NCBI GenBank assembly: GCA_025360715.1
Contig: JANYBS010000189.1
Coordinates: 29,229-93,228 of the forward strand
Source of the DNA: Candidatus Eiseniibacteriota bacterium
Lineage (GTDB): Bacteria > Eisenbacteria > RBG-16-71-46
Length of the DNA: 64,000 bases
Reading direction: 5' to 3'
The position numbers were made by a program, and so were the translations under genes. Numbering within the stretch: the first letter of the stretch is position 1; every line of letters begins with the position of its first letter. The notes beneath the pieces were generated by a model that searched no databases, was not told the DNA's origin, and was given only the letters and a program-made list of their open reading frames with translations. Shown here piece by piece: positions 1 through 64,000 of the stretch.

Positions 1-810
1 TCGAATGCACGGTGAGGAAACCCGTCGCGTCGAACTCGGCCACGCAACAGTGCGGCTCGATCGGCGCGTGCGTGGAACCTTCGTACCAATAGTGCCCCTC
101 GACCACCTCATCGCTGTTCGCGAGCGCCGCATCGACCGCGCCGAATTCCAAGCGCACCTGCTTGGAGATGTTGCCGGTCTCGGCTTTCTCGTTCACCTGC
201 CACTCGGGATGCTCGAGCGCCGAGTCGATGTCGATCACGGCGGGCAACACTTCGTACTGCACTCGAATGCACCGCAGGGCTTCCTCGGCGATGAGCTCGC
301 TGTCGGCCGCGACAGCGGCGATCGCGTCGCCCACGTATCGCGCCTTCGTTTCGCAGAGCGCCTGCTCGTCCTCGGTCCACGGGATGATGCCGAAGTACAC
401 GGGCAGGTCCTTGCCCGTGATCACCGCATGCACGCCCGGCATCGCCAGCGCCGCGCTCGCGTCAATCGAGACGATGCGCGCGTGCGCGTGGATGCTGCGC
501 AGCAGCTTGGCGTGCAGCATGCGCGGCAGCGTGATGTCGTCGGCGTAGACCGCGCGGCCGGTGACCTTGGCGAGACCCTCGACCTTGCGATTGCGCTTGC
601 CGATGGTCGAGAAGCCGTCGGCGTTGGGCGCGACCGAGCGGCCGCCCTCCCAAGCGGGCGGCGCGAGCCGGTCCTCGCGCGGCATGATGCGGCCTTTTGG
701 GACGACCATCTCGGGCTTTCGGCCCGAATCGGAGTGAACCGTCTCGGGCCTCCGGCCCTCGGTCACTGACTTGGCCGCATCAATGGGGGCGTTGGGCTCT
801 TTGGGCTCGC

Positions 811-814
<4 letters not shown>
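1..814 (-). CDS. Xanthine dehydrogenase-family molybdopterin-binding subunit, N-terminal part (HcrA/CoxL-like); runs off window edge
   Basis: Manual translation from GTG at 814 (GTGA overlap with upstream stop): ...VEGLAKVTGRAVYADDITLPRMLHAKLLRSIHAHARI...KARYVGDAIAAVAA...HAPIEPH; absent from ORF track because truncated. Confidence 0.9.
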
Positions 815-1296
<482 letters not shown>

Positions 1297-1335
1297 GCGG
1301 CCCCTTCACGGATGGAAGTCACTTAGCGAGCGTCG

Positions 1336-1364
1336 ATTGAAGCCCGCCGCGCGGCGGGTGTCAA
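1336..1364 (-). promoter_or_regulatory. Putative sigma70 promoter for the molybdoenzyme operon with a palindromic spacer
   Basis: Minus strand TTGACA(1364-1359)-N17-TTCAAT; spacer holds the perfect 16-bp palindrome CCCGCCGCGCGGCGGG (1343-1358). Confidence 0.55.
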
Positions 1365-1443
1365 CGCAGGCGGCGGGCCGGTATGGCGTGCCGGTGTGGC
1401 GTGCCGGGTTGCCCCGGGCGCGGCGCGGCGGCATGATGCCCGC

Positions 1444-2700
1444 ATGGACCACGACCCGACGCTCCCCGACTCACTGTGGTGGGCCGCTCCGCAAACGGAG
1501 TTCGCCCCGCTCGATACCGAACTCGACGTCGACGTGCTCATCGTCGGCGGTGGCATCACCGGCATCACGCTCGCTTACACGCTGGCCGATCAAGGCGCGA
1601 GCGTGGGCCTGCTCGACTCCGGCCCGCTCGCGGGCGAAGCCAGCGGCCGCAACGCCGGGTTTCTGCTCGCCGCGCCTGCCGAGCCGTACTCGGAGCGCAT
1701 CGCGCTCTGGGGCCGCGAAGGTGCGCGAGCGGTACTCCAGATCGGCCGCCGCACGCACCAGCGCATCCGCGACCTGGCGCAAGGCCTGCCGATCGATTGC
1801 GAATACGAGCAGACCGGCTCGCTGCGCCTGACGCGCACGCGTGAGGAGAGCGAGGACCTGCGCGGCTCGCTGCCCGAGTTGCGCCACGACGGCTTCCCCA
1901 TGCGCGAGATCGAACTCGCCGATGCCGTGCCCGCGCATGCCGTGGGCCGCTTTGACGCGGCGTTCGAAGTGCCCGAGGACGGCCAGCTGCATCCGGTCAA
2001 GTTCCTGCACGGTCTCGCCGTGCAGGCGGCGAAGAAGGGCGCGCGCATCCACGGCCGCACCAAGGTGAACGGCGCGCAGTGGCAGAGCGGCCTCTGGAAC
2101 GTGCAGGCCGGCGAGCAGACCGCGCGCGCGCGCACGCTCGTGCTTGCGACTAACGCCTTCACGCCGCGGCTCGTGCCAAGCCTGGGTGCGCTCATCGTGC
2201 CGCGGCGCGGGCAGGTGATCGCGACCGAGCCGCTCGACTTCACGGTGACCACGAGACCCACGTACGCGCACTGGGGATATCAATACTGGCGGCAGACGCC
2301 CGAGGGCCGCGTGCTCATCGGTGGCTGGCGCGATGTGGATTTCGACGCCGAGGGCGTGGATGTGAATGGCACGAGCGACAAGGTGCAGGCGGCGATCGAA
2401 GGCGGCCTTCGCGAACTCGTGCAGAAGGAAGTGCGCATCGATCACCGCTGGGGCGGCATCATGGGCTTCGCGCGCGATGGCCGGCCGCTCGTGGGCTGGC
2501 TCGACCCTTCGCACCACTTGGCCATCTGCGCGGGTTTCACCGGGCACGGCATGGGCATGGCGGCCGCGTGCACCCAGGACATGGCCGAGTTGCTGTCGTG
2601 GAAGCGCGCGATGGGGATCTCGAGCTTCGATCCGCACCGCTTCCCCGAGCTCAAGCAACTGCGCGAGGGCATCGTCGAACTGGGCGCCGCACGCGCCTGA
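1444..2700 (+). CDS. FAD-dependent oxidoreductase, DAO/PuuB-like family
   Basis: MDHDPTLPDSLWW start; DVLIVGGGITG dinucleotide-binding motif; ASGRNAG; C-terminal GFTGHGMG. Confidence 0.9.
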   Translation: MDHDPTLPDSLWWAAPQTEFAPLDTELDVDVLIVGGGITGITLAYTLADQGASVGLLDSGPLAGEASGRNAGFLLAAPAEPYSERIALWGREGARAVLQIGRRTHQRIRDLAQGLPIDCEYEQTGSLRLTRTREESEDLRGSLPELRHDGFPMREIELADAVPAHAVGRFDAAFEVPEDGQLHPVKFLHGLAVQAAKKGARIHGRTKVNGAQWQSGLWNVQAGEQTARARTLVLATNAFTPRLVPSLGALIVPRRGQVIATEPLDFTVTTRPTYAHWGYQYWRQTPEGRVLIGGWRDVDFDAEGVDVNGTSDKVQAAIEGGLRELVQKEVRIDHRWGGIMGFARDGRPLVGWLDPSHHLAICAGFTGHGMGMAAACTQDMAELLSWKRAMGISSFDPHRFPELKQLREGIVELGAARA

Positions 2701-2709
2701 AAGCGGTCG

Positions 2710-2755
2710 CGCATGCGTCCCTGCCCGGCTCGACCGGACAGGGACGCATGCGTTT
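2710..2755 (+). terminator. Intrinsic terminator-like hairpin after the FAD oxidoreductase
   Basis: 14-bp perfect stem CGCATGCGTCCCTG/CAGGGACGCATGCG followed by TTT. Confidence 0.6.
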
Positions 2756-2882
2756 ACGGCGTGCGCCGCACGGGGCTATACTGCCTCGTCGGCTGTCTCG
2801 TTCTCACCTACCTCGCATCTCCGGCGTTCCCAGTCCCCTCGGTGCCGGGCGTGCTCATATCTGGAACCACACGAGGAAACAC

Positions 2883-4283
2883 ATGAACCTCGAACTCAAG
2901 TCGCTGGATGAAGTCCGTCAGGCCACCGCGGTGCTCGCCACGGGCAACAATGACGCCCTTGACCGCTTGGTCTGGACCGGTGTCTTCGGCGCCGATAGCG
3001 TGCGCGATGCCGCCCGTCAGGCCGTGCTCGACCAGTGCCGCTCCACGGGTATCTACCCCGCCTCGATCCACGAGCTGTACATGGCCCGCGGCCGCGGCGA
3101 AGCGCCCGCCACGTTCACCGTGCCGGCCATCAACATCCGCGGCATCACGTATGACACGGCGCGGGCGCTGTTCCGCGCCCGCAAGGCACTCGATGCCGGC
3201 GCCGTGCTCATCGAGATCGCGCGTTCCGAGATCAGCTACACCGATCAGCGTCCGCAGGAATACACGTTCGTGCTGCTCTCGGCGGCGCTGCGCGAAGGCT
3301 GGACCGGCCCCGTGTTCATCCAGGGCGATCACTTCCAGATCAACGCCAAGAAGTATCACGCCGATCCCGCTGCCGAGATGAAGACCGTGCTCGACCTGTC
3401 GCGTGAAGCGATCGCGGCCGGCTTCTACAACATCGATGTGGACACCAGCACGTTGGTGGACCTCGACAAGCCCACGCACGAGGAACAGCAGCGGGTGAAC
3501 GGCACGCTCTGCGCCGAGATCGCGGCGTCCATCCGCAAGCACGAGCCCAAGGGTGTGCATATCTCGATCGGCGGCGAGATCGGTGAGGTCGGCGGCAAGA
3601 ACTCGACCGCAGAGGAACTCGAGGCGTTCGTGAATGTGTTCAACGCCGCGCTCGCCAAGCTCGTGCCGGGCGCGCCGGGCATGAGCAAGATCTCGATCCA
3701 GACCGGCACGAGCCACGGCGGCGTGCCGTTGCCCGATGGCACGGTAGCCAAGGTCAAGCTCGACTTTGACACGCTTGAAGCGCTGAGCAAGCTCAGCCGC
3801 GAGAAGTACGGTTTCGCCGGCGCGGTGCAACATGGGGCGTCGACGCTGCCGAGCGAACTGTTCGGCGAGTTCAGCAAACGCGGCGCGTGCGAGATCCACC
3901 TGGCCACCGAGTTCCAGAACATGATCCTGGACCACCCGGCGTTCCCGGCGGACCTCAAGGCCGAGATCTACGCCAAGCTGCGCGAGACCGAAGCCGGCGA
4001 GCGCAAGCCCACCGACACCGACGAGCAATTCTTCTACAAAACGCGCAAGAAGGCGCTCGGCATGTACAAGAAGCAGATGTGGGGCATGCCCGCCGAGGCG
4101 CGGGCAGCGATCGGCAAGTCGCTCGAGGATCGCTTCACGTTCCTGCTCACGCAGCTCAAGGTCGGCGGCACGCGCGCGATCGCAGAGAAGTATGCGCCCT
4201 TTGTCGCCTCTGCATTCCCCACTGCTCTCGCTTCCGTCGGCGCCACTCAGGGGCCGGAGGACGTGACGGGCCTGTCCGACTGA
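2883..4283 (+). CDS. fba: Class II fructose-bisphosphate aldolase (long form)
   Basis: RBS GAGGAA; VPAIN, IQGDH, GEIGEVGG, TSHGG and QHGAS motifs; adjacent to fbp. Confidence 0.85.
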   Translation: MNLELKSLDEVRQATAVLATGNNDALDRLVWTGVFGADSVRDAARQAVLDQCRSTGIYPASIHELYMARGRGEAPATFTVPAINIRGITYDTARALFRARKALDAGAVLIEIARSEISYTDQRPQEYTFVLLSAALREGWTGPVFIQGDHFQINAKKYHADPAAEMKTVLDLSREAIAAGFYNIDVDTSTLVDLDKPTHEEQQRVNGTLCAEIAASIRKHEPKGVHISIGGEIGEVGGKNSTAEELEAFVNVFNAALAKLVPGAPGMSKISIQTGTSHGGVPLPDGTVAKVKLDFDTLEALSKLSREKYGFAGAVQHGASTLPSELFGEFSKRGACEIHLATEFQNMILDHPAFPADLKAEIYAKLRETEAGERKPTDTDEQFFYKTRKKALGMYKKQMWGMPAEARAAIGKSLEDRFTFLLTQLKVGGTRAIAEKYAPFVASAFPTALASVGATQGPEDVTGLSD

Positions 4284-4302
4284 TCCTCACGGAGGCCGCT
4301 TC

Positions 4303-5340
4303 ATGACGGATCACCGCGCGATCACGCTGTCGCAGTTCGTGCTGCAACAAGAACGCGAGCACCCCGAGGCCAGCGGGGAGTTCACGAGCGTGCTTCTGGA
4401 CATCGCGCTGGCGGCCAAGATGATCAACAAGGCCGTCGTCCGCGCCGGCTTGGCCGACGTGATCGGCGCTACCGGCGATGTGAACGTCCAGGGCGAGCGC
4501 GTCCAGAAACTCGACGTGTTCGCCCATGAGACGATCATGCGCGTGCTGGGCTCGACCGGCCAGCTCGCGGTCGTGGCTTCGGAAGAAGACGAAGGCATCG
4601 TACCCATGCCGGACGATGCCCCGATCGGCAAGTACGTGGTGAACTTCGACCCGCTCGATGGCAGCTCGAACATCGATGCGAACGTGAACATCGGCACGAT
4701 CTTCTCGATCCTGCCGCGCATCACGCGCAAGGGTCAGGGCACGATCGAAGACTGCCTGCAGGCGGGCCGCCGGCAGATGTGCGCCGGCTACGTGCTGTAT
4801 GGGTCGTCCACGATGCTCGTGTACACCACGGGCGACGGCGTGCACGGCTTCACGTACGAGCCCAGCATCGGCGAGTTCCTGCTCTCGCACGCCGACATCC
4901 GCACCCCCAAGCGCGGCCATATCTACAGCGTGAACGAAGGCAACTACGCGCGCTGGTCCGACGGCATGAAGCGCTACGCCGACTGGCTCAAGGTCGAGGA
5001 CAAAGCCACCGACCGCCCTTACAGCATGCGCTACGTGGGCAGCCTGGTGGCCGACTTCCACCGCAACCTGCTCTATGGCGGCATCTACCTCTACCCCGGC
5101 GACGCCAAGAACCCCAACGGCAAGCTGCGCCTGCTCTACGAAGCCGCGCCGTTGGCCTTCGTCGCCGAACAAGCCGGCGGCGCCGCCAGCGACGGAACCC
5201 GCCGGATCATGGACCTCGCCCCCAGCTCCCTGCACCAAAGAACGCAACTATTCCTCGGCAGCCCCGACGACGTCGCCGACTGCGAAGCCTTCCTACAAGG
5301 CCGCCACGAGGGATTGAACCTGGAACGACGAACCCTCTAA
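4303..5340 (+). CDS. fbp: Class I fructose-1,6-bisphosphatase
   Basis: NVQGERVQKLD, SEE, FDPLDGSSNID, RYVGSLVADFHR, GKLRLLYEAAP. Confidence 0.97.
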   Translation: MTDHRAITLSQFVLQQEREHPEASGEFTSVLLDIALAAKMINKAVVRAGLADVIGATGDVNVQGERVQKLDVFAHETIMRVLGSTGQLAVVASEEDEGIVPMPDDAPIGKYVVNFDPLDGSSNIDANVNIGTIFSILPRITRKGQGTIEDCLQAGRRQMCAGYVLYGSSTMLVYTTGDGVHGFTYEPSIGEFLLSHADIRTPKRGHIYSVNEGNYARWSDGMKRYADWLKVEDKATDRPYSMRYVGSLVADFHRNLLYGGIYLYPGDAKNPNGKLRLLYEAAPLAFVAEQAGGAASDGTRRIMDLAPSSLHQRTQLFLGSPDDVADCEAFLQGRHEGLNLERRTL

Positions 5341-5369
5341 GCCACAAACAGCCACAACGCGCCCAAATG

Positions 5370-5405
5370 AAAAAGCCGAAAGCTCGAATGAGCTTTCGGC
5401 TTTTT
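5370..5405. terminator. Bidirectional intrinsic terminator between fbp and arsC
   Basis: AAAAAGCCGAAAGCTC-GAAT-GAGCTTTCGGCTTTTT, 16-bp perfect stem including A/T tracts. Confidence 0.85.
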
Positions 5406-5475
5406 CGCTCGCTGAGCGAAGCTCAGCCGAGCCGCCTCTTGCGACACTGGCGCCAAGCGCCTCGCCGGCCCGCGC

Positions 5476-5638
5476 GTGGCGCGCGGGCCGCGCCCGGCCG
5501 CAGCGAGGAGGGCTCGCTGCAAAGCGCTCCCGCAGCCAGGATGGCGGAGGGAGCGCGGCGCAGGAGGTGCGGCGGCACGATGCCGCCGCGCTGACGGCGA
5601 GCTCTCATCGCTGCGGCCGGGCGCGGCCCGCGCGCCAC
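5476..5638. repeat. REPIN/MITE-like element with 42-bp inverted repeats and internal hairpins
   Basis: 5476-5517 vs 5597-5638 are reverse complements with 2 mismatches; start with GTGG plus a short palindrome; the loop carries GCGCTCCC/GGGAGCGC and GCGGCGGCA-CGA-TGCCGCCGC hairpins. Confidence 0.7.
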
Positions 5639-5677
5639 CCCAGAGCCGTGCGCCAGGATGCCTCAATGCAGACGCGA

Positions 5678-6139
5678 TCAGTCCCCTCGAGGCCAAAGCG
5701 AAGCGACCCGCCAACGGATCTCATCCCGCAGCTCCCGAAACCCCTCGACCTGCTCCCCCTCGGGCCGCAGCGAAGGATCCGGCAGCGCCCAGTGCACCTG
5801 CCGCACATCGGCCGCGAGCGGCGGGCAGACCTGCTCGTCTTCGTTACAAAGCGTGACGATCGTGTCGGCGCTCGCCCACGGTACCTCGTCGATGTGCTTG
5901 GAAGCATGCGCGCTGATATCGATGCCGACTTCCTGCATGACCTGCACCGCTATCTGGTACACGCCGCGCGGTTTGGTCCCCGCGCTCATGATGTGCACGT
6001 GCGCCGGCGCGACCGCGCGCGCGAAGCCCTCCGCCATCTGGCTGCGCGAGGCGTTGTGCACGCACAGGAACGCCACGACGCCCGGAGGCTTGGTGATGAA
6101 CGCGGCGGGACGCACGGGATTCGGCTTGGGATCCGTCAT
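5678..6139 (-). CDS. arsC: Arsenate reductase, LMW-PTP fold
   Basis: FLCVHNASRSQMAEG (CX5R) P-loop; VTLC...VCP; HWALPDP. Confidence 0.85.
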   Translation of the reverse strand: MTDPKPNPVRPAAFITKPPGVVAFLCVHNASRSQMAEGFARAVAPAHVHIMSAGTKPRGVYQIAVQVMQEVGIDISAHASKHIDEVPWASADTIVTLCNEDEQVCPPLAADVRQVHWALPDPSLRPEGEQVEGFRELRDEIRWRVASLWPRGD

Positions 6140-6143
6140 CGGC

Positions 6144-6818
6144 TCATGCCTTGAGCACCACACTCTTGTAGACGCGCGCAGCGGCGGCGCCGCCCAGCAT
6201 GGGGCCCAGCCAGTAGATCCAATGCCCGGTCCACACGCCCGAAGCACAGGCCGCGCCGAACGCGCGAGCCGGGTTCATGGCGGCGCCCGTGAGCGGGCCG
6301 CCGACGAGGATGTCCATCAATACCGTGAGGCCGATGCCCAGCCCGCCCAGCTTGGGCGCGCGCGAGTCGACCGCGGTGCCCCACACGGCGGTGACCAGGA
6401 AGAATGTGAGCACGAATTCGATGATCAGGCCTTGCGAGCTGCTCAACCCCGCGCCGAGCATGGGCACGCCCCAGTGCACAGCCTGACCCGCCTCGCCGGG
6501 GATGACCGAGCGCAGCAGGAAGCTCGCGGCGATGGCGCCGAGCAACTGCGAGATCCAGTAGGTGATCGCCGAGGTCATCGACTGCCGGCCCGTGACGACG
6601 AAACCCAGCGTGACCGCGGGGTTGAAGTGGCCGCCCGAGGTGGCGCCGAGCGCCGAGATCATCACCGCAAGCGCCAAGCCATGCGCGAAAGCGATGGCGA
6701 GCAGCGCGTAAGGGCCGGCACCCTGCAACTGCGCGACGCAGATCGCGCCCTGGCCGATGAAGCACAGCGTGAAGGTGCCGAGGAACTCGGCCCAGTAGGA
6801 CTTGGGTCCCTGATCCAT
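6144..6818 (-). CDS. MIP family channel (aquaporin)
   Basis: AEFLGTF, SGGHFNPAVT and GAAMNPAR; six hydrophobic helices. Confidence 0.95.
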   Translation of the reverse strand: MDQGPKSYWAEFLGTFTLCFIGQGAICVAQLQGAGPYALLAIAFAHGLALAVMISALGATSGGHFNPAVTLGFVVTGRQSMTSAITYWISQLLGAIAASFLLRSVIPGEAGQAVHWGVPMLGAGLSSSQGLIIEFVLTFFLVTAVWGTAVDSRAPKLGGLGIGLTVLMDILVGGPLTGAAMNPARAFGAACASGVWTGHWIYWLGPMLGGAAAARVYKSVVLKA

Positions 6819-6912
6819 GCGCTCTCCCAGGAAGAAGCGGCGGCCTCCGGCGCACCACACCCGCGCGCGGACCGGCGGGCACCGTATCTGCGGGCCGCGC
6901 GGGCGTCAACGC

Positions 6913-8148
6913 TCACGGTTGGACGAGCGTCACGTCGTCCATCGCCACACCTTCGGTTGCGACCTCGGGTTCGGCCCCAGGGGTCACGGCGAGGCGGCGA
7001 CGAAGGAACCAACCGTCTGCGATCTGCCCCACCATGCAGCCGAACAACGCGGCATTGAGCCCCAGAACGCCGCCCGGCATCCACCCGGGTCCGATCAGTA
7101 AGACAGCGGCCGCGGCGGCAAAACGCACGAGCATCCGCTGCACAGGCGAGCGGTCGGCGGCGTTCTGCGAGTCGCTCACCCATTCGATGAGCCCCAGGGC
7201 GACGAACGTGAGTGAGATCGCGCTGACCATGAGCCAGCGCACGGGCACCGGAGTATCGCGCGTACCCAGGGCGATGGCTTCTGCCACCCCTGCAGCATAG
7301 GCGACGATCCCGATCACCAACGGCAGGTGGAGGTAACTGCGCAGCCCTTGCCGCCAGAAGGGTTCGCGTGTCGGCCGGCCCATGACGTGGTCGAAGTACA
7401 CCCACCACACGCCGAAGACGACGAGCAGCGTGAGCACCACGGTCGCGATCGCGAGCGGCGTGACCTCGCCGAGCTTGGCGATCCCGTGCACGATCGCGGC
7501 GATGGCTTCCCCGAGCACGATCACGACCAGCAACCCAGAGCGCTCGGGCAGCCGCGTGCTGAACCGCGGGAGCGAATCCTGGAAGCGGAATGTGAAGACC
7601 GGCGTCGCGAAGTCGACCAGCAGTCCTGCCGCCCAGAGCATGGCGCGCCACGGCAACGCTACCCGGGTGGACGCGACCCAGAAGGACAGACCGATGAGGA
7701 AGCCGAGGATGAAGCGGTTGGTGGTGGGCCGCACGACAGGATTGTGCCAGCCACCGCGCGCCCACATGAAGATGAGCACGCTCCGCGCGCCGATGTATCC
7801 CCACGCGAAAGTCGCCGACGTGCGCGCGAGATCGCCGTGGATCGAGGCGCCCATGACAGTGACCGGGATCATGACCAGGAGCGTGAACACTCGCTGGCTC
7901 AGGTCCTCGGTCTCGAACCGTTCGGTATACACATTGGCGGCCAGCCAGATCCACCACACGGGCGCCAGCAGGCCCACGAACACGAGCACACCCGGCCACG
8001 TGACGTACTCGGAGAGCCGCTGCGAGAGCTGCGCGATGACCGCAACGAACACGAGGTCCTGGAAGAGCTCCAGCCACGACGTGCGCCGTTCGCCTGCTTC
8101 CGCGGCATCATCGCGAAGCCGAGGCGTCTCCCATCTCCAGTTGGTCAC
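6913..8148 (-). CDS. ltrA: Low temperature requirement protein A family membrane protein
   Basis: GTG with GGGAGG RBS; WLELFQDLVFV and ERSGLLVVIVLGE motifs. Confidence 0.85.
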   Translation of the reverse strand: MTNWRWETPRLRDDAAEAGERRTSWLELFQDLVFVAVIAQLSQRLSEYVTWPGVLVFVGLLAPVWWIWLAANVYTERFETEDLSQRVFTLLVMIPVTVMGASIHGDLARTSATFAWGYIGARSVLIFMWARGGWHNPVVRPTTNRFILGFLIGLSFWVASTRVALPWRAMLWAAGLLVDFATPVFTFRFQDSLPRFSTRLPERSGLLVVIVLGEAIAAIVHGIAKLGEVTPLAIATVVLTLLVVFGVWWVYFDHVMGRPTREPFWRQGLRSYLHLPLVIGIVAYAAGVAEAIALGTRDTPVPVRWLMVSAISLTFVALGLIEWVSDSQNAADRSPVQRMLVRFAAAAAVLLIGPGWMPGGVLGLNAALFGCMVGQIADGWFLRRRLAVTPGAEPEVATEGVAMDDVTLVQP

Positions 8149-8188
8149 GGGCCTCCCGCCATCAGAAAGGTGCAGAACCCCGCCCCTT

Positions 8189-8992
8189 CTATACCAAGAG
8201 GTTCTGCCGGCGCAACAGTTCTTCCATGAGTTTGGCATTGCGGGCAGCCTGCCCGGCATGGCAATTGTTGAAGAAAAGGTAGGTCTGCTTGGCCTTGTTG
8301 GCCATCTCGGTCACTCGCCCCACCCACTCCACCAACTCGCGCTCGGAGTAATCATAGTCATAGCGATCGCCGCCGCCGCGTCCCCACCACGTCTGCTCGT
8401 TGCGCCCGTGCAGGCGGATGTACGCATCGTCGGTCGTCACGTGCGTGACCGGCGGCACGAGCCCCGGCAGCGCTGGCTCGTCGACCGCGCAGTAGCCGAT
8501 CGCGCGCTCACGCAGCCACTGCGGCAGCTTGGGGTGCATCCACGAGTCGTGGCGGAACTCGGCCCAGAGCGGCTCGCCGGGCAGCACCTCGCGCAGGCGT
8601 TCCAGATGCGCCTTGTTCGCATCGGTGCGCTTGAAGCCCCACGGGAATTGCGCGAGCAGGCCAAAGTACTTACCCGCGTCCTTGAGCGGCTGGAGCACCG
8701 CGCGGAAGTCGCGCACCAGAGCGTCTTCGAACCCGGGCGCGTGCGTCATGGCCTGGTTGAGCTTGACGATGAAGCGGAAGCCATCCGGCGTCTTGCGCTC
8801 CATGAGTTCGAGTACGCGCGGGTTCGGGATGCGGTAGTAAGTGGAGTTCACCTCGACGCATGCGAACTGCGTGGCGTAGTGGTGCAGGAAGTCACCGCTC
8901 TTGGTGCCCTGCGGATAGAACGGCCCCACCCAGTCCGCGAACGAATAGCCCGACGTACCCACGTGAATCGAAGGAACGGTCTCGGCGCTCAC
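8189..8992 (-). CDS. DUF72 (YecE-like) TIM-barrel protein
   Basis: IHVGTSGYSF, VEVNSTYY, LLAQFP, YIRLHGR, YDYDYS, YLFFNN. Confidence 0.9.
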   Translation of the reverse strand: MSAETVPSIHVGTSGYSFADWVGPFYPQGTKSGDFLHHYATQFACVEVNSTYYRIPNPRVLELMERKTPDGFRFIVKLNQAMTHAPGFEDALVRDFRAVLQPLKDAGKYFGLLAQFPWGFKRTDANKAHLERLREVLPGEPLWAEFRHDSWMHPKLPQWLRERAIGYCAVDEPALPGLVPPVTHVTTDDAYIRLHGRNEQTWWGRGGGDRYDYDYSERELVEWVGRVTEMANKAKQTYLFFNNCHAGQAARNAKLMEELLRRQNLLV

Positions 8993-10278
8993 GCAGGGTC
9001 GTCCGGATCGCCACGCAGCCGTCGCTTGGTGTCTTTCGTGTCACGTTCTTTCGAGAGCGGCGTGGGGTCCTTGCGCTTCATGAGCCCGAAGGGCACGTGC
9101 CCACTCTCGCGCCGGTGCGTGAGCGCGCCCGCCGGCACCACCGATGCTTCGCCAAGCTTATCGCGCACCTTGTCGAGCGCTTGCTGAAGGGCCTTGGAGC
9201 GTTCATCCGATACGAAGAGCTCGATCTGGCCACTCTCGCCACGTTTCTCGAGCGCGCTCGCCGAGAGTCCCAGCAGGCGGATCGGCTCGCCCTTCCAGTT
9301 GGCCTTCCACAGCGCGCGCGCCGTATCGAAGATACGCAGGTGGTCGTCGACCGCGACCGGCAGCGCCTTCTGCCGCGTGATCGTGTGGAAGCGGAAATCC
9401 CGCAGCTTGAGCGTGATCGTCCTGGCCGCGAACTCCTCGCTGCGCAGACGGCGGGCGACCTGATCGGCGAGGCGCAGGAGCGTCCCTTCCAGAAACTCCG
9501 CGTCGCGGCAGTCTTCGGGCAGCGTGACCTCATGCCCCATCGACTTGGGATCGACACCCTCGTGATAAGGCACGAGCGGCGTCTGGTCGCGCCCCCATGC
9601 GGCCTGCCTGAGCTGCGGGCCGATCATGCCGAACGTCCGCTGCAGTAGCGGCTCGGGCGCGTTGCCAAGGTCACCGATCGTGCGGATGCCGAGCTGGTTC
9701 AACCGCTGCGACATCTTGGGGCCCACGCCCCAGAGCTCCTGCACCTCGAGCGGCCAGTACGTGCGCCGGAAGCCTTCTTCATCGAGCGCGGTGATGCCCT
9801 TGGGCTTCTGCAGCCCCGACGCCATCTTGGCGATGAGCTTATTCGGGCCGATGCCGATCGACGCGCCCAAGCCGTGCTGCTCGGCGATGCGGCGCTGGAT
9901 ATCGCGCGCGATGACGCTCGCCGACTCGAGGGTATCGCCGCGGCCGGCGAGCCCGACCAGGCTCAGGAACGCCTCATCGACGCTGAAGGGTTCCACATCG
10001 GGTGTGACGGTGAGGAAGAGCTCCAGCAGCTCAAGCGACTTCTCGACGTACTTGGACGGATCGCCCTCGACATATTCAGCGTTCGGGCACAACCGCCGAG
10101 CCTCGGCCAGCGGCATACCCGCGCGCACGCCAAAGGGTCGCGCCTCGTAAGAGGCTGCCGTGACCACGCCGCGGCGGTCCGGATCGCCACAGACGATCAC
10201 CGCTTTGCCGCGCAGATGCGGATGCAGCATCTGCTCGACCGAGGCGAAGAAGGCATCCATGTCGACCAGCAGGATCAT
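8989..10278 (-). CDS. dinB: Y-family DNA polymerase IV
   Basis: VDMDAFFASVE, AASYEAR, SVDEAF (catalytic acids intact), LWGVG HhH, little-finger domain. Confidence 0.95.
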   Translation of the reverse strand: MILLVDMDAFFASVEQMLHPHLRGKAVIVCGDPDRRGVVTAASYEARPFGVRAGMPLAEARRLCPNAEYVEGDPSKYVEKSLELLELFLTVTPDVEPFSVDEAFLSLVGLAGRGDTLESASVIARDIQRRIAEQHGLGASIGIGPNKLIAKMASGLQKPKGITALDEEGFRRTYWPLEVQELWGVGPKMSQRLNQLGIRTIGDLGNAPEPLLQRTFGMIGPQLRQAAWGRDQTPLVPYHEGVDPKSMGHEVTLPEDCRDAEFLEGTLLRLADQVARRLRSEEFAARTITLKLRDFRFHTITRQKALPVAVDDHLRIFDTARALWKANWKGEPIRLLGLSASALEKRGESGQIELFVSDERSKALQQALDKVRDKLGEASVVPAGALTHRRESGHVPFGLMKRKDPTPLSKERDTKDTKRRLRGDPDDPA

Positions 10279-10300
10279 GCGCGGCCTTTCTTGCACCGGC

Positions 10301-10555
10301 TCACGCCGGGCCCGTCCATGCGCGGCTGAGCACCCACTTGGCGCCGCGCGCGTCGTAGCAGAGCTCGTAGCTCTCTTCCTTGGGGCCCTGGATCGCGAAG
10401 TAGCGCAGAACGGCTTGCCCCTCGCGCCGGTTCCATTGCCCCGTCACCTTGGCGACTCGTACCACACGCCCCTGCCAACGGAAGCGGATCGGGCGCATGG
10501 CGCCGTCCACGAACGCGGTGAGTACATCGACTGGATCATTGAGTGATTCGAACAT
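10301..10555 (-). CDS. Small protein resembling DUF6504 / ImuB C-terminal domain
   Basis: 84 aa; PIRFRWQGRVVRV...W...RYF...YEL...W pattern; GGAG RBS; first gene of the dinB unit. Confidence 0.65.
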   Translation of the reverse strand: MFESLNDPVDVLTAFVDGAMRPIRFRWQGRVVRVAKVTGQWNRREGQAVLRYFAIQGPKEESYELCYDARGAKWVLSRAWTGPA

Positions 10556-10586
10556 GGAGACGCGACTCTGGGCTGGCACCGCCCGG

Positions 10587-10616
10587 ATGATACTGCACAT
10601 CTGTGCAGTATCGCAA
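10587..10616 (-). promoter_or_regulatory. Promoter with overlapping palindromic operator (SOS-box-like)
   Basis: TTGCGA(10616-10611)-N18-TATCAT(10592-10587); GATACTGCACA-TC-TGTGCAGTATC (10589-10612) fills the spacer. Confidence 0.75.
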
Positions 10617-10658
10617 TCGCCATCATGACTGCCCGTGGCGCTGCAGCGGCGGGCCGCG

Positions 10659-12923
10659 TCAGCGTAGCGCCACCACCTTGGCGCTCGCGGTCACTCCCGC
10701 CTCGTCCACCCGCACGAGGTACACCCCGGCGGCCAGGCCCTCGCCGAGCTCGAGCGGGTGCTCGCCCGCGCCGGCCGCCGCGAGATCGCGCGTGGCCACC
10801 GCGCGACCCGCCAGATCGAACGCCCGCAGGCGCACGGCGCCCGCGTGAGGCAGCGTGAGCAGCACGCGCAACCGCCCCATCGCCACGCCAGCGCCGCGCA
10901 CGGCAAGCGAGTTCGCGTGCACCGGCGCGGGCGCTACCTCGGCGGTGGCGTCCACCACGCGGCTGAAGTACGAGTCCGGCGAGCCGCCGCGGCCATCGGT
11001 CCAGTTCGCGTACACATTCATGCCATCGGCGATGAGCGCGCTGTAGTCGCCCATGTTCGGAAACATGTTCGAGGCCACGTTGTTCCAGTTCACACTCGGG
11101 CCGGCGTTCACGCGCGCGCTCGCGCCGAAAGTGCGCCCGCTGTCGTCGGAGCGCGCCACGTAGACGTCGGTCAAGATACCGTTGGCCGGGTCGCCCACGT
11201 GCCCATACCACGAGACGAACACGCGGTGAGCGACGTCGATCGCCACCTCGGGCCAGATCTCGTCGAAGCCCGGCGGCGTATCGCTCACGCGCGTCGGCGG
11301 GCTCCATGTCGTACCGCCATCGCTCGAACGCGAGAGCATGATGTCGCGGTGGTCGCGCGCGACATCGGTGAACGACGGCGTGTGCGCGCCGGTCACCACT
11401 TGGTACGCCCCGATATCCGCGGTGAAGCCATCCCAGTTGAGCACGCGCAGATAGTAGGTGCCGGTACTCGGCAGTGTGAATTCGATGGGACTGCGGCCGC
11501 CGCTGAAATGCGAATAGGCGACGCGGTTCGCCGTGGCGCCACCGCCAGCGAACAACCGCAGGTAGCCGTTGCATGACGCATCGACGGGCGTCAGTGAGAA
11601 CTCCGCGACCTGACCGGCCAGGCCGGTGAACGAGAACCAGTCCTGGTCGAAGACGCCGGCCAGCGCGCCGTGGAGCGTGGCCCCCAGCGTGAACGGCGTC
11701 GCCTGCGCCGAGGCATCGTCGGGCTCGAGTTCGTTCACCACGCCCGTCGTGCCGAGCAGGTCGCGGTTGAAGTCCACGCCCTCGTTCCACACCGCGATGA
11801 GCGTGCCACGGCTGGGCGTACTCGAGAGGTCCACGTCGAACGACACCTGCGCAACGACGCGCTCGCGATTGAACCCCGCAGGGCCCGAATAGAAATTGTT
11901 CATGAACGCGCGGCCACCGATGTTGGCTTCGGGCCCGAACGTGAGCCCGGCATCGTTCGACCGGCGGATGCGCAGGTATTCCTTGGAGTCGACGCGGCTG
12001 AAGCAGTAGTAGGCCAGAAAGACTTCGCCGTTCGGGCCCACGCGCAGGCGCGGCGACATGTCACCCGAGGTGGCGGGATCACTGAGCGCGATCGGCGCCG
12101 ACCACGTGACGCCGTGATCGAGCGAGCGCGAGAACTCCAAGCGCTGGCCGCCGGCGCCGAAGAAGCGGACGTAAGCCACGTATACGGCGCCGCTCACCGG
12201 GTCGGTCGCGAGCCAGGGCTTGTCGAGCACGTCCGAGCCGCTCACCGCGATCACGTACGGATTCGCCCAGACAAGCGTGCTGCCCACGAACATGCCGTGG
12301 TTCACCGAAATAGCGTACTGCCCGGCGCTGGGCCGGTATAGACTCGCCAGATACCAGTGCCCCGCCGGCTCGCTCACGATCACGGGATCGCCGTAGTAGA
12401 TGTCGGTCAGACCGGTGGTGGGCGGACTGCCCGCATCGATCCAAGTGGCGCCGCCGTCGACCGAGTAGCCCCAACCGGTGGCGCCAGGCCGCACGCCGAA
12501 CGAAGCGCCGTCATTCCAGCCCGCGACGATCTGCAGTCCCTGCGCGGACAGCGAGAGTTCCGCCTCGCAGTTGTTGGCGGCACCGGGGCCATTGATGCGC
12601 AGATCGGCGCCCAGAGCGCGCAAGGCGCCGCCGCTTCCCGGCCCTGCGCCCTTCGCGGCGCCCCACTCGCGTGGCGCGTACACCGGATCGGAGGGATCGT
12701 CATCGCGGGCGAGCGCCTCATCGCTCTCGCGCATGGTCTCGAGGACAAGGTCCGGTGGCAGGATGCCGGACCAGGTGCTCACCGCGCGCGACGCGGAGTC
12801 CGGGTGGCCGACGGGCGGTAGCGCGGGCGCGTCGGTTGGCCGGCGGGCCGCCCCGCCATCGGCGAGCGCGGCGATGGGCAGCAGCAACGCGAACAGGATC
12901 GGCAGATGGCCGGCGCGTGACAT
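10659..12923 (-). CDS. Secreted BNR/Asp-box beta-propeller protein with PPC insert and T9SS-like CTD
   Basis: Signal peptide; five Asp-boxes (SVDGGATW, SLDHGVTW, SNDAGLTF, SSDGGTTW, SDDSGRTF); ELEPDD...DQDWFSF...GTYYLRV; C-terminal FDLAGR...AGVYLVRV...KVVALR. Confidence 0.8.
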   Translation of the reverse strand: MSRAGHLPILFALLLPIAALADGGAARRPTDAPALPPVGHPDSASRAVSTWSGILPPDLVLETMRESDEALARDDDPSDPVYAPREWGAAKGAGPGSGGALRALGADLRINGPGAANNCEAELSLSAQGLQIVAGWNDGASFGVRPGATGWGYSVDGGATWIDAGSPPTTGLTDIYYGDPVIVSEPAGHWYLASLYRPSAGQYAISVNHGMFVGSTLVWANPYVIAVSGSDVLDKPWLATDPVSGAVYVAYVRFFGAGGQRLEFSRSLDHGVTWSAPIALSDPATSGDMSPRLRVGPNGEVFLAYYCFSRVDSKEYLRIRRSNDAGLTFGPEANIGGRAFMNNFYSGPAGFNRERVVAQVSFDVDLSSTPSRGTLIAVWNEGVDFNRDLLGTTGVVNELEPDDASAQATPFTLGATLHGALAGVFDQDWFSFTGLAGQVAEFSLTPVDASCNGYLRLFAGGGATANRVAYSHFSGGRSPIEFTLPSTGTYYLRVLNWDGFTADIGAYQVVTGAHTPSFTDVARDHRDIMLSRSSDGGTTWSPPTRVSDTPPGFDEIWPEVAIDVAHRVFVSWYGHVGDPANGILTDVYVARSDDSGRTFGASARVNAGPSVNWNNVASNMFPNMGDYSALIADGMNVYANWTDGRGGSPDSYFSRVVDATAEVAPAPVHANSLAVRGAGVAMGRLRVLLTLPHAGAVRLRAFDLAGRAVATRDLAAAGAGEHPLELGEGLAAGVYLVRVDEAGVTASAKVVALR

Positions 12924-13033
12924 GGGCAGTGGCCCTCGTGGGCGAGGAGGTTGCGGATCGAGTGCCCGGTCACAGGGAGCATACCCGGTCACGGCCGCTC
13001 CGCGCACGCCCGAAGCCATGCTAGCTTGGGCGC

Positions 13034-15016
13034 GTGCCCACCCGCGCCCCAAGCTCGCTATCGCCCGCCGCCAGTCGGCGCGCCGCCTACGCGCTGGCGT
13101 TGATCGCCACTGCGCTCTGGACGGCGCTGGCGTGGGGCAAATACCACAGCTTCCTCTACACGGACTTCGACCTCGCGCTCTTCGCGCAAGCCGCGCACGG
13201 CGTACTGCATGGCTCGTTCTTCACCTCGATCCGCGGCATGCATTGGCTGGGTGACCACAGTTCGCTCGTGCTCATCCCGCTCTCGCCGCTCACGGCGCTC
13301 ATGCCCCCGGCGCTGGCGCTGCTCGCAGCCCAATGCGCGGCGCTCGCGCTGGGCGCGCTACCGGTGCATGCGTACGCGCTCAAGCGCACAGGCGACGCCG
13401 TACTGGCGCTCGGTTGCGCGCTGATCTGGCTGCTGCTGCCCGCGCTCAGCTGGCAGGCGATGTTCGAGTTCCACCCCGAGACGCTCGCGGCGCCAGCGCT
13501 CCTGGCTGCATGGGTGGCGATCGACGCGCGCCGCCCGCGCGCAGCGCTGGCGTGGATGGCGTTCGCGCTGCTGGCCAAGGAGGACGTGGCGCTCGTGGCG
13601 CTGGGCATGGCTGCCTGCGCGCTGCTGCCGCCGCGCACGCGCCAAAGCGCGCTGGCGCTGGGGCTGGCGGCGCTTGCGTGCGTCTCGCTGGCCGTCTCCT
13701 TCGCGTGGCTCAAGCCCGCGTTCGGCGGCGGCGCGGACTACGGCATGCTCTATCGCGATCTTGGCGCGACGCCGCGCGAGGTGGCGGTGCATCTGCTGAG
13801 TGATCCGCTGGGCGCGCTGACGCGCCTATTCGCCACACCGGGCCATGCGGTGGACAGCGCGCTCAAGCTGCGTTTCTGGCACCAGATGCTTCTGCCACTC
13901 GCCTACCTGAGCGTGCTCGCGCCCTTCGCTTTGTTGCCGGCGGCGCCGGTCTTCGCCGAGCACTTATTGGCATGGCGCCCCGAGCAGCACAGCATCTACT
14001 ACCAGTACACGGCGCTCACGCTGCCCTTCGTGATGCTCGCAGGCGTCGACGGCCTGGCGCAGCTGCGCGCGTGGCAGCCGCGCGCGGCGGCCACGGGGGC
14101 AGGATTCGCACTGCTGCTCGCGGTGCTCGCGCAAACGCAGTTCGGCGCACTGGGCGAACTCGCGCATGCAGGCGGCGAGCCCGGCCTGGGTGGCCTGGCG
14201 CCGGAAGCGACGTGGGCGGACCCGCGCTCGCGCGCGCTGGCCGGGGATCGCGCGCGGATGCTTGCGGCGCTGCCGGCGCGCGGCGATGTGGCCGCCAGCT
14301 TCGTGTTCCTCTCGCACCTGGCCGCGCGCGACAGCGTGCATGCTCTGCATCACATCACCGGCGGCACGTACACGTTTTCGCGCAAGTCCTATACGATGCC
14401 ATCCGACTTGCGCGGCCTGGTCTGCGACTACAGTTGGGACGACCAGTTGGCGTTCGCATCGACCGACGCTCGCCGCCGGCTCGCGCGGTGCATCGCCGTG
14501 AATGCGCTGCAGCCCGCGGCTCTGGGCAGCGAGATGATCACGTACACGCGCGGCGCGCGTGACACCGTGGAGCTCCTGCACGCCGTCGATGCGACACGTG
14601 GGATTGGGAGCGTGGCGGTCGATCCCGCGCTCGTGTTCCTGGGCGGCACGCCGGCGGCACTGTTCGTGGCGCAAGGCCGGGCGCTCGAGTTGCGCCTGCG
14701 CTGGCAGCGGGTGACGCCCAGCGATACGTCGTATTGCGCCGAACTCGCTCTTCGCGAGGCCGGCGGCGACGACGTGCTCGAGCAGCCGCATCTGGTCGGC
14801 CACGCGCCTTCACCGCCCGCGCTGTGGAAGCAAGACCAAGGCTACGAGGAGTCGGTGCGGCTCATGGTGCCCGACAACGTGAAGCCCGGCGCCTATGACC
14901 TGCTGGTGCGCTTCGGACGCATCACGGGTGCGGCCTATGTGGCGGCGGCCGATGCGCGGGGCCAAGAACTGCCGGCGGTGACGCTGGCGCGCATCGCAGT
15001 CACGCCCGCCCGTTGA
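13034..15016 (+). CDS. DUF2079 membrane protein (GT-C-like glycosyltransferase)
   Basis: DFDLALFAQ, WLGDHSSL, EFHPET, AKED and YYQY motifs; multiple TM helices. Confidence 0.8.
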   Translation: MPTRAPSSLSPAASRRAAYALALIATALWTALAWGKYHSFLYTDFDLALFAQAAHGVLHGSFFTSIRGMHWLGDHSSLVLIPLSPLTALMPPALALLAAQCAALALGALPVHAYALKRTGDAVLALGCALIWLLLPALSWQAMFEFHPETLAAPALLAAWVAIDARRPRAALAWMAFALLAKEDVALVALGMAACALLPPRTRQSALALGLAALACVSLAVSFAWLKPAFGGGADYGMLYRDLGATPREVAVHLLSDPLGALTRLFATPGHAVDSALKLRFWHQMLLPLAYLSVLAPFALLPAAPVFAEHLLAWRPEQHSIYYQYTALTLPFVMLAGVDGLAQLRAWQPRAAATGAGFALLLAVLAQTQFGALGELAHAGGEPGLGGLAPEATWADPRSRALAGDRARMLAALPARGDVAASFVFLSHLAARDSVHALHHITGGTYTFSRKSYTMPSDLRGLVCDYSWDDQLAFASTDARRRLARCIAVNALQPAALGSEMITYTRGARDTVELLHAVDATRGIGSVAVDPALVFLGGTPAALFVAQGRALELRLRWQRVTPSDTSYCAELALREAGGDDVLEQPHLVGHAPSPPALWKQDQGYEESVRLMVPDNVKPGAYDLLVRFGRITGAAYVAAADARGQELPAVTLARIAVTPAR

Positions 15017-15038
15017 GCGCCCGCGCCGAAGCCCGCGA

Positions 15039-15674
15039 TCATCGCAGGCCGTTCTGCTTGTCCAAGCGCGCCTTCGCGGCCGGCCAATCGTGGGCCTCGA
15101 GCCGCATCCAGACGCGATGCCGGCCATCGAGTTGCACCGCAGCCGCGTCCTCGTTGCCGGCGATCCACAGCGTGGCAGCGGTCGGCGGCCCGGCGGGCAG
15201 CACGCGCGAGTAGATGCCCCAGGTCGCGCGCTGACCCGAGCGGCCGAGTTCGATGCGCGCGGAGGGCTCGCCCCACTTGCCGCGGCGTTCGGTCACGATC
15301 CGGTCGTAGAGTTCGATCGCCTCACCCAGCGCCACGCTCTCGAAGCGCACGGTCACGGCGATCAGCCGCGAGTGCACGTCGTACTCGCACGCGACGCGCA
15401 CCGGGCGCTCATCGAGCGTGCCGCGAAACTCGTCCTTCACGCGCACGCCGGCGCGCGAGAAGCCCTTGGGCTCCAGCTTCGCATCGACATCGTGCCGCGG
15501 AGTGCCCCAGCGCAGGTGCTCAAACACGATGGTGTCGGCGGTGGTCGCCATGGGCACATGCAGGTCGGGTGCGGGCGGCATGGAACGCACCGGTGCGGGC
15601 GCGCGCGGCGCCGAGAAAGCGAACGGCGGCAGCGCAAGAAGCGCTGCCGCCGTCACGAGGAGCCGATACTTCAT
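15039..15674 (-). CDS. Exported hypothetical protein, last gene of the ccm operon
   Basis: Signal peptide MKYRLLVTAAALLALPPFAFS; ATGA overlap with ccmF. Confidence 0.75.
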   Translation of the reverse strand: MKYRLLVTAAALLALPPFAFSAPRAPAPVRSMPPAPDLHVPMATTADTIVFEHLRWGTPRHDVDAKLEPKGFSRAGVRVKDEFRGTLDERPVRVACEYDVHSRLIAVTVRFESVALGEAIELYDRIVTERRGKWGEPSARIELGRSGQRATWGIYSRVLPAGPPTAATLWIAGNEDAAAVQLDGRHRVWMRLEAHDWPAAKARLDKQNGLR

Positions 15675-17935
15675 GCGCCCACAGTGGGCCGCTGGGCGTC
15701 ACCGATACGGCGGAACATCGACAGGAACGCCGACAGCAGCGTCACCACGGCGCCGATCCACACCAAGTTGATGAACGGTTTGGTGCTCACCTCGACGGCG
15801 AGGATCTCCTCCTGCTGGCCCTTGTCGCTGCCCGGCAGGGCGAGCTGCACCTTGCCGGTCTGCGGATCGGCGCTGATGATGCTGACCGCGCCGCCGCCCG
15901 GGATGTAGTCGGGCGTCTTCTTCATGCCGCCGGGACCCGCCTCGAACACCGGATGCAGCGGCACCGTGCGGCCGCCCGTTTCGGCGGTCAGGTTCACGAT
16001 GAGCTTCATGCCGTTCGCCTGAGGTTCGGGCGTGAAGGACTCGAACGTGTACTTGACCTGTCCGACCGTCTTGCTCTCGCCCGGTGCGAACCACATGCCA
16101 TCGCCGCCGCCCGGCTTGTCGCCGACCATCTCCTGCGGCGAGATGTAGATGTCGTGCGTCGCGAAGCGCTCGATGTGCGGCTTCTTCATGTAGCCCTGGT
16201 TGAACTCGCTCCAGTAGAACCGCGCGCGCGCCGTGAACTGGCGCTCGGGCGTGGTCACGGCGATCACTGCCGCGTCCTTGCCCTCGGCATCGCGCGTCAT
16301 GCCCTGGAACGTCATCTGATAGCCGAGCGCGTTGCGCGTCTCGCCCTTGGGAAGCTGCACCTGCGCCGACTTGCCGTACGTCGACGACGCGATCACCCCG
16401 ATGAGCAGGATCGACACGCCCATGTGGCCCAGGTAGGCCACGCCGTGCTTCCAGCTGGCCTTGAAGCCCTTGACCGTGACGATGAGATTCGATGCGAACG
16501 CGAACGCCATGGCGAACATGATGAGCGCCGGCATCGTGTCCTTGACGCCCCACAGGAACGCGAGCAAGGCGAAGACGACCGCGAACAAGATCGCCGGCAG
16601 CGCTGCCTGGAACATGGACTTCACGTCATGCTTGCGCCAGCGCAGCAGCGGCGCGATACCCAGGAGGATTCCCATGGCCACCGCGAGCGGTGCATTGACG
16701 AGGTTGTAGTAGCTCGTCTGCACATTGCTGGGCGGCCCGAAGAGTCGCGTGATGAGCGGCGCACTCATGCCGACCGTGACCAACGCGCACATGAGCATGA
16801 ACACCAACTGACCCAGCCACAGGAACGACTCGCGCGACACGTTGCCCAGCGGCTCCTTGGGATTCGGGATGTCGCGCAGGCGGAACAGCAAGAGCCCATA
16901 GCCGAACAGGCCCGCAACGCCCAGGAACGACAGCAGGAAGCCCGAGAGTCCCAGATTCGCGAACGAGTGCACCGAGAAGTCGGCGAGCACGCCGCTGCGG
17001 GTGAGGAATGAGGCGTAGAGCACGAGCACATACGAAGTGATCGCGAGGAAGAAGTTCGTCTTGCGAAGGCTTCCCGTCACACGCTGCACGAGCAGGCCAT
17101 GGAGCAGCGCCACATTGCAGAGCCAGGGGATGAACGAGCCGTTCTCGACCGGATCCCAGCCCCAGTAGCCGCCCCAGCCGAGCACCTTGTAGGCCCAGAC
17201 GCCGCCCATGATGAAGCCCGTCGCCTGGATGGCGGTGGAGAACACGACCCACGGCAGCGCCGGCTTGATCCAGCCGTCGTAGTCGCGCTTGAGCAGCGCG
17301 GCGCAGGCGATCGCGAAGGGAACCACGAACGACGAGAAGCCGGTGAAGAGCACCGGCGGATGGATCGTCATCCAATAGTCCTGCAGCAGCGGGTTCAGGC
17401 CCACACCATCGGTGTACGGCTGATCGGAAGGCAGGAACGGTCCGCGCATGACGCACACCAGCGTGAGCATGACGAGCGGTAGGTTGAGGAAGAACATCGC
17501 CGCGGGATTGTTCTCATGCTTCCAGCGCATGAGGATCAGACCGAGCGAAGCGGTGATGAACGCCCACAGGAGGAACGTGCCTTCCTGCCCACCCCAGAAC
17601 GCCGCGTAGACGAAGTGCAGCGGCATCGCGAGCGACGAGTAGTCGTGCACGTACTGATACTGGAACTGGTGATGGAACAGGATCCACCACAGGAACAACA
17701 CACCCGAGAGCATCGCCGCCCACTGCACGCCGAATGCGGCCTGTGCGGCCGGCTGCGCGCCCTTGCGCCCCTGCAGCACGGCCAGGTAGGAGAACCCGGC
17801 CGTGAGCGAGGCGAAGAACGCAAGCCAGCACAACACCTGGCCCGGGTTCATCACGTGCGTGGCTGTCAGCAACCCGCCCAGGATGAGCGCAGGAAGGATG
17901 AGCGCCGCAGTGACGGTGAGCGCAGTGCGGTTCAC
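15671..17935 (-). CDS. ccmF: Cytochrome c maturation heme lyase CcmF
   Basis: FWGGQEGTFLLW, GLNPLLQ, IHPPVLF, WGGYWGWDPVEN (WWD domain), LTRSG, SVHSF, KPFINLVW. Confidence 0.95.
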   Translation of the reverse strand: MNRTALTVTAALILPALILGGLLTATHVMNPGQVLCWLAFFASLTAGFSYLAVLQGRKGAQPAAQAAFGVQWAAMLSGVLFLWWILFHHQFQYQYVHDYSSLAMPLHFVYAAFWGGQEGTFLLWAFITASLGLILMRWKHENNPAAMFFLNLPLVMLTLVCVMRGPFLPSDQPYTDGVGLNPLLQDYWMTIHPPVLFTGFSSFVVPFAIACAALLKRDYDGWIKPALPWVVFSTAIQATGFIMGGVWAYKVLGWGGYWGWDPVENGSFIPWLCNVALLHGLLVQRVTGSLRKTNFFLAITSYVLVLYASFLTRSGVLADFSVHSFANLGLSGFLLSFLGVAGLFGYGLLLFRLRDIPNPKEPLGNVSRESFLWLGQLVFMLMCALVTVGMSAPLITRLFGPPSNVQTSYYNLVNAPLAVAMGILLGIAPLLRWRKHDVKSMFQAALPAILFAVVFALLAFLWGVKDTMPALIMFAMAFAFASNLIVTVKGFKASWKHGVAYLGHMGVSILLIGVIASSTYGKSAQVQLPKGETRNALGYQMTFQGMTRDAEGKDAAVIAVTTPERQFTARARFYWSEFNQGYMKKPHIERFATHDIYISPQEMVGDKPGGGDGMWFAPGESKTVGQVKYTFESFTPEPQANGMKLIVNLTAETGGRTVPLHPVFEAGPGGMKKTPDYIPGGGAVSIISADPQTGKVQLALPGSDKGQQEEILAVEVSTKPFINLVWIGAVVTLLSAFLSMFRRIGDAQRPTVGA

Positions 17936-18315
17936 GAAGTCTTCCCTTCCTTGGCCATCGCTTGGTACTTGGAGGGGCACTTGACGAGCAATTGGCTGGC
18001 CTCGAAGTGGTCCGCCTTGTACTGGCCGATCGCGACGATGCTCACCGCCTGGTCGAAGTTGCCGGGGATGACGCCGCGGTACTCGACCGGCATCACGTCA
18101 CCCTTCGTGTCCTTGAGCGAGAACTTGAGGTACTGCTCCTTCTCCTTGAGCACGTAGTCCTTGCTCGCCAGCGTGCCGTTGACCTGCACGAGACCCGCGT
18201 TCTGGCGCGCCTCGGCGAAACCGATGTACGGCGTCATGGTCTTCTTGAAGCTCGTCACGCCAACGCCCACGGCGCCCGCGAGGAGTACCAGCGCGATCAG
18301 CACTTTGATGTTCAT
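17932..18315 (-). CDS. ccmE: Heme chaperone CcmE, Cys (CxxxY) type
   Basis: N-terminal TM; LLVKCPSKY. Confidence 0.92.
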   Translation of the reverse strand: MNIKVLIALVLLAGAVGVGVTSFKKTMTPYIGFAEARQNAGLVQVNGTLASKDYVLKEKEQYLKFSLKDTKGDVMPVEYRGVIPGNFDQAVSIVAIGQYKADHFEASQLLVKCPSKYQAMAKEGKTS

Positions 18316-18419
18316 CGCTTCTCACTTTCTTTGATCTGCTTCTCGATGCGGAGCAAGTAGAGGAACAGCAGGCCCCAGAGCAGCACCGACACGCCCAACA
18401 CCACCAGATCACGGTTCAT
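18312..18419 (-). CDS. ccmD: CcmD small membrane protein (35 aa)
   Basis: Manual translation MNRDLVVLGVSVLLWGLLFLYLLRIEKQIKESEKR between ccmC and ccmE, ATGA overlap with ccmE. Confidence 0.8.
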   Translation of the reverse strand: MNRDLVVLGVSVLLWGLLFLYLLRIEKQIKESEKR

Positions 18420-18428
18420 GGGATGCCC

Positions 18429-19079
18429 TCACACGTGGATCTGGCGCAGTCGCTCCAGGCGCGTGGCGCGCACCTTGAGCGACTGCATCCAGAAGAAGAG
18501 GAAAGTGAAACCGACCAGCATGGCCATGAAGCAGATGACGATCGCGCTGTCCATATCGACCTTGCCGCGGGTGTTGATGATCGGATCGGGATGCAACGTG
18601 TCGTACATGCGCGGCACCACATAGATCAGGAACGGCGCCGCGACGCCGGCGAGGATCGAGTAGATCGCGGAGAGCCGCGCGCGCTTCTCATCGCCCTCGA
18701 TGCTGCCGCGCAGACTCAGATACGCCGAGTACAGCAGCAGCACGAAGAAGATGCTCGTCTCGCGCGGATCCCAGTTCCAGTATGCACCCCACATCGCCTT
18801 GGCCCACATCGCGCCGCTGATCGTGGCGACGATGCAGAAGAGCAGGCCGAGTTCGGCGGCCGCAGCGGCCTGGTCGTCGTGCTTGAGGTCACGCTTCCAC
18901 AGGTAAAGGATGCTGTGCAGCATCGACCAGCCGAGCGCCACCATCGTCACCCACGCCGCCGGCACGTGGAAATACACGATCCGCGTGGTCTGCTCGAGTA
19001 CCGGCACGAGCGGAGCCCACGTGAACGCCGCGATCATCGCGGCCGAGATCCAGATGAATAGCAAAATGCGCCACAGCAC
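18429..19079 (-). CDS. ccmC: Heme exporter CcmC
   Basis: RIVYFHVP, GAMWAKAMWGAYWNWDPRET, LHP. Confidence 0.95.
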   Translation of the reverse strand: MLWRILLFIWISAAMIAAFTWAPLVPVLEQTTRIVYFHVPAAWVTMVALGWSMLHSILYLWKRDLKHDDQAAAAAELGLLFCIVATISGAMWAKAMWGAYWNWDPRETSIFFVLLLYSAYLSLRGSIEGDEKRARLSAIYSILAGVAAPFLIYVVPRMYDTLHPDPIINTRGKVDMDSAIVICFMAMLVGFTFLFFWMQSLKVRATRLERLRQIHV

Positions 19080-19083
19080 GGAG

Positions 19084-19758
19084 CTACTCCTCCCAGAGAT
19101 GGTCGTAGAGTAACAGGCTCACGGCCAGAAGGGCCACGGCGTAAGCCGCGAGCAACTTGATCTCACCCGTCACATCGTGTGATTGCCACTGTCCGCGCGT
19201 TCCACCCACCGCCGCAGCCAGCACCGGCAGCAGCACCGGCAACGAGACGCCCGCGAAGAGCGCGCCGCGCCCGCGCGTCTGCGCGATCATGGCCGATACG
19301 AGTGTCGAGGACGCCGCCAGAGAAAGTGTTCCCAGCAGCAGGATCGTCAGGAAGGTCCCCCAGTGCGGGGCAGGGGCGCCCATGAGGACCATGAAGAGCG
19401 GCACTGTGACCAGTTCGATGACGCCCAGGAACAGCAGGTTGAACAACAACTTTCCGAGCGCGATCTGGGTGGGCGATGCCACCAGGCGCAGCATCAGCAG
19501 GGTGTGGCCTTCGACCTCTCGCACGAACGCGTGGCTGATCGACGACAACGTGGCGAAGAGCAGCACGATCCAGAAGAACGAAGCCAGCAGGTCCTGCCGG
19601 TCGCCCAGGCGCCCCGCCGAGAAACTGACCGCGGTGAGGGCCGTGACGGCAAAGAGAAGTGCCGCGTTCAGGCCGTACCGCGTGCGCCACTCGCTGCGGC
19701 ACTCCTTACGCAGTATCGCCCAGACGGCGACCGCGGAGTTCGATCCGGCCTGTAGCAA
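19084..19758 (-). CDS. ccmB: Heme exporter permease CcmB
   Basis: LRKECRSEWR, FVREVEGHTL, LPVLLPVL; TTG start uncertain. Confidence 0.9.
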   Translation of the reverse strand: MLQAGSNSAVAVWAILRKECRSEWRTRYGLNAALLFAVTALTAVSFSAGRLGDRQDLLASFFWIVLLFATLSSISHAFVREVEGHTLLMLRLVASPTQIALGKLLFNLLFLGVIELVTVPLFMVLMGAPAPHWGTFLTILLLGTLSLAASSTLVSAMIAQTRGRGALFAGVSLPVLLPVLAAAVGGTRGQWQSHDVTGEIKLLAAYAVALLAVSLLLYDHLWEE

Positions 19759-20371
19759 GCTTCATCTCCTCGGGATCGTTGGTGGCCACCAGTACCAGTG
19801 CGTTGCCTCGCCAGCGCTCGACCACGGAGCGGACGATGCTCCGGCCAGCGTCATCGAGATGGCTACCCGGTTCATCGAGCAAGAGCAATGCCGGGCGATG
19901 TAGAACGGCGAATGCCAGCCGCAACCGCTGTTTCATACCGCTGGAGAAGCCCGAGACCATGTCCTGAGCACGTTCCGACAACCCTACTTCTGCCAAAGCG
20001 TCATGTACGGCCGCCTTGGGGTCAGGAAGTCCGCGCACCTCGGCGGCGAAACGCAGGTTCTCGGCGGCGCTGAATTCCTCGTAGAACGACAGTTCCGGCG
20101 AGGCGAGACCGATCCGTGCACGGCGCGAGTCGCCATCGAGCGGCCTGCCGTCCACCTGCACGCTCAGCGTGCCGCTGGTGGGCCGCAGCAGCCCCACGAT
20201 CGTGCGCAGCAGAGTGCTCTTGCCACTGCCGTTCGGGCCCGTGACCGCGTAGACCCCCGGGGACTCTACGCGGAAATCGATGCTCTGGAGCCCGATGCGG
20301 CGGCCGTAGAGGTGCGTGACGCCCTTGGCTTCGAGCATCACCGGACGCACGCCCACCGCTGCACCCGTCAT
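19706..20371 (-). CDS. ccmA: Heme exporter ATPase CcmA
   Basis: GPNGSGKST, FSSGMKQRL, LLLDEP. Confidence 0.9.
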   Translation of the reverse strand: MTGAAVGVRPVMLEAKGVTHLYGRRIGLQSIDFRVESPGVYAVTGPNGSGKSTLLRTIVGLLRPTSGTLSVQVDGRPLDGDSRRARIGLASPELSFYEEFSAAENLRFAAEVRGLPDPKAAVHDALAEVGLSERAQDMVSGFSSGMKQRLRLAFAVLHRPALLLLDEPGSHLDDAGRSIVRSVVERWRGNALVLVATNDPEEMKLATGRIELRGRRLGDTA

Positions 20372-21399
20372 GCCTTGCCCCCGCCCGCAGGCGCCGCATT
20401 GAGCGCCGCCAGCAGCTTGGCGATCTCGGGCAGGATGCGGGTCTTGGCGTCCTCGCGGCTGCCGCGCAGCTGCACGCCGGCCGCATGCTCGTGGCCGCCG
20501 CCGCCCAGGCGCACGCAGACCTGGTCGATGCTCACCCGGCCGGTGGAACGCAGGCTCACCTTGACCTTGCCCGGGTCGACTTCACTGAAGAGCGCGACCA
20601 CTTCCACGCCCCGGATCACGCGCGGCATGTCGACGAGCCCCTCGGTGTCCGCACCGATGAGGCCATGGCGCGCGAACTGCTCGGGCGAGACATCGAGCAC
20701 CGCCACGCGACCATCCTCGAGCATGGTGAGCCCGGCGAGCGCCTCGCCGAAGAAACGCAGGCGTCCCGGAGGGGCCGTGGCATGTACACGTTCGTAAGTC
20801 ACCTGCGGTTGCACGCCCAGGGCGACGAGTTCGGCGGCCAGCAGGTGTGCCTTGGCGTCGGTGTTCGAGTAGCGGAAGTTGCCGGTGTCGGTGGAGAGCC
20901 CCACGTAGATCGCCTCGGCCGTGCGCGCGTCGATCTTGTGCTCGCTCTCGCGCATGATCTCGTAGACCAGACTTGCCGTGGCGGCCATCTCGGATTCGAT
21001 CACGTTGATCCTGCCGAAGCCCTCGTGCGTGGCGTGGTGATCCACGATCGCGACCGCGATCACGTGCTGGTCCAGATGCTTGGCGAGCCGGCCGATCCGC
21101 TGCTTGTTGCTGGTGTCGAGCACGATGAGGGCGTCAGCCTCGGAGAAGCGCTGGTCGCACAGCGCCTCGTCATAGACCTCGGCGGGATAGCCGTCCGTGA
21201 GGTAGCGGAACGCGGGCGGTGTCGGCGAATCGTTCAAGATGCGTACGCTCTTGCCCTTGCCCAGTAGCCACGCGGCGAACGCCACCTCGGAGCCGATCGC
21301 GTCGCCATCGGGATTCACGTGCGTCGTGAGCAGGAAGCGTTGGTGCTTGGCCACGAACTCGTGCAATGCCGCGCGGTCCGCGCTCGCCGGCGACTTCAC
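20368..21399 (-). CDS. nrnA: DHH/DHHA1 phosphoesterase (NrnA-like)
   Basis: HVNPDGDA, VDHH, DTGNFRY, SLRS, GGGGHEHAAG. Confidence 0.9.
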   Translation of the reverse strand: MKSPASADRAALHEFVAKHQRFLLTTHVNPDGDAIGSEVAFAAWLLGKGKSVRILNDSPTPPAFRYLTDGYPAEVYDEALCDQRFSEADALIVLDTSNKQRIGRLAKHLDQHVIAVAIVDHHATHEGFGRINVIESEMAATASLVYEIMRESEHKIDARTAEAIYVGLSTDTGNFRYSNTDAKAHLLAAELVALGVQPQVTYERVHATAPPGRLRFFGEALAGLTMLEDGRVAVLDVSPEQFARHGLIGADTEGLVDMPRVIRGVEVVALFSEVDPGKVKVSLRSTGRVSIDQVCVRLGGGGHEHAAGVQLRGSREDAKTRILPEIAKLLAALNAAPAGGGKA

Positions 21400-22079
21400 G
21401 CGCGCACTCCCGTGAGCTTGAAGCCGGCGATGTCGCGCAGGAACCACGCATGCACGCGCGCGTCGTCGGTGAGTTCGGGGTGGAAGGTGAGCGCCACGGC
21501 TTTGCCCTGGCGCACGCCCACGGGTTCGCCCGCGTGCGTTGCGATCACCTGCACGCCCTTGCCCACGCGCGTGATGCGCGGCGCGCGGATGAACACGCCG
21601 AGAACACCGCCGCCCAACGCCGGCATGTCGACCGGATCGGTGAACGAATGCACCTGACGGCCGTACGCGTTGCGCGTGGCCGTGATGTCGATGGCGCCCA
21701 GCGTGGGCCCCGGAAGCCGGTCCGCTTGGCTCGCGAGCAGGATGAGCCCCGCGCACGTACCCAGCACGGGCCGCGTGCGCACGAACTCCTCGACGCCGAC
21801 GCGCAGGCCGGTGGCATCGAGCAGCCGCAGCATCGTGCTCGACTCGCCGCCGGGCAGGATCATGGCGTCGAGGCCTGCCAGATGCTCGGGCAGCGAGATA
21901 CGTACGGGCTCCGCGCCCACCGCGCGCAGTGTCTCGCCGTGCTTGGCGTGATCGCCCTGCAGCGACAGCACGCCCACGCGCGGCGCCGCGGCGCGCTTGG
22001 GCGCCACTGCCGGCTTTGTGGCGGGCACTCGCGCCACCGTCACCTTACGCGCGCTCTTGCGCGCGGCGTCACCAGCCAC
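21396..22079 (-). CDS. pdxT: PLP synthase glutaminase subunit
   Basis: GVLSLQG, PGGESST, GTCAG, RNAYGRQ, FIRAP, FHPE; start uncertain. Confidence 0.95.
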
Positions 22080-23085
22080 GCTTGGCAAGCAGCTGGTCCT
22101 CGGACAGGGTCTCGAGCGAGATGCCGCGCATCGCTGCCGGCAGGCCCGTGCTGATGTCCTTGAGGAGGTCGGGGCGATTCCAGTTGGCCACCGCCTGGAC
22201 GATGGCTTTGGCCATGCGCGTCTGGTCGCGGCGCTGCGACTTGGGGTTCTTGGGGTCCCCCACCTCGAAGATACCCGAACCCACGAACACCGCTTCGGCG
22301 CCGAGCTTCATCATGAGCGCGGCATCGGCAGGGGTCGCCACGCCGCCCGCGGCGAAGTTGGGCACCGGCAACTTGCCCGTCCTGGCCACCTGCTGCACCA
22401 GCTCGAAGGGCGCGCCCAGGTGCTTGGCCTCGGCCATGAGCTCGTCGGCCGTGAGCGTGGTGAGCTTCTTCATGTGCGAGACGACCGTGCGCATGTGACG
22501 CACCGCCTCGACCACGTTGCCCGTGCCCGCCTCGCCCTTGGTGCGGATCATCGCGGCGCCCTCGCCGATGCGGCGCAGCGCCTCGCCAAGATCGCGGCAA
22601 CCGCAGACGAACGGCACCTTGAAGTCGTGCTTCCAGACGTGGTTCACCTCATCGGCCGGCGTGAGCACTTCGGACTCATCGATGAAGTCGATCTCGAGCG
22701 CCTCGAGGATCTCGGCCTCGACCAGATGGCCGATGCGCACCTTGGCCATGACCGGGATGTCGACGTTCTTCTGGATGCGCTGGATCATCGACGGGTCGCT
22801 CATGCGCGCGACGCCGCCCGCCTTGCGGATCTGCGACGGGATGCGCTCGAGGGCCATGACGGCGCACGCGCCGGCCTCTTGCGCGATCTCGGCCTGCTCG
22901 GCGTTCATGACGTCCATGATCACGCCGCCCTTGAGCATCTCAGCGAGGCCGACCTTGAGACGGAATTGCTCGGCCTGCGTGAGCACGTGGCCGCTCTTGT
23001 CTGCGCCCTTGGCGGCCGCCTTGGCGCCGTGCTTGCTGTTCTTGCCATTGGCATGTGCAGTGCCGCGGGAGTCCTTGCGCTTCAT
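22069..23085 (-). CDS. pdxS: PLP synthase lyase subunit
   Basis: [42 protein letters not shown]. Confidence 0.97.
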
Positions 23086-23124
23086 GGTCCTCTCCTTCGT
23101 CTCAAGCGTTTCAGGCGCTTCGGG

Positions 23125-24291
23125 TCAGGCGCTCTGTTCCATCGCCGGACCCGCGAGTGCGCGCAGGCGCTCGATGATGGGCGGCGTGACCTGGCCGATG
23201 ATCTGGACGTCTTCTGCAGTGGTGAGATGATCGATCGAGAATCGCACGCTCGCGTGCGCTTCTTCGGGGCGCAGCCCCATGGCGGTGAGCACGTGACTCG
23301 GGCCCTCGCGGCCCGCGCTACAGGCCGAACCGGTCGAGACGGTGATGCCGGCGAGGTCGAGTTCATGCAGCGCCGCTTCGCCATCGACGCCGGCGAAGCA
23401 CACGTTCACGATGCCGCCCACGCGCTGGTTGAGGTCGCCGTTGAGCCGCGTGTCGCTCACCTGCATGAGCAGGCTCGCGAGCAGGCGCTCGCCCAGGTCC
23501 GCGACTTTCGCGGGCTCGCCGGAATCGAGCGCTGCGCGCGTGCGCAGCGCGGCCACGCCCATGCCGACGATGGCCGGCACGTTGTGCGTGCCCGCGCGGC
23601 GCCCACGTTCCTGCTGGCCGCCGTAGACGAGCGGCGCGATGCGCGTGCGCCGGCGCACGAACAGCGCCGCAGCGCCGAGCGCGCCGTGGAACTTGTGCGC
23701 CGCGACGCTGAGCAGGTCCGCGTTCCAGCCGTCGACCGAGATCGGCAACTTGCCGGCCGCCTGCACAGCGTCGACATGGAGCAGCGCGCCGGCGGCCTTG
23801 ACCCGCAAGCCGATGTCCTCGAGCGGCTGGATCACGCCCGTCTCGTTATTGACCGCCATGACGCTGACGAGCGCGACGTCAGGGCCCAGCGCGGCTTCCA
23901 GTTCGTCGGGATCGACCATGCCATTGGCCATGACCGGCACGACCGTGAGGGGCACGCCGCGCGCGGCGAGCGCCTGCGCCGTCTCGATCACCGCTGCATG
24001 CTCGATCGCCGTGATCACCAGACGGTTGCGGCCTTCGGCGAGCGCCATCGCGCCTTGCAGCGCGAGATTGATGCTCTCGCTGCCCGAGGCCGTGAAGACG
24101 ATCTCTTCGCCCTGCGCACCCACGAGCCGCGCGACTTCGAGCCGCGCCTGCTCCACGGCCTCACGCGCGACCTCGCCGCGGTGGTGCACGCTGGACGCAT
24201 TGCCGAACGCGTCCGCGAGCCAGGGCAGCATCGCCTCGAGCACCTCGGGTGCGGGCCGCGTCGTGGCGGCCGTATCGGCGTAGATCTTCAA
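23125..24291 (-). CDS. iscS: Cysteine desulfurase IscS/NifS family
   Basis: TTG start overlapping mrp stop; DTAATT, NNETG, HVDAVQ, AHKFHG, STGSAC. Confidence 0.92.
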   Translation of the reverse strand: MKIYADTAATTRPAPEVLEAMLPWLADAFGNASSVHHRGEVAREAVEQARLEVARLVGAQGEEIVFTASGSESINLALQGAMALAEGRNRLVITAIEHAAVIETAQALAARGVPLTVVPVMANGMVDPDELEAALGPDVALVSVMAVNNETGVIQPLEDIGLRVKAAGALLHVDAVQAAGKLPISVDGWNADLLSVAAHKFHGALGAAALFVRRRTRIAPLVYGGQQERGRRAGTHNVPAIVGMGVAALRTRAALDSGEPAKVADLGERLLASLLMQVSDTRLNGDLNQRVGGIVNVCFAGVDGEAALHELDLAGITVSTGSACSAGREGPSHVLTAMGLRPEEAHASVRFSIDHLTTAEDVQIIGQVTPPIIERLRALAGPAMEQSA

Positions 24292-25358
24292 ACGCCCGCC
24301 CCCGCCACGGAGAGCGTCTGGATGCTCACGCGCTGCGCGAGCGCGCCGGCGATGCGGCGCAGCTCCCGCGAGTATGGGCTGTCGGGATCGGCCGCGACGA
24401 CCGGCTGGCCCTGGTCGCCACCGATGCGGACCTCGGGGTGCAGTGGGATCGCGCCCAGGAACGGCAGGCCCATGGCCAGCGCTCGCGCCTGCCCGTCGCC
24501 CGTGCTGAAGATCGCGTGGCGCTCGCTGCAGTTGGGACACACGAAGTAGCTCATGTTCTCGATCACACCCAGCACCGGCACTTGCAGCTTGTCGAACATC
24601 GCGATGGCCTTGACCGCATCCTCGATCGCCACGATCGATGGCGTGGTCACGACCACGGCGCCCGTGACGACGGTCTGCTGGATGAGCGAGAGTTGCACGT
24701 CGCCCGTGCCCGGGGGCAGGTCGACGATCAGGTAGTCGCAGCCCGACCAGTCCACATCATTGAGAAAGCTCTTGATCGCGCCATGCAACATGGGCCCGCG
24801 CCAGACGACGGCCTCGCCCTGATCGACGAGCAGGCCCATCGACATGAAACGGACGCCATGGGCCTCGACCGGGATGATCTTGCCGTCTTTCTGGAACGGC
24901 TGGCGGTTCACGCCCATCATGCGCGGCAGGTTCGGGCCGTAGATGTCGCCATCGAGCAGGCCGACCACCGCGCCGGTCTGCGCGAGCGCGATGGCAAGAT
25001 TCACCGCGACGGTGCTCTTGCCCACGCCGCCTTTGCCGGAGCCGACAGCGATCACATGACCAACGCCCGGCAGCGCCTTGCGGTCGGCGGACGGGTCCTT
25101 CGCTTTGCGCACTCGGCTCGTGGTCTCGATGTGGACCTCGGCGACACCCGGCAGGCTGCTCACCGCGCGGCGGCAGTCCTCTTCGATCTGCGCCTTGAGC
25201 GGACAGGCGGACGTGGTGAGCACGAGCGTGAACGAGACGCGCCCGCCCGAGACCGCGATGTTCTCGATCATGCCCAGCGTGACGAGGTCACGGTGCAGGT
25301 CCGGATCCTGGACGGTGCCCAGGGCGGCGAGGACGGCTTCGTTGGTGAGAGTCGACAT
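24288..25358 (-). CDS. mrp: Mrp/NBP35 Fe-S carrier ATPase with N-terminal FeS-assembly domain
   Basis: DPDLHRD...CPLK; SGKGGVGKST; DLPPGTGD; ENMSYFVCPNC. Confidence 0.95.
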   Translation of the reverse strand: MSTLTNEAVLAALGTVQDPDLHRDLVTLGMIENIAVSGGRVSFTLVLTTSACPLKAQIEEDCRRAVSSLPGVAEVHIETTSRVRKAKDPSADRKALPGVGHVIAVGSGKGGVGKSTVAVNLAIALAQTGAVVGLLDGDIYGPNLPRMMGVNRQPFQKDGKIIPVEAHGVRFMSMGLLVDQGEAVVWRGPMLHGAIKSFLNDVDWSGCDYLIVDLPPGTGDVQLSLIQQTVVTGAVVVTTPSIVAIEDAVKAIAMFDKLQVPVLGVIENMSYFVCPNCSERHAIFSTGDGQARALAMGLPFLGAIPLHPEVRIGGDQGQPVVAADPDSPYSRELRRIAGALAQRVSIQTLSVAGAGV

Positions 25359-25437
25359 GTCGGCGGAGGGCCCTGGGGATGGAGTGTCGCGCGTCAGATG
25401 CGCGGTACGAAGGATCCGGTCGTGCTGCTCTGCGCTC

Positions 25438-25548
25438 TCAGCGCGATGCGCGCTGCTCCCACCACTCGCGAAGGCGGTTGATACCCATCGCCACCAGCAC
25501 GGTCGCCGTGATGAGGAAGAAGGCGACGAAGAGCCCGTACAGATACAT
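25438..25548 (-). CDS. Putative 36-aa single-pass membrane microprotein
   Basis: MYLYGLFVAFFLITATVLVAMGINRLREWWEQRASR; ATG 2 nt after nifU stop, GGAG RBS. Confidence 0.55.
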   Translation of the reverse strand: MYLYGLFVAFFLITATVLVAMGINRLREWWEQRASR

Positions 25549-25550
25549 AT

Positions 25551-25775
25551 CTACTCCGCGACCACGCGGGTGACCTGCGGCAGCTTGTGGCGCAGGTAGC
25601 GCTCGATGCCGTTGCGCAGCGTCGTGGTGGAGCTGGCACAGCCGGAACACGAGCCATGCAGACGGATGGTCACAACGCCATCGTCCGAGACGTTCACGAG
25701 TTCAAGGTCACCGCCGTCCGGCTGGACGACCGCGACTCGAAGTTGTTCGATGACTTTCTCGACTTGCTCTCGCAT
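25551..25775 (-). CDS. NifU-like (NfuA C-terminal domain) Fe-S scaffold
   Basis: DGGDLELV...GSCSGC...GIE. Confidence 0.92.
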   Translation of the reverse strand: MREQVEKVIEQLRVAVVQPDGGDLELVNVSDDGVVTIRLHGSCSGCASSTTTLRNGIERYLRHKLPQVTRVVAE

Positions 25776-25800
25776 GGTGCCTCCCGGCCGTGTGGCATGG

Positions 25801-25873
25801 GATGTGATGTCTTGTGATGTCATGTGATGCAGTGCGAACACGTTAGATTATGAAGCCTGAGGGCGTCCGTCAA
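25801..25873 (-). promoter_or_regulatory. Promoter of the nifU operon with triple direct repeat downstream
   Basis: TTGACG(25873-25868)-N17-TAATCT; TGTGATG at 25803, 25813 and 25823 on plus strand. Confidence 0.6.
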
Positions 25874-26167
25874 AGCCGCCAAAGCGCCCGACGGGTGCGA
25901 ATCGCCCCCACACCGACCTTTGATGCGGCGAACGCCGAAGAGTGTTCGGGGCCAAGGCCCCTGCGGAGTCATGCAGAAGGCGCTCCGAGAGGGCGCAGAA
26001 CCACGCCCTGGCGGCTCCCGAAGGGCGATTCCCACCGCAGCCCTTGCATCATCTGGACACCCGCTCGATCAGAAGTGGCGGGCGCATCGTGCAAGCCGGT
26101 CTGCACGCGCCCCGGCATGCACGGATACGCCGAGTTGGCGCTCGCGGGCACGGACGCTGACGACAAG

Positions 26168-26209
26168 CGAAACGGCCCGCAGCCGGTACTCTGGCTGCGG
26201 GCCGTTTCG
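26168..26209 (-). terminator. Terminator-like hairpin after the M13 peptidase
   Basis: 17-bp perfect stem CGAAACGGCCCGCAGCC/GGCTGCGGGCCGTTTCG. Confidence 0.7.
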
Positions 26210-26222
26210 TCACAGCGCGGAA

Positions 26223-28262
26223 TCACCAGATCTTCACGCGCACCGAGTCCGGGCGGTACATCTTGTCGCCCGGCTTCACACCGAACGCCTCATAGAAGTT
26301 CGTCTGGTTCGTCATCGGCCCCGTCACCCGCAGGAAGCTCGGGGAGTGCACGTCGGTCTTGACCCGCATCGCGATGTTCTCGGGACGGATCTCGCCCATC
26401 CAGCCGAGCGCCCATCCCACGTAGTAGCGCTGCGCCGGGGTGAGACCGCCGAGAGTCTTGTTCTGCTTGTACTGGTCGGTCTTCTTGAAGGCCTCCCAGC
26501 CGAGCACCATGCCGCCCAGGTCGGCGATGTTCTCGCCGGCGGTGGCGGCGCCGTTCACGTGCAGGTCGTTGACCGCGATGTAGTGGTTGAACTGGCGGAT
26601 GATGCTGGCCGCGCGCAGATTGAACTCCTTGCTATCTGCCGGCGTCCACCACTCTTTCAGATTGCCCTTCTCGTCGAACTGGCGGCCTTCGTCGTCGAAG
26701 CCATGCGTGATCTCGTGACCGATCGTCGTGCCGGCACCGTAGCCATAGACGACGGCGTCATCGACCAGCGAGTCCGCGATGCCGGGCAGGATGAAGATGG
26801 CTGCCGGCAGCACGATCTCGTTGTTGGACGGGTTGTAGTAGGCGTTGTACGTCTGCGGCGTCATGTCCCACTCGGTGCGGTCGACCGGCTTGCCGAGCTT
26901 GTTGATGTAGTAGTCGCTCTTCCACTTGTTGCCGCTGATGATGTCCTGCAGGAACGACTCGCGCGTGACAGCGAAGTTCGTGTAGTCACGCCACTTCGCG
27001 GGATAGCCGACCTTCTTCGTGACCGCGCCCAGCTTGACGAGCGCCTGCTTCTTGGTCGCCTCGCTCATCCAATCCAGGTTCTTGATGCGATCGCGGAACG
27101 CGTCGAAGACGTTGTTCGTGAGCTGCTCGTAGCGGGCTTTGGTCGCCGGCGAGAAGTAGTGGCTCACGTACAACTGGCCGAGCGCGTCGCCCAGATAGCC
27201 CTCTTCATAGTCGAGCATGCGCTTCCAGCGTGGGCGCTGGATCTTGGTGCCGTTCATGATCGTGCCGAAGTAGTGGAAGTCCTCCTGCTCGAACGCGCCA
27301 CCCGCATCCGAAGCGAACGTGCTCGCCAGGTGATAGCGCAGGTAGGTCTTCCACGCCGGGATCGTGCGCAGCGTGAGGCTCTTCTCGAGCTGACGGTAGA
27401 ACTCCGGCTGGCCGACGATCACCGAGTCGATGTTGCGGATGCCCTGCGCCTCGAAGAACGTCTTCCACTGGATGGTGGGCGTGAGCTTCTGCGCGCCCGC
27501 CATGCTCATGGCGTTGTAGTTCTTGATCGGGTCGCGCAGTGCTTCGAGCTTGCGCGAGGCCTTGGCCAGTTCGGTCTCGATCGCCATCACCGTCGCGGCG
27601 TTCACCTTGGCCTTGAGCGGGCTGTCGCCCAGCAATGTGAACATCCTGGCGACGTGTTTCACGTACTCGGTGCGCAGCATCGTGCCGCGCTTATCGGCAT
27701 CAAAGTAATAGTCACGATTCGGCAGACCCAGCCCGCCCTGATACAGGTGCAACGCGATGCGGTCGGAGTTCTTCTCGTCCTGCGAGATCCCCACCGAGCA
27801 CAGCGCGTCGACGCCCAGGTACTGCAGATGTGAGACCGCCGCGAGCAGCGAGCGCTTATCGGTGATCGTCGCGATCGTCGCGAACTCATCGGCGAGCGGC
27901 GCCATGCCGGTCCTGGCGATCGCGTCCGTGTCGATGCCGGCCGCCCAGAAGTCGCCGATCTTCTGCGCCGACGTGCCCGTCGCGGCATGCGCGGCGGCCG
28001 CTTCGTTGCTGATCGTGAGCAGGCGCTGGTACGTCTCTTCCTGCACGATGTTGCCGATGCCCCAGCCGCGCTCCGATGCCGGGATGGGATTCGCCTTGAG
28101 CCACTTACCCACCGAATAGTGAAAGAAGTCGTCGGCAGGATTGACGGACTTATCGATGAATTGGTCCAGATAGTGCTCGGCATCGACCGGCGTGCTCGCC
28201 GGCGCGGCGGCCATCAAGAACATGGCAGCCGGGATCAAAATCAGTAGCAGGCGCTTCTTCAT
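26223..28262 (-). CDS. M13 family metallopeptidase (PepO/neprilysin-like), exported
   Basis: Signal peptide; NAYY, HEITH, GENIAD, DVHSP. Confidence 0.95.
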   Translation of the reverse strand: MKKRLLLILIPAAMFLMAAAPASTPVDAEHYLDQFIDKSVNPADDFFHYSVGKWLKANPIPASERGWGIGNIVQEETYQRLLTISNEAAAAHAATGTSAQKIGDFWAAGIDTDAIARTGMAPLADEFATIATITDKRSLLAAVSHLQYLGVDALCSVGISQDEKNSDRIALHLYQGGLGLPNRDYYFDADKRGTMLRTEYVKHVARMFTLLGDSPLKAKVNAATVMAIETELAKASRKLEALRDPIKNYNAMSMAGAQKLTPTIQWKTFFEAQGIRNIDSVIVGQPEFYRQLEKSLTLRTIPAWKTYLRYHLASTFASDAGGAFEQEDFHYFGTIMNGTKIQRPRWKRMLDYEEGYLGDALGQLYVSHYFSPATKARYEQLTNNVFDAFRDRIKNLDWMSEATKKQALVKLGAVTKKVGYPAKWRDYTNFAVTRESFLQDIISGNKWKSDYYINKLGKPVDRTEWDMTPQTYNAYYNPSNNEIVLPAAIFILPGIADSLVDDAVVYGYGAGTTIGHEITHGFDDEGRQFDEKGNLKEWWTPADSKEFNLRAASIIRQFNHYIAVNDLHVNGAATAGENIADLGGMVLGWEAFKKTDQYKQNKTLGGLTPAQRYYVGWALGWMGEIRPENIAMRVKTDVHSPSFLRVTGPMTNQTNFYEAFGVKPGDKMYRPDSVRVKIW

Positions 28263-28424
28263 GAACGTGCCTCCAGAGCGGGCGGGTGGAGAGGACAGCG
28301 ATGGCCGCAGGCTAGTCCCCGCCGGGCCGCGAGTCCACGCCGCCACGTACCGCTTCCCCGTCCCACGCGCCGAGCGCCGCGAAAGCGGCGCCGGGCGCTG
28401 GAGAGACGGCTTCCGAAAACGTGA

Positions 28425-31400
28425 TCAACGCAGCTTGACCACCTTGCCATCGAGCCTCAGACGGGGGCTGCGCAGGCGCAGGAAGTAGATGCCGCTCGGG
28501 GAGATCTGGCCATGCGCATCGCGCCCGTCCCACGTGACCGACTGTTGGCCGGCGGCCATGCGCCCGTGCTGCAGCGATCGGACCTGGCGGCCGACCAAGT
28601 CGTACACGCCGAGCTCCACGTCGTCCGGTTGCGCGAGCGTGAACGCGATCACCGCACCCGCAGCGAATGGGTTCGGCGCCGCGGAGAGCCGCGCGCTGTC
28701 GGTGAAGCCCGGTGGCACGCTGCTGACGCCATCGCCCGTGGGCACGCTCTGGATGGGCACGCTGCACAGCGGCACGAACGTGCCGTCGCCGTCGGTGTCG
28801 GCCTCGAAGACGATCGAGTAGAGCGCGTTCGGGTCGTAACCGCGCGGCGTGCTCACGAACACTTGCGCGATGTCATTCCCGTTCGGGCCCGCGTGCGCGA
28901 GGCCCGTGACCGGCTCGCCCGGCGGCAGGCCATTCAGGCTCACCTCCAGCGGGTCGGCATGATCCGCGCTTTCATACTGCGCGACCATGCGCCACGGCAT
29001 GGCCGACGTCGCACACGGATTGCCGATGTCGATGCCGATGACGATACCGCTCGTCTTCACGCGCGCGGGCACGTTCACGATGCCGCCGGTGAGCGGTGTC
29101 ACACACCAGCAGGTGTTATCGGCAGCGAGCGTGGACGTCACGGTCCGGCACTGCCCGGTGCTGTCGTTGACCAGCGTCACGGCAAAGCACGACGTGGCGC
29201 CCTGCGCGGTGAGCCCCGTGGGCCGCGGGATCACGATGCAGATATTCGCCGAACAGGTGCCTGGGGGCACCGAGATCGTACCCGCACTCGGACTGAACGT
29301 GACCGGGCCCGGCACGCTGCAACCTGCGCCCACGGGCAGCCCCGAGGCGGACCAGTGATAGTTCTGCGTGGTCGTGGTGGCGTTGCACACGTTGAAGCAC
29401 ACCGTGACCTGCGTCGTGCTCTTGCAGTAAGTGGTCACGACGGGCATGCGGATGAAATCGCGACACTTGCCCGTGGCACCCGAGGCATAGATCGCCTGCA
29501 CGCTCGCCGCAGGCAGGATCGCGTTGAAGATCTCGAGTTCGTCCACGCAGCCTGCGAGACTCGCAGGCCCCGCCTGCGGCTGGAACGCCGGGCTGGCATG
29601 GCCCAGGTAGAGATCGGCCGCAGTCGTGACCGAACCGGTGAGCGGCGTGAAGTTGAACGCGCCCTGCACGGCGCCGTTCACGTACCAGCGGCCCTGGATG
29701 TTCGAGCGCCCGACCGAGACCGCAAAGTGACTCCACACCGACGCCGGCACGGCAGGCCCGGGATAGATCGCAGTGGCGCTGCCATTGCCCACTTCGAGGA
29801 AGAGTTGGTTGCCATTCAGGTAGACCGCCCAACCACGCGTGATGTAGGGACCCGCAGAGATCAACACTCGCTTCTCCGCGATCATGCGCGGGCCGGCGCC
29901 ACCGGCGCTGGGCCGCACCCAGGCGTCGAACGAGAAATCGCTGGTACCCAATGTGAGTCCGGTCTGTGCCGCATTCGCGACGCGCGCATAGTCGAGTTCA
30001 CTCGCGAAGCAGAGCGCGCGTGCCACTTCACCGCCGGCGCTGATCGCCGCGCCACCCACCAACTGCAGCACGTTGCCGGAAGGGCTCAGGTGCACGAGAT
30101 CGGCGGCCGTCGTGGAGCCGGCCGGTTCGTCGAACGGCCACCACGCGACCATGCCCGGCGGCGGCGTGACGCATGCGCCGCCGTTGCACGCATAGTTGCC
30201 GAAGTCCTGGCCGGCCACGGTCTGCCCGGCCCCGAGCGTGATCGTGTAGCCACCATTGGCGGGCAACGTATTCGTGTAACCCGCGACCCCGATCTCGCCC
30301 ACGCCATAGGTGCCGGGCGTGAGGTTCGAGAAGCAGTAGTGACCGTTCGCATCGGTGGTGGCGATTTGTGCCCCTCCAGGTCCGGCGAGCTGGATCTGCC
30401 AGCCCGACGCCGCGGGTTCGCCGGTGTCGTGCACGCCATTATGATTCAGGTCCATGAACTTGAAGCCGCAGATCTGGCCAGTGCCGGTCTCGCGGCACCC
30501 GGGCACCTCGATGTCGCCCACGTTCGTCTTGTCGTAAATGGTCGTGTCGCCATCGGCATCGATCAAGAGCGAGTTCGTGAGGTCGCCGCCGCCGGGCCGG
30601 AAGCCCTGGAACCCGTAGATCACATCGGTATATGGGGCATTGCCATGGATGTAGTCCGAGCTTCCCCAGATGCGGCCGACGGTGCTGCCGGTGAAGGCGT
30701 GTCCGTCGTAGTCACAGCCTCCGGCCGAGTTCAGGCCTTGCAGCTGGCCGGTGCGGAAGGTGTCGGCGGGCGCCCAGCAATTATTGGCGCACTGGAACTC
30801 CAGCAAGCGGGAGACATGCGCGGTCGGGTAGGTCTCGTTGGTCATGCTGTGCTCGGCCAGGAGCATGCGGCCGCTCGAGGAGAAGCTTATGTCCGAGACC
30901 GGGCTGGAGAACGGCGTGTTGCCGAAGTTGCCCAGTGGCAACGAGGGTACGAAGAGTTCGTGCTGATCTGTGGCAGCCATGAAATTGCCCGCCGCCGCGA
31001 TCTGCACACTGCGGATCTCGTTCGCGGCTGACGCGCTAGGACGCGTAAGGTCTTCGGCCCATACGCTGTAGAAGAGCCGGTTGGCGTGGATCTGCACGGC
31101 CCAGAGCCTTTCGCCCAGCGGCGCCCAGCCAGGTGTCCCCGAAGGCAGCAGGTAGTTGGTGGGGCCGCCATCCGGGCCCAGCGGATCGAACACGCCGACG
31201 ACGGTTCCCGTGGGTCCATTCACGCCGACAGGCTTGATGCGATAGATGCGGCCGTCTTCCATGTTCGTCACGAAGAACTGCTTGTGCGCGCAATCGTAAG
31301 TGATGTTGCCAAGGCCGGGATAGGCATCGGGCGAGCTGTAGTTCGGATCCGCATAATTGGGCAGTCGCACGAATGTCGTGATCTTGCCGGTGTTGCCATC

Positions 31401-31883
31401 GATGCGATACACCGCGCCGGGCCCGCCACCGAACACGTTGCCGGTGGAGTCGCTCGAGTAGCACGACGTGTGGCAGACGAAGATATTGCCATACTCATCG
31501 AGCGTGAGGCCGAACACCGTGCCAAGCGAATCCACATTCCAGGTGTTGCCCGGCCCGTGATAACGCAGCACGCTCACCCAGTTGTGGTCCTCGAGCGGCG
31601 ACGGCGGGGTGCTGCCCAGGTCGTAGATGGTCACGCAGTACGGATGTGTGAGCAGCGGGTCGTTCGTCGTCACGAGCACGTTGGGCGAGAACGCAGGAGC
31701 CTCCGCGCCATGGAGCGGCGGCTGCACCGAGCAGCAGGTGTCGGGAACAAGCGTGCAGGTCTCGCACGTGGCCGAGGCGCCAGGCCGCAGGATCACGGCG
31801 GCATCGGCATGATTCGGGAAGCACGGCAGGCACGCGCCGATGAGCAGCGAGCCGATCAGCACAGCGTGGGGCGGGCGGATCAT
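28425..31883 (-). CDS. Large secreted mosaic protein: propeller-like / SdrD-B / LamG / Cys-rich / FlgD-like CTD
   Basis: Signal peptide; CGFKFMDLNHNGVHDTGE (SdrD-B); VAWWPFDE...GCVDELEIFN (LamG); APNPF...VYDLVGR...WDGRD...SGIYFLRL. Confidence 0.8.
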   Translation of the reverse strand: MIRPPHAVLIGSLLIGACLPCFPNHADAAVILRPGASATCETCTLVPDTCCSVQPPLHGAEAPAFSPNVLVTTNDPLLTHPYCVTIYDLGSTPPSPLEDHNWVSVLRYHGPGNTWNVDSLGTVFGLTLDEYGNIFVCHTSCYSSDSTGNVFGGGPGAVYRIDGNTGKITTFVRLPNYADPNYSSPDAYPGLGNITYDCAHKQFFVTNMEDGRIYRIKPVGVNGPTGTVVGVFDPLGPDGGPTNYLLPSGTPGWAPLGERLWAVQIHANRLFYSVWAEDLTRPSASAANEIRSVQIAAAGNFMAATDQHELFVPSLPLGNFGNTPFSSPVSDISFSSSGRMLLAEHSMTNETYPTAHVSRLLEFQCANNCWAPADTFRTGQLQGLNSAGGCDYDGHAFTGSTVGRIWGSSDYIHGNAPYTDVIYGFQGFRPGGGDLTNSLLIDADGDTTIYDKTNVGDIEVPGCRETGTGQICGFKFMDLNHNGVHDTGEPAASGWQIQLAGPGGAQIATTDANGHYCFSNLTPGTYGVGEIGVAGYTNTLPANGGYTITLGAGQTVAGQDFGNYACNGGACVTPPPGMVAWWPFDEPAGSTTAADLVHLSPSGNVLQLVGGAAISAGGEVARALCFASELDYARVANAAQTGLTLGTSDFSFDAWVRPSAGGAGPRMIAEKRVLISAGPYITRGWAVYLNGNQLFLEVGNGSATAIYPGPAVPASVWSHFAVSVGRSNIQGRWYVNGAVQGAFNFTPLTGSVTTAADLYLGHASPAFQPQAGPASLAGCVDELEIFNAILPAASVQAIYASGATGKCRDFIRMPVVTTYCKSTTQVTVCFNVCNATTTTQNYHWSASGLPVGAGCSVPGPVTFSPSAGTISVPPGTCSANICIVIPRPTGLTAQGATSCFAVTLVNDSTGQCRTVTSTLAADNTCWCVTPLTGGIVNVPARVKTSGIVIGIDIGNPCATSAMPWRMVAQYESADHADPLEVSLNGLPPGEPVTGLAHAGPNGNDIAQVFVSTPRGYDPNALYSIVFEADTDGDGTFVPLCSVPIQSVPTGDGVSSVPPGFTDSARLSAAPNPFAAGAVIAFTLAQPDDVELGVYDLVGRQVRSLQHGRMAAGQQSVTWDGRDAHGQISPSGIYFLRLRSPRLRLDGKVVKLR

Positions 31884-32078
31884 GGAGTCCTCGGAGAAAG
31901 AGTGAGGGCTTTGCGTGCCGAGGCCAACAGCAAGTGGCGTCGCGATCATCCGGCATGAGCCTGAAGGATTACGCGCCGCGAATCGAGAACGAACATTTGA
32001 CGGGGCCAACTTCGAGAGCGGAGAACCGGCAAGTCGCCGGAAGTATCGGTGTTCGCCGCGGAGGACTCGGTTGGATCC

Positions 32079-33389
32079 TCAGCGCTGAGGCGGCGGCTCT
32101 TTCGCATCCGACGCTGCGGGCTTGCGGTACCACGTGCGGCCCACCAACTCATCCGGCAAGTGCTGCTGGGCGGCGGCGCCCTCGGGGTCGTCGTGCGCGT
32201 ACGCGTAGCCGGAACCGTAGCCAAGGTCCTTCATGAGCTTGGTGGGCGCGTTGCGGATCACGAGCGGCGGCGGCAGCGAGCCGCTCTCCTCCACCTCGGC
32301 CATCACGCCCTTGAATGCCACGTAGACCGCGTTCGACTTGGGCGCGAGCGCCAGATGCGTCACGCATTGCGCGAGCGCCAGCTCGCCTTCCGGGCTGCCC
32401 AGCTGGTGATACGCTTGGAACGCGGCCGTCGCCACGAGCAGTGCCTGCGGATCGGCCTGCCCCACGTCCTCGCTGGCGAAGCGCACCAGCCGGCGCCCGA
32501 TGTACAGCGGGTCCTCGCCCGCGGCGAGCATGCGTGCGAACCAATAGAGCCCCGCATCCACATCGGAATCACGCAGGCTCTTGTGCAGCGCGCTCATGAG
32601 GTTGAAATGCTCCTCCCCCGCTTTGTCGTAGCGCAGATGCTTGCGCGACAGGGCCTCGCGCACGTCCTCGGCCGTGATGCCGCGGCCTTGCGCTTCGGCC
32701 GACGCAGCGGCGATCTCGAGCGTCGTGAGCGCGCGGCGCGCGTCACCATCGGCGGCGGCCGCGAGCAGGTCGAGCGCTTCACTCTCGACCAAGAGCTTGC
32801 CGCCCAGACCACGCGGGTCGCTCACCGCGCGCTCGAGCATGGTGCGCACGTCGGGCGCCTTGAGCTCCTTGAGCACGAGCACGCGGGCTCTCGAGAGAAG
32901 CGCCGAGTTCACCTCGAAGCTGGGATTCTCGGTCGTGGCGCCGATGAACACGATGTCGCCGCGCTCCACGTGCGCGAGGAATGCGTCCTGCTGCGACTTG
33001 TTGAAGCGATGGATCTCGTCGACGAACAGGATCGTCGCCTTGCCCGTGCGCTTGCGATGCTGGGCCGCGCGGTCCATGAGCTCTTTGACCTCTTTCACTC
33101 CCGACAGCACCGCCGAGAGCTGCACGAACGGCGCGCCCGACGTGCGCGCGATCAGTCGCGCGATGGTCGTCTTGCCGGTGCCGGGAGGGCCCCAGAGCAC
33201 GATGCTCGAAAGGTGCCGCCCTTCGCGCATGAGCGAGACCGGGCTACCCTTGTGCAGCAGGTGTTCCTGGCCGACCAGGTCCTCGAAGCGCTGCGGGCGC
33301 ATGCGGTCCGCGAGCGGCGCCGTGCTGTTCGTCTCCTCAGGCAGTGCGCCGTAACCGGGCACCGCAGGATCATCGCCGAACAGGCTCAT
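32079..33389 (-). CDS. rarA: Replication-associated recombination protein A
   Basis: PLADRMRP, WGPPGTGKTT, DEIHRFNKSQQD, ATTENPSF, SALHKSLR. Confidence 0.96.
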   Translation of the reverse strand: MSLFGDDPAVPGYGALPEETNSTAPLADRMRPQRFEDLVGQEHLLHKGSPVSLMREGRHLSSIVLWGPPGTGKTTIARLIARTSGAPFVQLSAVLSGVKEVKELMDRAAQHRKRTGKATILFVDEIHRFNKSQQDAFLAHVERGDIVFIGATTENPSFEVNSALLSRARVLVLKELKAPDVRTMLERAVSDPRGLGGKLLVESEALDLLAAAADGDARRALTTLEIAAASAEAQGRGITAEDVREALSRKHLRYDKAGEEHFNLMSALHKSLRDSDVDAGLYWFARMLAAGEDPLYIGRRLVRFASEDVGQADPQALLVATAAFQAYHQLGSPEGELALAQCVTHLALAPKSNAVYVAFKGVMAEVEESGSLPPPLVIRNAPTKLMKDLGYGSGYAYAHDDPEGAAAQQHLPDELVGRTWYRKPAASDAKEPPPQR

Positions 33390-34237
33390 GCGCCGGCCGC
33401 TCTTGCGCGCACCGCGGCCGCGATCAGCGCCGCGGCCTCTTCCACACGGGCGGGCCGGCCCAGTGGCAGGCCGAGCGCCTCGAGCTGCTGGAAGAGCTCG
33501 GCCAGTACCGGCGGCTCGAGGTTGGTGGCCTTGAGCAGCGCGACGTCGCGGAAGATGGCCTCCGGGGAACCCTGCGCCACGATCTCGCCACCGCGCTTGA
33601 GCACGTAGACCTTGTCGGCGAGCGGTGCGACGAGTGGCACGTCGTGCGTGGCGATCACAAGCGAGACGCCGTGCTCGCGGTTCAAGCGGTTGAGCAGGTC
33701 CAACAACTCGCTGCGCGAGGCCGGATCGAGGCCCTCGAAGGGCTCATCGAGCACGAGCAGTTCGGGGTCCAGCACCGTCGCGCCGGCGAGCGCGACCTTG
33801 CGCTTCTCGCCTCCGGAGAGGTAGTGGCAGACCTTGTGCCGCAGGTGTTCGATGCCCACGCGCCGCAGCGCCGCGGTGACCTTCTGCTCCACCTCGGCCT
33901 CGGTGTAGCCGTAGTTGCGCGGGCTGAACGAGACGTCATCGAACACCGTGGGCGCGATGATCTGCTCATCGGCGTTCTGCAGCAGCACACCCACACGTTC
34001 GCGGATCTTGCTGAATTGCTTGGCCGGGTCCACGCCGAAGACCTGCACGCTGCCTTCCTGCGGTGCGAGCAGTCCCAGGATGTGAAACAGCAACGTGCTC
34101 TTGCCGCAGCCGTTGGGCCCGAGGATCACCACGCGCTGGCCGCGCTCGACCACGAAGTCGAGGCCGCACAGATGCACACTCGTGCGATCGGGATAAGTGT
34201 GACGCACACACGAGACGTGGACGATCGGTTCGCTCAT
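33386..34237 (-). CDS. cbiO: ECF transporter ATPase (CbiO/NikO-like)
   Basis: GPNGCGKST, PTVFDDVSF, LSGGEKRK, LDEP. Confidence 0.88.
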   Translation of the reverse strand: MSEPIVHVSCVRHTYPDRTSVHLCGLDFVVERGQRVVILGPNGCGKSTLLFHILGLLAPQEGSVQVFGVDPAKQFSKIRERVGVLLQNADEQIIAPTVFDDVSFSPRNYGYTEAEVEQKVTAALRRVGIEHLRHKVCHYLSGGEKRKVALAGATVLDPELLVLDEPFEGLDPASRSELLDLLNRLNREHGVSLVIATHDVPLVAPLADKVYVLKRGGEIVAQGSPEAIFRDVALLKATNLEPPVLAELFQQLEALGLPLGRPARVEEAAALIAAAVRARAAGA

Positions 34238-34959
34238 CGGGCTCCCCAGCCTGCGAAGACGACCGTCACGGCGATCGACCATACCCCAAGGACCAGCACC
34301 CAGCCGTCCTCGCGCGTGAACTCCAGATAGTGCCGGCAGCCGCAGATGCGGCCCGAGTGACCGCGCAGCAGCATCGCCTGGTACAGGCGCTGGCTGCGGT
34401 CGAAGCCCGAGAGCACGACCGTGCCGACCGCCTCGCCCATGCGATTCGCGCGCTGCGGCAACGGACCGGTGAGTGCGCCGCGCAGGAACATGGCACGCGA
34501 GAGCCGTTCGATGCGTGAGAGCAGCGCGAACACCGCCCGGTAGGTGAGAAACAGGCTGTCGCCCACCACGCGCGGCAGCATGCGCGATATCGGCGCGAAC
34601 AAGTCCGGGTATGGCGTGGTGCCCACGAGCCAGAGCGCCGTCACACTCGCGATCACCGGACGCATCGCGAGCGTGGCGATCGACGCGGCGCCGGCGCCCC
34701 AGTGCGCGAGCAGGAAGAGCCCGGCGAAGAAGAGCGGTGTGGTCATGGCCGCCCCGAGCAGCCGCCACGGCAGCCCGGCGCTCAACACGAGCGCGATGAC
34801 CGTTACGAGCAGCGCCGCGAGCACGCGCCACTGCGGCATGAACACCGCCAACAGCACCAGCAGCATGGCGAGCACGAGTTTGCCGAGCGCGCTCGCGCGA
34901 TGCCACCGCGTGCGGCCGCTGCAGGCGAGGTAGTCGATCTGGGCGAAGGTATTGAGCAT
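34234..34959 (-). CDS. cbiQ: ECF transporter T component (CbiQ/NikQ-like)
   Basis: KLVLA TM start, TYRAVF, AMLLRGH. Confidence 0.85.
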   Translation of the reverse strand: MLNTFAQIDYLACSGRTRWHRASALGKLVLAMLLVLLAVFMPQWRVLAALLVTVIALVLSAGLPWRLLGAAMTTPLFFAGLFLLAHWGAGAASIATLAMRPVIASVTALWLVGTTPYPDLFAPISRMLPRVVGDSLFLTYRAVFALLSRIERLSRAMFLRGALTGPLPQRANRMGEAVGTVVLSGFDRSQRLYQAMLLRGHSGRICGCRHYLEFTREDGWVLVLGVWSIAVTVVFAGWGAR

Positions 34960-34967
34960 GGGGATGG

Positions 34968-35693
34968 CTAGAACCTTCCGGCTTCGGGGGGCCGGCCCGT
35001 TCCGGATGGCGCCGATGCCGCAGGCACGGAAGATGGCAACAGATCCGGGCGCACGCGAGAGAGGAAGCGCGCGAGCCCGAAGCCCAGCATGGACTCGATC
35101 GCCACGGCCGCCAACATGAGCACGGCGACGATCGCCGCCACGCTGCCGCCGGCGAGGAAGCGTAAGCCCTCGCGTACCTGCTGCTGCACGGCGAGGCCCG
35201 GCGTGAGCCGCACGCTCGCCCACAACACCACCACCCACAGCAGACTCGAGAACACCTGGCTGACCGCCGTGGCGATGGCCATGGCGGCGGCCGGCGAACG
35301 CCGCGCGGCCACGGCGCGCAGGTACACGGGTCGCGCGGTGGCCGCGCCGGCGCCGAGCACCAGCGCGTTCAGGCCGATGACCGTGAAGCCGCCCTGACCC
35401 ATGAGCGCCAGGATGAGCGTGACGACGAGGCTCACCTGGAACGCTGCGCCGGCGCCGAGCAGCACGCCGACCGGACCGGCCAGCGTCATGCAGTAGTCGA
35501 ACGCCGTGATGGGTATGGGGATCGCCATGACCGCCAGCATGATGCCACCGAGCGCACTCTGGTAGGCGATCTGTTGGGGGCCTGCTCCGCGCGTGGCATG
35601 CACGGCGGCGAGCAGCGCGAGGAACGCCAGGACGAGCCCGGCGATCCACAACTGCGGCGGCAGTACGCCATCGGGGATATGCAGATGGGACAA
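34968..35693 (-). CDS. cbiM: ECF S component CbiM/NikM family
   Basis: TTG start, HLHIPDGVL; GGFTVIGLN. Confidence 0.85.
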   Translation of the reverse strand: MSHLHIPDGVLPPQLWIAGLVLAFLALLAAVHATRGAGPQQIAYQSALGGIMLAVMAIPIPITAFDYCMTLAGPVGVLLGAGAAFQVSLVVTLILALMGQGGFTVIGLNALVLGAGAATARPVYLRAVAARRSPAAAMAIATAVSQVFSSLLWVVVLWASVRLTPGLAVQQQVREGLRFLAGGSVAAIVAVLMLAAVAIESMLGFGLARFLSRVRPDLLPSSVPAASAPSGTGRPPEAGRF

Positions 35694-35740
35694 GAGCTTG
35701 GGCCTCGGGCAATCGAATGTGGATGAACCGCGCGAGCGGC

Positions 35741-36457
35741 TTACTGCGCGAAGGCGAGCGTGACGCCGCTGGCCTGCGCCCCCGCCTCGGCGAGGGCGCC
35801 GAGGCAGGCCTGCATGGTGTTGCCGGTCGTGAGCACGTCATCCACGACCAGCACCCGCCGGCCATGAAGCCGCGCCGGAAGCATGACCTTGAATGCGCCA
35901 CTCACGTTCTGCCGGCGATCGCGTTGCCCGAGCCGGGCTTGGGGCGCCGTGGCGCGGATTCTCAGGATCGCGCCGAAAGCGCGCGGCACCGAGATGGCCT
36001 CGGCAAGAGCGTCCGCGAGCATCGCAGCCTGATTGTAACCGCGTTCGCGTTCGCGCGCCGGGTGCAGCGGCATCTCAAGGACGAGGTCTGGCCGCGGGCC
36101 GCCGGCCGGGAGCGCCCCCGCCAGAACGCCCCCCAGCGCCGAGGCGAGCTGCGGCCGGCCATCATATTTGAGCGCCTGCACGACCGCCGCCGCGGCGTCG
36201 TCGTAGACCCAAGCGCTTGCCACCTGGGCATGCGGATGCCGCAGGCAGGCATACGGCGCATCGCCGCGCACAAGACAGGTGGCGCAGAGCGCCGCGGGCG
36301 CTTGCGGAATGCGCGCGAGGCACGGCTCGCACAGCACGCTCGCCGCGTTCGCGGGGGCCCCGCAGCACGCACAGCGCTGAGGCAGGACGAACTCGAGCAG
36401 CGGCGCCAGGACATGCGCGCGCAGGCCCGCGGCGAGCATGCGAGGCTGCAGGTTCAT
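35741..36457 (-). CDS. comF: ComF family protein (zinc ribbon plus PRTase)
   Basis: CACC, CEPC, CATC; RGYNQA; LVVDDVLTTG. Confidence 0.92.
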   Translation of the reverse strand: MNLQPRMLAAGLRAHVLAPLLEFVLPQRCACCGAPANAASVLCEPCLARIPQAPAALCATCLVRGDAPYACLRHPHAQVASAWVYDDAAAAVVQALKYDGRPQLASALGGVLAGALPAGGPRPDLVLEMPLHPARERERGYNQAAMLADALAEAISVPRAFGAILRIRATAPQARLGQRDRRQNVSGAFKVMLPARLHGRRVLVVDDVLTTGNTMQACLGALAEAGAQASGVTLAFAQ

Positions 36458-37257
36458 CGCGGCCATCCGACCGCCGCGGCGAGCGGCTCGACGGGCACTT
36501 CGCGGCCCAGCCATAGCGATAGTGAACGCCGCGCCTGATGCACCAACAGGCCCAGACCGTCGATCGCCTGCAGGCCACTCGCGCGGCAGGCCTGCACCCA
36601 GGGCGTGAGCGTTTCGCCGTAAGTGAGATCCACGGCCAGCACGCCCGGCGCGAGCGTTCGTGGCTGCGCCGGGAACTCCTCGCCCGCGAGCGGCGTGCAG
36701 TTGATGACCAGCGACGCGGTGCGCAATGCGTCAGCCTCTTCGCCCGAGCGCCAGCCCAGGAAGCGCTCGTCGAGCCCCTCGCCCCAGTGGTAGCGCGGAT
36801 CGGGCTTCGTGCGGGAGGACACGCGCACCTGCGGGCAGCCGGCCCAGTGCAGTGCCAACGCCAGCGAGCGCGCAGCGCCGCCGGCGCCCAGCAGCAGCAC
36901 GCGCTCGTGGAGCGCTTCGCGCCCGAGCTCGCGCAGCAATTCCACGAAGCCGGCGCCATCGGTGGTGTCGCCGTACCAGCCGTCTTCGGCGAACACGATC
37001 GTGTTGACCGAACGCGATCGCTCCGCCGCGAGCGAGGCGCGTGCGACGCACTCGAGCGCGTGCTCCTTGAGCGGATGCGTCAGGTTGCAGCCGCGGTAGC
37101 CCGCGTCGGCCAGTTCACGCAGACGCGCCTCGAGACCGGCAGAAGGGGTGCGCAGCGCCTGCGACTCACAGGCGATCCCGAACGCGGCGCAGCCCGCACG
37201 ATGCAGGTCGGGCGAGCGCGTGTAGGCGAGCGGATCGCCGAGCACGGCGAGACGCAT
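36454..37257 (-). CDS. aroE: Shikimate dehydrogenase
   Basis: SPDLH, NLTHPLK, SVNT, TTDGAG, GAGGAAR, GLGLLVHQA. Confidence 0.9.
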   Translation of the reverse strand: MRLAVLGDPLAYTRSPDLHRAGCAAFGIACESQALRTPSAGLEARLRELADAGYRGCNLTHPLKEHALECVARASLAAERSRSVNTIVFAEDGWYGDTTDGAGFVELLRELGREALHERVLLLGAGGAARSLALALHWAGCPQVRVSSRTKPDPRYHWGEGLDERFLGWRSGEEADALRTASLVINCTPLAGEEFPAQPRTLAPGVLAVDLTYGETLTPWVQACRASGLQAIDGLGLLVHQARRSLSLWLGREVPVEPLAAAVGWPR

Positions 37258-37262
37258 GACGC

Positions 37263-38057
37263 TCACGCCGGACTGGCGGCGGGGGCGGCGCGGCGCAGCC
37301 GGAGGATCATGAGTGCGCCGAAGCCGGCCATGGCGAGGCTCGTGAGCTGGCTCTCGGTGAGCTCGACCCACGGCAGCCGGACGAGCACCGCCTCGGCTTC
37401 CCATGTGCGCGTGAGGTCGATCGGGATGCGCACGAGCGCGAAGACCACGATGAACGTCCAGAACATCACGCCTGGCACACGGAACCGCTTGCGCGCGGCC
37501 CAAAGGACGAGGAACAGCAGCAGCCCCACCGCCGCGTTGTACAGCTGCGAGGGCTGCACCGGCGTGTCACCGAACTCGAGCGCCGCAAAGGAGTCGTGCG
37601 GGAACTTGACGCCCCACGGCAGCGTGGTCGGCCGGCCATAGCAGCAGCCATTGAGGAAACAGCCGATGCGCCCGAACATGGTGCCCAGCGCGAGCGAGGG
37701 CGTGAGCGCATCCGCCACGAGCCACTTGGGCAGTCCGAAACGGTCCGCGGCGACGAGCCCCGCAAGCGTGCCCGCAGCGATGCCGCCATAGAGAGTGAGT
37801 CCGCCCTGCCAGAGCGCCAGTGCGCTGCCCCACTCGTGGCGGAATTCCTGCAGGTGCTCAATCACATACAACGCTCGAGCGCCCAGGATCGACGCGATGA
37901 GCGTGACGAGGATCACGTTGATGAGCTTGTCTTCGTCGAGCTTGAGGCGGCGCGCCTCGGCCATGCCGAGCGCCGTGCCGACCAGGAAGGCCACGGCCAT
38001 CATGACGCCGTAGGAGCGCAGGTGCAGGAATCCCCAGTGGAGAAGCTCGGGCTTCAT
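37263..38057 (-). CDS. lgt: Prolipoprotein diacylglyceryl transferase
   Basis: SYGVM, GAR, WQGGLTLYGG, GRIGCFLNGCCYG, QPSQLY. Confidence 0.95.
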   Translation of the reverse strand: MKPELLHWGFLHLRSYGVMMAVAFLVGTALGMAEARRLKLDEDKLINVILVTLIASILGARALYVIEHLQEFRHEWGSALALWQGGLTLYGGIAAGTLAGLVAADRFGLPKWLVADALTPSLALGTMFGRIGCFLNGCCYGRPTTLPWGVKFPHDSFAALEFGDTPVQPSQLYNAAVGLLLFLVLWAARKRFRVPGVMFWTFIVVFALVRIPIDLTRTWEAEAVLVRLPWVELTESQLTSLAMAGFGALMILRLRRAAPAASPA

Positions 38058-39271
38058 CAGTACTCCCGGCGCCGCAGCGCCACGTTCTGCAACAGACCGA
38101 TCTGGATGCAATTGACGACCAGCGCCGTGCCGCCATACGACAGGAACGGCAATGGCACGCCGGTCACCGGTGCCCATCCCACGGTCATGAGCATGTTCAC
38201 CATGATGGTGAAGAACATCGCGGTGACGACACCGATCGCCATGAGTCCGGCGAAGCCGTCACGCGCCACCGCGGCGAGCCGGTAACCGCGCAGGATGACG
38301 ACCACGTAGAGTAACACCACCGTCAATGCCCCGAGGAATCCCAACTCCTCGCCCACGACCGAGTAGATGAAGTCGGTGTGGCGCATGGGCAGGAATGACA
38401 GCGCCTTCTGCGAGCCTTTCAGATATCCCTTGCCCATGACCCCGCCCGAGCCGATCGCGATCTTGGACTGGATGATCTGGTAACCGGCGCCGTAGGGATC
38501 GTTGTCGGGATTGATGAACGTCTCGATGCGGCGCTTCTGGTAGTCGTGCAGATGATTCCACAGATGCGGCAATTCCACGGCCACCACGCCGTTGAGCGCC
38601 ACGACGATGAGCAGCATCTGCAGTTTGGGCCGCGCCAGGGCGATCATCGCGATGAAGAGCCCGACGAACCACCACACGCTGCCGGTGACGAAGAACAGCG
38701 CCACATTGAACACCGGCGAGAGCCCCAGCAGCAGACGGCCCATGGGCATGCCCGCCCAGAAGTACATGGCGATGAGCATGGCCGGGAACGACAGCCCCGT
38801 GCCCAGGTCGGGCTCCTTGGCCACGAGCGCGAAGGGCACGAGCGCGATGAAGAGCGGCGGCAGCCACCAGCGCGGCTGGGTCAGGTCGAGGCGCGCGTTA
38901 TCGAAATATCGCGCGAGTACGAATGTGGTCGCCAGCTTGGCCAACTCGGAGGGCTGGAACTGCAGCGGCCCGAGCTCGATCCAGCGCTTGGCGCCCAGCT
39001 TGCTGCTGCCGATGGCGAGCACCGCCACGAGCAACACCAGGGAGATGCCGTAGAGCGGCCACGCGAGCGAATCGTAGAGCCGGTAGTGCACGGCGACGAT
39101 GACCCACGCGGCTCCGAAGGCGATCGCGCACCACGCGAGCTGCTTCACCCACAGGCCCTGGTGGGCTCCGGGGATACTCGTGGCGCTATAGACCGTGAGC
39201 AGGCCCATGAGGATGAGGCCCGCGGTCGCGAAGAAGAGCGGCCAGTCCAGGTACGGAACGCGTAGTCGCAT
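38057..39271 (-). CDS. rodA: Rod shape-determining protein RodA
   Basis: KRWI, FQPSELAK, EPDLGT, YQIIQSKIAIGSG, HTDFI, PLPFLSYGG. Confidence 0.96.
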   Translation of the reverse strand: MRLRVPYLDWPLFFATAGLILMGLLTVYSATSIPGAHQGLWVKQLAWCAIAFGAAWVIVAVHYRLYDSLAWPLYGISLVLLVAVLAIGSSKLGAKRWIELGPLQFQPSELAKLATTFVLARYFDNARLDLTQPRWWLPPLFIALVPFALVAKEPDLGTGLSFPAMLIAMYFWAGMPMGRLLLGLSPVFNVALFFVTGSVWWFVGLFIAMIALARPKLQMLLIVVALNGVVAVELPHLWNHLHDYQKRRIETFINPDNDPYGAGYQIIQSKIAIGSGGVMGKGYLKGSQKALSFLPMRHTDFIYSVVGEELGFLGALTVVLLYVVVILRGYRLAAVARDGFAGLMAIGVVTAMFFTIMVNMLMTVGWAPVTGVPLPFLSYGGTALVVNCIQIGLLQNVALRRREY

Positions 39272-41136
39272 CAGTCGGCGGCCTCCGTGGAATCCGCCGC
39301 GGCGAGCGAGTCGCGGCGCGCGGCGGCGCGCACCGCGATCTGCGTGGAGTCCCCGAGCAGTGCCCGGCGCAGCACGCGCGCCGCCATCGGCGCGCAGACC
39401 ACGCCGCCGTGGCCGCTGTTCTCGGCGATCCACGCCATGGCGATGGTGGGATGGTCCGCCGGCGCGTAGCACACGAACACCGCGTGGTCCTTGCCGTGCG
39501 GGTTCTGCGCGGTACCGGTCTTGCCGGCGACCGCGATGCCCGGCACGCGCGCAGCGAGCGCGGTGCCCTTGTCGACCACGCGCTGCATGGCCTCGTGCAC
39601 GGCGGCCCAGGCCTCGGGTGTGGTGGAGATGCCCGGCTCGAGCGGCTTCTCGAGCTTGAAGCCCGGGTCGTCGGCGATCGCCTTGACCACGTGCGGGCGC
39701 ACCGGCGTGCCGCCATTGCTGACGATACTCGTCATCAGCGCCAGTTGAAGCGGAGTGGCCAGCAATTCGCCCTGACCGATGCCCAGGTTGAGCAGCACGC
39801 CGCGCGGCCAGTGGCCACTCTTGAAGTGGCGGTCGTAGTACGCATCCGTGGGAATGAGACCGCGCGATTCGGCGGGCAGGTCGATGCCCGTCTTCTCGCC
39901 CATGCCCAGCGCGCGCGCGGTGCTCTGGATCTTGTCGAGCCCCAGCCGCAGTCCCAACTGATAAAAGTAGACGTCGCACGAGAACTGCAGTGCGGTGAGC
40001 AGGTCGACCGAGCCGTGGCCATGCTTGTCCCAACACGCCGCGCGGCGGCCGCCGAAGTTAAAACCCCCATTGCACGAGACCGGCATGTGCGTGTCGGCGG
40101 TGACAAGACCGAAGCGCAGGGCGGCGAGCATGGCGACCACTTTGAATGTGGAGCCCGGCGGGTACGCGCTCTGGATCGCGCGGTTGAGCAGCGGATTGCT
40201 GCCGTCCTCGTTGAGTTCCTTCCAGCGCGCGAAGCTGATGCCACGTGAGAATTCGTTCGGGTCGAAGTTGGGGCGGCTCACCATGCCGAGGATGCTGCCA
40301 TCGCGTGGATCGATCGCTACCGCGGCGCCGCGGTCCACATCGGCCATGGTCTCTTCCATCATGCGCTGGATGTCGAGGTCGATGGTGAGCGTCACGTCGT
40401 GACCCGGCACCGGCGGGCGCGGCGGGCCCTCGTGCAGCGTGCTCACACGCTTGCCCATGGCGTTGACGACGACGAACTCGGCGCCGTCGGTGCCGCGCAG
40501 CAGGTCTTCGTAGCGGCGCTCCACGCCCGTCTTGCCGATCAGGTCGCCGAGTCGATAGCCGTCGTCCTCGCGGTCGGAGAGCTCCTGGTCGTTGATCTCA
40601 CCGGCGTAGCCGAGCAGCTGCGCCCCCAGCGTGCCTTCGGGGTAACGGCGGATCGGTGCGACCTGCACGTCGAGCCCGGGCAGGTCCGAGCGCGATTCCT
40701 CGACGGCAGCCATGACCGCATACGGCGAGTTGCGCCTCAGCACCGCGGTCTGGCCGGTACGGTTGGCTTCGAGCACGCGGCGGCGCACATCGAGCGTGTC
40801 GTCCTCGAGCAGCGCCGCCACGCGAGCGATCCACTCGGAGTGGATCACGCTGCGCACGCGCGTCGTACTCTCGGCGGGCATCGGCCGGAAGATGATGTCG
40901 AAGCTCGGCTGATTGTCGGCGAGCAGGCGGCCGAAGCGGTCGCGGATCGCGCCGCGTGGCGCGCGCAGCACGTCGAGCCGCACACGGTTCTGCTCCGAGA
41001 GCCGCGAGAGCTCGTCGTGCTGTACGACCTGCAGCCGCAGCAGTCCCATGACCACGAGCAGGAAGCCCGCGAGGGTGAGCGCAGCGAGGACGTTGAAGCG
41101 GTCGTCCTTAATCCGCCGAGGGGGTCCGGAAGGCAT
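39271..41136 (-). CDS. mrdA: Penicillin-binding protein 2
   Basis: APRGAIRDR, YPPGSTFK (SxxK), SCD, KTGTAQ. Confidence 0.96.
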   Translation of the reverse strand: MPSGPPRRIKDDRFNVLAALTLAGFLLVVMGLLRLQVVQHDELSRLSEQNRVRLDVLRAPRGAIRDRFGRLLADNQPSFDIIFRPMPAESTTRVRSVIHSEWIARVAALLEDDTLDVRRRVLEANRTGQTAVLRRNSPYAVMAAVEESRSDLPGLDVQVAPIRRYPEGTLGAQLLGYAGEINDQELSDREDDGYRLGDLIGKTGVERRYEDLLRGTDGAEFVVVNAMGKRVSTLHEGPPRPPVPGHDVTLTIDLDIQRMMEETMADVDRGAAVAIDPRDGSILGMVSRPNFDPNEFSRGISFARWKELNEDGSNPLLNRAIQSAYPPGSTFKVVAMLAALRFGLVTADTHMPVSCNGGFNFGGRRAACWDKHGHGSVDLLTALQFSCDVYFYQLGLRLGLDKIQSTARALGMGEKTGIDLPAESRGLIPTDAYYDRHFKSGHWPRGVLLNLGIGQGELLATPLQLALMTSIVSNGGTPVRPHVVKAIADDPGFKLEKPLEPGISTTPEAWAAVHEAMQRVVDKGTALAARVPGIAVAGKTGTAQNPHGKDHAVFVCYAPADHPTIAMAWIAENSGHGGVVCAPMAARVLRRALLGDSTQIAVRAAARRDSLAAADSTEAAD

Positions 41137-41620
41137 TCCCGAAGAGCGGCTGGCCGGTGAGGCGCCGCACTCCCATGAGCATGAGGGTTCCGGCCGAGGC
41201 CGTGACGAGCGTCGCGATGAGCGTGCGGCCCAGCAGGTACGGCAACCCCGTGACCGCGGCGCCCACCTCGAACGCCGAGATCCAGAGCTGGTGCACCAGC
41301 GTGGCCGTGGCGATGAGCACGAACTGCGTGCGCGCGCTCTCACGCACGAGCGTGCCCGAGAGCCGGCCTGCTGCGTAGCCGATGAGCGTGAGCACCAGTG
41401 CGTGCCGGCCCAGCCAGTGCGCGGCGTCGATGTCGGCGAGCAGGCCGACCGCGAAACCGAATGTGGAGCCCCAGGTGTCGCCGTGACGCAGCGCCCAGAG
41501 CACCGTGGTGAATGCAAGCGCGTCGATCACGATGCCGCGCGCCGAAAGCCCCGAGAGCAGCGTGGAGCGCAGCAGCAATGCCATGGCCATGCCGAGCAGG
41601 AACGTGCCGAGCGGCCTCAT
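41108..41620 (-). CDS. mreD: Rod shape-determining protein MreD
   Basis: Hydrophobic; FAVGLLADI...LGRHAL; position in mre operon. Confidence 0.85.
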   Translation of the reverse strand: MRPLGTFLLGMAMALLLRSTLLSGLSARGIVIDALAFTTVLWALRHGDTWGSTFGFAVGLLADIDAAHWLGRHALVLTLIGYAAGRLSGTLVRESARTQFVLIATATLVHQLWISAFEVGAAVTGLPYLLGRTLIATLVTASAGTLMLMGVRRLTGQPLFGNAFRTPSAD

Positions 41621-42573
41621 CGCGCACGCCCCGAATCCGGTGCCGCGGCACCGGCGCGGTGACGAAACAGCGAATCCGCCGCGACCTTGGCGGCCTTCGC
41701 CTTGGCCTTGCTGCCGAGCGGCGCGGCGGCGATGCGGTGCGGCTCGAACTCGGTATGCGGGTGCGGCAGGACGTCCTCGGGGATCGTGGGACCCGGCGCG
41801 ATGAACGCATGCCGCAGCCGTGAGAGTCGCGCCGTGGGGCGCACCTCGACCTCCTGCATGAGCCCGGTCGCGTCGCGCGTGATGCGGGTCACCCGGCCCA
41901 CCGGGATGCCGCGCGGAAAGCGCAGCGAAAGGTCGCTGGTGACCACCACCTGGCCCACCTTCATGGTGTCGGCAAGCGGCACGGCCGTGAGCAGCAGGCG
42001 CGGCTGCGGGACCGGCGTGAAGCGCAGGATGCCGTTGACGCCCGTGCTCTCGACTTCGCATGCCACGGCAAGATTGGGATCGGTGAGCAGCGCCGCGCGG
42101 CACAGGTGCGAGTACACCTCGAGCACGCGGCCAACCAGGCCATCGCTGGTGAGCACGGCATCGCCCACGTGCACGCCCTCATGCGAGCCGGCGCTGAGAG
42201 TGGCCGATGTGGGATTCGGATCGCCGCCCAGCGCGAGCACCTCGACCGGCCGCAGCGGCAAGCCTTTCCATTCGGGCAACGCGAGTTGCAGGCGCAGATC
42301 GCGATTCTCGCCCGAGGCCGTACGCAGGCGCTGGTTGTCGAGCTCGAGTGAGGCGATACGCGCGTGCAGGGATTGGTTCTCGCGCCACGAGACGAACAGC
42401 CGGTCGCCCGTGAGCACGACGCGGTCGAAGGGAGCGAACAGGAACGCGCCCGCGCCGCGCAGCCCCGCGACCGGCAGGTGTTCGCCGACGATGAGCAGAA
42501 GCAGCGAGAGCGCCGCGTAGGTCGTGATGAGCACGACGCTGCGGCGCTCCGCGGGAGGCAGAAGGCTGGGCAA
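41617..42573 (-). CDS. mreC: Rod shape-determining protein MreC
   Basis: TM plus coiled coil ENRDLR; GLVGRV; FPRGIPVGRV. Confidence 0.92.
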   Translation of the reverse strand: MPSLLPPAERRSVVLITTYAALSLLLLIVGEHLPVAGLRGAGAFLFAPFDRVVLTGDRLFVSWRENQSLHARIASLELDNQRLRTASGENRDLRLQLALPEWKGLPLRPVEVLALGGDPNPTSATLSAGSHEGVHVGDAVLTSDGLVGRVLEVYSHLCRAALLTDPNLAVACEVESTGVNGILRFTPVPQPRLLLTAVPLADTMKVGQVVVTSDLSLRFPRGIPVGRVTRITRDATGLMQEVEVRPTARLSRLRHAFIAPGPTIPEDVLPHPHTEFEPHRIAAAPLGSKAKAKAAKVAADSLFRHRAGAAAPDSGRAR

Positions 42574-42576
42574 CTT

Positions 42577-43614
<1,038 letters not shown>

Positions 43615-43967
43615 CCCTGCCTCGTGAGCTGGTGTGAGGGTGACTCAGGCTCGAGCGGAGGAAGGCGAAGGATGCGAGCACCTGGATGCGGGTCCGGTGA
43701 GGCCTCCGTGCCCTCCGAAACTGCCGCAAGCTAGCATCGGAACGCGGCTCGCCGCAAGCGATTGGACTCGGGCAGAAGCGCGCACCCCATCTGGCCGATG
43801 AATAGGGAGGAACGATGCTCCGCCTCCGGCGTGCGATCCGGTGCCTGGCGAAGTTTCGAACCGCGCAAGCCCTTCGCGGGTATGGCATAGTGGCGCCCGA
43901 CCCGCCCGGTGCATCTTTTGACGGCGAATTCTCAGTCCCGCCCCACGGAGCAAGCCCCAAGCACGGC

Positions 43968-46103
43968 ATGCCGCGTCCCGGTCGTCTCTCCATCCTCATG
44001 GTCCCGCTGCTGGTGGGCCTGCTAGGGAACGCCCTGCCCGGGCGTGCCCAGCAGGCGACTGCCTCACGCTATTCTTTTGCGGATACCACGCTGCTGCGCG
44101 ACACGCTGAACCTGCACTTCGTCGGCATCTTCCCCATGGCCGACAGCTTGCAGATCACGCCCGACACCCTGCGCGCGCTCATGATCCGCTACCGCTACAC
44201 GCTGCCGCGGCTGGTCCACCTGAGCGATTCGCTGCACGTCCCCGTGGACAGCGTCGGAGTGGTGCTCGAACGCGAGCGCTTCAACCCGCTCGCGGGCAAC
44301 AGTGGCAAGGGCGACAAGAACGACCTGAGGTACACCAGCGGCTATACGATCAACCGCACGAGCACGACCTGGACGAACGGCGGTGACATGAACGTGCAGC
44401 GCGGCGCGAAGTTCTTGCACAGCGTCACCAATGTCGAGATGGACCGCACGGACTATGGCAGCGGCCACACCAGCCTGCGCCAGGTGCGTTCGACCACGGC
44501 CGAGACGGGCTGGCGGCTCTCTCCCAGCCTGTCGCTTGGCGGCCGCGCGAACCTGGAACGCTACGACAACAAGGATCTGGGCCGGGTCGGCGAGGCGGAC
44601 ACCAAATCGGAGTTCCAGCTCTCCTCGCGTGCGCGCCGCAACTTCGGCCGGGACGTGACCAGCGAACTCAACTTCTTCAGCGGCTACCTGGACCAGAAGA
44701 ACACCGCGCAGGTGAAGCGCGGCCTGTCGAGCGATCTCAATGGGCGGTTGCGTGTGTCGTCGGGCACATGGTTCACGCACGACCTGAGCGGGCAGGTCAC
44801 AGGCAACCTGGCGAAGACCCGGCGCCCCGACGCGCTGAACGAACTGAACACGCGCGACCTGTCGACGAACCTGCGCGGCGTGCTCACGCTCTACAACGCG
44901 AGTCCGGTCGGGCTGAACGTGAACTACGGATACCGCAAGACCCGGGTCGAGACCCCGCTGGATTCACTCACGATCCAGCGCATCCTGAACACGAACAACA
45001 GCGCCGACGCGACCCTGCGCATGCGGCTGGACAACGACCGGTTCGCGAATGTGACCGGCTCGTGGGGCCACACGCTGGCCGCATTCGGCACACGCGACGA
45101 CAAGGGCGGCCGCGGGACGGCGCGCTGGTTGCTGCGTGGCTACGCGGTGGATGCGAACTATGGCGACACGCGCTCGAAGTCGAACTACCCGCGACGTTCG
45201 CGGGCATTCGGCTACATCGAGGACCAGACCACGCGCAGTGCCGATGCCACGATCACGCACAACTTCTCTACCAAGCTGACGGGCAAGCTCAATGGCTCGA
45301 TCGGACTGACGCGCTCGCGCTACACCGTCACGGCCGACTCGGCGACCACGCCTGTGCCGCGCGATGCGTACAACCAGTCCTACCGCGCAGACGCGCTCTA
45401 CAACCAGTCGGAGCGCCTGACCTCTGGCATCAGCCTGACCGTGAGCCTGCAGCGCGGCATCAACATCACGCCGCTCTCCACGGCCTCGAACACCGACACG
45501 CGTTCGTATCGAGGTGAGTGGCGTTGGAGCTACCGGCTGCTGCCCGGGCTGACGGTGGCGCAGACCAACCAGATCCAGGCCGACTACCAGTTCTATCCGT
45601 TCGCCGGGTCACGCAACACCCTCTCGCTCAACTACAACACGATCACGAACCTGTCGGCGGTCGTGACGCCGAAGTTCAACATGGAAGTCTCGCATGCCAC
45701 GAACCGCCAGCCACGCGGCGCGTACGTGCCAAGTCCCACGGGCATCGACGCGCTCAAGCTGTCGGACGACACGCAGAATTTCACGCTGCGCGCGAGCATG
45801 ACATACACGCCCACGCCGGCGCTGAGCTTCTCGTTGCGGCCGGAGTACTACGCCACGGACCGCAGCGGCTCGAATGGCACGACCGGGGACCTGGAGACAC
45901 AGCGTCAGGACCGGCGGCTGGGATTCAGTGGCGGTGTCAATATCAACAAGCCGATCGGACCCAAGGCGCAGCTGACGGGTAATATCGCCAGGACGTTCGA
46001 CGACTCCCGGACACGCGCGTTCACGAATGGCCTCGGGACCTACTCTCCGCGGTCCGAGACCGACTACTGGAACGGAAGTCTCCAGCTCACATGGCAGCTC
46101 TGA
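43968..46103 (+). CDS. Putative outer-membrane beta-barrel protein of unknown family
   Basis: Signal peptide; long run of alternating amphipathic Y/S/T/N/R-rich strands; C-terminal SLQLTWQL. Confidence 0.7.
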   Translation: MPRPGRLSILMVPLLVGLLGNALPGRAQQATASRYSFADTTLLRDTLNLHFVGIFPMADSLQITPDTLRALMIRYRYTLPRLVHLSDSLHVPVDSVGVVLERERFNPLAGNSGKGDKNDLRYTSGYTINRTSTTWTNGGDMNVQRGAKFLHSVTNVEMDRTDYGSGHTSLRQVRSTTAETGWRLSPSLSLGGRANLERYDNKDLGRVGEADTKSEFQLSSRARRNFGRDVTSELNFFSGYLDQKNTAQVKRGLSSDLNGRLRVSSGTWFTHDLSGQVTGNLAKTRRPDALNELNTRDLSTNLRGVLTLYNASPVGLNVNYGYRKTRVETPLDSLTIQRILNTNNSADATLRMRLDNDRFANVTGSWGHTLAAFGTRDDKGGRGTARWLLRGYAVDANYGDTRSKSNYPRRSRAFGYIEDQTTRSADATITHNFSTKLTGKLNGSIGLTRSRYTVTADSATTPVPRDAYNQSYRADALYNQSERLTSGISLTVSLQRGINITPLSTASNTDTRSYRGEWRWSYRLLPGLTVAQTNQIQADYQFYPFAGSRNTLSLNYNTITNLSAVVTPKFNMEVSHATNRQPRGAYVPSPTGIDALKLSDDTQNFTLRASMTYTPTPALSFSLRPEYYATDRSGSNGTTGDLETQRQDRRLGFSGGVNINKPIGPKAQLTGNIARTFDDSRTRAFTNGLGTYSPRSETDYWNGSLQLTWQL

Positions 46104-46771
46104 TGCGCATCCACGGGCCCTTGAGGCGTTGGCTGGCAGCGATGGTGGCCGCTGCCGCACTGGCAGCGTTGGGCGGCTGCACGAACCCGTTCGAGCCGGC
46201 GAAGCCGCCCGCGTCATCGGGCGCCGGAGTGGTCGAGGACTATTCGACGTCGAGGAAAGTGCTCGACACGATCGCTGCGGCGATTGCCGCCAAGAGCGAC
46301 GGCGCCTCGGCGTATATCAATGCGTTCGCGGATTCGACCACCGCCGGGGACCTGTACGGATTCCACGCGTTCCATGACCAATCGGTGATCGACCTTTATA
46401 ACCAGACCGCAGGCCACAATGCGCCGACGGATTGGAACAAGACGCTCGAGCGCCAGTTCTTCAGCTACTTCATGGGCGTGGAACATCCCACGTTCGCCTT
46501 CACGCTGGTGTGGCAGAAGGACCCCAGTCAGCCCAGCGACGAGGATGGCAGCGACCGCGCCCTGCTTCACCGTACGTACGCTTTGGAAGCGACGCTGAAC
46601 AATCTGCAGGAAACGATCATGGTCGGGCGCTGCGACCTGTATCTGTATAAGAACGGACCGCGCTGGTACATCTACCGCTGGCAGGACCGCGTGGACCCCT
46701 CCATCGGCCCGAACCCGCAGGTCAACAAGGACGAACTGTCCTGGGGCCAGCGCCGGCTGGAGTCGTTGTGA
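46103..46771 (+). CDS. Lipoprotein, NTF2/SnoaL-like (paralog 1)
   Basis: Lipobox LGGC then TNPFEP; WYIYRWQD. Confidence 0.75.
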   Translation: MRIHGPLRRWLAAMVAAAALAALGGCTNPFEPAKPPASSGAGVVEDYSTSRKVLDTIAAAIAAKSDGASAYINAFADSTTAGDLYGFHAFHDQSVIDLYNQTAGHNAPTDWNKTLERQFFSYFMGVEHPTFAFTLVWQKDPSQPSDEDGSDRALLHRTYALEATLNNLQETIMVGRCDLYLYKNGPRWYIYRWQDRVDPSIGPNPQVNKDELSWGQRRLESL

Positions 46772-46782
46772 AGGAGGCGCAC

Positions 46783-47532
46783 ATGTCGCGTATCCGCCGT
46801 GGCACCCTTGTCCTGCTCCTGCTCGCATTGCCTTTGCTGAGCGCCGGCTGCTTCAACCCGTTCGACCCGCTCGTCTCGAAAGAGCGCGCCGTCTCGAGCC
46901 CGGCGCCCTCGCCGAGCACGCCGGCGAACGTCGTGAAACTCTTCGAGTGGTGCTGGCAGAATCGCGCGATCACCGAGTACTCCGAGATCTTCACAGCGGA
47001 CTACCGGTTCCAGTTCGCCGTCGGCGATTCCGCGGGCAACCTCTACCGCGACCGCCCGATCACGCGCGAAGACGAACTGATCAGCGCCACCAACCTGTTC
47101 GTGGGCGGCACCGACCGCGCCGCGGCCGCCAAGATCACGCTGGTGTTCGACAAGACGCTCATCGCACTCAGTGACCCGCGCCCGGGCACGACGGACTCGA
47201 CGAACAAGACCATCCGCACGCATGTCGACCTGAACGTGGTGATCGACCACGGCGACGGCTCCACCGAGACGAACCAGGTGCAGGGCTTCGCGCTCTTCTT
47301 CCTGGTGCGCGGCGACGTGGCCGGCATCATCCCCGACGAGCTCAAGGCCAAGGGCTTCAAGCCTGACAAGAACCGCTGGTGGATCCAGCGCTGGGAGGAC
47401 GAGACACTGCCGAGTGGCGGCGGCGTCGCCCAGCTGCTCGCCAGGCGCACCGGCCTGCGTCCGGGTGCGACCGCGAGCGCCTTGCCGATTCCCGCCAGCT
47501 GGGGCCGAGTGAAGACGCTCTACCTGCCCTGA
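46783..47532 (+). CDS. Lipoprotein, NTF2/SnoaL-like (paralog 2)
   Basis: AAGGAGG RBS; lipobox SAGC then FNPFDP; WWIQRWED. Confidence 0.75.
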   Translation: MSRIRRGTLVLLLLALPLLSAGCFNPFDPLVSKERAVSSPAPSPSTPANVVKLFEWCWQNRAITEYSEIFTADYRFQFAVGDSAGNLYRDRPITREDELISATNLFVGGTDRAAAAKITLVFDKTLIALSDPRPGTTDSTNKTIRTHVDLNVVIDHGDGSTETNQVQGFALFFLVRGDVAGIIPDELKAKGFKPDKNRWWIQRWEDETLPSGGGVAQLLARRTGLRPGATASALPIPASWGRVKTLYLP

Positions 47533-47556
47533 CACGCCCCTGTGAAGTTTCAAGAC

Positions 47557-47588
47557 GGCCCGCCCGACTTTGTTCGGGCGGGCCTTTC
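47557..47588 (+). terminator. Intrinsic terminator
   Basis: GGCCCGCCCGA-CTTTGT-TCGGGCGGGCC-TTT. Confidence 0.7.
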
Positions 47589-47737
47589 TCATTGTTCCAG
47601 CGCTTGTTACAGCAACGCCGGGCGGCCTATACTGCGCGGGCTCCATAGTCGCGGGACCTATCCGTCACAGCCCCGACGTCGGCCGACCTCGGGAGGCCCC
47701 GCGTGAGACACGCGCTTTGCGCGTGGAGGGTCACTTT

Positions 47738-49000
47738 ATGGCTGCCGTTGGCGCCAATTCGCAGTTGAATCCGCTGGAGAATGCGGAGCGTCAGTTCGAA
47801 GAGGCCGCCGCTCGCCTCAAGCTCGAGGGCGGCGTGAAGGAGATGCTCAAACGCCCCCGCCGAGCGACGATCCAGTCGTTGCCGGTGATGATGGACGACG
47901 GCACGATCAAGGTCTTCACGGGCTATCGTGTGCAGCACTCGATCGCCCGCGGCCCCGCGAAGGGCGGCATCCGCTTCCATCAGGACGTGACGCTCGAAGA
48001 GGTCGAAGCCCTGGCCTCGTGGATGACCTGGAAGTGCGCGGTCGCCGACATCCCCTTCGGCGGCGGCAAGGGTGGCATCAAGGTCGACCCGCGCGGCCTG
48101 AGCATGTCGGAACTCGAGCGGCTGACGCGCCGCTACGCCGCCGACCTCTCCGACCTCTTCGGCCCCGAGAGAGACGTGCCGGCTCCCGACGTGAACACGG
48201 GTGAGCGCGAGATGGCGTGGTTCGTGGACACGTACTCGATGCACGAGCGGCGCACGGAACTGGCCGTCGTGACCGGCAAGCCGATCGAGATCGGCGGCTC
48301 GCAGGGCCGCCGCGAGGCCACCGGCCGCGGCGTGATGATCTGCGTCGAGCAGATGTGCAAGCACCTGAATGTGCCGCTCAAGGGCGCCAAGGTCGTCGTG
48401 CAGGGCTTCGGCAACGTCGGGGGCGTGGCCGCCGACCTCCTGGCCGAGTGCGGTGCGAAGATTGTGGCCGCCTCCGACGTCTCGGGCGCGATCCACAACC
48501 CTGACGGCCTCGACGTGAAGGCCCTCCTCGAGTTCGTGAAGGACCACAAAGGCGTCCTGGGCTTCCCCGGTGGCAAGGCCCTGACCACATCCATCATCGA
48601 ATACGACTGCGACATCCTGGTCCCCGCAGCGCTCGAGAACCAGATCACGAGCGAGAATGCCCCGAACGTGAAGGCCAAGATCGTGGCGGAAGGCGCCAAC
48701 GGTCCGACCACGCCGGACGCCGATAAGATCCTCGAAGCCAAGGGCATCTGGGTCATCCCGGACATCCTGTGCAACTCGGGTGGCGTGACGGTCTCGTACT
48801 TCGAGTGGGTGCAGAACCGTATGGGCTTCTACTGGCCCGAGACGGAAGTGAACTCGCGACTGCGCCAGTACATGGAGAAGGCGTTCCTGGACGTGTTGCA
48901 GACGGGCGTGAAGGAGAAGGCGTCGCTGCGGATGGCGGCCTACATGGTCGCGATCAAGCGGGTACTGAAGGTCCATCAGCTGCGCGGCATGTACGCCTAG
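47738..49000 (+). CDS. gdhA: Glutamate dehydrogenase (Glu/Leu/Phe/Val family)
   Basis: GPAKGGIRF, PFGGGKGG, DVPAPD, ATGRG, VQGFGNVG, EGANGP, VSYFEWVQN; upstream TTGTTA-N18-TATACT. Confidence 0.93.
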   Translation: MAAVGANSQLNPLENAERQFEEAAARLKLEGGVKEMLKRPRRATIQSLPVMMDDGTIKVFTGYRVQHSIARGPAKGGIRFHQDVTLEEVEALASWMTWKCAVADIPFGGGKGGIKVDPRGLSMSELERLTRRYAADLSDLFGPERDVPAPDVNTGEREMAWFVDTYSMHERRTELAVVTGKPIEIGGSQGRREATGRGVMICVEQMCKHLNVPLKGAKVVVQGFGNVGGVAADLLAECGAKIVAASDVSGAIHNPDGLDVKALLEFVKDHKGVLGFPGGKALTTSIIEYDCDILVPAALENQITSENAPNVKAKIVAEGANGPTTPDADKILEAKGIWVIPDILCNSGGVTVSYFEWVQNRMGFYWPETEVNSRLRQYMEKAFLDVLQTGVKEKASLRMAAYMVAIKRVLKVHQLRGMYA

Positions 49001-49038
49001 GGTCGCTCTGCGTCCGCAATCGCTGCTTTCTCAAGATC

Positions 49039-49140
49039 ACTGGCGTGTCGGCATGACCGGCACGCCAGTTTCTTTTTGTCGGGGTGCCGCGCGGGACAAA
49101 GCGAAGCGGCGAGGCTGTGTGATCCGCCTCGCCGCTTCGC
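49039..49140. terminator. Back-to-back terminators between gdhA and porV
   Basis: ACTGGCGTGTCGG/CCGGCACGCCAGT plus T-rich tail (49039-49077); 15-bp stem 49101-49115/49126-49140. Confidence 0.75.
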
Positions 49141-49159
49141 CCTGCTCTCTCGCACGTGA

Positions 49160-50278
49160 TCAGAACTTCAGGTGGACACCCACTTCGTAGATGTCATCGA
49201 ACGTCCCCGACTGAACCGGCCGCCACGCGAAGTCCACGCCTGCCTTCGACGTATCGCCGAGACGTGCGTTGAAGCCCGCGCCCAGTGACCAGCCCTTGTA
49301 CAGGTCGTCGCCGGAGCCGAACTTGAAGCTTTCGTCACCCGTGGCGGCGTCGATCGTGCCGTTGAAAGTGCCGAAATAGCTTCCGCGCAGAGCGACGATG
49401 TCGCGATAGGTCCATTCGAGCCCACCGCGAAGGTTGTCGCCGGAGAAGTTGTTGTTCTGGAATGACCCCAGCGCGACCAGCTTCGACTGTGCGTTCTGCA
49501 TCACGTTGTAACTGCTGGCCAAAGTGAAGTAAGACGGCATCTCGAAGTTCGTCGAGCTGTAGTTCACCTTGCGCGGGCTCGCATTCGGGTCCTGGAACGG
49601 ATCCTGGACACTGAGCTCGAAGCCCGGGCCGGAGAAGTTCATCGCCGAACCGTAGTTCTTCATGACCATGCCGATCCGGAAGCCGCGCCAGTCCGTCATG
49701 TACTGGACACCGAAGTCAACGGCCAGCCCGGAGGCGGTGTTGTCGACGATGTTCTCGGTGACGTAGTTGGCGGTGGCTCCAAAGTTGACGCGGTCCGTGA
49801 ACTGGCGCGCCCAGGTGACCCCCATCACGGCGAACGTCGGCGTGAGGATCTCACCCGTGCCGTCGGGAGCGGCTTCCGTCGTGACGAAGATGTCGCCGAC
49901 CGAGAGCACCTTCGCGCTCACGCCCAGCACACCGAAGCCACCGACTTTGGCCGCCACCCCGGCATAGTTCAGCTTCATATCGGCGAAGTAGTTCTGGTGC
50001 GACAGCAGCACCTCGGTACCCGAGATCGACGCGAGACCTGCCGGGTTCCAGAACATCGATTCGATCCCGGTGACGTCGCTCGCGACCGCACCGCCGAGCG
50101 CTTCCCCTCGCGCCCCCACGGGGATCCGAAGCTCCATCGCGCCCGCCGTACCCTTGCGACCCTCAGAACCGGCCTGAGCCGGTCCGGCCAACAGGCCGAG
50201 GAGGGCCGACAGGACGAGCGCACGCAGAACGAACGGGGCCATCTTGACCACCATCTGCAGACTCCTTCCCTTACGCAT
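49160..50278 (-). CDS. PorV/PorQ family outer-membrane barrel (FadL-like fold)
   Basis: LRIPVGARGEALGGA...MFWNPAGLA N-terminal signature; C-terminal VHLKF. Confidence 0.85.
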   Translation of the reverse strand: MRKGRSLQMVVKMAPFVLRALVLSALLGLLAGPAQAGSEGRKGTAGAMELRIPVGARGEALGGAVASDVTGIESMFWNPAGLASISGTEVLLSHQNYFADMKLNYAGVAAKVGGFGVLGVSAKVLSVGDIFVTTEAAPDGTGEILTPTFAVMGVTWARQFTDRVNFGATANYVTENIVDNTASGLAVDFGVQYMTDWRGFRIGMVMKNYGSAMNFSGPGFELSVQDPFQDPNASPRKVNYSSTNFEMPSYFTLASSYNVMQNAQSKLVALGSFQNNNFSGDNLRGGLEWTYRDIVALRGSYFGTFNGTIDAATGDESFKFGSGDDLYKGWSLGAGFNARLGDTSKAGVDFAWRPVQSGTFDDIYEVGVHLKF

Positions 50279-50290
50279 CGCAGTGCCCTC

Positions 50291-53200
50291 CTAGAAGTTG
50301 GACAGCCGTTCCTTTTCCATGAAGACGACGAGTTTGCCCGTGGTGGAACCCGCTCCTGGGACGTCGATGTGATAGACGTACACACCGCTCGCCACCGGCA
50401 GCCGGTTCTCCGTGAGCAGGTCCCACTCGATGATCGAGCTGGACGCGTCGGTCTTACGGAGGATCCGGACGAGGTCGCCTGCGAGATTGTAGATCTTGAT
50501 CGTGGCCGTCTCGGGCATGTTCACGAACTTCATCACGCGGTTGAGTGACGCGAGTTCGTAGGCCGAGTGTGCGTAGTACGGGTTCGGGACTGCGCGGATC
50601 TTGCTGAAGCCTGCCTTCTGGGCCGCGATGTTGTTGCGCGACGGACCACTGGTCGTGAACACCAGCGAATCGTTCGACGTTCCCGGCTGATTACCGCCGG
50701 CAGCGGCGTTCGCCACGATCACGAACTTGTCACCGGCCTTGATCGTGCCCGCCTTGAGCAGCCACGCCGTGTATTCCCACGTGGCCTCATTGCGCCACGC
50801 GTCGTTCACCGCAAGGGTCGGATCCTCGGTACCCGTATAGGGCAACGAACTGATCGCGAGGTATTCGCGGCCACCGAGCGAACTGCCGTCCGGCATCCAC
50901 GTACCATCCTGCGTCGCCGGCTGTGGTCCGGTCGGCACGTGCGAATCGTCCGTGATGCGACGCTCGACGAAGCCCACGTTCAGCTGGACATTGTGGTCGG
51001 TGTCCCACGCTTGGAAGCCGATGTCGTGGAAGCCACCATACTGGTAGCCACGATCGCCGCCCGGGGCGCCGCCCGCAGTCGTCTCATCGCGGAAGTAACG
51101 ATGTGCCTTCTGGGTCGGGCCGAAGCGCAGCTCGACATTCGTGTACTTCGTCGAATCCGCGGTCGTGTAGTCGAGACCGTTCGCGAAGTCGAACGAGTAG
51201 CCGAAGCTGTCTTCGAACGTGACGAGGCCTGCGCCGACTCCCTGGAAGGGCATGTCGGAGTCGAACGGCGCGTAGTACACGTCGTTCAACGGCCCCACTG
51301 CGGCCTGCTTCTCGCGCAGCTTGATCACCATACCGTCGACCGGGGCGTACGAAGGCGTTTCGCTGCGCTCGGAGATATCGCGCAGGAGCGTCTGGCCGGT
51401 CGTGAGGTCGGTCAGGTTCCAGTTGTAGGTCGTCGGCGCCTTGCCCTTGGCCCCCGTCGCCTTCGCAGGAGTCACCGTCGGCGTGTACGTGACCGCGTAG
51501 GTGTGACCGGTGATGGAAGCCGGGTCCACGACATCGATGACCACATGATCCGTGGTCGGCCCGGTGCCCGTGCTCACGCGATGATCGGAATCCGCGTTCA
51601 CATACGCGGCCGACACATCGGTTCCGGACGGCGGACGCTGCACCACCACGCCGACCGGACGGAACGAGGTCTCGAGGACCTTCTCCAAGCCGCGCGGCGG
51701 GCTCGGGTTCACCGAGTAAGCGGTGACGGCGTAGAAGTACTTACTGCCGTCCTTGAGCGCACCACCACGAACGGCGTCCTGATTCGCCTGGTACGTGTAC
51801 TGCACTCCCACGTCGGCGCCGAAGGCGGTCGGCGTGTCGTTGATGATGAGTCCCGTCGTCACGTCGAACACGGTGTCACGCACGTCCGTGATGCCGTTGG
51901 CCACGTCGAACGTGGCCAGACGCTTCCACGGCCCGCTGATCGACGCGCCTTGATAGACGTTGTAGCCCTCGAACGCGTACCCCGGCGCTGGCGTGTAGTT
52001 GAATCGCGAGCCCGAGTCCCACAGCAGGTTCACGGTGCCATGCGAGGTGCTGAAGGCGACCTTGGGCTGCGGCGGCGGCGGCGGCAGCTGGAAGTCCAGA
52101 TCGAACGCCTTCTGCGCCTTGATGTCGAAGAACTTCATGCCGGTCACCGACGTGAGGCGGTCACCGCCCTGCGAGATCACGATCGCACCGACGACGGCCT
52201 GCGTGTCGCCCGGTGCCATCGAGAACGGCCCGGCGCTCATGAGGAAGCGACGGTCGGCCGGGTTACTGTCGAGCCAGCCGGTATTGGCGACCGGATCGCC
52301 CGGAGCGTAGTACGCGCTCGGCAGGCTGGTCGTCGGATCGATCACCGGCGTGCCGTCGGCGTTCAGGCCCTTCATCAGGTTGAACGTCTGCGCGGCGTTC
52401 TGCGGGTCCTTGCCGTTGATGTAGAAGTCGAACGACGCCAGACCGAGCGTCGTCGCCCCCACCTTCGGGCCTCGAAAGAAGTCGTAGCCCAGTGCCGGCG
52501 GGCGCGCGGCATAGATCTGATCGGTGTTGGTAGCGTTGTAGCAGTAACCGAGTGAAGCAGGCACGTCGCAGCCCACCAGGTCGTCGCCTGCGCCGCCCAG
52601 ATCTGGGTCCGCCCACAGGGAGACGTACATACTGTCGAGCGGTTGGCCACCTTTGTTGATGATCTTGAAGCGCAGGAAGATCGTGTTGCCGAGCGCGCCC
52701 TGGCGGTCGAACCCGAACGTGCTCTGCTGGACCTCGACGCCCAGCGGCGCCGAACTGCCGGCCTTGTTCTGGTGCAGGGTCGGATTCGCGTCGTTGTAGA
52801 CCGACCACAGCATCTGGTCTCCGCTCACGTCCGGCCCCACGACATCGACCGAATCGCCGGCGTGAATCGGACCGGGTAGACGGTAGGTCTTGGTCGGAGC
52901 GCCGAACGGTGCAGCGCCGTTCATGTACTCGCTCCATGAGTGGTGCAGGACGGGATCGAGCGTGCGGTCGGCGGCGAGATCACCTGAAGCGCGCTCGACA
53001 TGAGCCGTGTCCTGAGGATCACCCGTGAACCGCGCCATCTTGTAGACGATGTACTGCGGCCGGCTCGATTCGTCGAACGACGTGCCCACCATCGCGCCAG
53101 GACCATATTCCTGACTGTACTCGGCGATGGTCGCGAGCGGCGTCGCACCCGATTTGGCGCCAATCCACAGACCCGACTCATACACCGCGGTCTTGGTCGT

Positions 53201-53479
53201 CCCCTTCGGGAAGAACAAGCCCGAGTTGTTGTTGTTGGCGAAGTCGTTCGCCCACGAACCGAGGTTCGTGACGAACATGTTGATGCTGTTCACATCGATG
53301 AGCCGATTGCTGCTCGAAACTGCCGTGCGCTCATCACGATTCGCGCGAAGCGGTGCCACGGGCTTGCGTGCCAAGCTCCGCGGCGCCGAAGCATCCGGCG
53401 CCGCCCAGCTCGCGCTCGCGGCCACCGAGATCGCGACCGCGACCAAGGCCCATGCGAGCAGATAACGACGATGCATCAT
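50291..53479 (-). CDS. Large secreted protein with FN3-like domain and T9SS-like CTD
   Basis: GGAGG RBS; signal peptide; LLWD...FEGYNVY...YFYAVTAYS; IRAVPNPY...IKIYNLAGDLV...EWDL...ASGVYVY. Confidence 0.8.
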   Translation of the reverse strand: MMHRRYLLAWALVAVAISVAASASWAAPDASAPRSLARKPVAPLRANRDERTAVSSSNRLIDVNSINMFVTNLGSWANDFANNNNSGLFFPKGTTKTAVYESGLWIGAKSGATPLATIAEYSQEYGPGAMVGTSFDESSRPQYIVYKMARFTGDPQDTAHVERASGDLAADRTLDPVLHHSWSEYMNGAAPFGAPTKTYRLPGPIHAGDSVDVVGPDVSGDQMLWSVYNDANPTLHQNKAGSSAPLGVEVQQSTFGFDRQGALGNTIFLRFKIINKGGQPLDSMYVSLWADPDLGGAGDDLVGCDVPASLGYCYNATNTDQIYAARPPALGYDFFRGPKVGATTLGLASFDFYINGKDPQNAAQTFNLMKGLNADGTPVIDPTTSLPSAYYAPGDPVANTGWLDSNPADRRFLMSAGPFSMAPGDTQAVVGAIVISQGGDRLTSVTGMKFFDIKAQKAFDLDFQLPPPPPQPKVAFSTSHGTVNLLWDSGSRFNYTPAPGYAFEGYNVYQGASISGPWKRLATFDVANGITDVRDTVFDVTTGLIINDTPTAFGADVGVQYTYQANQDAVRGGALKDGSKYFYAVTAYSVNPSPPRGLEKVLETSFRPVGVVVQRPPSGTDVSAAYVNADSDHRVSTGTGPTTDHVVIDVVDPASITGHTYAVTYTPTVTPAKATGAKGKAPTTYNWNLTDLTTGQTLLRDISERSETPSYAPVDGMVIKLREKQAAVGPLNDVYYAPFDSDMPFQGVGAGLVTFEDSFGYSFDFANGLDYTTADSTKYTNVELRFGPTQKAHRYFRDETTAGGAPGGDRGYQYGGFHDIGFQAWDTDHNVQLNVGFVERRITDDSHVPTGPQPATQDGTWMPDGSSLGGREYLAISSLPYTGTEDPTLAVNDAWRNEATWEYTAWLLKAGTIKAGDKFVIVANAAAGGNQPGTSNDSLVFTTSGPSRNNIAAQKAGFSKIRAVPNPYYAHSAYELASLNRVMKFVNMPETATIKIYNLAGDLVRILRKTDASSSIIEWDLLTENRLPVASGVYVYHIDVPGAGSTTGKLVVFMEKERLSNF

Positions 53480-53511
53480 TTCCGGCCTCCTGCCAGCGAA
53501 AGGTCCCATGG

Positions 53512-56355
53512 TCAGAAGCTCGTGCTGATACCGAAGCGCACGAGTCGAGGATTCGTGTACAGATTCGGGTTGTTCTCAGCGAGCTTGTAGAGTTGCTCGC
53601 CGTTCTTCGACGCCGTGTTGTTGATGAACGTCTGGCCGTCGTCGGTGTTCAGCCAGTTCGTCGAGGTCGGCGAGCCGGTGGACGTGTAGACATTCACCGG
53701 GTTCTTCGCATCGAGCACGTTTAGCGCCCAGAGGAAGCCCTGCATCTTGAGCGTCCCCAGGTGGAAGTCGCGCGTGGCCTTGAGGTCCAGGTTGCTTGTC
53801 CAAGGGCCGTAACGCGAGTTCAGCGGACCACTCGGCTCGGAGGCGACGGCCGCGAGCGTGACCTCGTTGTATACCTTGGTCGGTGTATACGGCGTGCCGC
53901 TGGCCACGTTGTAAAGAAGGTTGATCCCCGTGTTCTCGAGGATACGGAGCGCGCCCCAGCGCGGCCCCTCACCCTTCCCCAGACGCCAGTCCAGGTTGAG
54001 TGAGACCTTGTGGCGCTGGTCGAAGTCGAGCGGCGCGGTCTGCTTGGGCGTCTCCGTGCCGACCCACGCGATGTTGCGCTGCGTGTTGGACACCGAGCCG
54101 GTTCCCTCGGCCGACGACAGCGAGTACGACAGGTTGCCCGAGATGTGGTTGATCGGGCGCATCGTCACACCGATATCGATACCCTTGATCGTCGCAAAGT
54201 CGCGATTACGGTACGACGCGAAGCTCTTGGGGCTCGACGGGATCGAGGTGACCTCGACGAGATCCTTCACGTCCTTGTAGTACGCCGTGGCGTCCAAGCG
54301 GACTTTTTCATTGAGCGCGCGCTGGATACCGACTTCGTATGCCGTCGTGCGCTCCGGACGCAGGTTCGGGTTACCGAAGCCCACGAAGTAGCCGCCGTTC
54401 GTGACCTTGTACTGGAGGAAGCGGTAGTTCACATACAGATCCTGCAGGTTCGGCTGCTGGTAGAACTGTCCGTAGTTGAAACGCAGCACGCTCTTCTCAT
54501 CGAGCGGGAATGCGATGCCCAAGCGCGGCGAAAGACGCGCGTAGGTCTTGTTCGGCGTCAGGTCCTGGGTCTCGAGCGAGTCGGCCAGGTTGTTGATCAG
54601 GTCCGGCGCGCCGAGCGGGTAGCGCTCGCTGGCCAGAGCCGGCGTGTCGACGTTGATGTGGTCGAAGCGCAGTCCGCCGTTCACGATCACGCCCGAACGC
54701 TCGAACTTGTCCTGCACGAATGCCGACCAGGTCTTGGGGTGCTTCGCGCCGTCCCGACCGTCATTCTTCTCGACCAGATTGACCTGCTTCACCACGCCAC
54801 TGGCATCACGGACGACCTGCATCTCGTAGCCGTAGCCATCCCAGTTCGTCAGGTCGGGATCCAGACCGCCGATCTGCGTCGGGAAGAAGTGATTGAACAG
54901 GCGCAGTGTGTGGCGCTGGAAGTCACCGCCAGCCTTGAGCTGGTGGTACTGGTTGAGCTGCGACGTGAAGCTCGTCTGGAGGCCGACGTAGCTCGACTTG
55001 CGCTGGAGGTAGTCGTCCCACACGTGCCCCGGCGAGAAGAACATCGGCACATCGCCGTCGTACAGCGGGTTGCTGCCGCCCGGCACGTAGTAGTCCGCCA
55101 GCCGATCGAACGCCACGCCGTCACCGCGCTTGCGCTCGGTCGTGAACCAGTTCACCCCGACGTTCATGAACGTCTTCGGGCTGAACACATAGTTGTACGT
55201 GCCGCCGTACGACGTGTTGCGGTCGAAGTAGCGCGGCGTGTGCGCGATATCGAACAGGTACGCGTTGCGGTACTCGCGCCAGTCATCCTGCGAGCCGATG
55301 CCCGTGAGCTTGAGGCTCGACTTGTCATTCAGGCGCCAAGCGAGCTTGCCCTGGAAGGTGTAGCCCGACGAGCTGTTGTCCGGCTTGACGTTCTTGTTCA
55401 GGTTCAGCGCCGAAAGCTGATCGACGAACTCGCTGGGCAGGAAGCCCGGCGAGCGGTCCCCCTGCCAGCGGCGCTCGCCGGAAGCGTAGAACGTGATGTT
55501 GTCCTTCTTCGGGAAGAGCGGGCCACCCAGCGAGACGTCGTAGATGTTGTAGTCCGTCTTGTTGGCGCCCAGCCATTTGCCCGAGAGCGCGTCGGTCACC
55601 GCCTCGAAACCACCGAAGTACTTCGCGCCACCCTCGCGGGTGACCACGTTGACCGCGCCCGACATGATGCGGCCGTACTCGGGATTGAAGCCGCCCGTGA
55701 GGACGACGACTTCTTCGATGGCGTTGTTGCTGATCGCCGTGCTCGATGTGCCCGTGAGCGGGTCCTGCTGAGAGAAACCGTCCACGAAGTACGCCGTCTC
55801 GTTCGGACGGCCACCGCGGATGATCAGGGTATTGTTGTTCTGAGATTCGTTGTCGATGTTACGCGCAAAGTTCACGACACCGGTCTGCTGCGCCGCCGCG
55901 TCGCGATAGCCGCGCGTGGGGAGCTTCTGGATATCGTCGTTGCTCAGGAAGCGCGTCGTGCCCGTCGCGTCCTTCTGGAGCAGCGGCCGGGTCGCATCGA
56001 CACGGACCTCATTCATCTGCACGGCCTCGGTGCGCAGCGTCGCATTCACCGTCGTCGTGAAGTCCGGGCTGATCTGGACGTTCGTCGCGACGTAAGCCCC
56101 CATACCGAGGAGGTTCATGCGCACGTTGTAGGTGCCGCCGGGGATGCCGATGATGAAGTAGTTGCCCCCATCGTCGGTGATCGCGCCAAGCCGCTGGCCC
56201 TCGAGCCGGATGTTGACGCCGGCGAGCGGCTCCTTCTTCTCGTTGATGATCTTGCCGGCCAGCTTGCCGGTCGTGCCGGCCATCGCCATCGGCGCGAGCA
56301 TCACCAAGGCGAGGACCGCCAGGATCCGGGTGGCCCAGTGAAGTGTGCGAGGCAT
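53512..56355 (-). CDS. TonB-dependent receptor with carboxypeptidase-regulatory-like N-domain
   Basis: GTTGKLAGKI; IIRGGR; TGGFNPEYG...SGAVNVVT plug; NPNLRPE; C-terminal RFGISTSF. Confidence 0.92.
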   Translation of the reverse strand: MPRTLHWATRILAVLALVMLAPMAMAGTTGKLAGKIINEKKEPLAGVNIRLEGQRLGAITDDGGNYFIIGIPGGTYNVRMNLLGMGAYVATNVQISPDFTTTVNATLRTEAVQMNEVRVDATRPLLQKDATGTTRFLSNDDIQKLPTRGYRDAAAQQTGVVNFARNIDNESQNNNTLIIRGGRPNETAYFVDGFSQQDPLTGTSSTAISNNAIEEVVVLTGGFNPEYGRIMSGAVNVVTREGGAKYFGGFEAVTDALSGKWLGANKTDYNIYDVSLGGPLFPKKDNITFYASGERRWQGDRSPGFLPSEFVDQLSALNLNKNVKPDNSSSGYTFQGKLAWRLNDKSSLKLTGIGSQDDWREYRNAYLFDIAHTPRYFDRNTSYGGTYNYVFSPKTFMNVGVNWFTTERKRGDGVAFDRLADYYVPGGSNPLYDGDVPMFFSPGHVWDDYLQRKSSYVGLQTSFTSQLNQYHQLKAGGDFQRHTLRLFNHFFPTQIGGLDPDLTNWDGYGYEMQVVRDASGVVKQVNLVEKNDGRDGAKHPKTWSAFVQDKFERSGVIVNGGLRFDHINVDTPALASERYPLGAPDLINNLADSLETQDLTPNKTYARLSPRLGIAFPLDEKSVLRFNYGQFYQQPNLQDLYVNYRFLQYKVTNGGYFVGFGNPNLRPERTTAYEVGIQRALNEKVRLDATAYYKDVKDLVEVTSIPSSPKSFASYRNRDFATIKGIDIGVTMRPINHISGNLSYSLSSAEGTGSVSNTQRNIAWVGTETPKQTAPLDFDQRHKVSLNLDWRLGKGEGPRWGALRILENTGINLLYNVASGTPYTPTKVYNEVTLAAVASEPSGPLNSRYGPWTSNLDLKATRDFHLGTLKMQGFLWALNVLDAKNPVNVYTSTGSPTSTNWLNTDDGQTFINNTASKNGEQLYKLAENNPNLYTNPRLVRFGISTSF

Positions 56356-56558
56356 GTGCAGATCTCCTTTCAGGCAACACAGAGCCGCACCGGGACGCGA
56401 GATTCGCGCGCGGTTGGGCCACAATTCCTGAAGCAGGGGGATGCGACGACTTTGGCTGGGACTTCTCACGTATTTGGAACCCTCCGGTTCCCCTGCAGGA
56501 CGAGGGGAACGCCTTCCGTTGGCGTCTAGAACCGATTGGGGGATGCTCCCGTGGCTAG

Positions 56559-56623
56559 AAACTATTCCCGCGCCGGCGCAGATGTCAACAGTTGGTTGCG
56601 TTCAAGACGCCATTGCTGAACGC
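56559..56623 (-). promoter_or_regulatory. Promoter of the TBDR operon with upstream inverted repeat
   Basis: TTGACA(56588-56583)-N18-TAGTTT(56564-56559); GCGTTCA-N12-TGAACGC at 56598-56623. Confidence 0.6.
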
Positions 56624-56688
56624 GAAAACGCCATGCCTGCCAACAGCTTGGGGAAAAAACACCGAGTCGAAAGGGCGACCGAAGCCAC

Positions 56689-56722
56689 AAAAAAACCCGG
56701 GCACCCAACTGGGGTGCCCGGG
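56689..56722 (-). terminator. Intrinsic terminator after the outer-membrane barrel gene
   Basis: 11-bp stem CCCGGGCACCC/GGGTGCCCGGG followed by T7 on minus strand. Confidence 0.85.
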
Positions 56723-56751
56723 GTATGAAGCGTATGCCCGATGCGATCAGC

Positions 56752-58026
56752 TCACCAGGTGTACGTCGCCGAGACCTTCTGGAACACGTAACTGCCGTCC
56801 CAGAAATTGCTCTCGTTACCACCGAGGAGCTGCGCGGCCGGGTTGTTGTAGAACAGCTGGTCGAGGACCGCGTCGAACGTCAGCGAGCCGACCTTGACGC
56901 CGGCGCCGATGTTCATCGTGAACGGCGAGTTCTTGATAGTCTGCGTCAGACCCTTGTGGAACTCGCTATCCGTGCCGTCGAACTTGACCTGGTAGAACAC
57001 GTCCTTGCGGGCGCCGAAGCGCAGGGTCAGCCAGCTGTTGACCTGCGTCTCGAGAGCCATGAACACCTCAGGCGACGCGTTCTCCTTGACCTTGATCTTC
57101 GGATCGAAGCCGGAGAAGGTGCCGTTCTGCACGTCGAGCGTGTTCTGCGCGAACGTGGCTCCGAGCACGAACAGGTCGTTCGAGCCGAGCGCCCAGTTGC
57201 CCGCCAGACCGGCCGACCAGCCACGCAGGCTGTTGTCGAGTGTCGTGACGTTGCCACCGACCGTGTTCTTCGTGCCGAGGTCGAAGTTGTAGAACTTCAC
57301 GACCGGGACCACGAGCACGTTCGGCTGCCACTTCCACATCATGCGACCCTGGACGAGGTACGTGGAACCACCGTTGTCCTCGAACTTGTTGCCCGGCGTG
57401 ACCGAGTTCTCGAACTTGCGATTCTGGTAGAGGACCGCGACTTCACCGTTCGTCTTGTCGTTCATCGCGAAGCCGATGCCGCCGCCGATGCCCATGATGT
57501 TGCGCTCGAACGGGCCGTTGTCGAAGTTGTTGTCGAACTCGAACAGCGTCGTGACGCCAGCAGCCTGGATCTTCTCCTGCTCGAACGAACGGTTCAGGCG
57601 GAGACCGAAGTTCGTGTTGCCGAACTTCTTGCCCCACATGAGGTCGAACTGCTCGTCATTGTTCGAGTTCGGATCGCCACCGAAGAAGCTGTTGTCCGGC
57701 GTGTTGCTGCCCTGGCCGATGGCCGGGGTCGTCTCACGCAGGTGCAGCCCCCAGACGCCGTACTTGCCGTCCCAGAGGTTCGGCAGCACAGCGCCCATGG
57801 CGCGCTCGGTGCCACGCGTGTTGCTGTTCTGGTTGCCGAGCTCGGCGTACACCAGGTTGCCGACACCGACGATCGACGACGGCCAGCCGTAGATCGCCGT
57901 GTAATCCTTGGTGTAGTCGCCCGGAAGGGACATGCCCTCGAGACGCGACGTCGAAGCCTGGGCCACGACCGGCATCGCCGCGAGCAGCGCCGCGCCGATG
58001 ATGAAGCGATAAGTGCGATTGAACAT
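56752..58026 (-). CDS. Putative major outer-membrane beta-barrel protein
   Basis: Signal peptide ...VVAQA; amphipathic strands; C-terminal SATYTW; strongly biased codons (AAC/TTC); start 58026 or 58035. Confidence 0.75.
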   Translation of the reverse strand: MFNRTYRFIIGAALLAAMPVVAQASTSRLEGMSLPGDYTKDYTAIYGWPSSIVGVGNLVYAELGNQNSNTRGTERAMGAVLPNLWDGKYGVWGLHLRETTPAIGQGSNTPDNSFFGGDPNSNNDEQFDLMWGKKFGNTNFGLRLNRSFEQEKIQAAGVTTLFEFDNNFDNGPFERNIMGIGGGIGFAMNDKTNGEVAVLYQNRKFENSVTPGNKFEDNGGSTYLVQGRMMWKWQPNVLVVPVVKFYNFDLGTKNTVGGNVTTLDNSLRGWSAGLAGNWALGSNDLFVLGATFAQNTLDVQNGTFSGFDPKIKVKENASPEVFMALETQVNSWLTLRFGARKDVFYQVKFDGTDSEFHKGLTQTIKNSPFTMNIGAGVKVGSLTFDAVLDQLFYNNPAAQLLGGNESNFWDGSYVFQKVSATYTW

Positions 58027-58262
58027 GTGAATCATGCCTCCTTGCGAATCCAGGTCAGAGCTACGATTCCTGAGGTTCCCCAGAGCCGGACGGCCCTGGT
58101 TCTGCGACGTTCCTCGTGGCCCCACCTCCTTTCGCAGCGGTCTGAAAGTGCAGCGGGGGGTGACACGCCAAAAGCCCCATCTCGTTCCTTGCGATGAGGC
58201 TTCACGAAGAAACACCAAGAACAACCCTCATCGGGAAGGATCCTGGCATTCGCCCGAGGCGC

Positions 58263-58291
58263 ACGGTAGGAACGCCTCGCTTCGTTGTCAA
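58263..58291 (-). promoter_or_regulatory. Sigma70 promoter of the barrel gene
   Basis: TTGACA(58291-58286)-N17-TACCGT(58268-58263), implying a leader of about 230 nt. Confidence 0.6.
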
Positions 58292-58307
58292 GGCGATTTC
58301 TGGCACA

Positions 58308-59144
58308 TCAGGGCGTCTGGCCGCGGGCAGGGACCCTGACAAGCGGCCTCGCCCAAGCCTGGAACTGAGGCGACAACTCATTGTCGCACAGCCCGTTATC
58401 ACGTTCTAAAGAGTTCACTCTGACGACCCCACGAGCGTGCGCGTAGAAATCCCCGCCCAGGCCGATCCCGACGTGCTGCATGCGCCTGCCCGAAGCTCGG
58501 AAGAACACGAGGTCGCCGACTTGGGGCAACTCGCCTTTTGTAAGTCTTACACAAGCGCGGAACTGTTCCTGCGCATCTCGCGGCAGCAACACGCCCTGCT
58601 CGGCGAGCACCTGCTGCACGAATCCCGAGCAATCGTAGCCCGCCGGCGTGCGCCCGCCCCACAGGTACGGCGCTCCCAATACCGCCTTCACGCGAGTGAG
58701 CAGGTCCACCGCGCGCTTGCCCTCGTCACGCAGCGCCGCCGCCTCAAGGTAGCCGCGCCGGCCATCGGGGAGTTCGACCATGCGATGGCCGCCGCGGGCG
58801 CGGCTCGCGATCACGCGGCCGCCGAAGAACACCGGACTCACGCCTCCACCTGCGCCGGCAGCGGTCCGGACCTCCGCCAATGGCGCTTCGATGCGCGTGC
58901 GAGCCAATGCGCGCCAGCGCGCCGCCCGCTCCTTGGACGCAGGCACGATGGCCCAGTCCTTGAGCCAGCCGCGATACCCGTCAGCAAGGTTGAGGACCCG
59001 CCACCAGCCCTGTCGCGGGCCGCCAAGCAGCCGCACGATCTCGCCCAGCAGGAGTTGCGAGCCCAGCTCTGCGCGATGGTCTGGCTCGATGCGCAGGTCC
59101 GCGGCCGCAAGGGTGACGACGCCGTGCGTGGCGCGGGAGGTCAT
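58308..59144 (-). CDS. SH3-containing NlpC/P60 (C40) peptidase
   Basis: SQLLLGE, GYRGW (SH3b); PYLWGG, YDCSGFV, HVGI. Confidence 0.92.
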   Translation of the reverse strand: MTSRATHGVVTLAAADLRIEPDHRAELGSQLLLGEIVRLLGGPRQGWWRVLNLADGYRGWLKDWAIVPASKERAARWRALARTRIEAPLAEVRTAAGAGGGVSPVFFGGRVIASRARGGHRMVELPDGRRGYLEAAALRDEGKRAVDLLTRVKAVLGAPYLWGGRTPAGYDCSGFVQQVLAEQGVLLPRDAQEQFRACVRLTKGELPQVGDLVFFRASGRRMQHVGIGLGGDFYAHARGVVRVNSLERDNGLCDNELSPQFQAWARPLVRVPARGQTP

Positions 59145-60403
59145 TCCGAGATCGGCTGCCGGAGCGTGTATCGCCCGAAGCCCTCACGATCCTCGAAGAT
59201 GAACCGGCGGTAGGGCTGGTTGTAGTACCAGATCTCCAGCGGGTAGCTCGTGGCGGAGGCCGGCTGCTGCTCCACCTGATCCGGGGGGCCGTAGCGGATG
59301 TAGATACGTCCCATGTCGGAGCGCCAACCGGGCCCGAAGCCCTGGAAATGCTGCTCGGAATAGCGCAGGCGGCGGAAGAACTCGAGCTGGAATTCGTTGC
59401 GCGGCGTGTCGGGCGTCGGGTCGCGGCGGCGCCAGAAACGCTCCCAGGCAGCGCCTTGCTGGTCCGCCGGCAGGTTGCGCAGTGCATCGACCTCGCGGGA
59501 ATCGGCGATATAGGAGAGGGCCTCGAGCATCTGCTCGAACGCCTTGCCCCGCGGCGGCCCACTCTCATCGACCTCGAAAGAGCGCGAGGTCCGCCAGCGC
59601 GACTTGCCCTCCACAAGCTCGATCTCGAACGTGTACGCCCCCAAGAAGAGGTCACCGGCATGCGCCGGCCGCACCAGCACGGGCTGGGCGGAGGCCGCGA
59701 GCGTGACCAGCGTGTCGCCCGTCAGCACGGGGTCGCCCGTCTCGGCAAGCACGCGGTAATGGAACATGGCCCGCCTTGGCCACGGGCCCGGACGGCGGTC
59801 GAACAAGGTCGCCTGCGCCGCGATCTGTCCGGAGTTGTAGCCGAACGCGCGCGTGGGCAGCATCGTGAAGACACCCAGCGAGTCGAGCACGCCCAGCGCG
59901 AGGTCCGAGAAACCCACGGGAACACGGGAGAGATCGGCGACGGTGAATTGATCGTCTGCCGAGGATTCCTGGTCCGAGCCCAGGTCGCGCACACGCACTC
60001 GCACGTGGTAGCGCCCTGGCGGCACCGGGAATGAGCGCGTGACCAGCAGGTTGTTGCGGCTGCTGTGGGTGGCGGCGTAGCCCTCGATGATCAGGCGTTT
60101 CTCCCACGAATCGCCAAAGAGCCGGCCGCGATCGCGGGGCTCGAACTCGACCACCAGCCCCACGCCGGCGCGGTAGGTGTCGCCCGGGAGCTTGGTCCAC
60201 GACATCTCCGCGTAGGGCACGGTGACCGTCGCAGTGACCGTCGAGCGGGCGCTCGAATCGACCGAGACGCTCACATCGGCCGTGAAGAACGGGGGTTGCG
60301 AGGCGCGCAGGGGCGGCAGGTCGGTCGCACGCGCGGGCGCGGCAAGGCCACAGGCACCGATGAATAGAGCAACGATCACACTGCCGAAGGTATGGACTCG
60401 CAC
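59141..60403 (-). CDS. GWxTD domain protein (GWRSD variant)
   Basis: FWRRRDPTPDTPRNEF; GWRSDMGRIYIRYGPPD; EIWYY. Confidence 0.9.
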   Translation of the reverse strand: MRVHTFGSVIVALFIGACGLAAPARATDLPPLRASQPPFFTADVSVSVDSSARSTVTATVTVPYAEMSWTKLPGDTYRAGVGLVVEFEPRDRGRLFGDSWEKRLIIEGYAATHSSRNNLLVTRSFPVPPGRYHVRVRVRDLGSDQESSADDQFTVADLSRVPVGFSDLALGVLDSLGVFTMLPTRAFGYNSGQIAAQATLFDRRPGPWPRRAMFHYRVLAETGDPVLTGDTLVTLAASAQPVLVRPAHAGDLFLGAYTFEIELVEGKSRWRTSRSFEVDESGPPRGKAFEQMLEALSYIADSREVDALRNLPADQQGAAWERFWRRRDPTPDTPRNEFQLEFFRRLRYSEQHFQGFGPGWRSDMGRIYIRYGPPDQVEQQPASATSYPLEIWYYNQPYRRFIFEDREGFGRYTLRQPISE

Positions 60404-60533
60404 CGTGCCGCCAACCTAGCACAAGGGCGCACGCCCTCCCGAGCGAAAAACGCTCTTGACGGACAAGGGGGTGCAAAGGCGACACTCAGGGCTGATCGGG
60501 CCGATCACCCACCGGGACGAGTCCACTCTGAAC

Positions 60534-63329
60534 GTGACCCTGTTCCACCGCTTCCGCGCGCATCTCCTCGCGGCTGCGCTGCTGCTCTTCCCTGCCGCTG
60601 CGCTCGCCACTGCCACCACGCCCTCGGGAGTCCTGCCCGAGGCGGTGCTCCGCGCTTTCGACTCGGGCGCCCTCGCGGGCACTCCGGCTCCATCGCCCAC
60701 ACACACGACCGCTCAGCAGTCCGATTGGCTGGTGCCCGTCCTGCTGGTGAGTTACGCCGACACCTCGGTGCGCATCCCGCCCGCGCAGATCCAGTTCGCG
60801 CTCTTCGATACCACGCATTCGACCCCGACCGGCTCGGTCGTGGACTATTACGACTGGGCCTCCGGTGGACGCCTGCGCATCCGCGGCGAGGTGGTGGGAA
60901 CGGTGCAGCTCTCAGGCACCCGGCAGTACTACAGCAATGACTCGTACGGGCTGAACGTGACCAGCACCCCCAACAACGACGCAGGGCTTTTGCGCGAAGC
61001 CATCTCGCGACTGGGCTCTGCGGTCGATTGGTCGCGCTACGACCGCGATGGCGATGGATTCGTCGATATGCTCTGGGTGGTCCACGCGGGTCTGGGCGGT
61101 GAGCTCAGCGGCAGCCGCCTCGACATGTGGTCGGTCACCTCGCGCATGTCGGCCGGCTGGTCGAACGCCAACGCCATCGAGACCAACAGTCTGCTGCCGG
61201 GCTCGGCCACGCAGAAGATCCGCGTCGACCGTTTCTCCATGCTGCCCGAGATGTCCGGCTTCCGCCCCGGTCAGATGAGCGAGATCGGCGTCTTCTGCCA
61301 CGAGTTCGGCCACGCGCTCGGCCTGCCCGACCTCTACGACACGTCCCAATTGGGCGGCACGGGTAACGTCGGCCCGGGCAACTGGTCGCTCATGTCGACC
61401 GGCGCCTATGGCGGCGACAACCGCAGCCCGCAGACGCCCGTGGGCATGGGCGCGTGGCCGATGCTGTTCCTCGGATGGGCCGACCGCCTGCGCCCGGCGC
61501 AGGACACCACGCTCACCCTGCGGCCGATCAGTGCGGGCGGTCCGGTGGTGGAGTTCGCCTTCCAGGGCGAGAACGAAAGCGAACATTTCTTGGTCGAGAA
61601 CCGCGCCCGAACGCTTTTCGACCGCAACCTGCCGGACCACGGCCTGCTGCTCTATCAAGTGGATGAAGCCAGCATCGGCCAGCGCATCGCCTCCAACCGC
61701 GTGAACGCAGGCCTCACGCCGGGACTACGCGTGGTCGAGGCCGATGGCCACACGGACCTCACCGCGGGCGGCAATCGCGGCGACAGCGGAGACCCGCTGC
61801 CGGGCACTTCCCATCGCGTGCGCATGGATGACGAGACCACGCCGAGCCTGCGCTCGGTGGCAGGCGCCGAGAACAACCTCGCGCTCGAGGACATCACGCT
61901 CCTGGGCGACGACGCCCGCGCCACGTTCCGCGTACGCGCGCCCGGCTGGCTGCCGGCGCGCGAGGTGAGTGATCCGCTTTATGCGCCTGCCGGCGCGGTG
62001 AGCACCATCTCGCATCGCTCGGTGGTCACGCCGCAGGGCGGCGTGTTCACGGTCAGCGCCGATGCTCGCACCGGCCGGCCGCAGATCACGCTGCAAGCCC
62101 GCGCGTTCCGCGGCACTTGGTCCACCCCCTCGAACATCACCAGCTCTCCGAGCGCCGCCTACGATCCGGCACTCGCGCTGCTGCCGGGCAACGATCTCGC
62201 AATCGCGTGGCTCGATACGCGCAGCGGCCTGCCGCAACTGTGGTACCGCTCGCGCATCGGCGGCGTCTGGACCGCCGAGACGCAGATGTCGCGCTCCACT
62301 GTGGGCTGCACCTCACCGGCGATCGCGAGCGATGCACACGGCCGCGTGTTCCTGAGCTGGCTCGAGGTCCTTGATACGGGCCCGCGCCTCATGTTCATGC
62401 GCTTCAATTGGGCCAGCCCGTTCGGACAAGCGCTGGTGGTGAGCCAAGCCACCGACCTGCCCTCAGCGCCGGTGATCACGGCCGCGCCCGATGGCCACGC
62501 CTACATCCTGTGGTCCGATCGCCGCTCGACGCGCCCGCAGATCCTCTTCGCGCGCTACGCCCCCGACTCGGGACTCTTCGCGCGCTTGCCCCTGACCGGC
62601 GCTTCGGGTTACGCACAGCCGTCGCTTGCCGCGGAGGCCGACGCGAACGGCACGCTGCACGTGCTCTGGCAGCAGACGGGTTCGGGACTCAACGAAGTGC
62701 ACTACCAGCAGCGCTTCGCCAACTCCGCGCCTGCTCCACGCGACACGGCCATGGAGTCGATCCCCGACGCGCTGCAGAACCCGCGGATCAGCGTGGACCT
62801 ACTGGGCGGCCTGCACATGTCGTATGAGCGCATCACCGGCATCGGCACGCAGTTGCGCTACAAGCGCTGGCGCCCGGGACTGGGCTGGGACTTCCGCGGC
62901 ACCGAGATCTCGGTGCCCAGCGACGGCAGCATCTCGCACGCCGACGTGCTGCCGGTCTCGAACGGCGTGGTCTCGCTCGTCTACACCGGTTTCGACGGCC
63001 AGCGCGAACGGCTGGTGGAACGGGTGCGCCAACTCGACCAGCTCGTGGCCGCTGCTCCCGTGCCCGTGGCCGCCCACCTGCCGAGCGTGCGCATGGGCCC
63101 GAGCCCGCTGCGCCCGGGCCAGGCGCTCGACGTGAGCGGTGTGCCGCTCGACGGCGGCCGCGAGGGCGTGGTCGAACTCTTCGACGCCACGGGCCGGCGG
63201 CTGGCCAGCGTGCGAGCGGTGGCGGGTCACGCCCGCTTCGGCAGCGAAGTCACCCGCGCGCTCGCGCCCGGGCTTTACCTCACGCGCGTGCGCGGCGCTT
63301 CGAGTGGCCGCCTGGTGGTGATCCGCTGA
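60534..63329 (+). CDS. M6 (immune inhibitor A-like) metalloprotease with propeller-like repeats and T9SS-like CTD
   Basis: DWSRYDRDGDG; HEFGHALGLPDLYD; WSLM Met-turn; EHFLVENR; LFDATGR...PGLYL...RLVVIR; start uncertain. Confidence 0.88.
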   Translation: MTLFHRFRAHLLAAALLLFPAAALATATTPSGVLPEAVLRAFDSGALAGTPAPSPTHTTAQQSDWLVPVLLVSYADTSVRIPPAQIQFALFDTTHSTPTGSVVDYYDWASGGRLRIRGEVVGTVQLSGTRQYYSNDSYGLNVTSTPNNDAGLLREAISRLGSAVDWSRYDRDGDGFVDMLWVVHAGLGGELSGSRLDMWSVTSRMSAGWSNANAIETNSLLPGSATQKIRVDRFSMLPEMSGFRPGQMSEIGVFCHEFGHALGLPDLYDTSQLGGTGNVGPGNWSLMSTGAYGGDNRSPQTPVGMGAWPMLFLGWADRLRPAQDTTLTLRPISAGGPVVEFAFQGENESEHFLVENRARTLFDRNLPDHGLLLYQVDEASIGQRIASNRVNAGLTPGLRVVEADGHTDLTAGGNRGDSGDPLPGTSHRVRMDDETTPSLRSVAGAENNLALEDITLLGDDARATFRVRAPGWLPAREVSDPLYAPAGAVSTISHRSVVTPQGGVFTVSADARTGRPQITLQARAFRGTWSTPSNITSSPSAAYDPALALLPGNDLAIAWLDTRSGLPQLWYRSRIGGVWTAETQMSRSTVGCTSPAIASDAHGRVFLSWLEVLDTGPRLMFMRFNWASPFGQALVVSQATDLPSAPVITAAPDGHAYILWSDRRSTRPQILFARYAPDSGLFARLPLTGASGYAQPSLAAEADANGTLHVLWQQTGSGLNEVHYQQRFANSAPAPRDTAMESIPDALQNPRISVDLLGGLHMSYERITGIGTQLRYKRWRPGLGWDFRGTEISVPSDGSISHADVLPVSNGVVSLVYTGFDGQRERLVERVRQLDQLVAAAPVPVAAHLPSVRMGPSPLRPGQALDVSGVPLDGGREGVVELFDATGRRLASVRAVAGHARFGSEVTRALAPGLYLTRVRGASSGRLVVIR

Positions 63330-64000
63330 AGCGCCTGCGTCTGGGCGGGCTCTTGAGCGTGGTGGCGCCGCTGCTGCTCGCGGGCGTCTTCCCGCTCAAG
63401 GATCCCGTGAACGCCACCTGGGGCGTCTCGGGTGCTTGGCTCTACCCGGTCGGCGCGCGGCGCGCGCTCGGCACGGACTCGCCGGAGTGTCCGGCGTTCA
63501 AGCTCAATCGCGGCCTCGAGCAGAGCGGGCAGCGCCTCACGCACGAGGGCGCGGACATGGCCAATGGCCGTGGCGGCGACACCGTGCGCGCAGCCGGGAG
63601 CGGCTTGGTCGTGCTCAACGCCTCGCGCGACGATGGCTATGGCCGCCGCATCGTCATGGCCCATCGATGCGCCGATGGCGCGGTCCGCTACACCGTGTAC
63701 GCACACCTGAGCGAGGGGACCACGGTCGTGCATGCCGGCGACCGCGTGTGCGCAGGCGACCCGCTCGCGCGCGTGGGACAGACCGGCCGCGCCAGCACAC
63801 CGCACCTGCACTTCGAGGTACGCGAAACCAGCGCTCCCGGCGAACGATGGGAACACGCGCGGGTGCTCGACCCTATCGCGTTCCTTGATGCGCGCCTGCC
63901 GCAAGCACTCGACGCCGAACCGGGAGTCGCGCCTTATCTGGAGTGGGCGCAGTGTGAGGGTCTCATCGACTCGCACGCCGCCGCCGAGGGCGTGCTCACG
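63326..64000 (+). CDS. M23 family metallopeptidase, runs off window edge
   Basis: Manual translation: HEGAD, YAHL, VGQTGRASTPHLHFE; start CTG 63326, TTG 63353 or GTG 63359. Confidence 0.85.
   Translation, partial: MKRLRLGGLLSVVAPLLLAGVFPLKDPVNATWGVSGAWLYPVGARRALGTDSPECPAFKLNRGLEQSGQRLTHEGADMANGRGGDTVRAAGSGLVVLNASRDDGYGRRIVMAHRCADGAVRYTVYAHLSEGTTVVHAGDRVCAGDPLARVGQTGRASTPHLHFEVRETSAPGERWEHARVLDPIAFLDARLPQALDAEPGVAPYLEWAQCEGLIDSHAAAEGVLT

Follow-up and report, generated by a model that had tools for sequence, protein, structure and literature searches.

A predicted LexA operator at the promoter of a DUF6504-dinB-DUF72 operon in Candidatus Eisenbacteria

A perfect palindrome in the promoter of a DUF6504-dinB-DUF72 operon of Candidatus Eisenbacteria is, with high confidence, predicted to be the LexA operator (SOS box) of that operon. 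The site was studied in a 64-kb stretch of DNA, the whole of which is referred to here as the window. The reading is carried by the sequence of the palindrome and its geometry within the promoter, by its conservation in orthologous promoters, by the presence of the same motif in the lexA promoters of relatives and upstream of other SOS-type genes, and by the residues conserved in the LexA proteins of the lineage. What is new seems to be only the use of the motif by Candidatus Eisenbacteria and by neighbouring lineages of the FCB group, and its extended 20-bp form.

The palindrome and its promoter

The arms GATACTGCACA (10589-10599) and TGTGCAGTATC (10602-10612), separated by the dinucleotide TC (10600-10601), form a perfect inverted repeat of 11 bp on each side (Table 1), and the sequence bore out the original prediction of such a palindrome overlapping the hexamers TTGCGA and TATCAT. 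Viewed along the operon's coding strand, the palindrome fills the spacer between the -35 and the -10 and overlaps both hexamers, and 33 nt separate its end from the ATG (10555) of the first gene, in agreement with the distance of about 35 nt given originally. A consensus scan of the region 10300-10800 returned TTGCGA-18-TATCAT as the sole promoter-like site (9/12 matches; 0.1 in shuffles), while no terminator-like site was returned by the scan of the same region. The upstream gene, coding for a BNR/PPC-domain protein, lies on the same strand as the operon, so that there is no divergent gene for the palindrome to serve.

Table 1. Coordinates of the palindrome, its promoter and the adjoining genes in the window.
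Feature	Position	Strand	Description
Perfect 24-bp palindrome	10589..10612	none	Read as LexA operator (SOS box), predicted
20-bp form	10591..10610		TACTGCAC-N4-GTGCAGTA
14-bp lineage-conserved core	10594..10607		TGCAC-ATCT-GTGCA (TGCACATCTGTGCA)
-35-like hexamer TTGCGA	10611..10616	-	Last two bases are the outermost palindrome bases
-10-like hexamer TATCAT	10587..10592	-	First four bases (TATC) are the palindrome end; TA is the TA of GTGCAGTA
GGTGCC element	10575..10580	-	Starts 7 nt past the last -10 base (6 intervening bases), where transcription is expected to start
Gene 1, DUF6504 small protein, 84 aa	10301..10555	-	Pfam DUF6504, E 2e-4, below gathering score
Gene 2, Y-family DNA polymerase (DinB/Pol IV-like), 435 aa	8989..10296	-	Pfam IMS 1.5e-44, IMS_C 2e-29
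Gene 3, DUF72 protein, 267 aa	8189..8992	-	Pfam DUF72 2.4e-63
Upstream BNR/PPC-domain gene	10659..13052	-	Stop codon 47 nt before the palindrome

The 20-mer TACTGCACATCTGTGCAGTA was present as a single copy in the window, where even with up to three mismatches 0 copies were expected. Seven perfect palindromes with arms of 11 bp and a loop of 0-6 were found, versus 0.44 expected from Markov shuffles, the other six being GC-rich hairpins. Two pattern scans revealed no second credible LexA box in the 64-kb window: TGCNC-N4-GNGCA matched four times (4.6 expected), and CTGCAC-N4-GTGCAG, with up to two mismatches, nine times (6.6 expected). Seven of the eight extra box matches were located inside coding regions, and the eighth (257-272) was located where the gene map has no ORF.

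The GGTGCC element listed in Table 1 was found 13-14 nt past the operator core in 45 of the 62 distinct orthologous promoters, and anywhere downstream of it in 47 of the 62. In the DUF6504-dinB promoters, GGTGCC(AG) lies 6-7 nt past the -10 and precedes the start codon by 12-27 nt; an obvious Shine-Dalgarno sequence is missing from most leaders that bear the element, and GGTGCC was absent from the lexA promoters that were read. A second LexA site making use of the downstream GGTGCC was considered and rejected, as no matching left half-site is found there. Further upstream, just past the stop codon of the BNR/PPC gene, a GC-rich inverted repeat, GCCCG...CGGGC around CGCTGCAGCG (10620-10658), makes up the outer stem in the RNA fold predicted for the intergenic region and may be the real end of the BNR/PPC transcript.

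Conservation of the site in orthologous promoters

A footprint set of 87 loci encoding relatives of the DUF6504 small protein was assembled by protein similarity only, and not by the motif. The pattern TGCNC-N4-GNGCA was present in 84 of the 85 usable upstream regions of orthologous DUF6504-dinB operons. The stricter pattern TGCNC-N4-GTGCA yielded 83 matches in the 318,584 bases of the 87 loci, where 4 were expected, and every one of them (83/83) was located between the -35 and the -10 of the operon.

In the orthologous promoters the site is invariably flanked by a TTG -35 and a TA-N3-T -10. The count matrix built from 61 distinct sites reads cTTGcc-(n)AC-TGC[A/C]C-[A/G]nAT-GTGCA-[G/C]-TA-nnn-T, with TGC in 61/61 sites and the T of GTGCA in 60/61, that T being the only letter of TGC and GTGCA that the collecting pattern does not fix. 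The three specified bases of the -10, TA-N3-T, were conserved in 61/61, 61/61 and 60/61 sites, the TA being also the last two bases of the site, while among the orthologues 47/61 retained the C of CTG and 46/61 the G of CAG. The conserved TTG of the -35 is placed one base nearer to the operator core in the orthologues than in the window, and the spacer measures 17 bp in most orthologues versus 18 bp in the window.

The motif in lexA promoters

A motif-first scan with the pattern TACTGCACNNNNGTGCAGTA, covering one genome per species in 185,579 species, recovered at least 119 loci. Among the 119 matches listed, a lexA homologue, identified by tblastn with the E. coli LexA, followed the motif within about 250 nt in at least 17 loci, against a chance expectation of about 0.1 that is a rough estimate rather than a computed value. 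Eight of these 17 loci among the matches listed were labelled Eisenbacteria, including the complete chromosome OY970178.1, and nine were unclassified 'bacterium' MAGs. The layout of the lexA promoters, TTGAC-TACTGCAC-N4-GTGCAG-TAnnnT, is the architecture seen in the window.

A protein-first test was performed in the opposite direction, using one Eisenbacteria LexA as query and taking four of the proteins recovered (P0126, P0128, P0135 and P0148) blind to their DNA. Three of three Eisenbacteria lexA promoters (P0126, P0128 and P0135) carried TGCNC-N4-GTGCA between the -35 and the -10, one of them as two tandem sites; at the fourth locus the sequence stops 24 nt short of the gene. One lexA promoter from Zixibacteria read TTGACA-TT-TGCACAAATGTGCA-G-TAGATT.

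The LexA proteins of the lineage contain the Pfam domains LexA_DNA_bind and Peptidase_S24, and the GRVAAG cleavage site, the serine of G[D/E]SM and the lysine of TVK were invariant in the LexA alignment. Many Eisenbacteria have lexA as the leading gene of a lexA-DUF6504-dinB-DUF72 operon. The operon of the window has lost, or never had, this lexA, and its operator sits on the operon's own promoter. No lexA or recA was detected in the 64-kb window by tblastn with E. coli LexA and RecA, so the link of the site to LexA rests on relatives. Taken with the footprint set, in which essentially all orthologous dinB units carry the motif, the lexA promoters of relatives support, by sequence comparison, the original prediction of a DNA-damage repressor (LexA) site. 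A literature search found no papers pairing LexA with Eisenbacteria.

In two Eisenbacteria loci (L207 and L209), a gene for an IS200-like Y1 transposase is located between lexA and the DUF6504 gene. This transposase gene has its own site, TGCACATTTGCGCA (L207, 3280-3293; L209, 3304-3317), so it is possibly LexA-controlled too.

Other genes behind the motif

Several other SOS-type genes were found behind the 20-mer among the matches listed. Cassettes of a DUF6504 gene, of the window type or of a paralogous type, with a Y-family polymerase accounted for about 23 loci, genes for ImuA-like RecA-fold proteins followed by imuB for six (from Ignavibacteria and unclassified MAGs), genes for SPL-like radical-SAM proteins for three (L114, L120 and L160), and a dnaE2-type gene for a Pol III alpha subunit for one (L168, a Fibrobacteria MAG, at 30 nt). 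About 50 of the 119 matches listed thus preceded SOS-type genes (17 lexA and about 33 others), proportions that are not quantitative for the regulon because the loci were selected by the motif and drawn from the matches listed. Most of the remaining matches listed, from Actinomycetota and other phyla, look unrelated.

Palindromes of the form TTACTGCAC-GCGT/ACGC-GTGCAGTAA recur in Mycobacterium, and similar ones were observed in Williamsia and Branchiibius (L090, L097, L118, L153, L157, L161, L169, L185, L190, L206 and similar loci). These palindromes have neither a LexA nor a polymerase gene nearby and therefore probably represent an unrelated operator. A site in Arthrobacter (L130) adjoins a TetR-like gene. 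On an Eisenbacteria contig (L192, 397-416), a perfect 20-mer is located 134 nt upstream of a gene of the Fic/DOC family, which is not a classical SOS gene.

The operon behind the predicted operator

The first gene of the operon encodes the DUF6504 small protein and the second is dinB, and the order DUF6504-dinB-DUF72 is kept in relatives. The translation of the DinB-like polymerase contains the catalytic motifs DMDAFF and SVDEAF. The start of the DUF72 gene overlaps the stop of dinB by 4 nt; being the conserved third gene of a predicted LexA-controlled operon and translationally coupled to dinB, the DUF72 gene is suggested to have a role in the response to DNA damage. This third position was observed in the window (8189-8992, minus strand) and in further loci (L001-L007 and L209-L213). 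The locus of the window was present, nearly letter for letter, in four DNA runs from sediment metagenomes, and no RNA runs with the locus were found.

All 21 aligned homologues of the small protein begin with MFE(S/T)L (21/21), which places the start of the DUF6504 gene at the ATG at 10555 and not at the ATG at 10600, inside the palindrome. A total of 195 homologues were collected, the named ones being annotated as Candidatus Eisenbacteria (MAGs) and the closest being 87% identical; 29 positions were invariant among 21 sequences. The AlphaFold2 model of the DUF6504 protein is all-beta, with seven strands and a pLDDT of 92, and a fold search against the PDB gave no match at E <= 0.001. When the DUF6504 family was compared by hhalign with an ImuB C-terminus, a weak to modest profile match was obtained (probability 64%, E 6e-5), and Pfam DUF6504 had no match on an Ignavibacteria ImuB. 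The DUF6504 protein probably partners the polymerase as a standalone ImuB-C-like protein, the homology to ImuB-C being suggestive only. In many Eisenbacteria a paralogous DUF6504 gene precedes a second Y-family polymerase gene, behind the same predicted LexA box. No papers mentioning DUF6504 were found in a literature search.

Systems formed by an active Y-family polymerase and a standalone ImuB-C, often together with lexA, are described in passages of Timinskas & Venclovas 2019 (PMC6511836), as is Geobacter sulfurreducens's lexA-imuB-C-polY operon (PMC6511836; Jara et al. 2003). The gene content of the operon studied here matches these systems, many Eisenbacteria having lexA at its head. In contrast with the Geobacter operon, whose LexA box is GGTT-N10-AACC (PMC8565304), the operon of the window has no lexA and carries an appended DUF72 gene, and its small protein is related to ImuB-C by the suggestive homology noted above.

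Alternative explanations

The palindrome could be the operator of another, non-LexA repressor, for example an S24-family or phage-like protein, that controls lexA together with the translesion polymerase genes, and non-canonical SOS repressors are indeed known in the neighbouring phylum Bacteroidetes (PMC8565304). The link to LexA rests on sequence comparison, and the recognition helix of the Eisenbacteria LexA, SSTNGVRY, is the same in the LexA of Calditrichota and KSB1, whose lexA promoters carry GAAC-type half-sites, so that identity of the helix alone does not fix the motif. We nevertheless regard such a repressor as improbable: in every lineage examined, the motif is located in the promoter of a canonical lexA (HTH and S24 domains, with all catalytic residues), and autoregulation is the rule for LexA; the same core is reportedly bound by the Fibrobacter LexA in EMSA and footprinting; and no second regulator gene is conserved beside the sites.

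It is very unlikely that the DUF6504 small protein is an autoregulator acting on a palindrome before its own gene, although the site does stand before nearly every DUF6504 gene, of the window type as well as of the paralogous type. The motif also precedes lexA-dinB operons that have no DUF6504 gene (L088, L172 and L174), a lexA followed by a radical-SAM gene (L214), and the SPL-like, dnaE2 and imuA-like genes described above. The protein itself has a predicted small all-beta fold, with no helix-turn-helix and no DNA-binding match, that resembles the C-terminal module of ImuB (PMC6511836).

A hairpin in RNA or DNA, such as a terminator for the BNR/PPC gene upstream, would be in keeping with a palindrome that lies 47 nt past the stop codon of that gene and that makes up a 10-bp stem in an intergenic RNA predicted to fold well (-60.4 kcal/mol, z = -4.9). 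However, there is no T-run, the scan found no terminator-like site, and the upstream genes vary among the orthologues (CcmF, a histidine kinase and others), whereas the site is fixed relative to the -35 and -10. At the fourth position of the left arm, 20 of the 61 sites have a C or a T, while 60 of the 61 keep T at the partner position, so the pair is broken without compensation. It is therefore the sequence that is conserved and not the base-pairing, which argues for a protein-binding site over a hairpin, and little credence is given to the latter.

A MerR-type activator site in an over-long promoter spacer, which the original prediction had kept as its alternative, can practically be set aside, for although the palindrome is centred in the spacer and 18 bp is one over the optimum, MerR promoters have 19-20-bp spacers, most orthologues combine 17 bp with good hexamers, no MerR-family gene is adjacent in the window (BNR/PPC, DUF6504, DinB, DUF72, LtrA) or in the related loci, and such a site would not be expected to accompany lexA and SOS genes.

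Comparison with known LexA boxes

As a LexA operator, the palindrome is most likely, by its sequence, a box of the Fibrobacter type in a further lineage of the FCB group. The LexA box of Fibrobacter succinogenes is reportedly TGCNC-N4-GTGCA, as determined by EMSA and footprinting, and we take the conserved core found here to be this same box. The TGCAC-ATCT-GTGCA of the window fits this reported 14-bp consensus exactly, the orthologues fit it in the TGCNC-N4-GNGCA form in the proportion given above (84/85), and the FCB group of phyla includes the Eisenbacteria as well. Among the matches listed, the extended 20-mer was also present in Fibrobacterota genomes, once upstream of dnaE2 (the L168 locus), which gives indirect support to this comparison. 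The consensus differs in that it extends to (T)ACTGC[A/C]C-N4-GTGCA[G/C]T(A) in the Eisenbacteria, which are another candidate phylum, where the site is a predicted one. The motif, proposed originally as an undescribed one for LexA, would thus presumably have been described already in its core.

The gammaproteobacterial (E. coli) SOS box is TACTG(TA)5CAGTA, or CTGT-N8-ACAG. The E. coli geometry ascribed to the palindrome in the original prediction holds for the frame and the ends: the site agrees with that box in its 20-bp length, in the TACTG...CAGTA ends and in the 16-bp frame, CTG-N10-CAG, with TA flanks; it likewise overlaps a dinB promoter, and the logic of repression would be the same. 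It does not hold for the CTGT/ACAG half-sites or for the AT-rich (TA)n centre. The window reads CTGC/GCAG, the fourth base being C in 61/61 sites, a letter that the collecting pattern fixes, and the inner CAC/GTG is conserved here. The recognition helices also differ, RSPNAAEEH in the E. coli LexA versus SSTNGVRY in that of the Eisenbacteria.

The Gram-positive Cheo box, CGAAC-N4-GTTCG, has the same 4-bp centre and half-site spacing, but its half-site is GAAC where GCAC is found here. In a Calditrichota lexA promoter (L216), TGAAC-ATGT-GTTCT, of the Gram-positive type, occupies the place where the Eisenbacteria have GCAC-N4-GTGC, and in a KSB1 lexA promoter (L215) the sequence is CTGAAC-ATAA-GTGCTG, a GAAC/GTGC hybrid, each of these being a single example. 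Both sites are located about 60 nt upstream of lexA in the same -35/operator/-10 layout, and the LexA helix of both is SSTNGVRY, as in the Eisenbacteria.

Proposed mechanism and significance

A LexA dimer would bind the two half-sites, CTGCAC and GTGCAG, across the 4-bp centre. The half-sites occupy the whole spacer between the -35 and the -10 as well as the first bases of the -10, and bound LexA is therefore proposed to keep RNA polymerase off the promoter. Upon DNA damage, the RecA filament would stimulate the self-cleavage of LexA, and the operon would be expressed, its predicted products being an active translesion polymerase of the Y family together with an ImuB-C-like partner and a DUF72 protein. 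From sequence comparison we infer LexA binding, repression and damage induction at this promoter, as well as a lexA of this type in the genome to which the window belongs.

A broader, tentative reading, which we consider possible but not the likelier outcome, is that the FCB candidate phyla keep living LexA-box intermediates in one fixed promoter frame, together with a TLS-centred SOS regulon. The graded series would run from the Gram-positive type, GAAC-N4-GTTC, in Calditrichota, through the GAAC/GTGC hybrid of KSB1, these two phyla being single examples, to the CTGCAC-N4-GTGCAG of Zixibacteria, Eisenbacteria, Ignavibacteria and Fibrobacterota, where the 20-bp form TACTGCAC-N4-GTGCAGTA would already have the frame and ends of the gammaproteobacterial TACTG-N10-CAGTA. 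If this were true, the specificity would have shifted through residues outside the recognition helix, which is unchanged across the series, and the SOS regulon would have at its centre translesion polymerases accompanied by standalone ImuB-C-like (DUF6504) proteins, and would take in a DUF72 protein.

The predicted operator introduces no new regulatory principle; it is a useful but ordinary element that would not surprise a specialist, and it adds data on the drift of the LexA recognition sequence between the Gram-positive and gammaproteobacterial forms. To our knowledge, the Candidatus Eisenbacteria phylum has no cultured members, and a working LexA motif for a candidate phylum would make the SOS regulon predictable in Eisenbacteria, Zixibacteria and Ignavibacteria genomes and in metagenomes. 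Two uncharacterised families, DUF6504 (possibly a standalone ImuB-C) and DUF72, are placed by it under predicted DNA-damage control beside a translesion polymerase, which offers a lead to their function.
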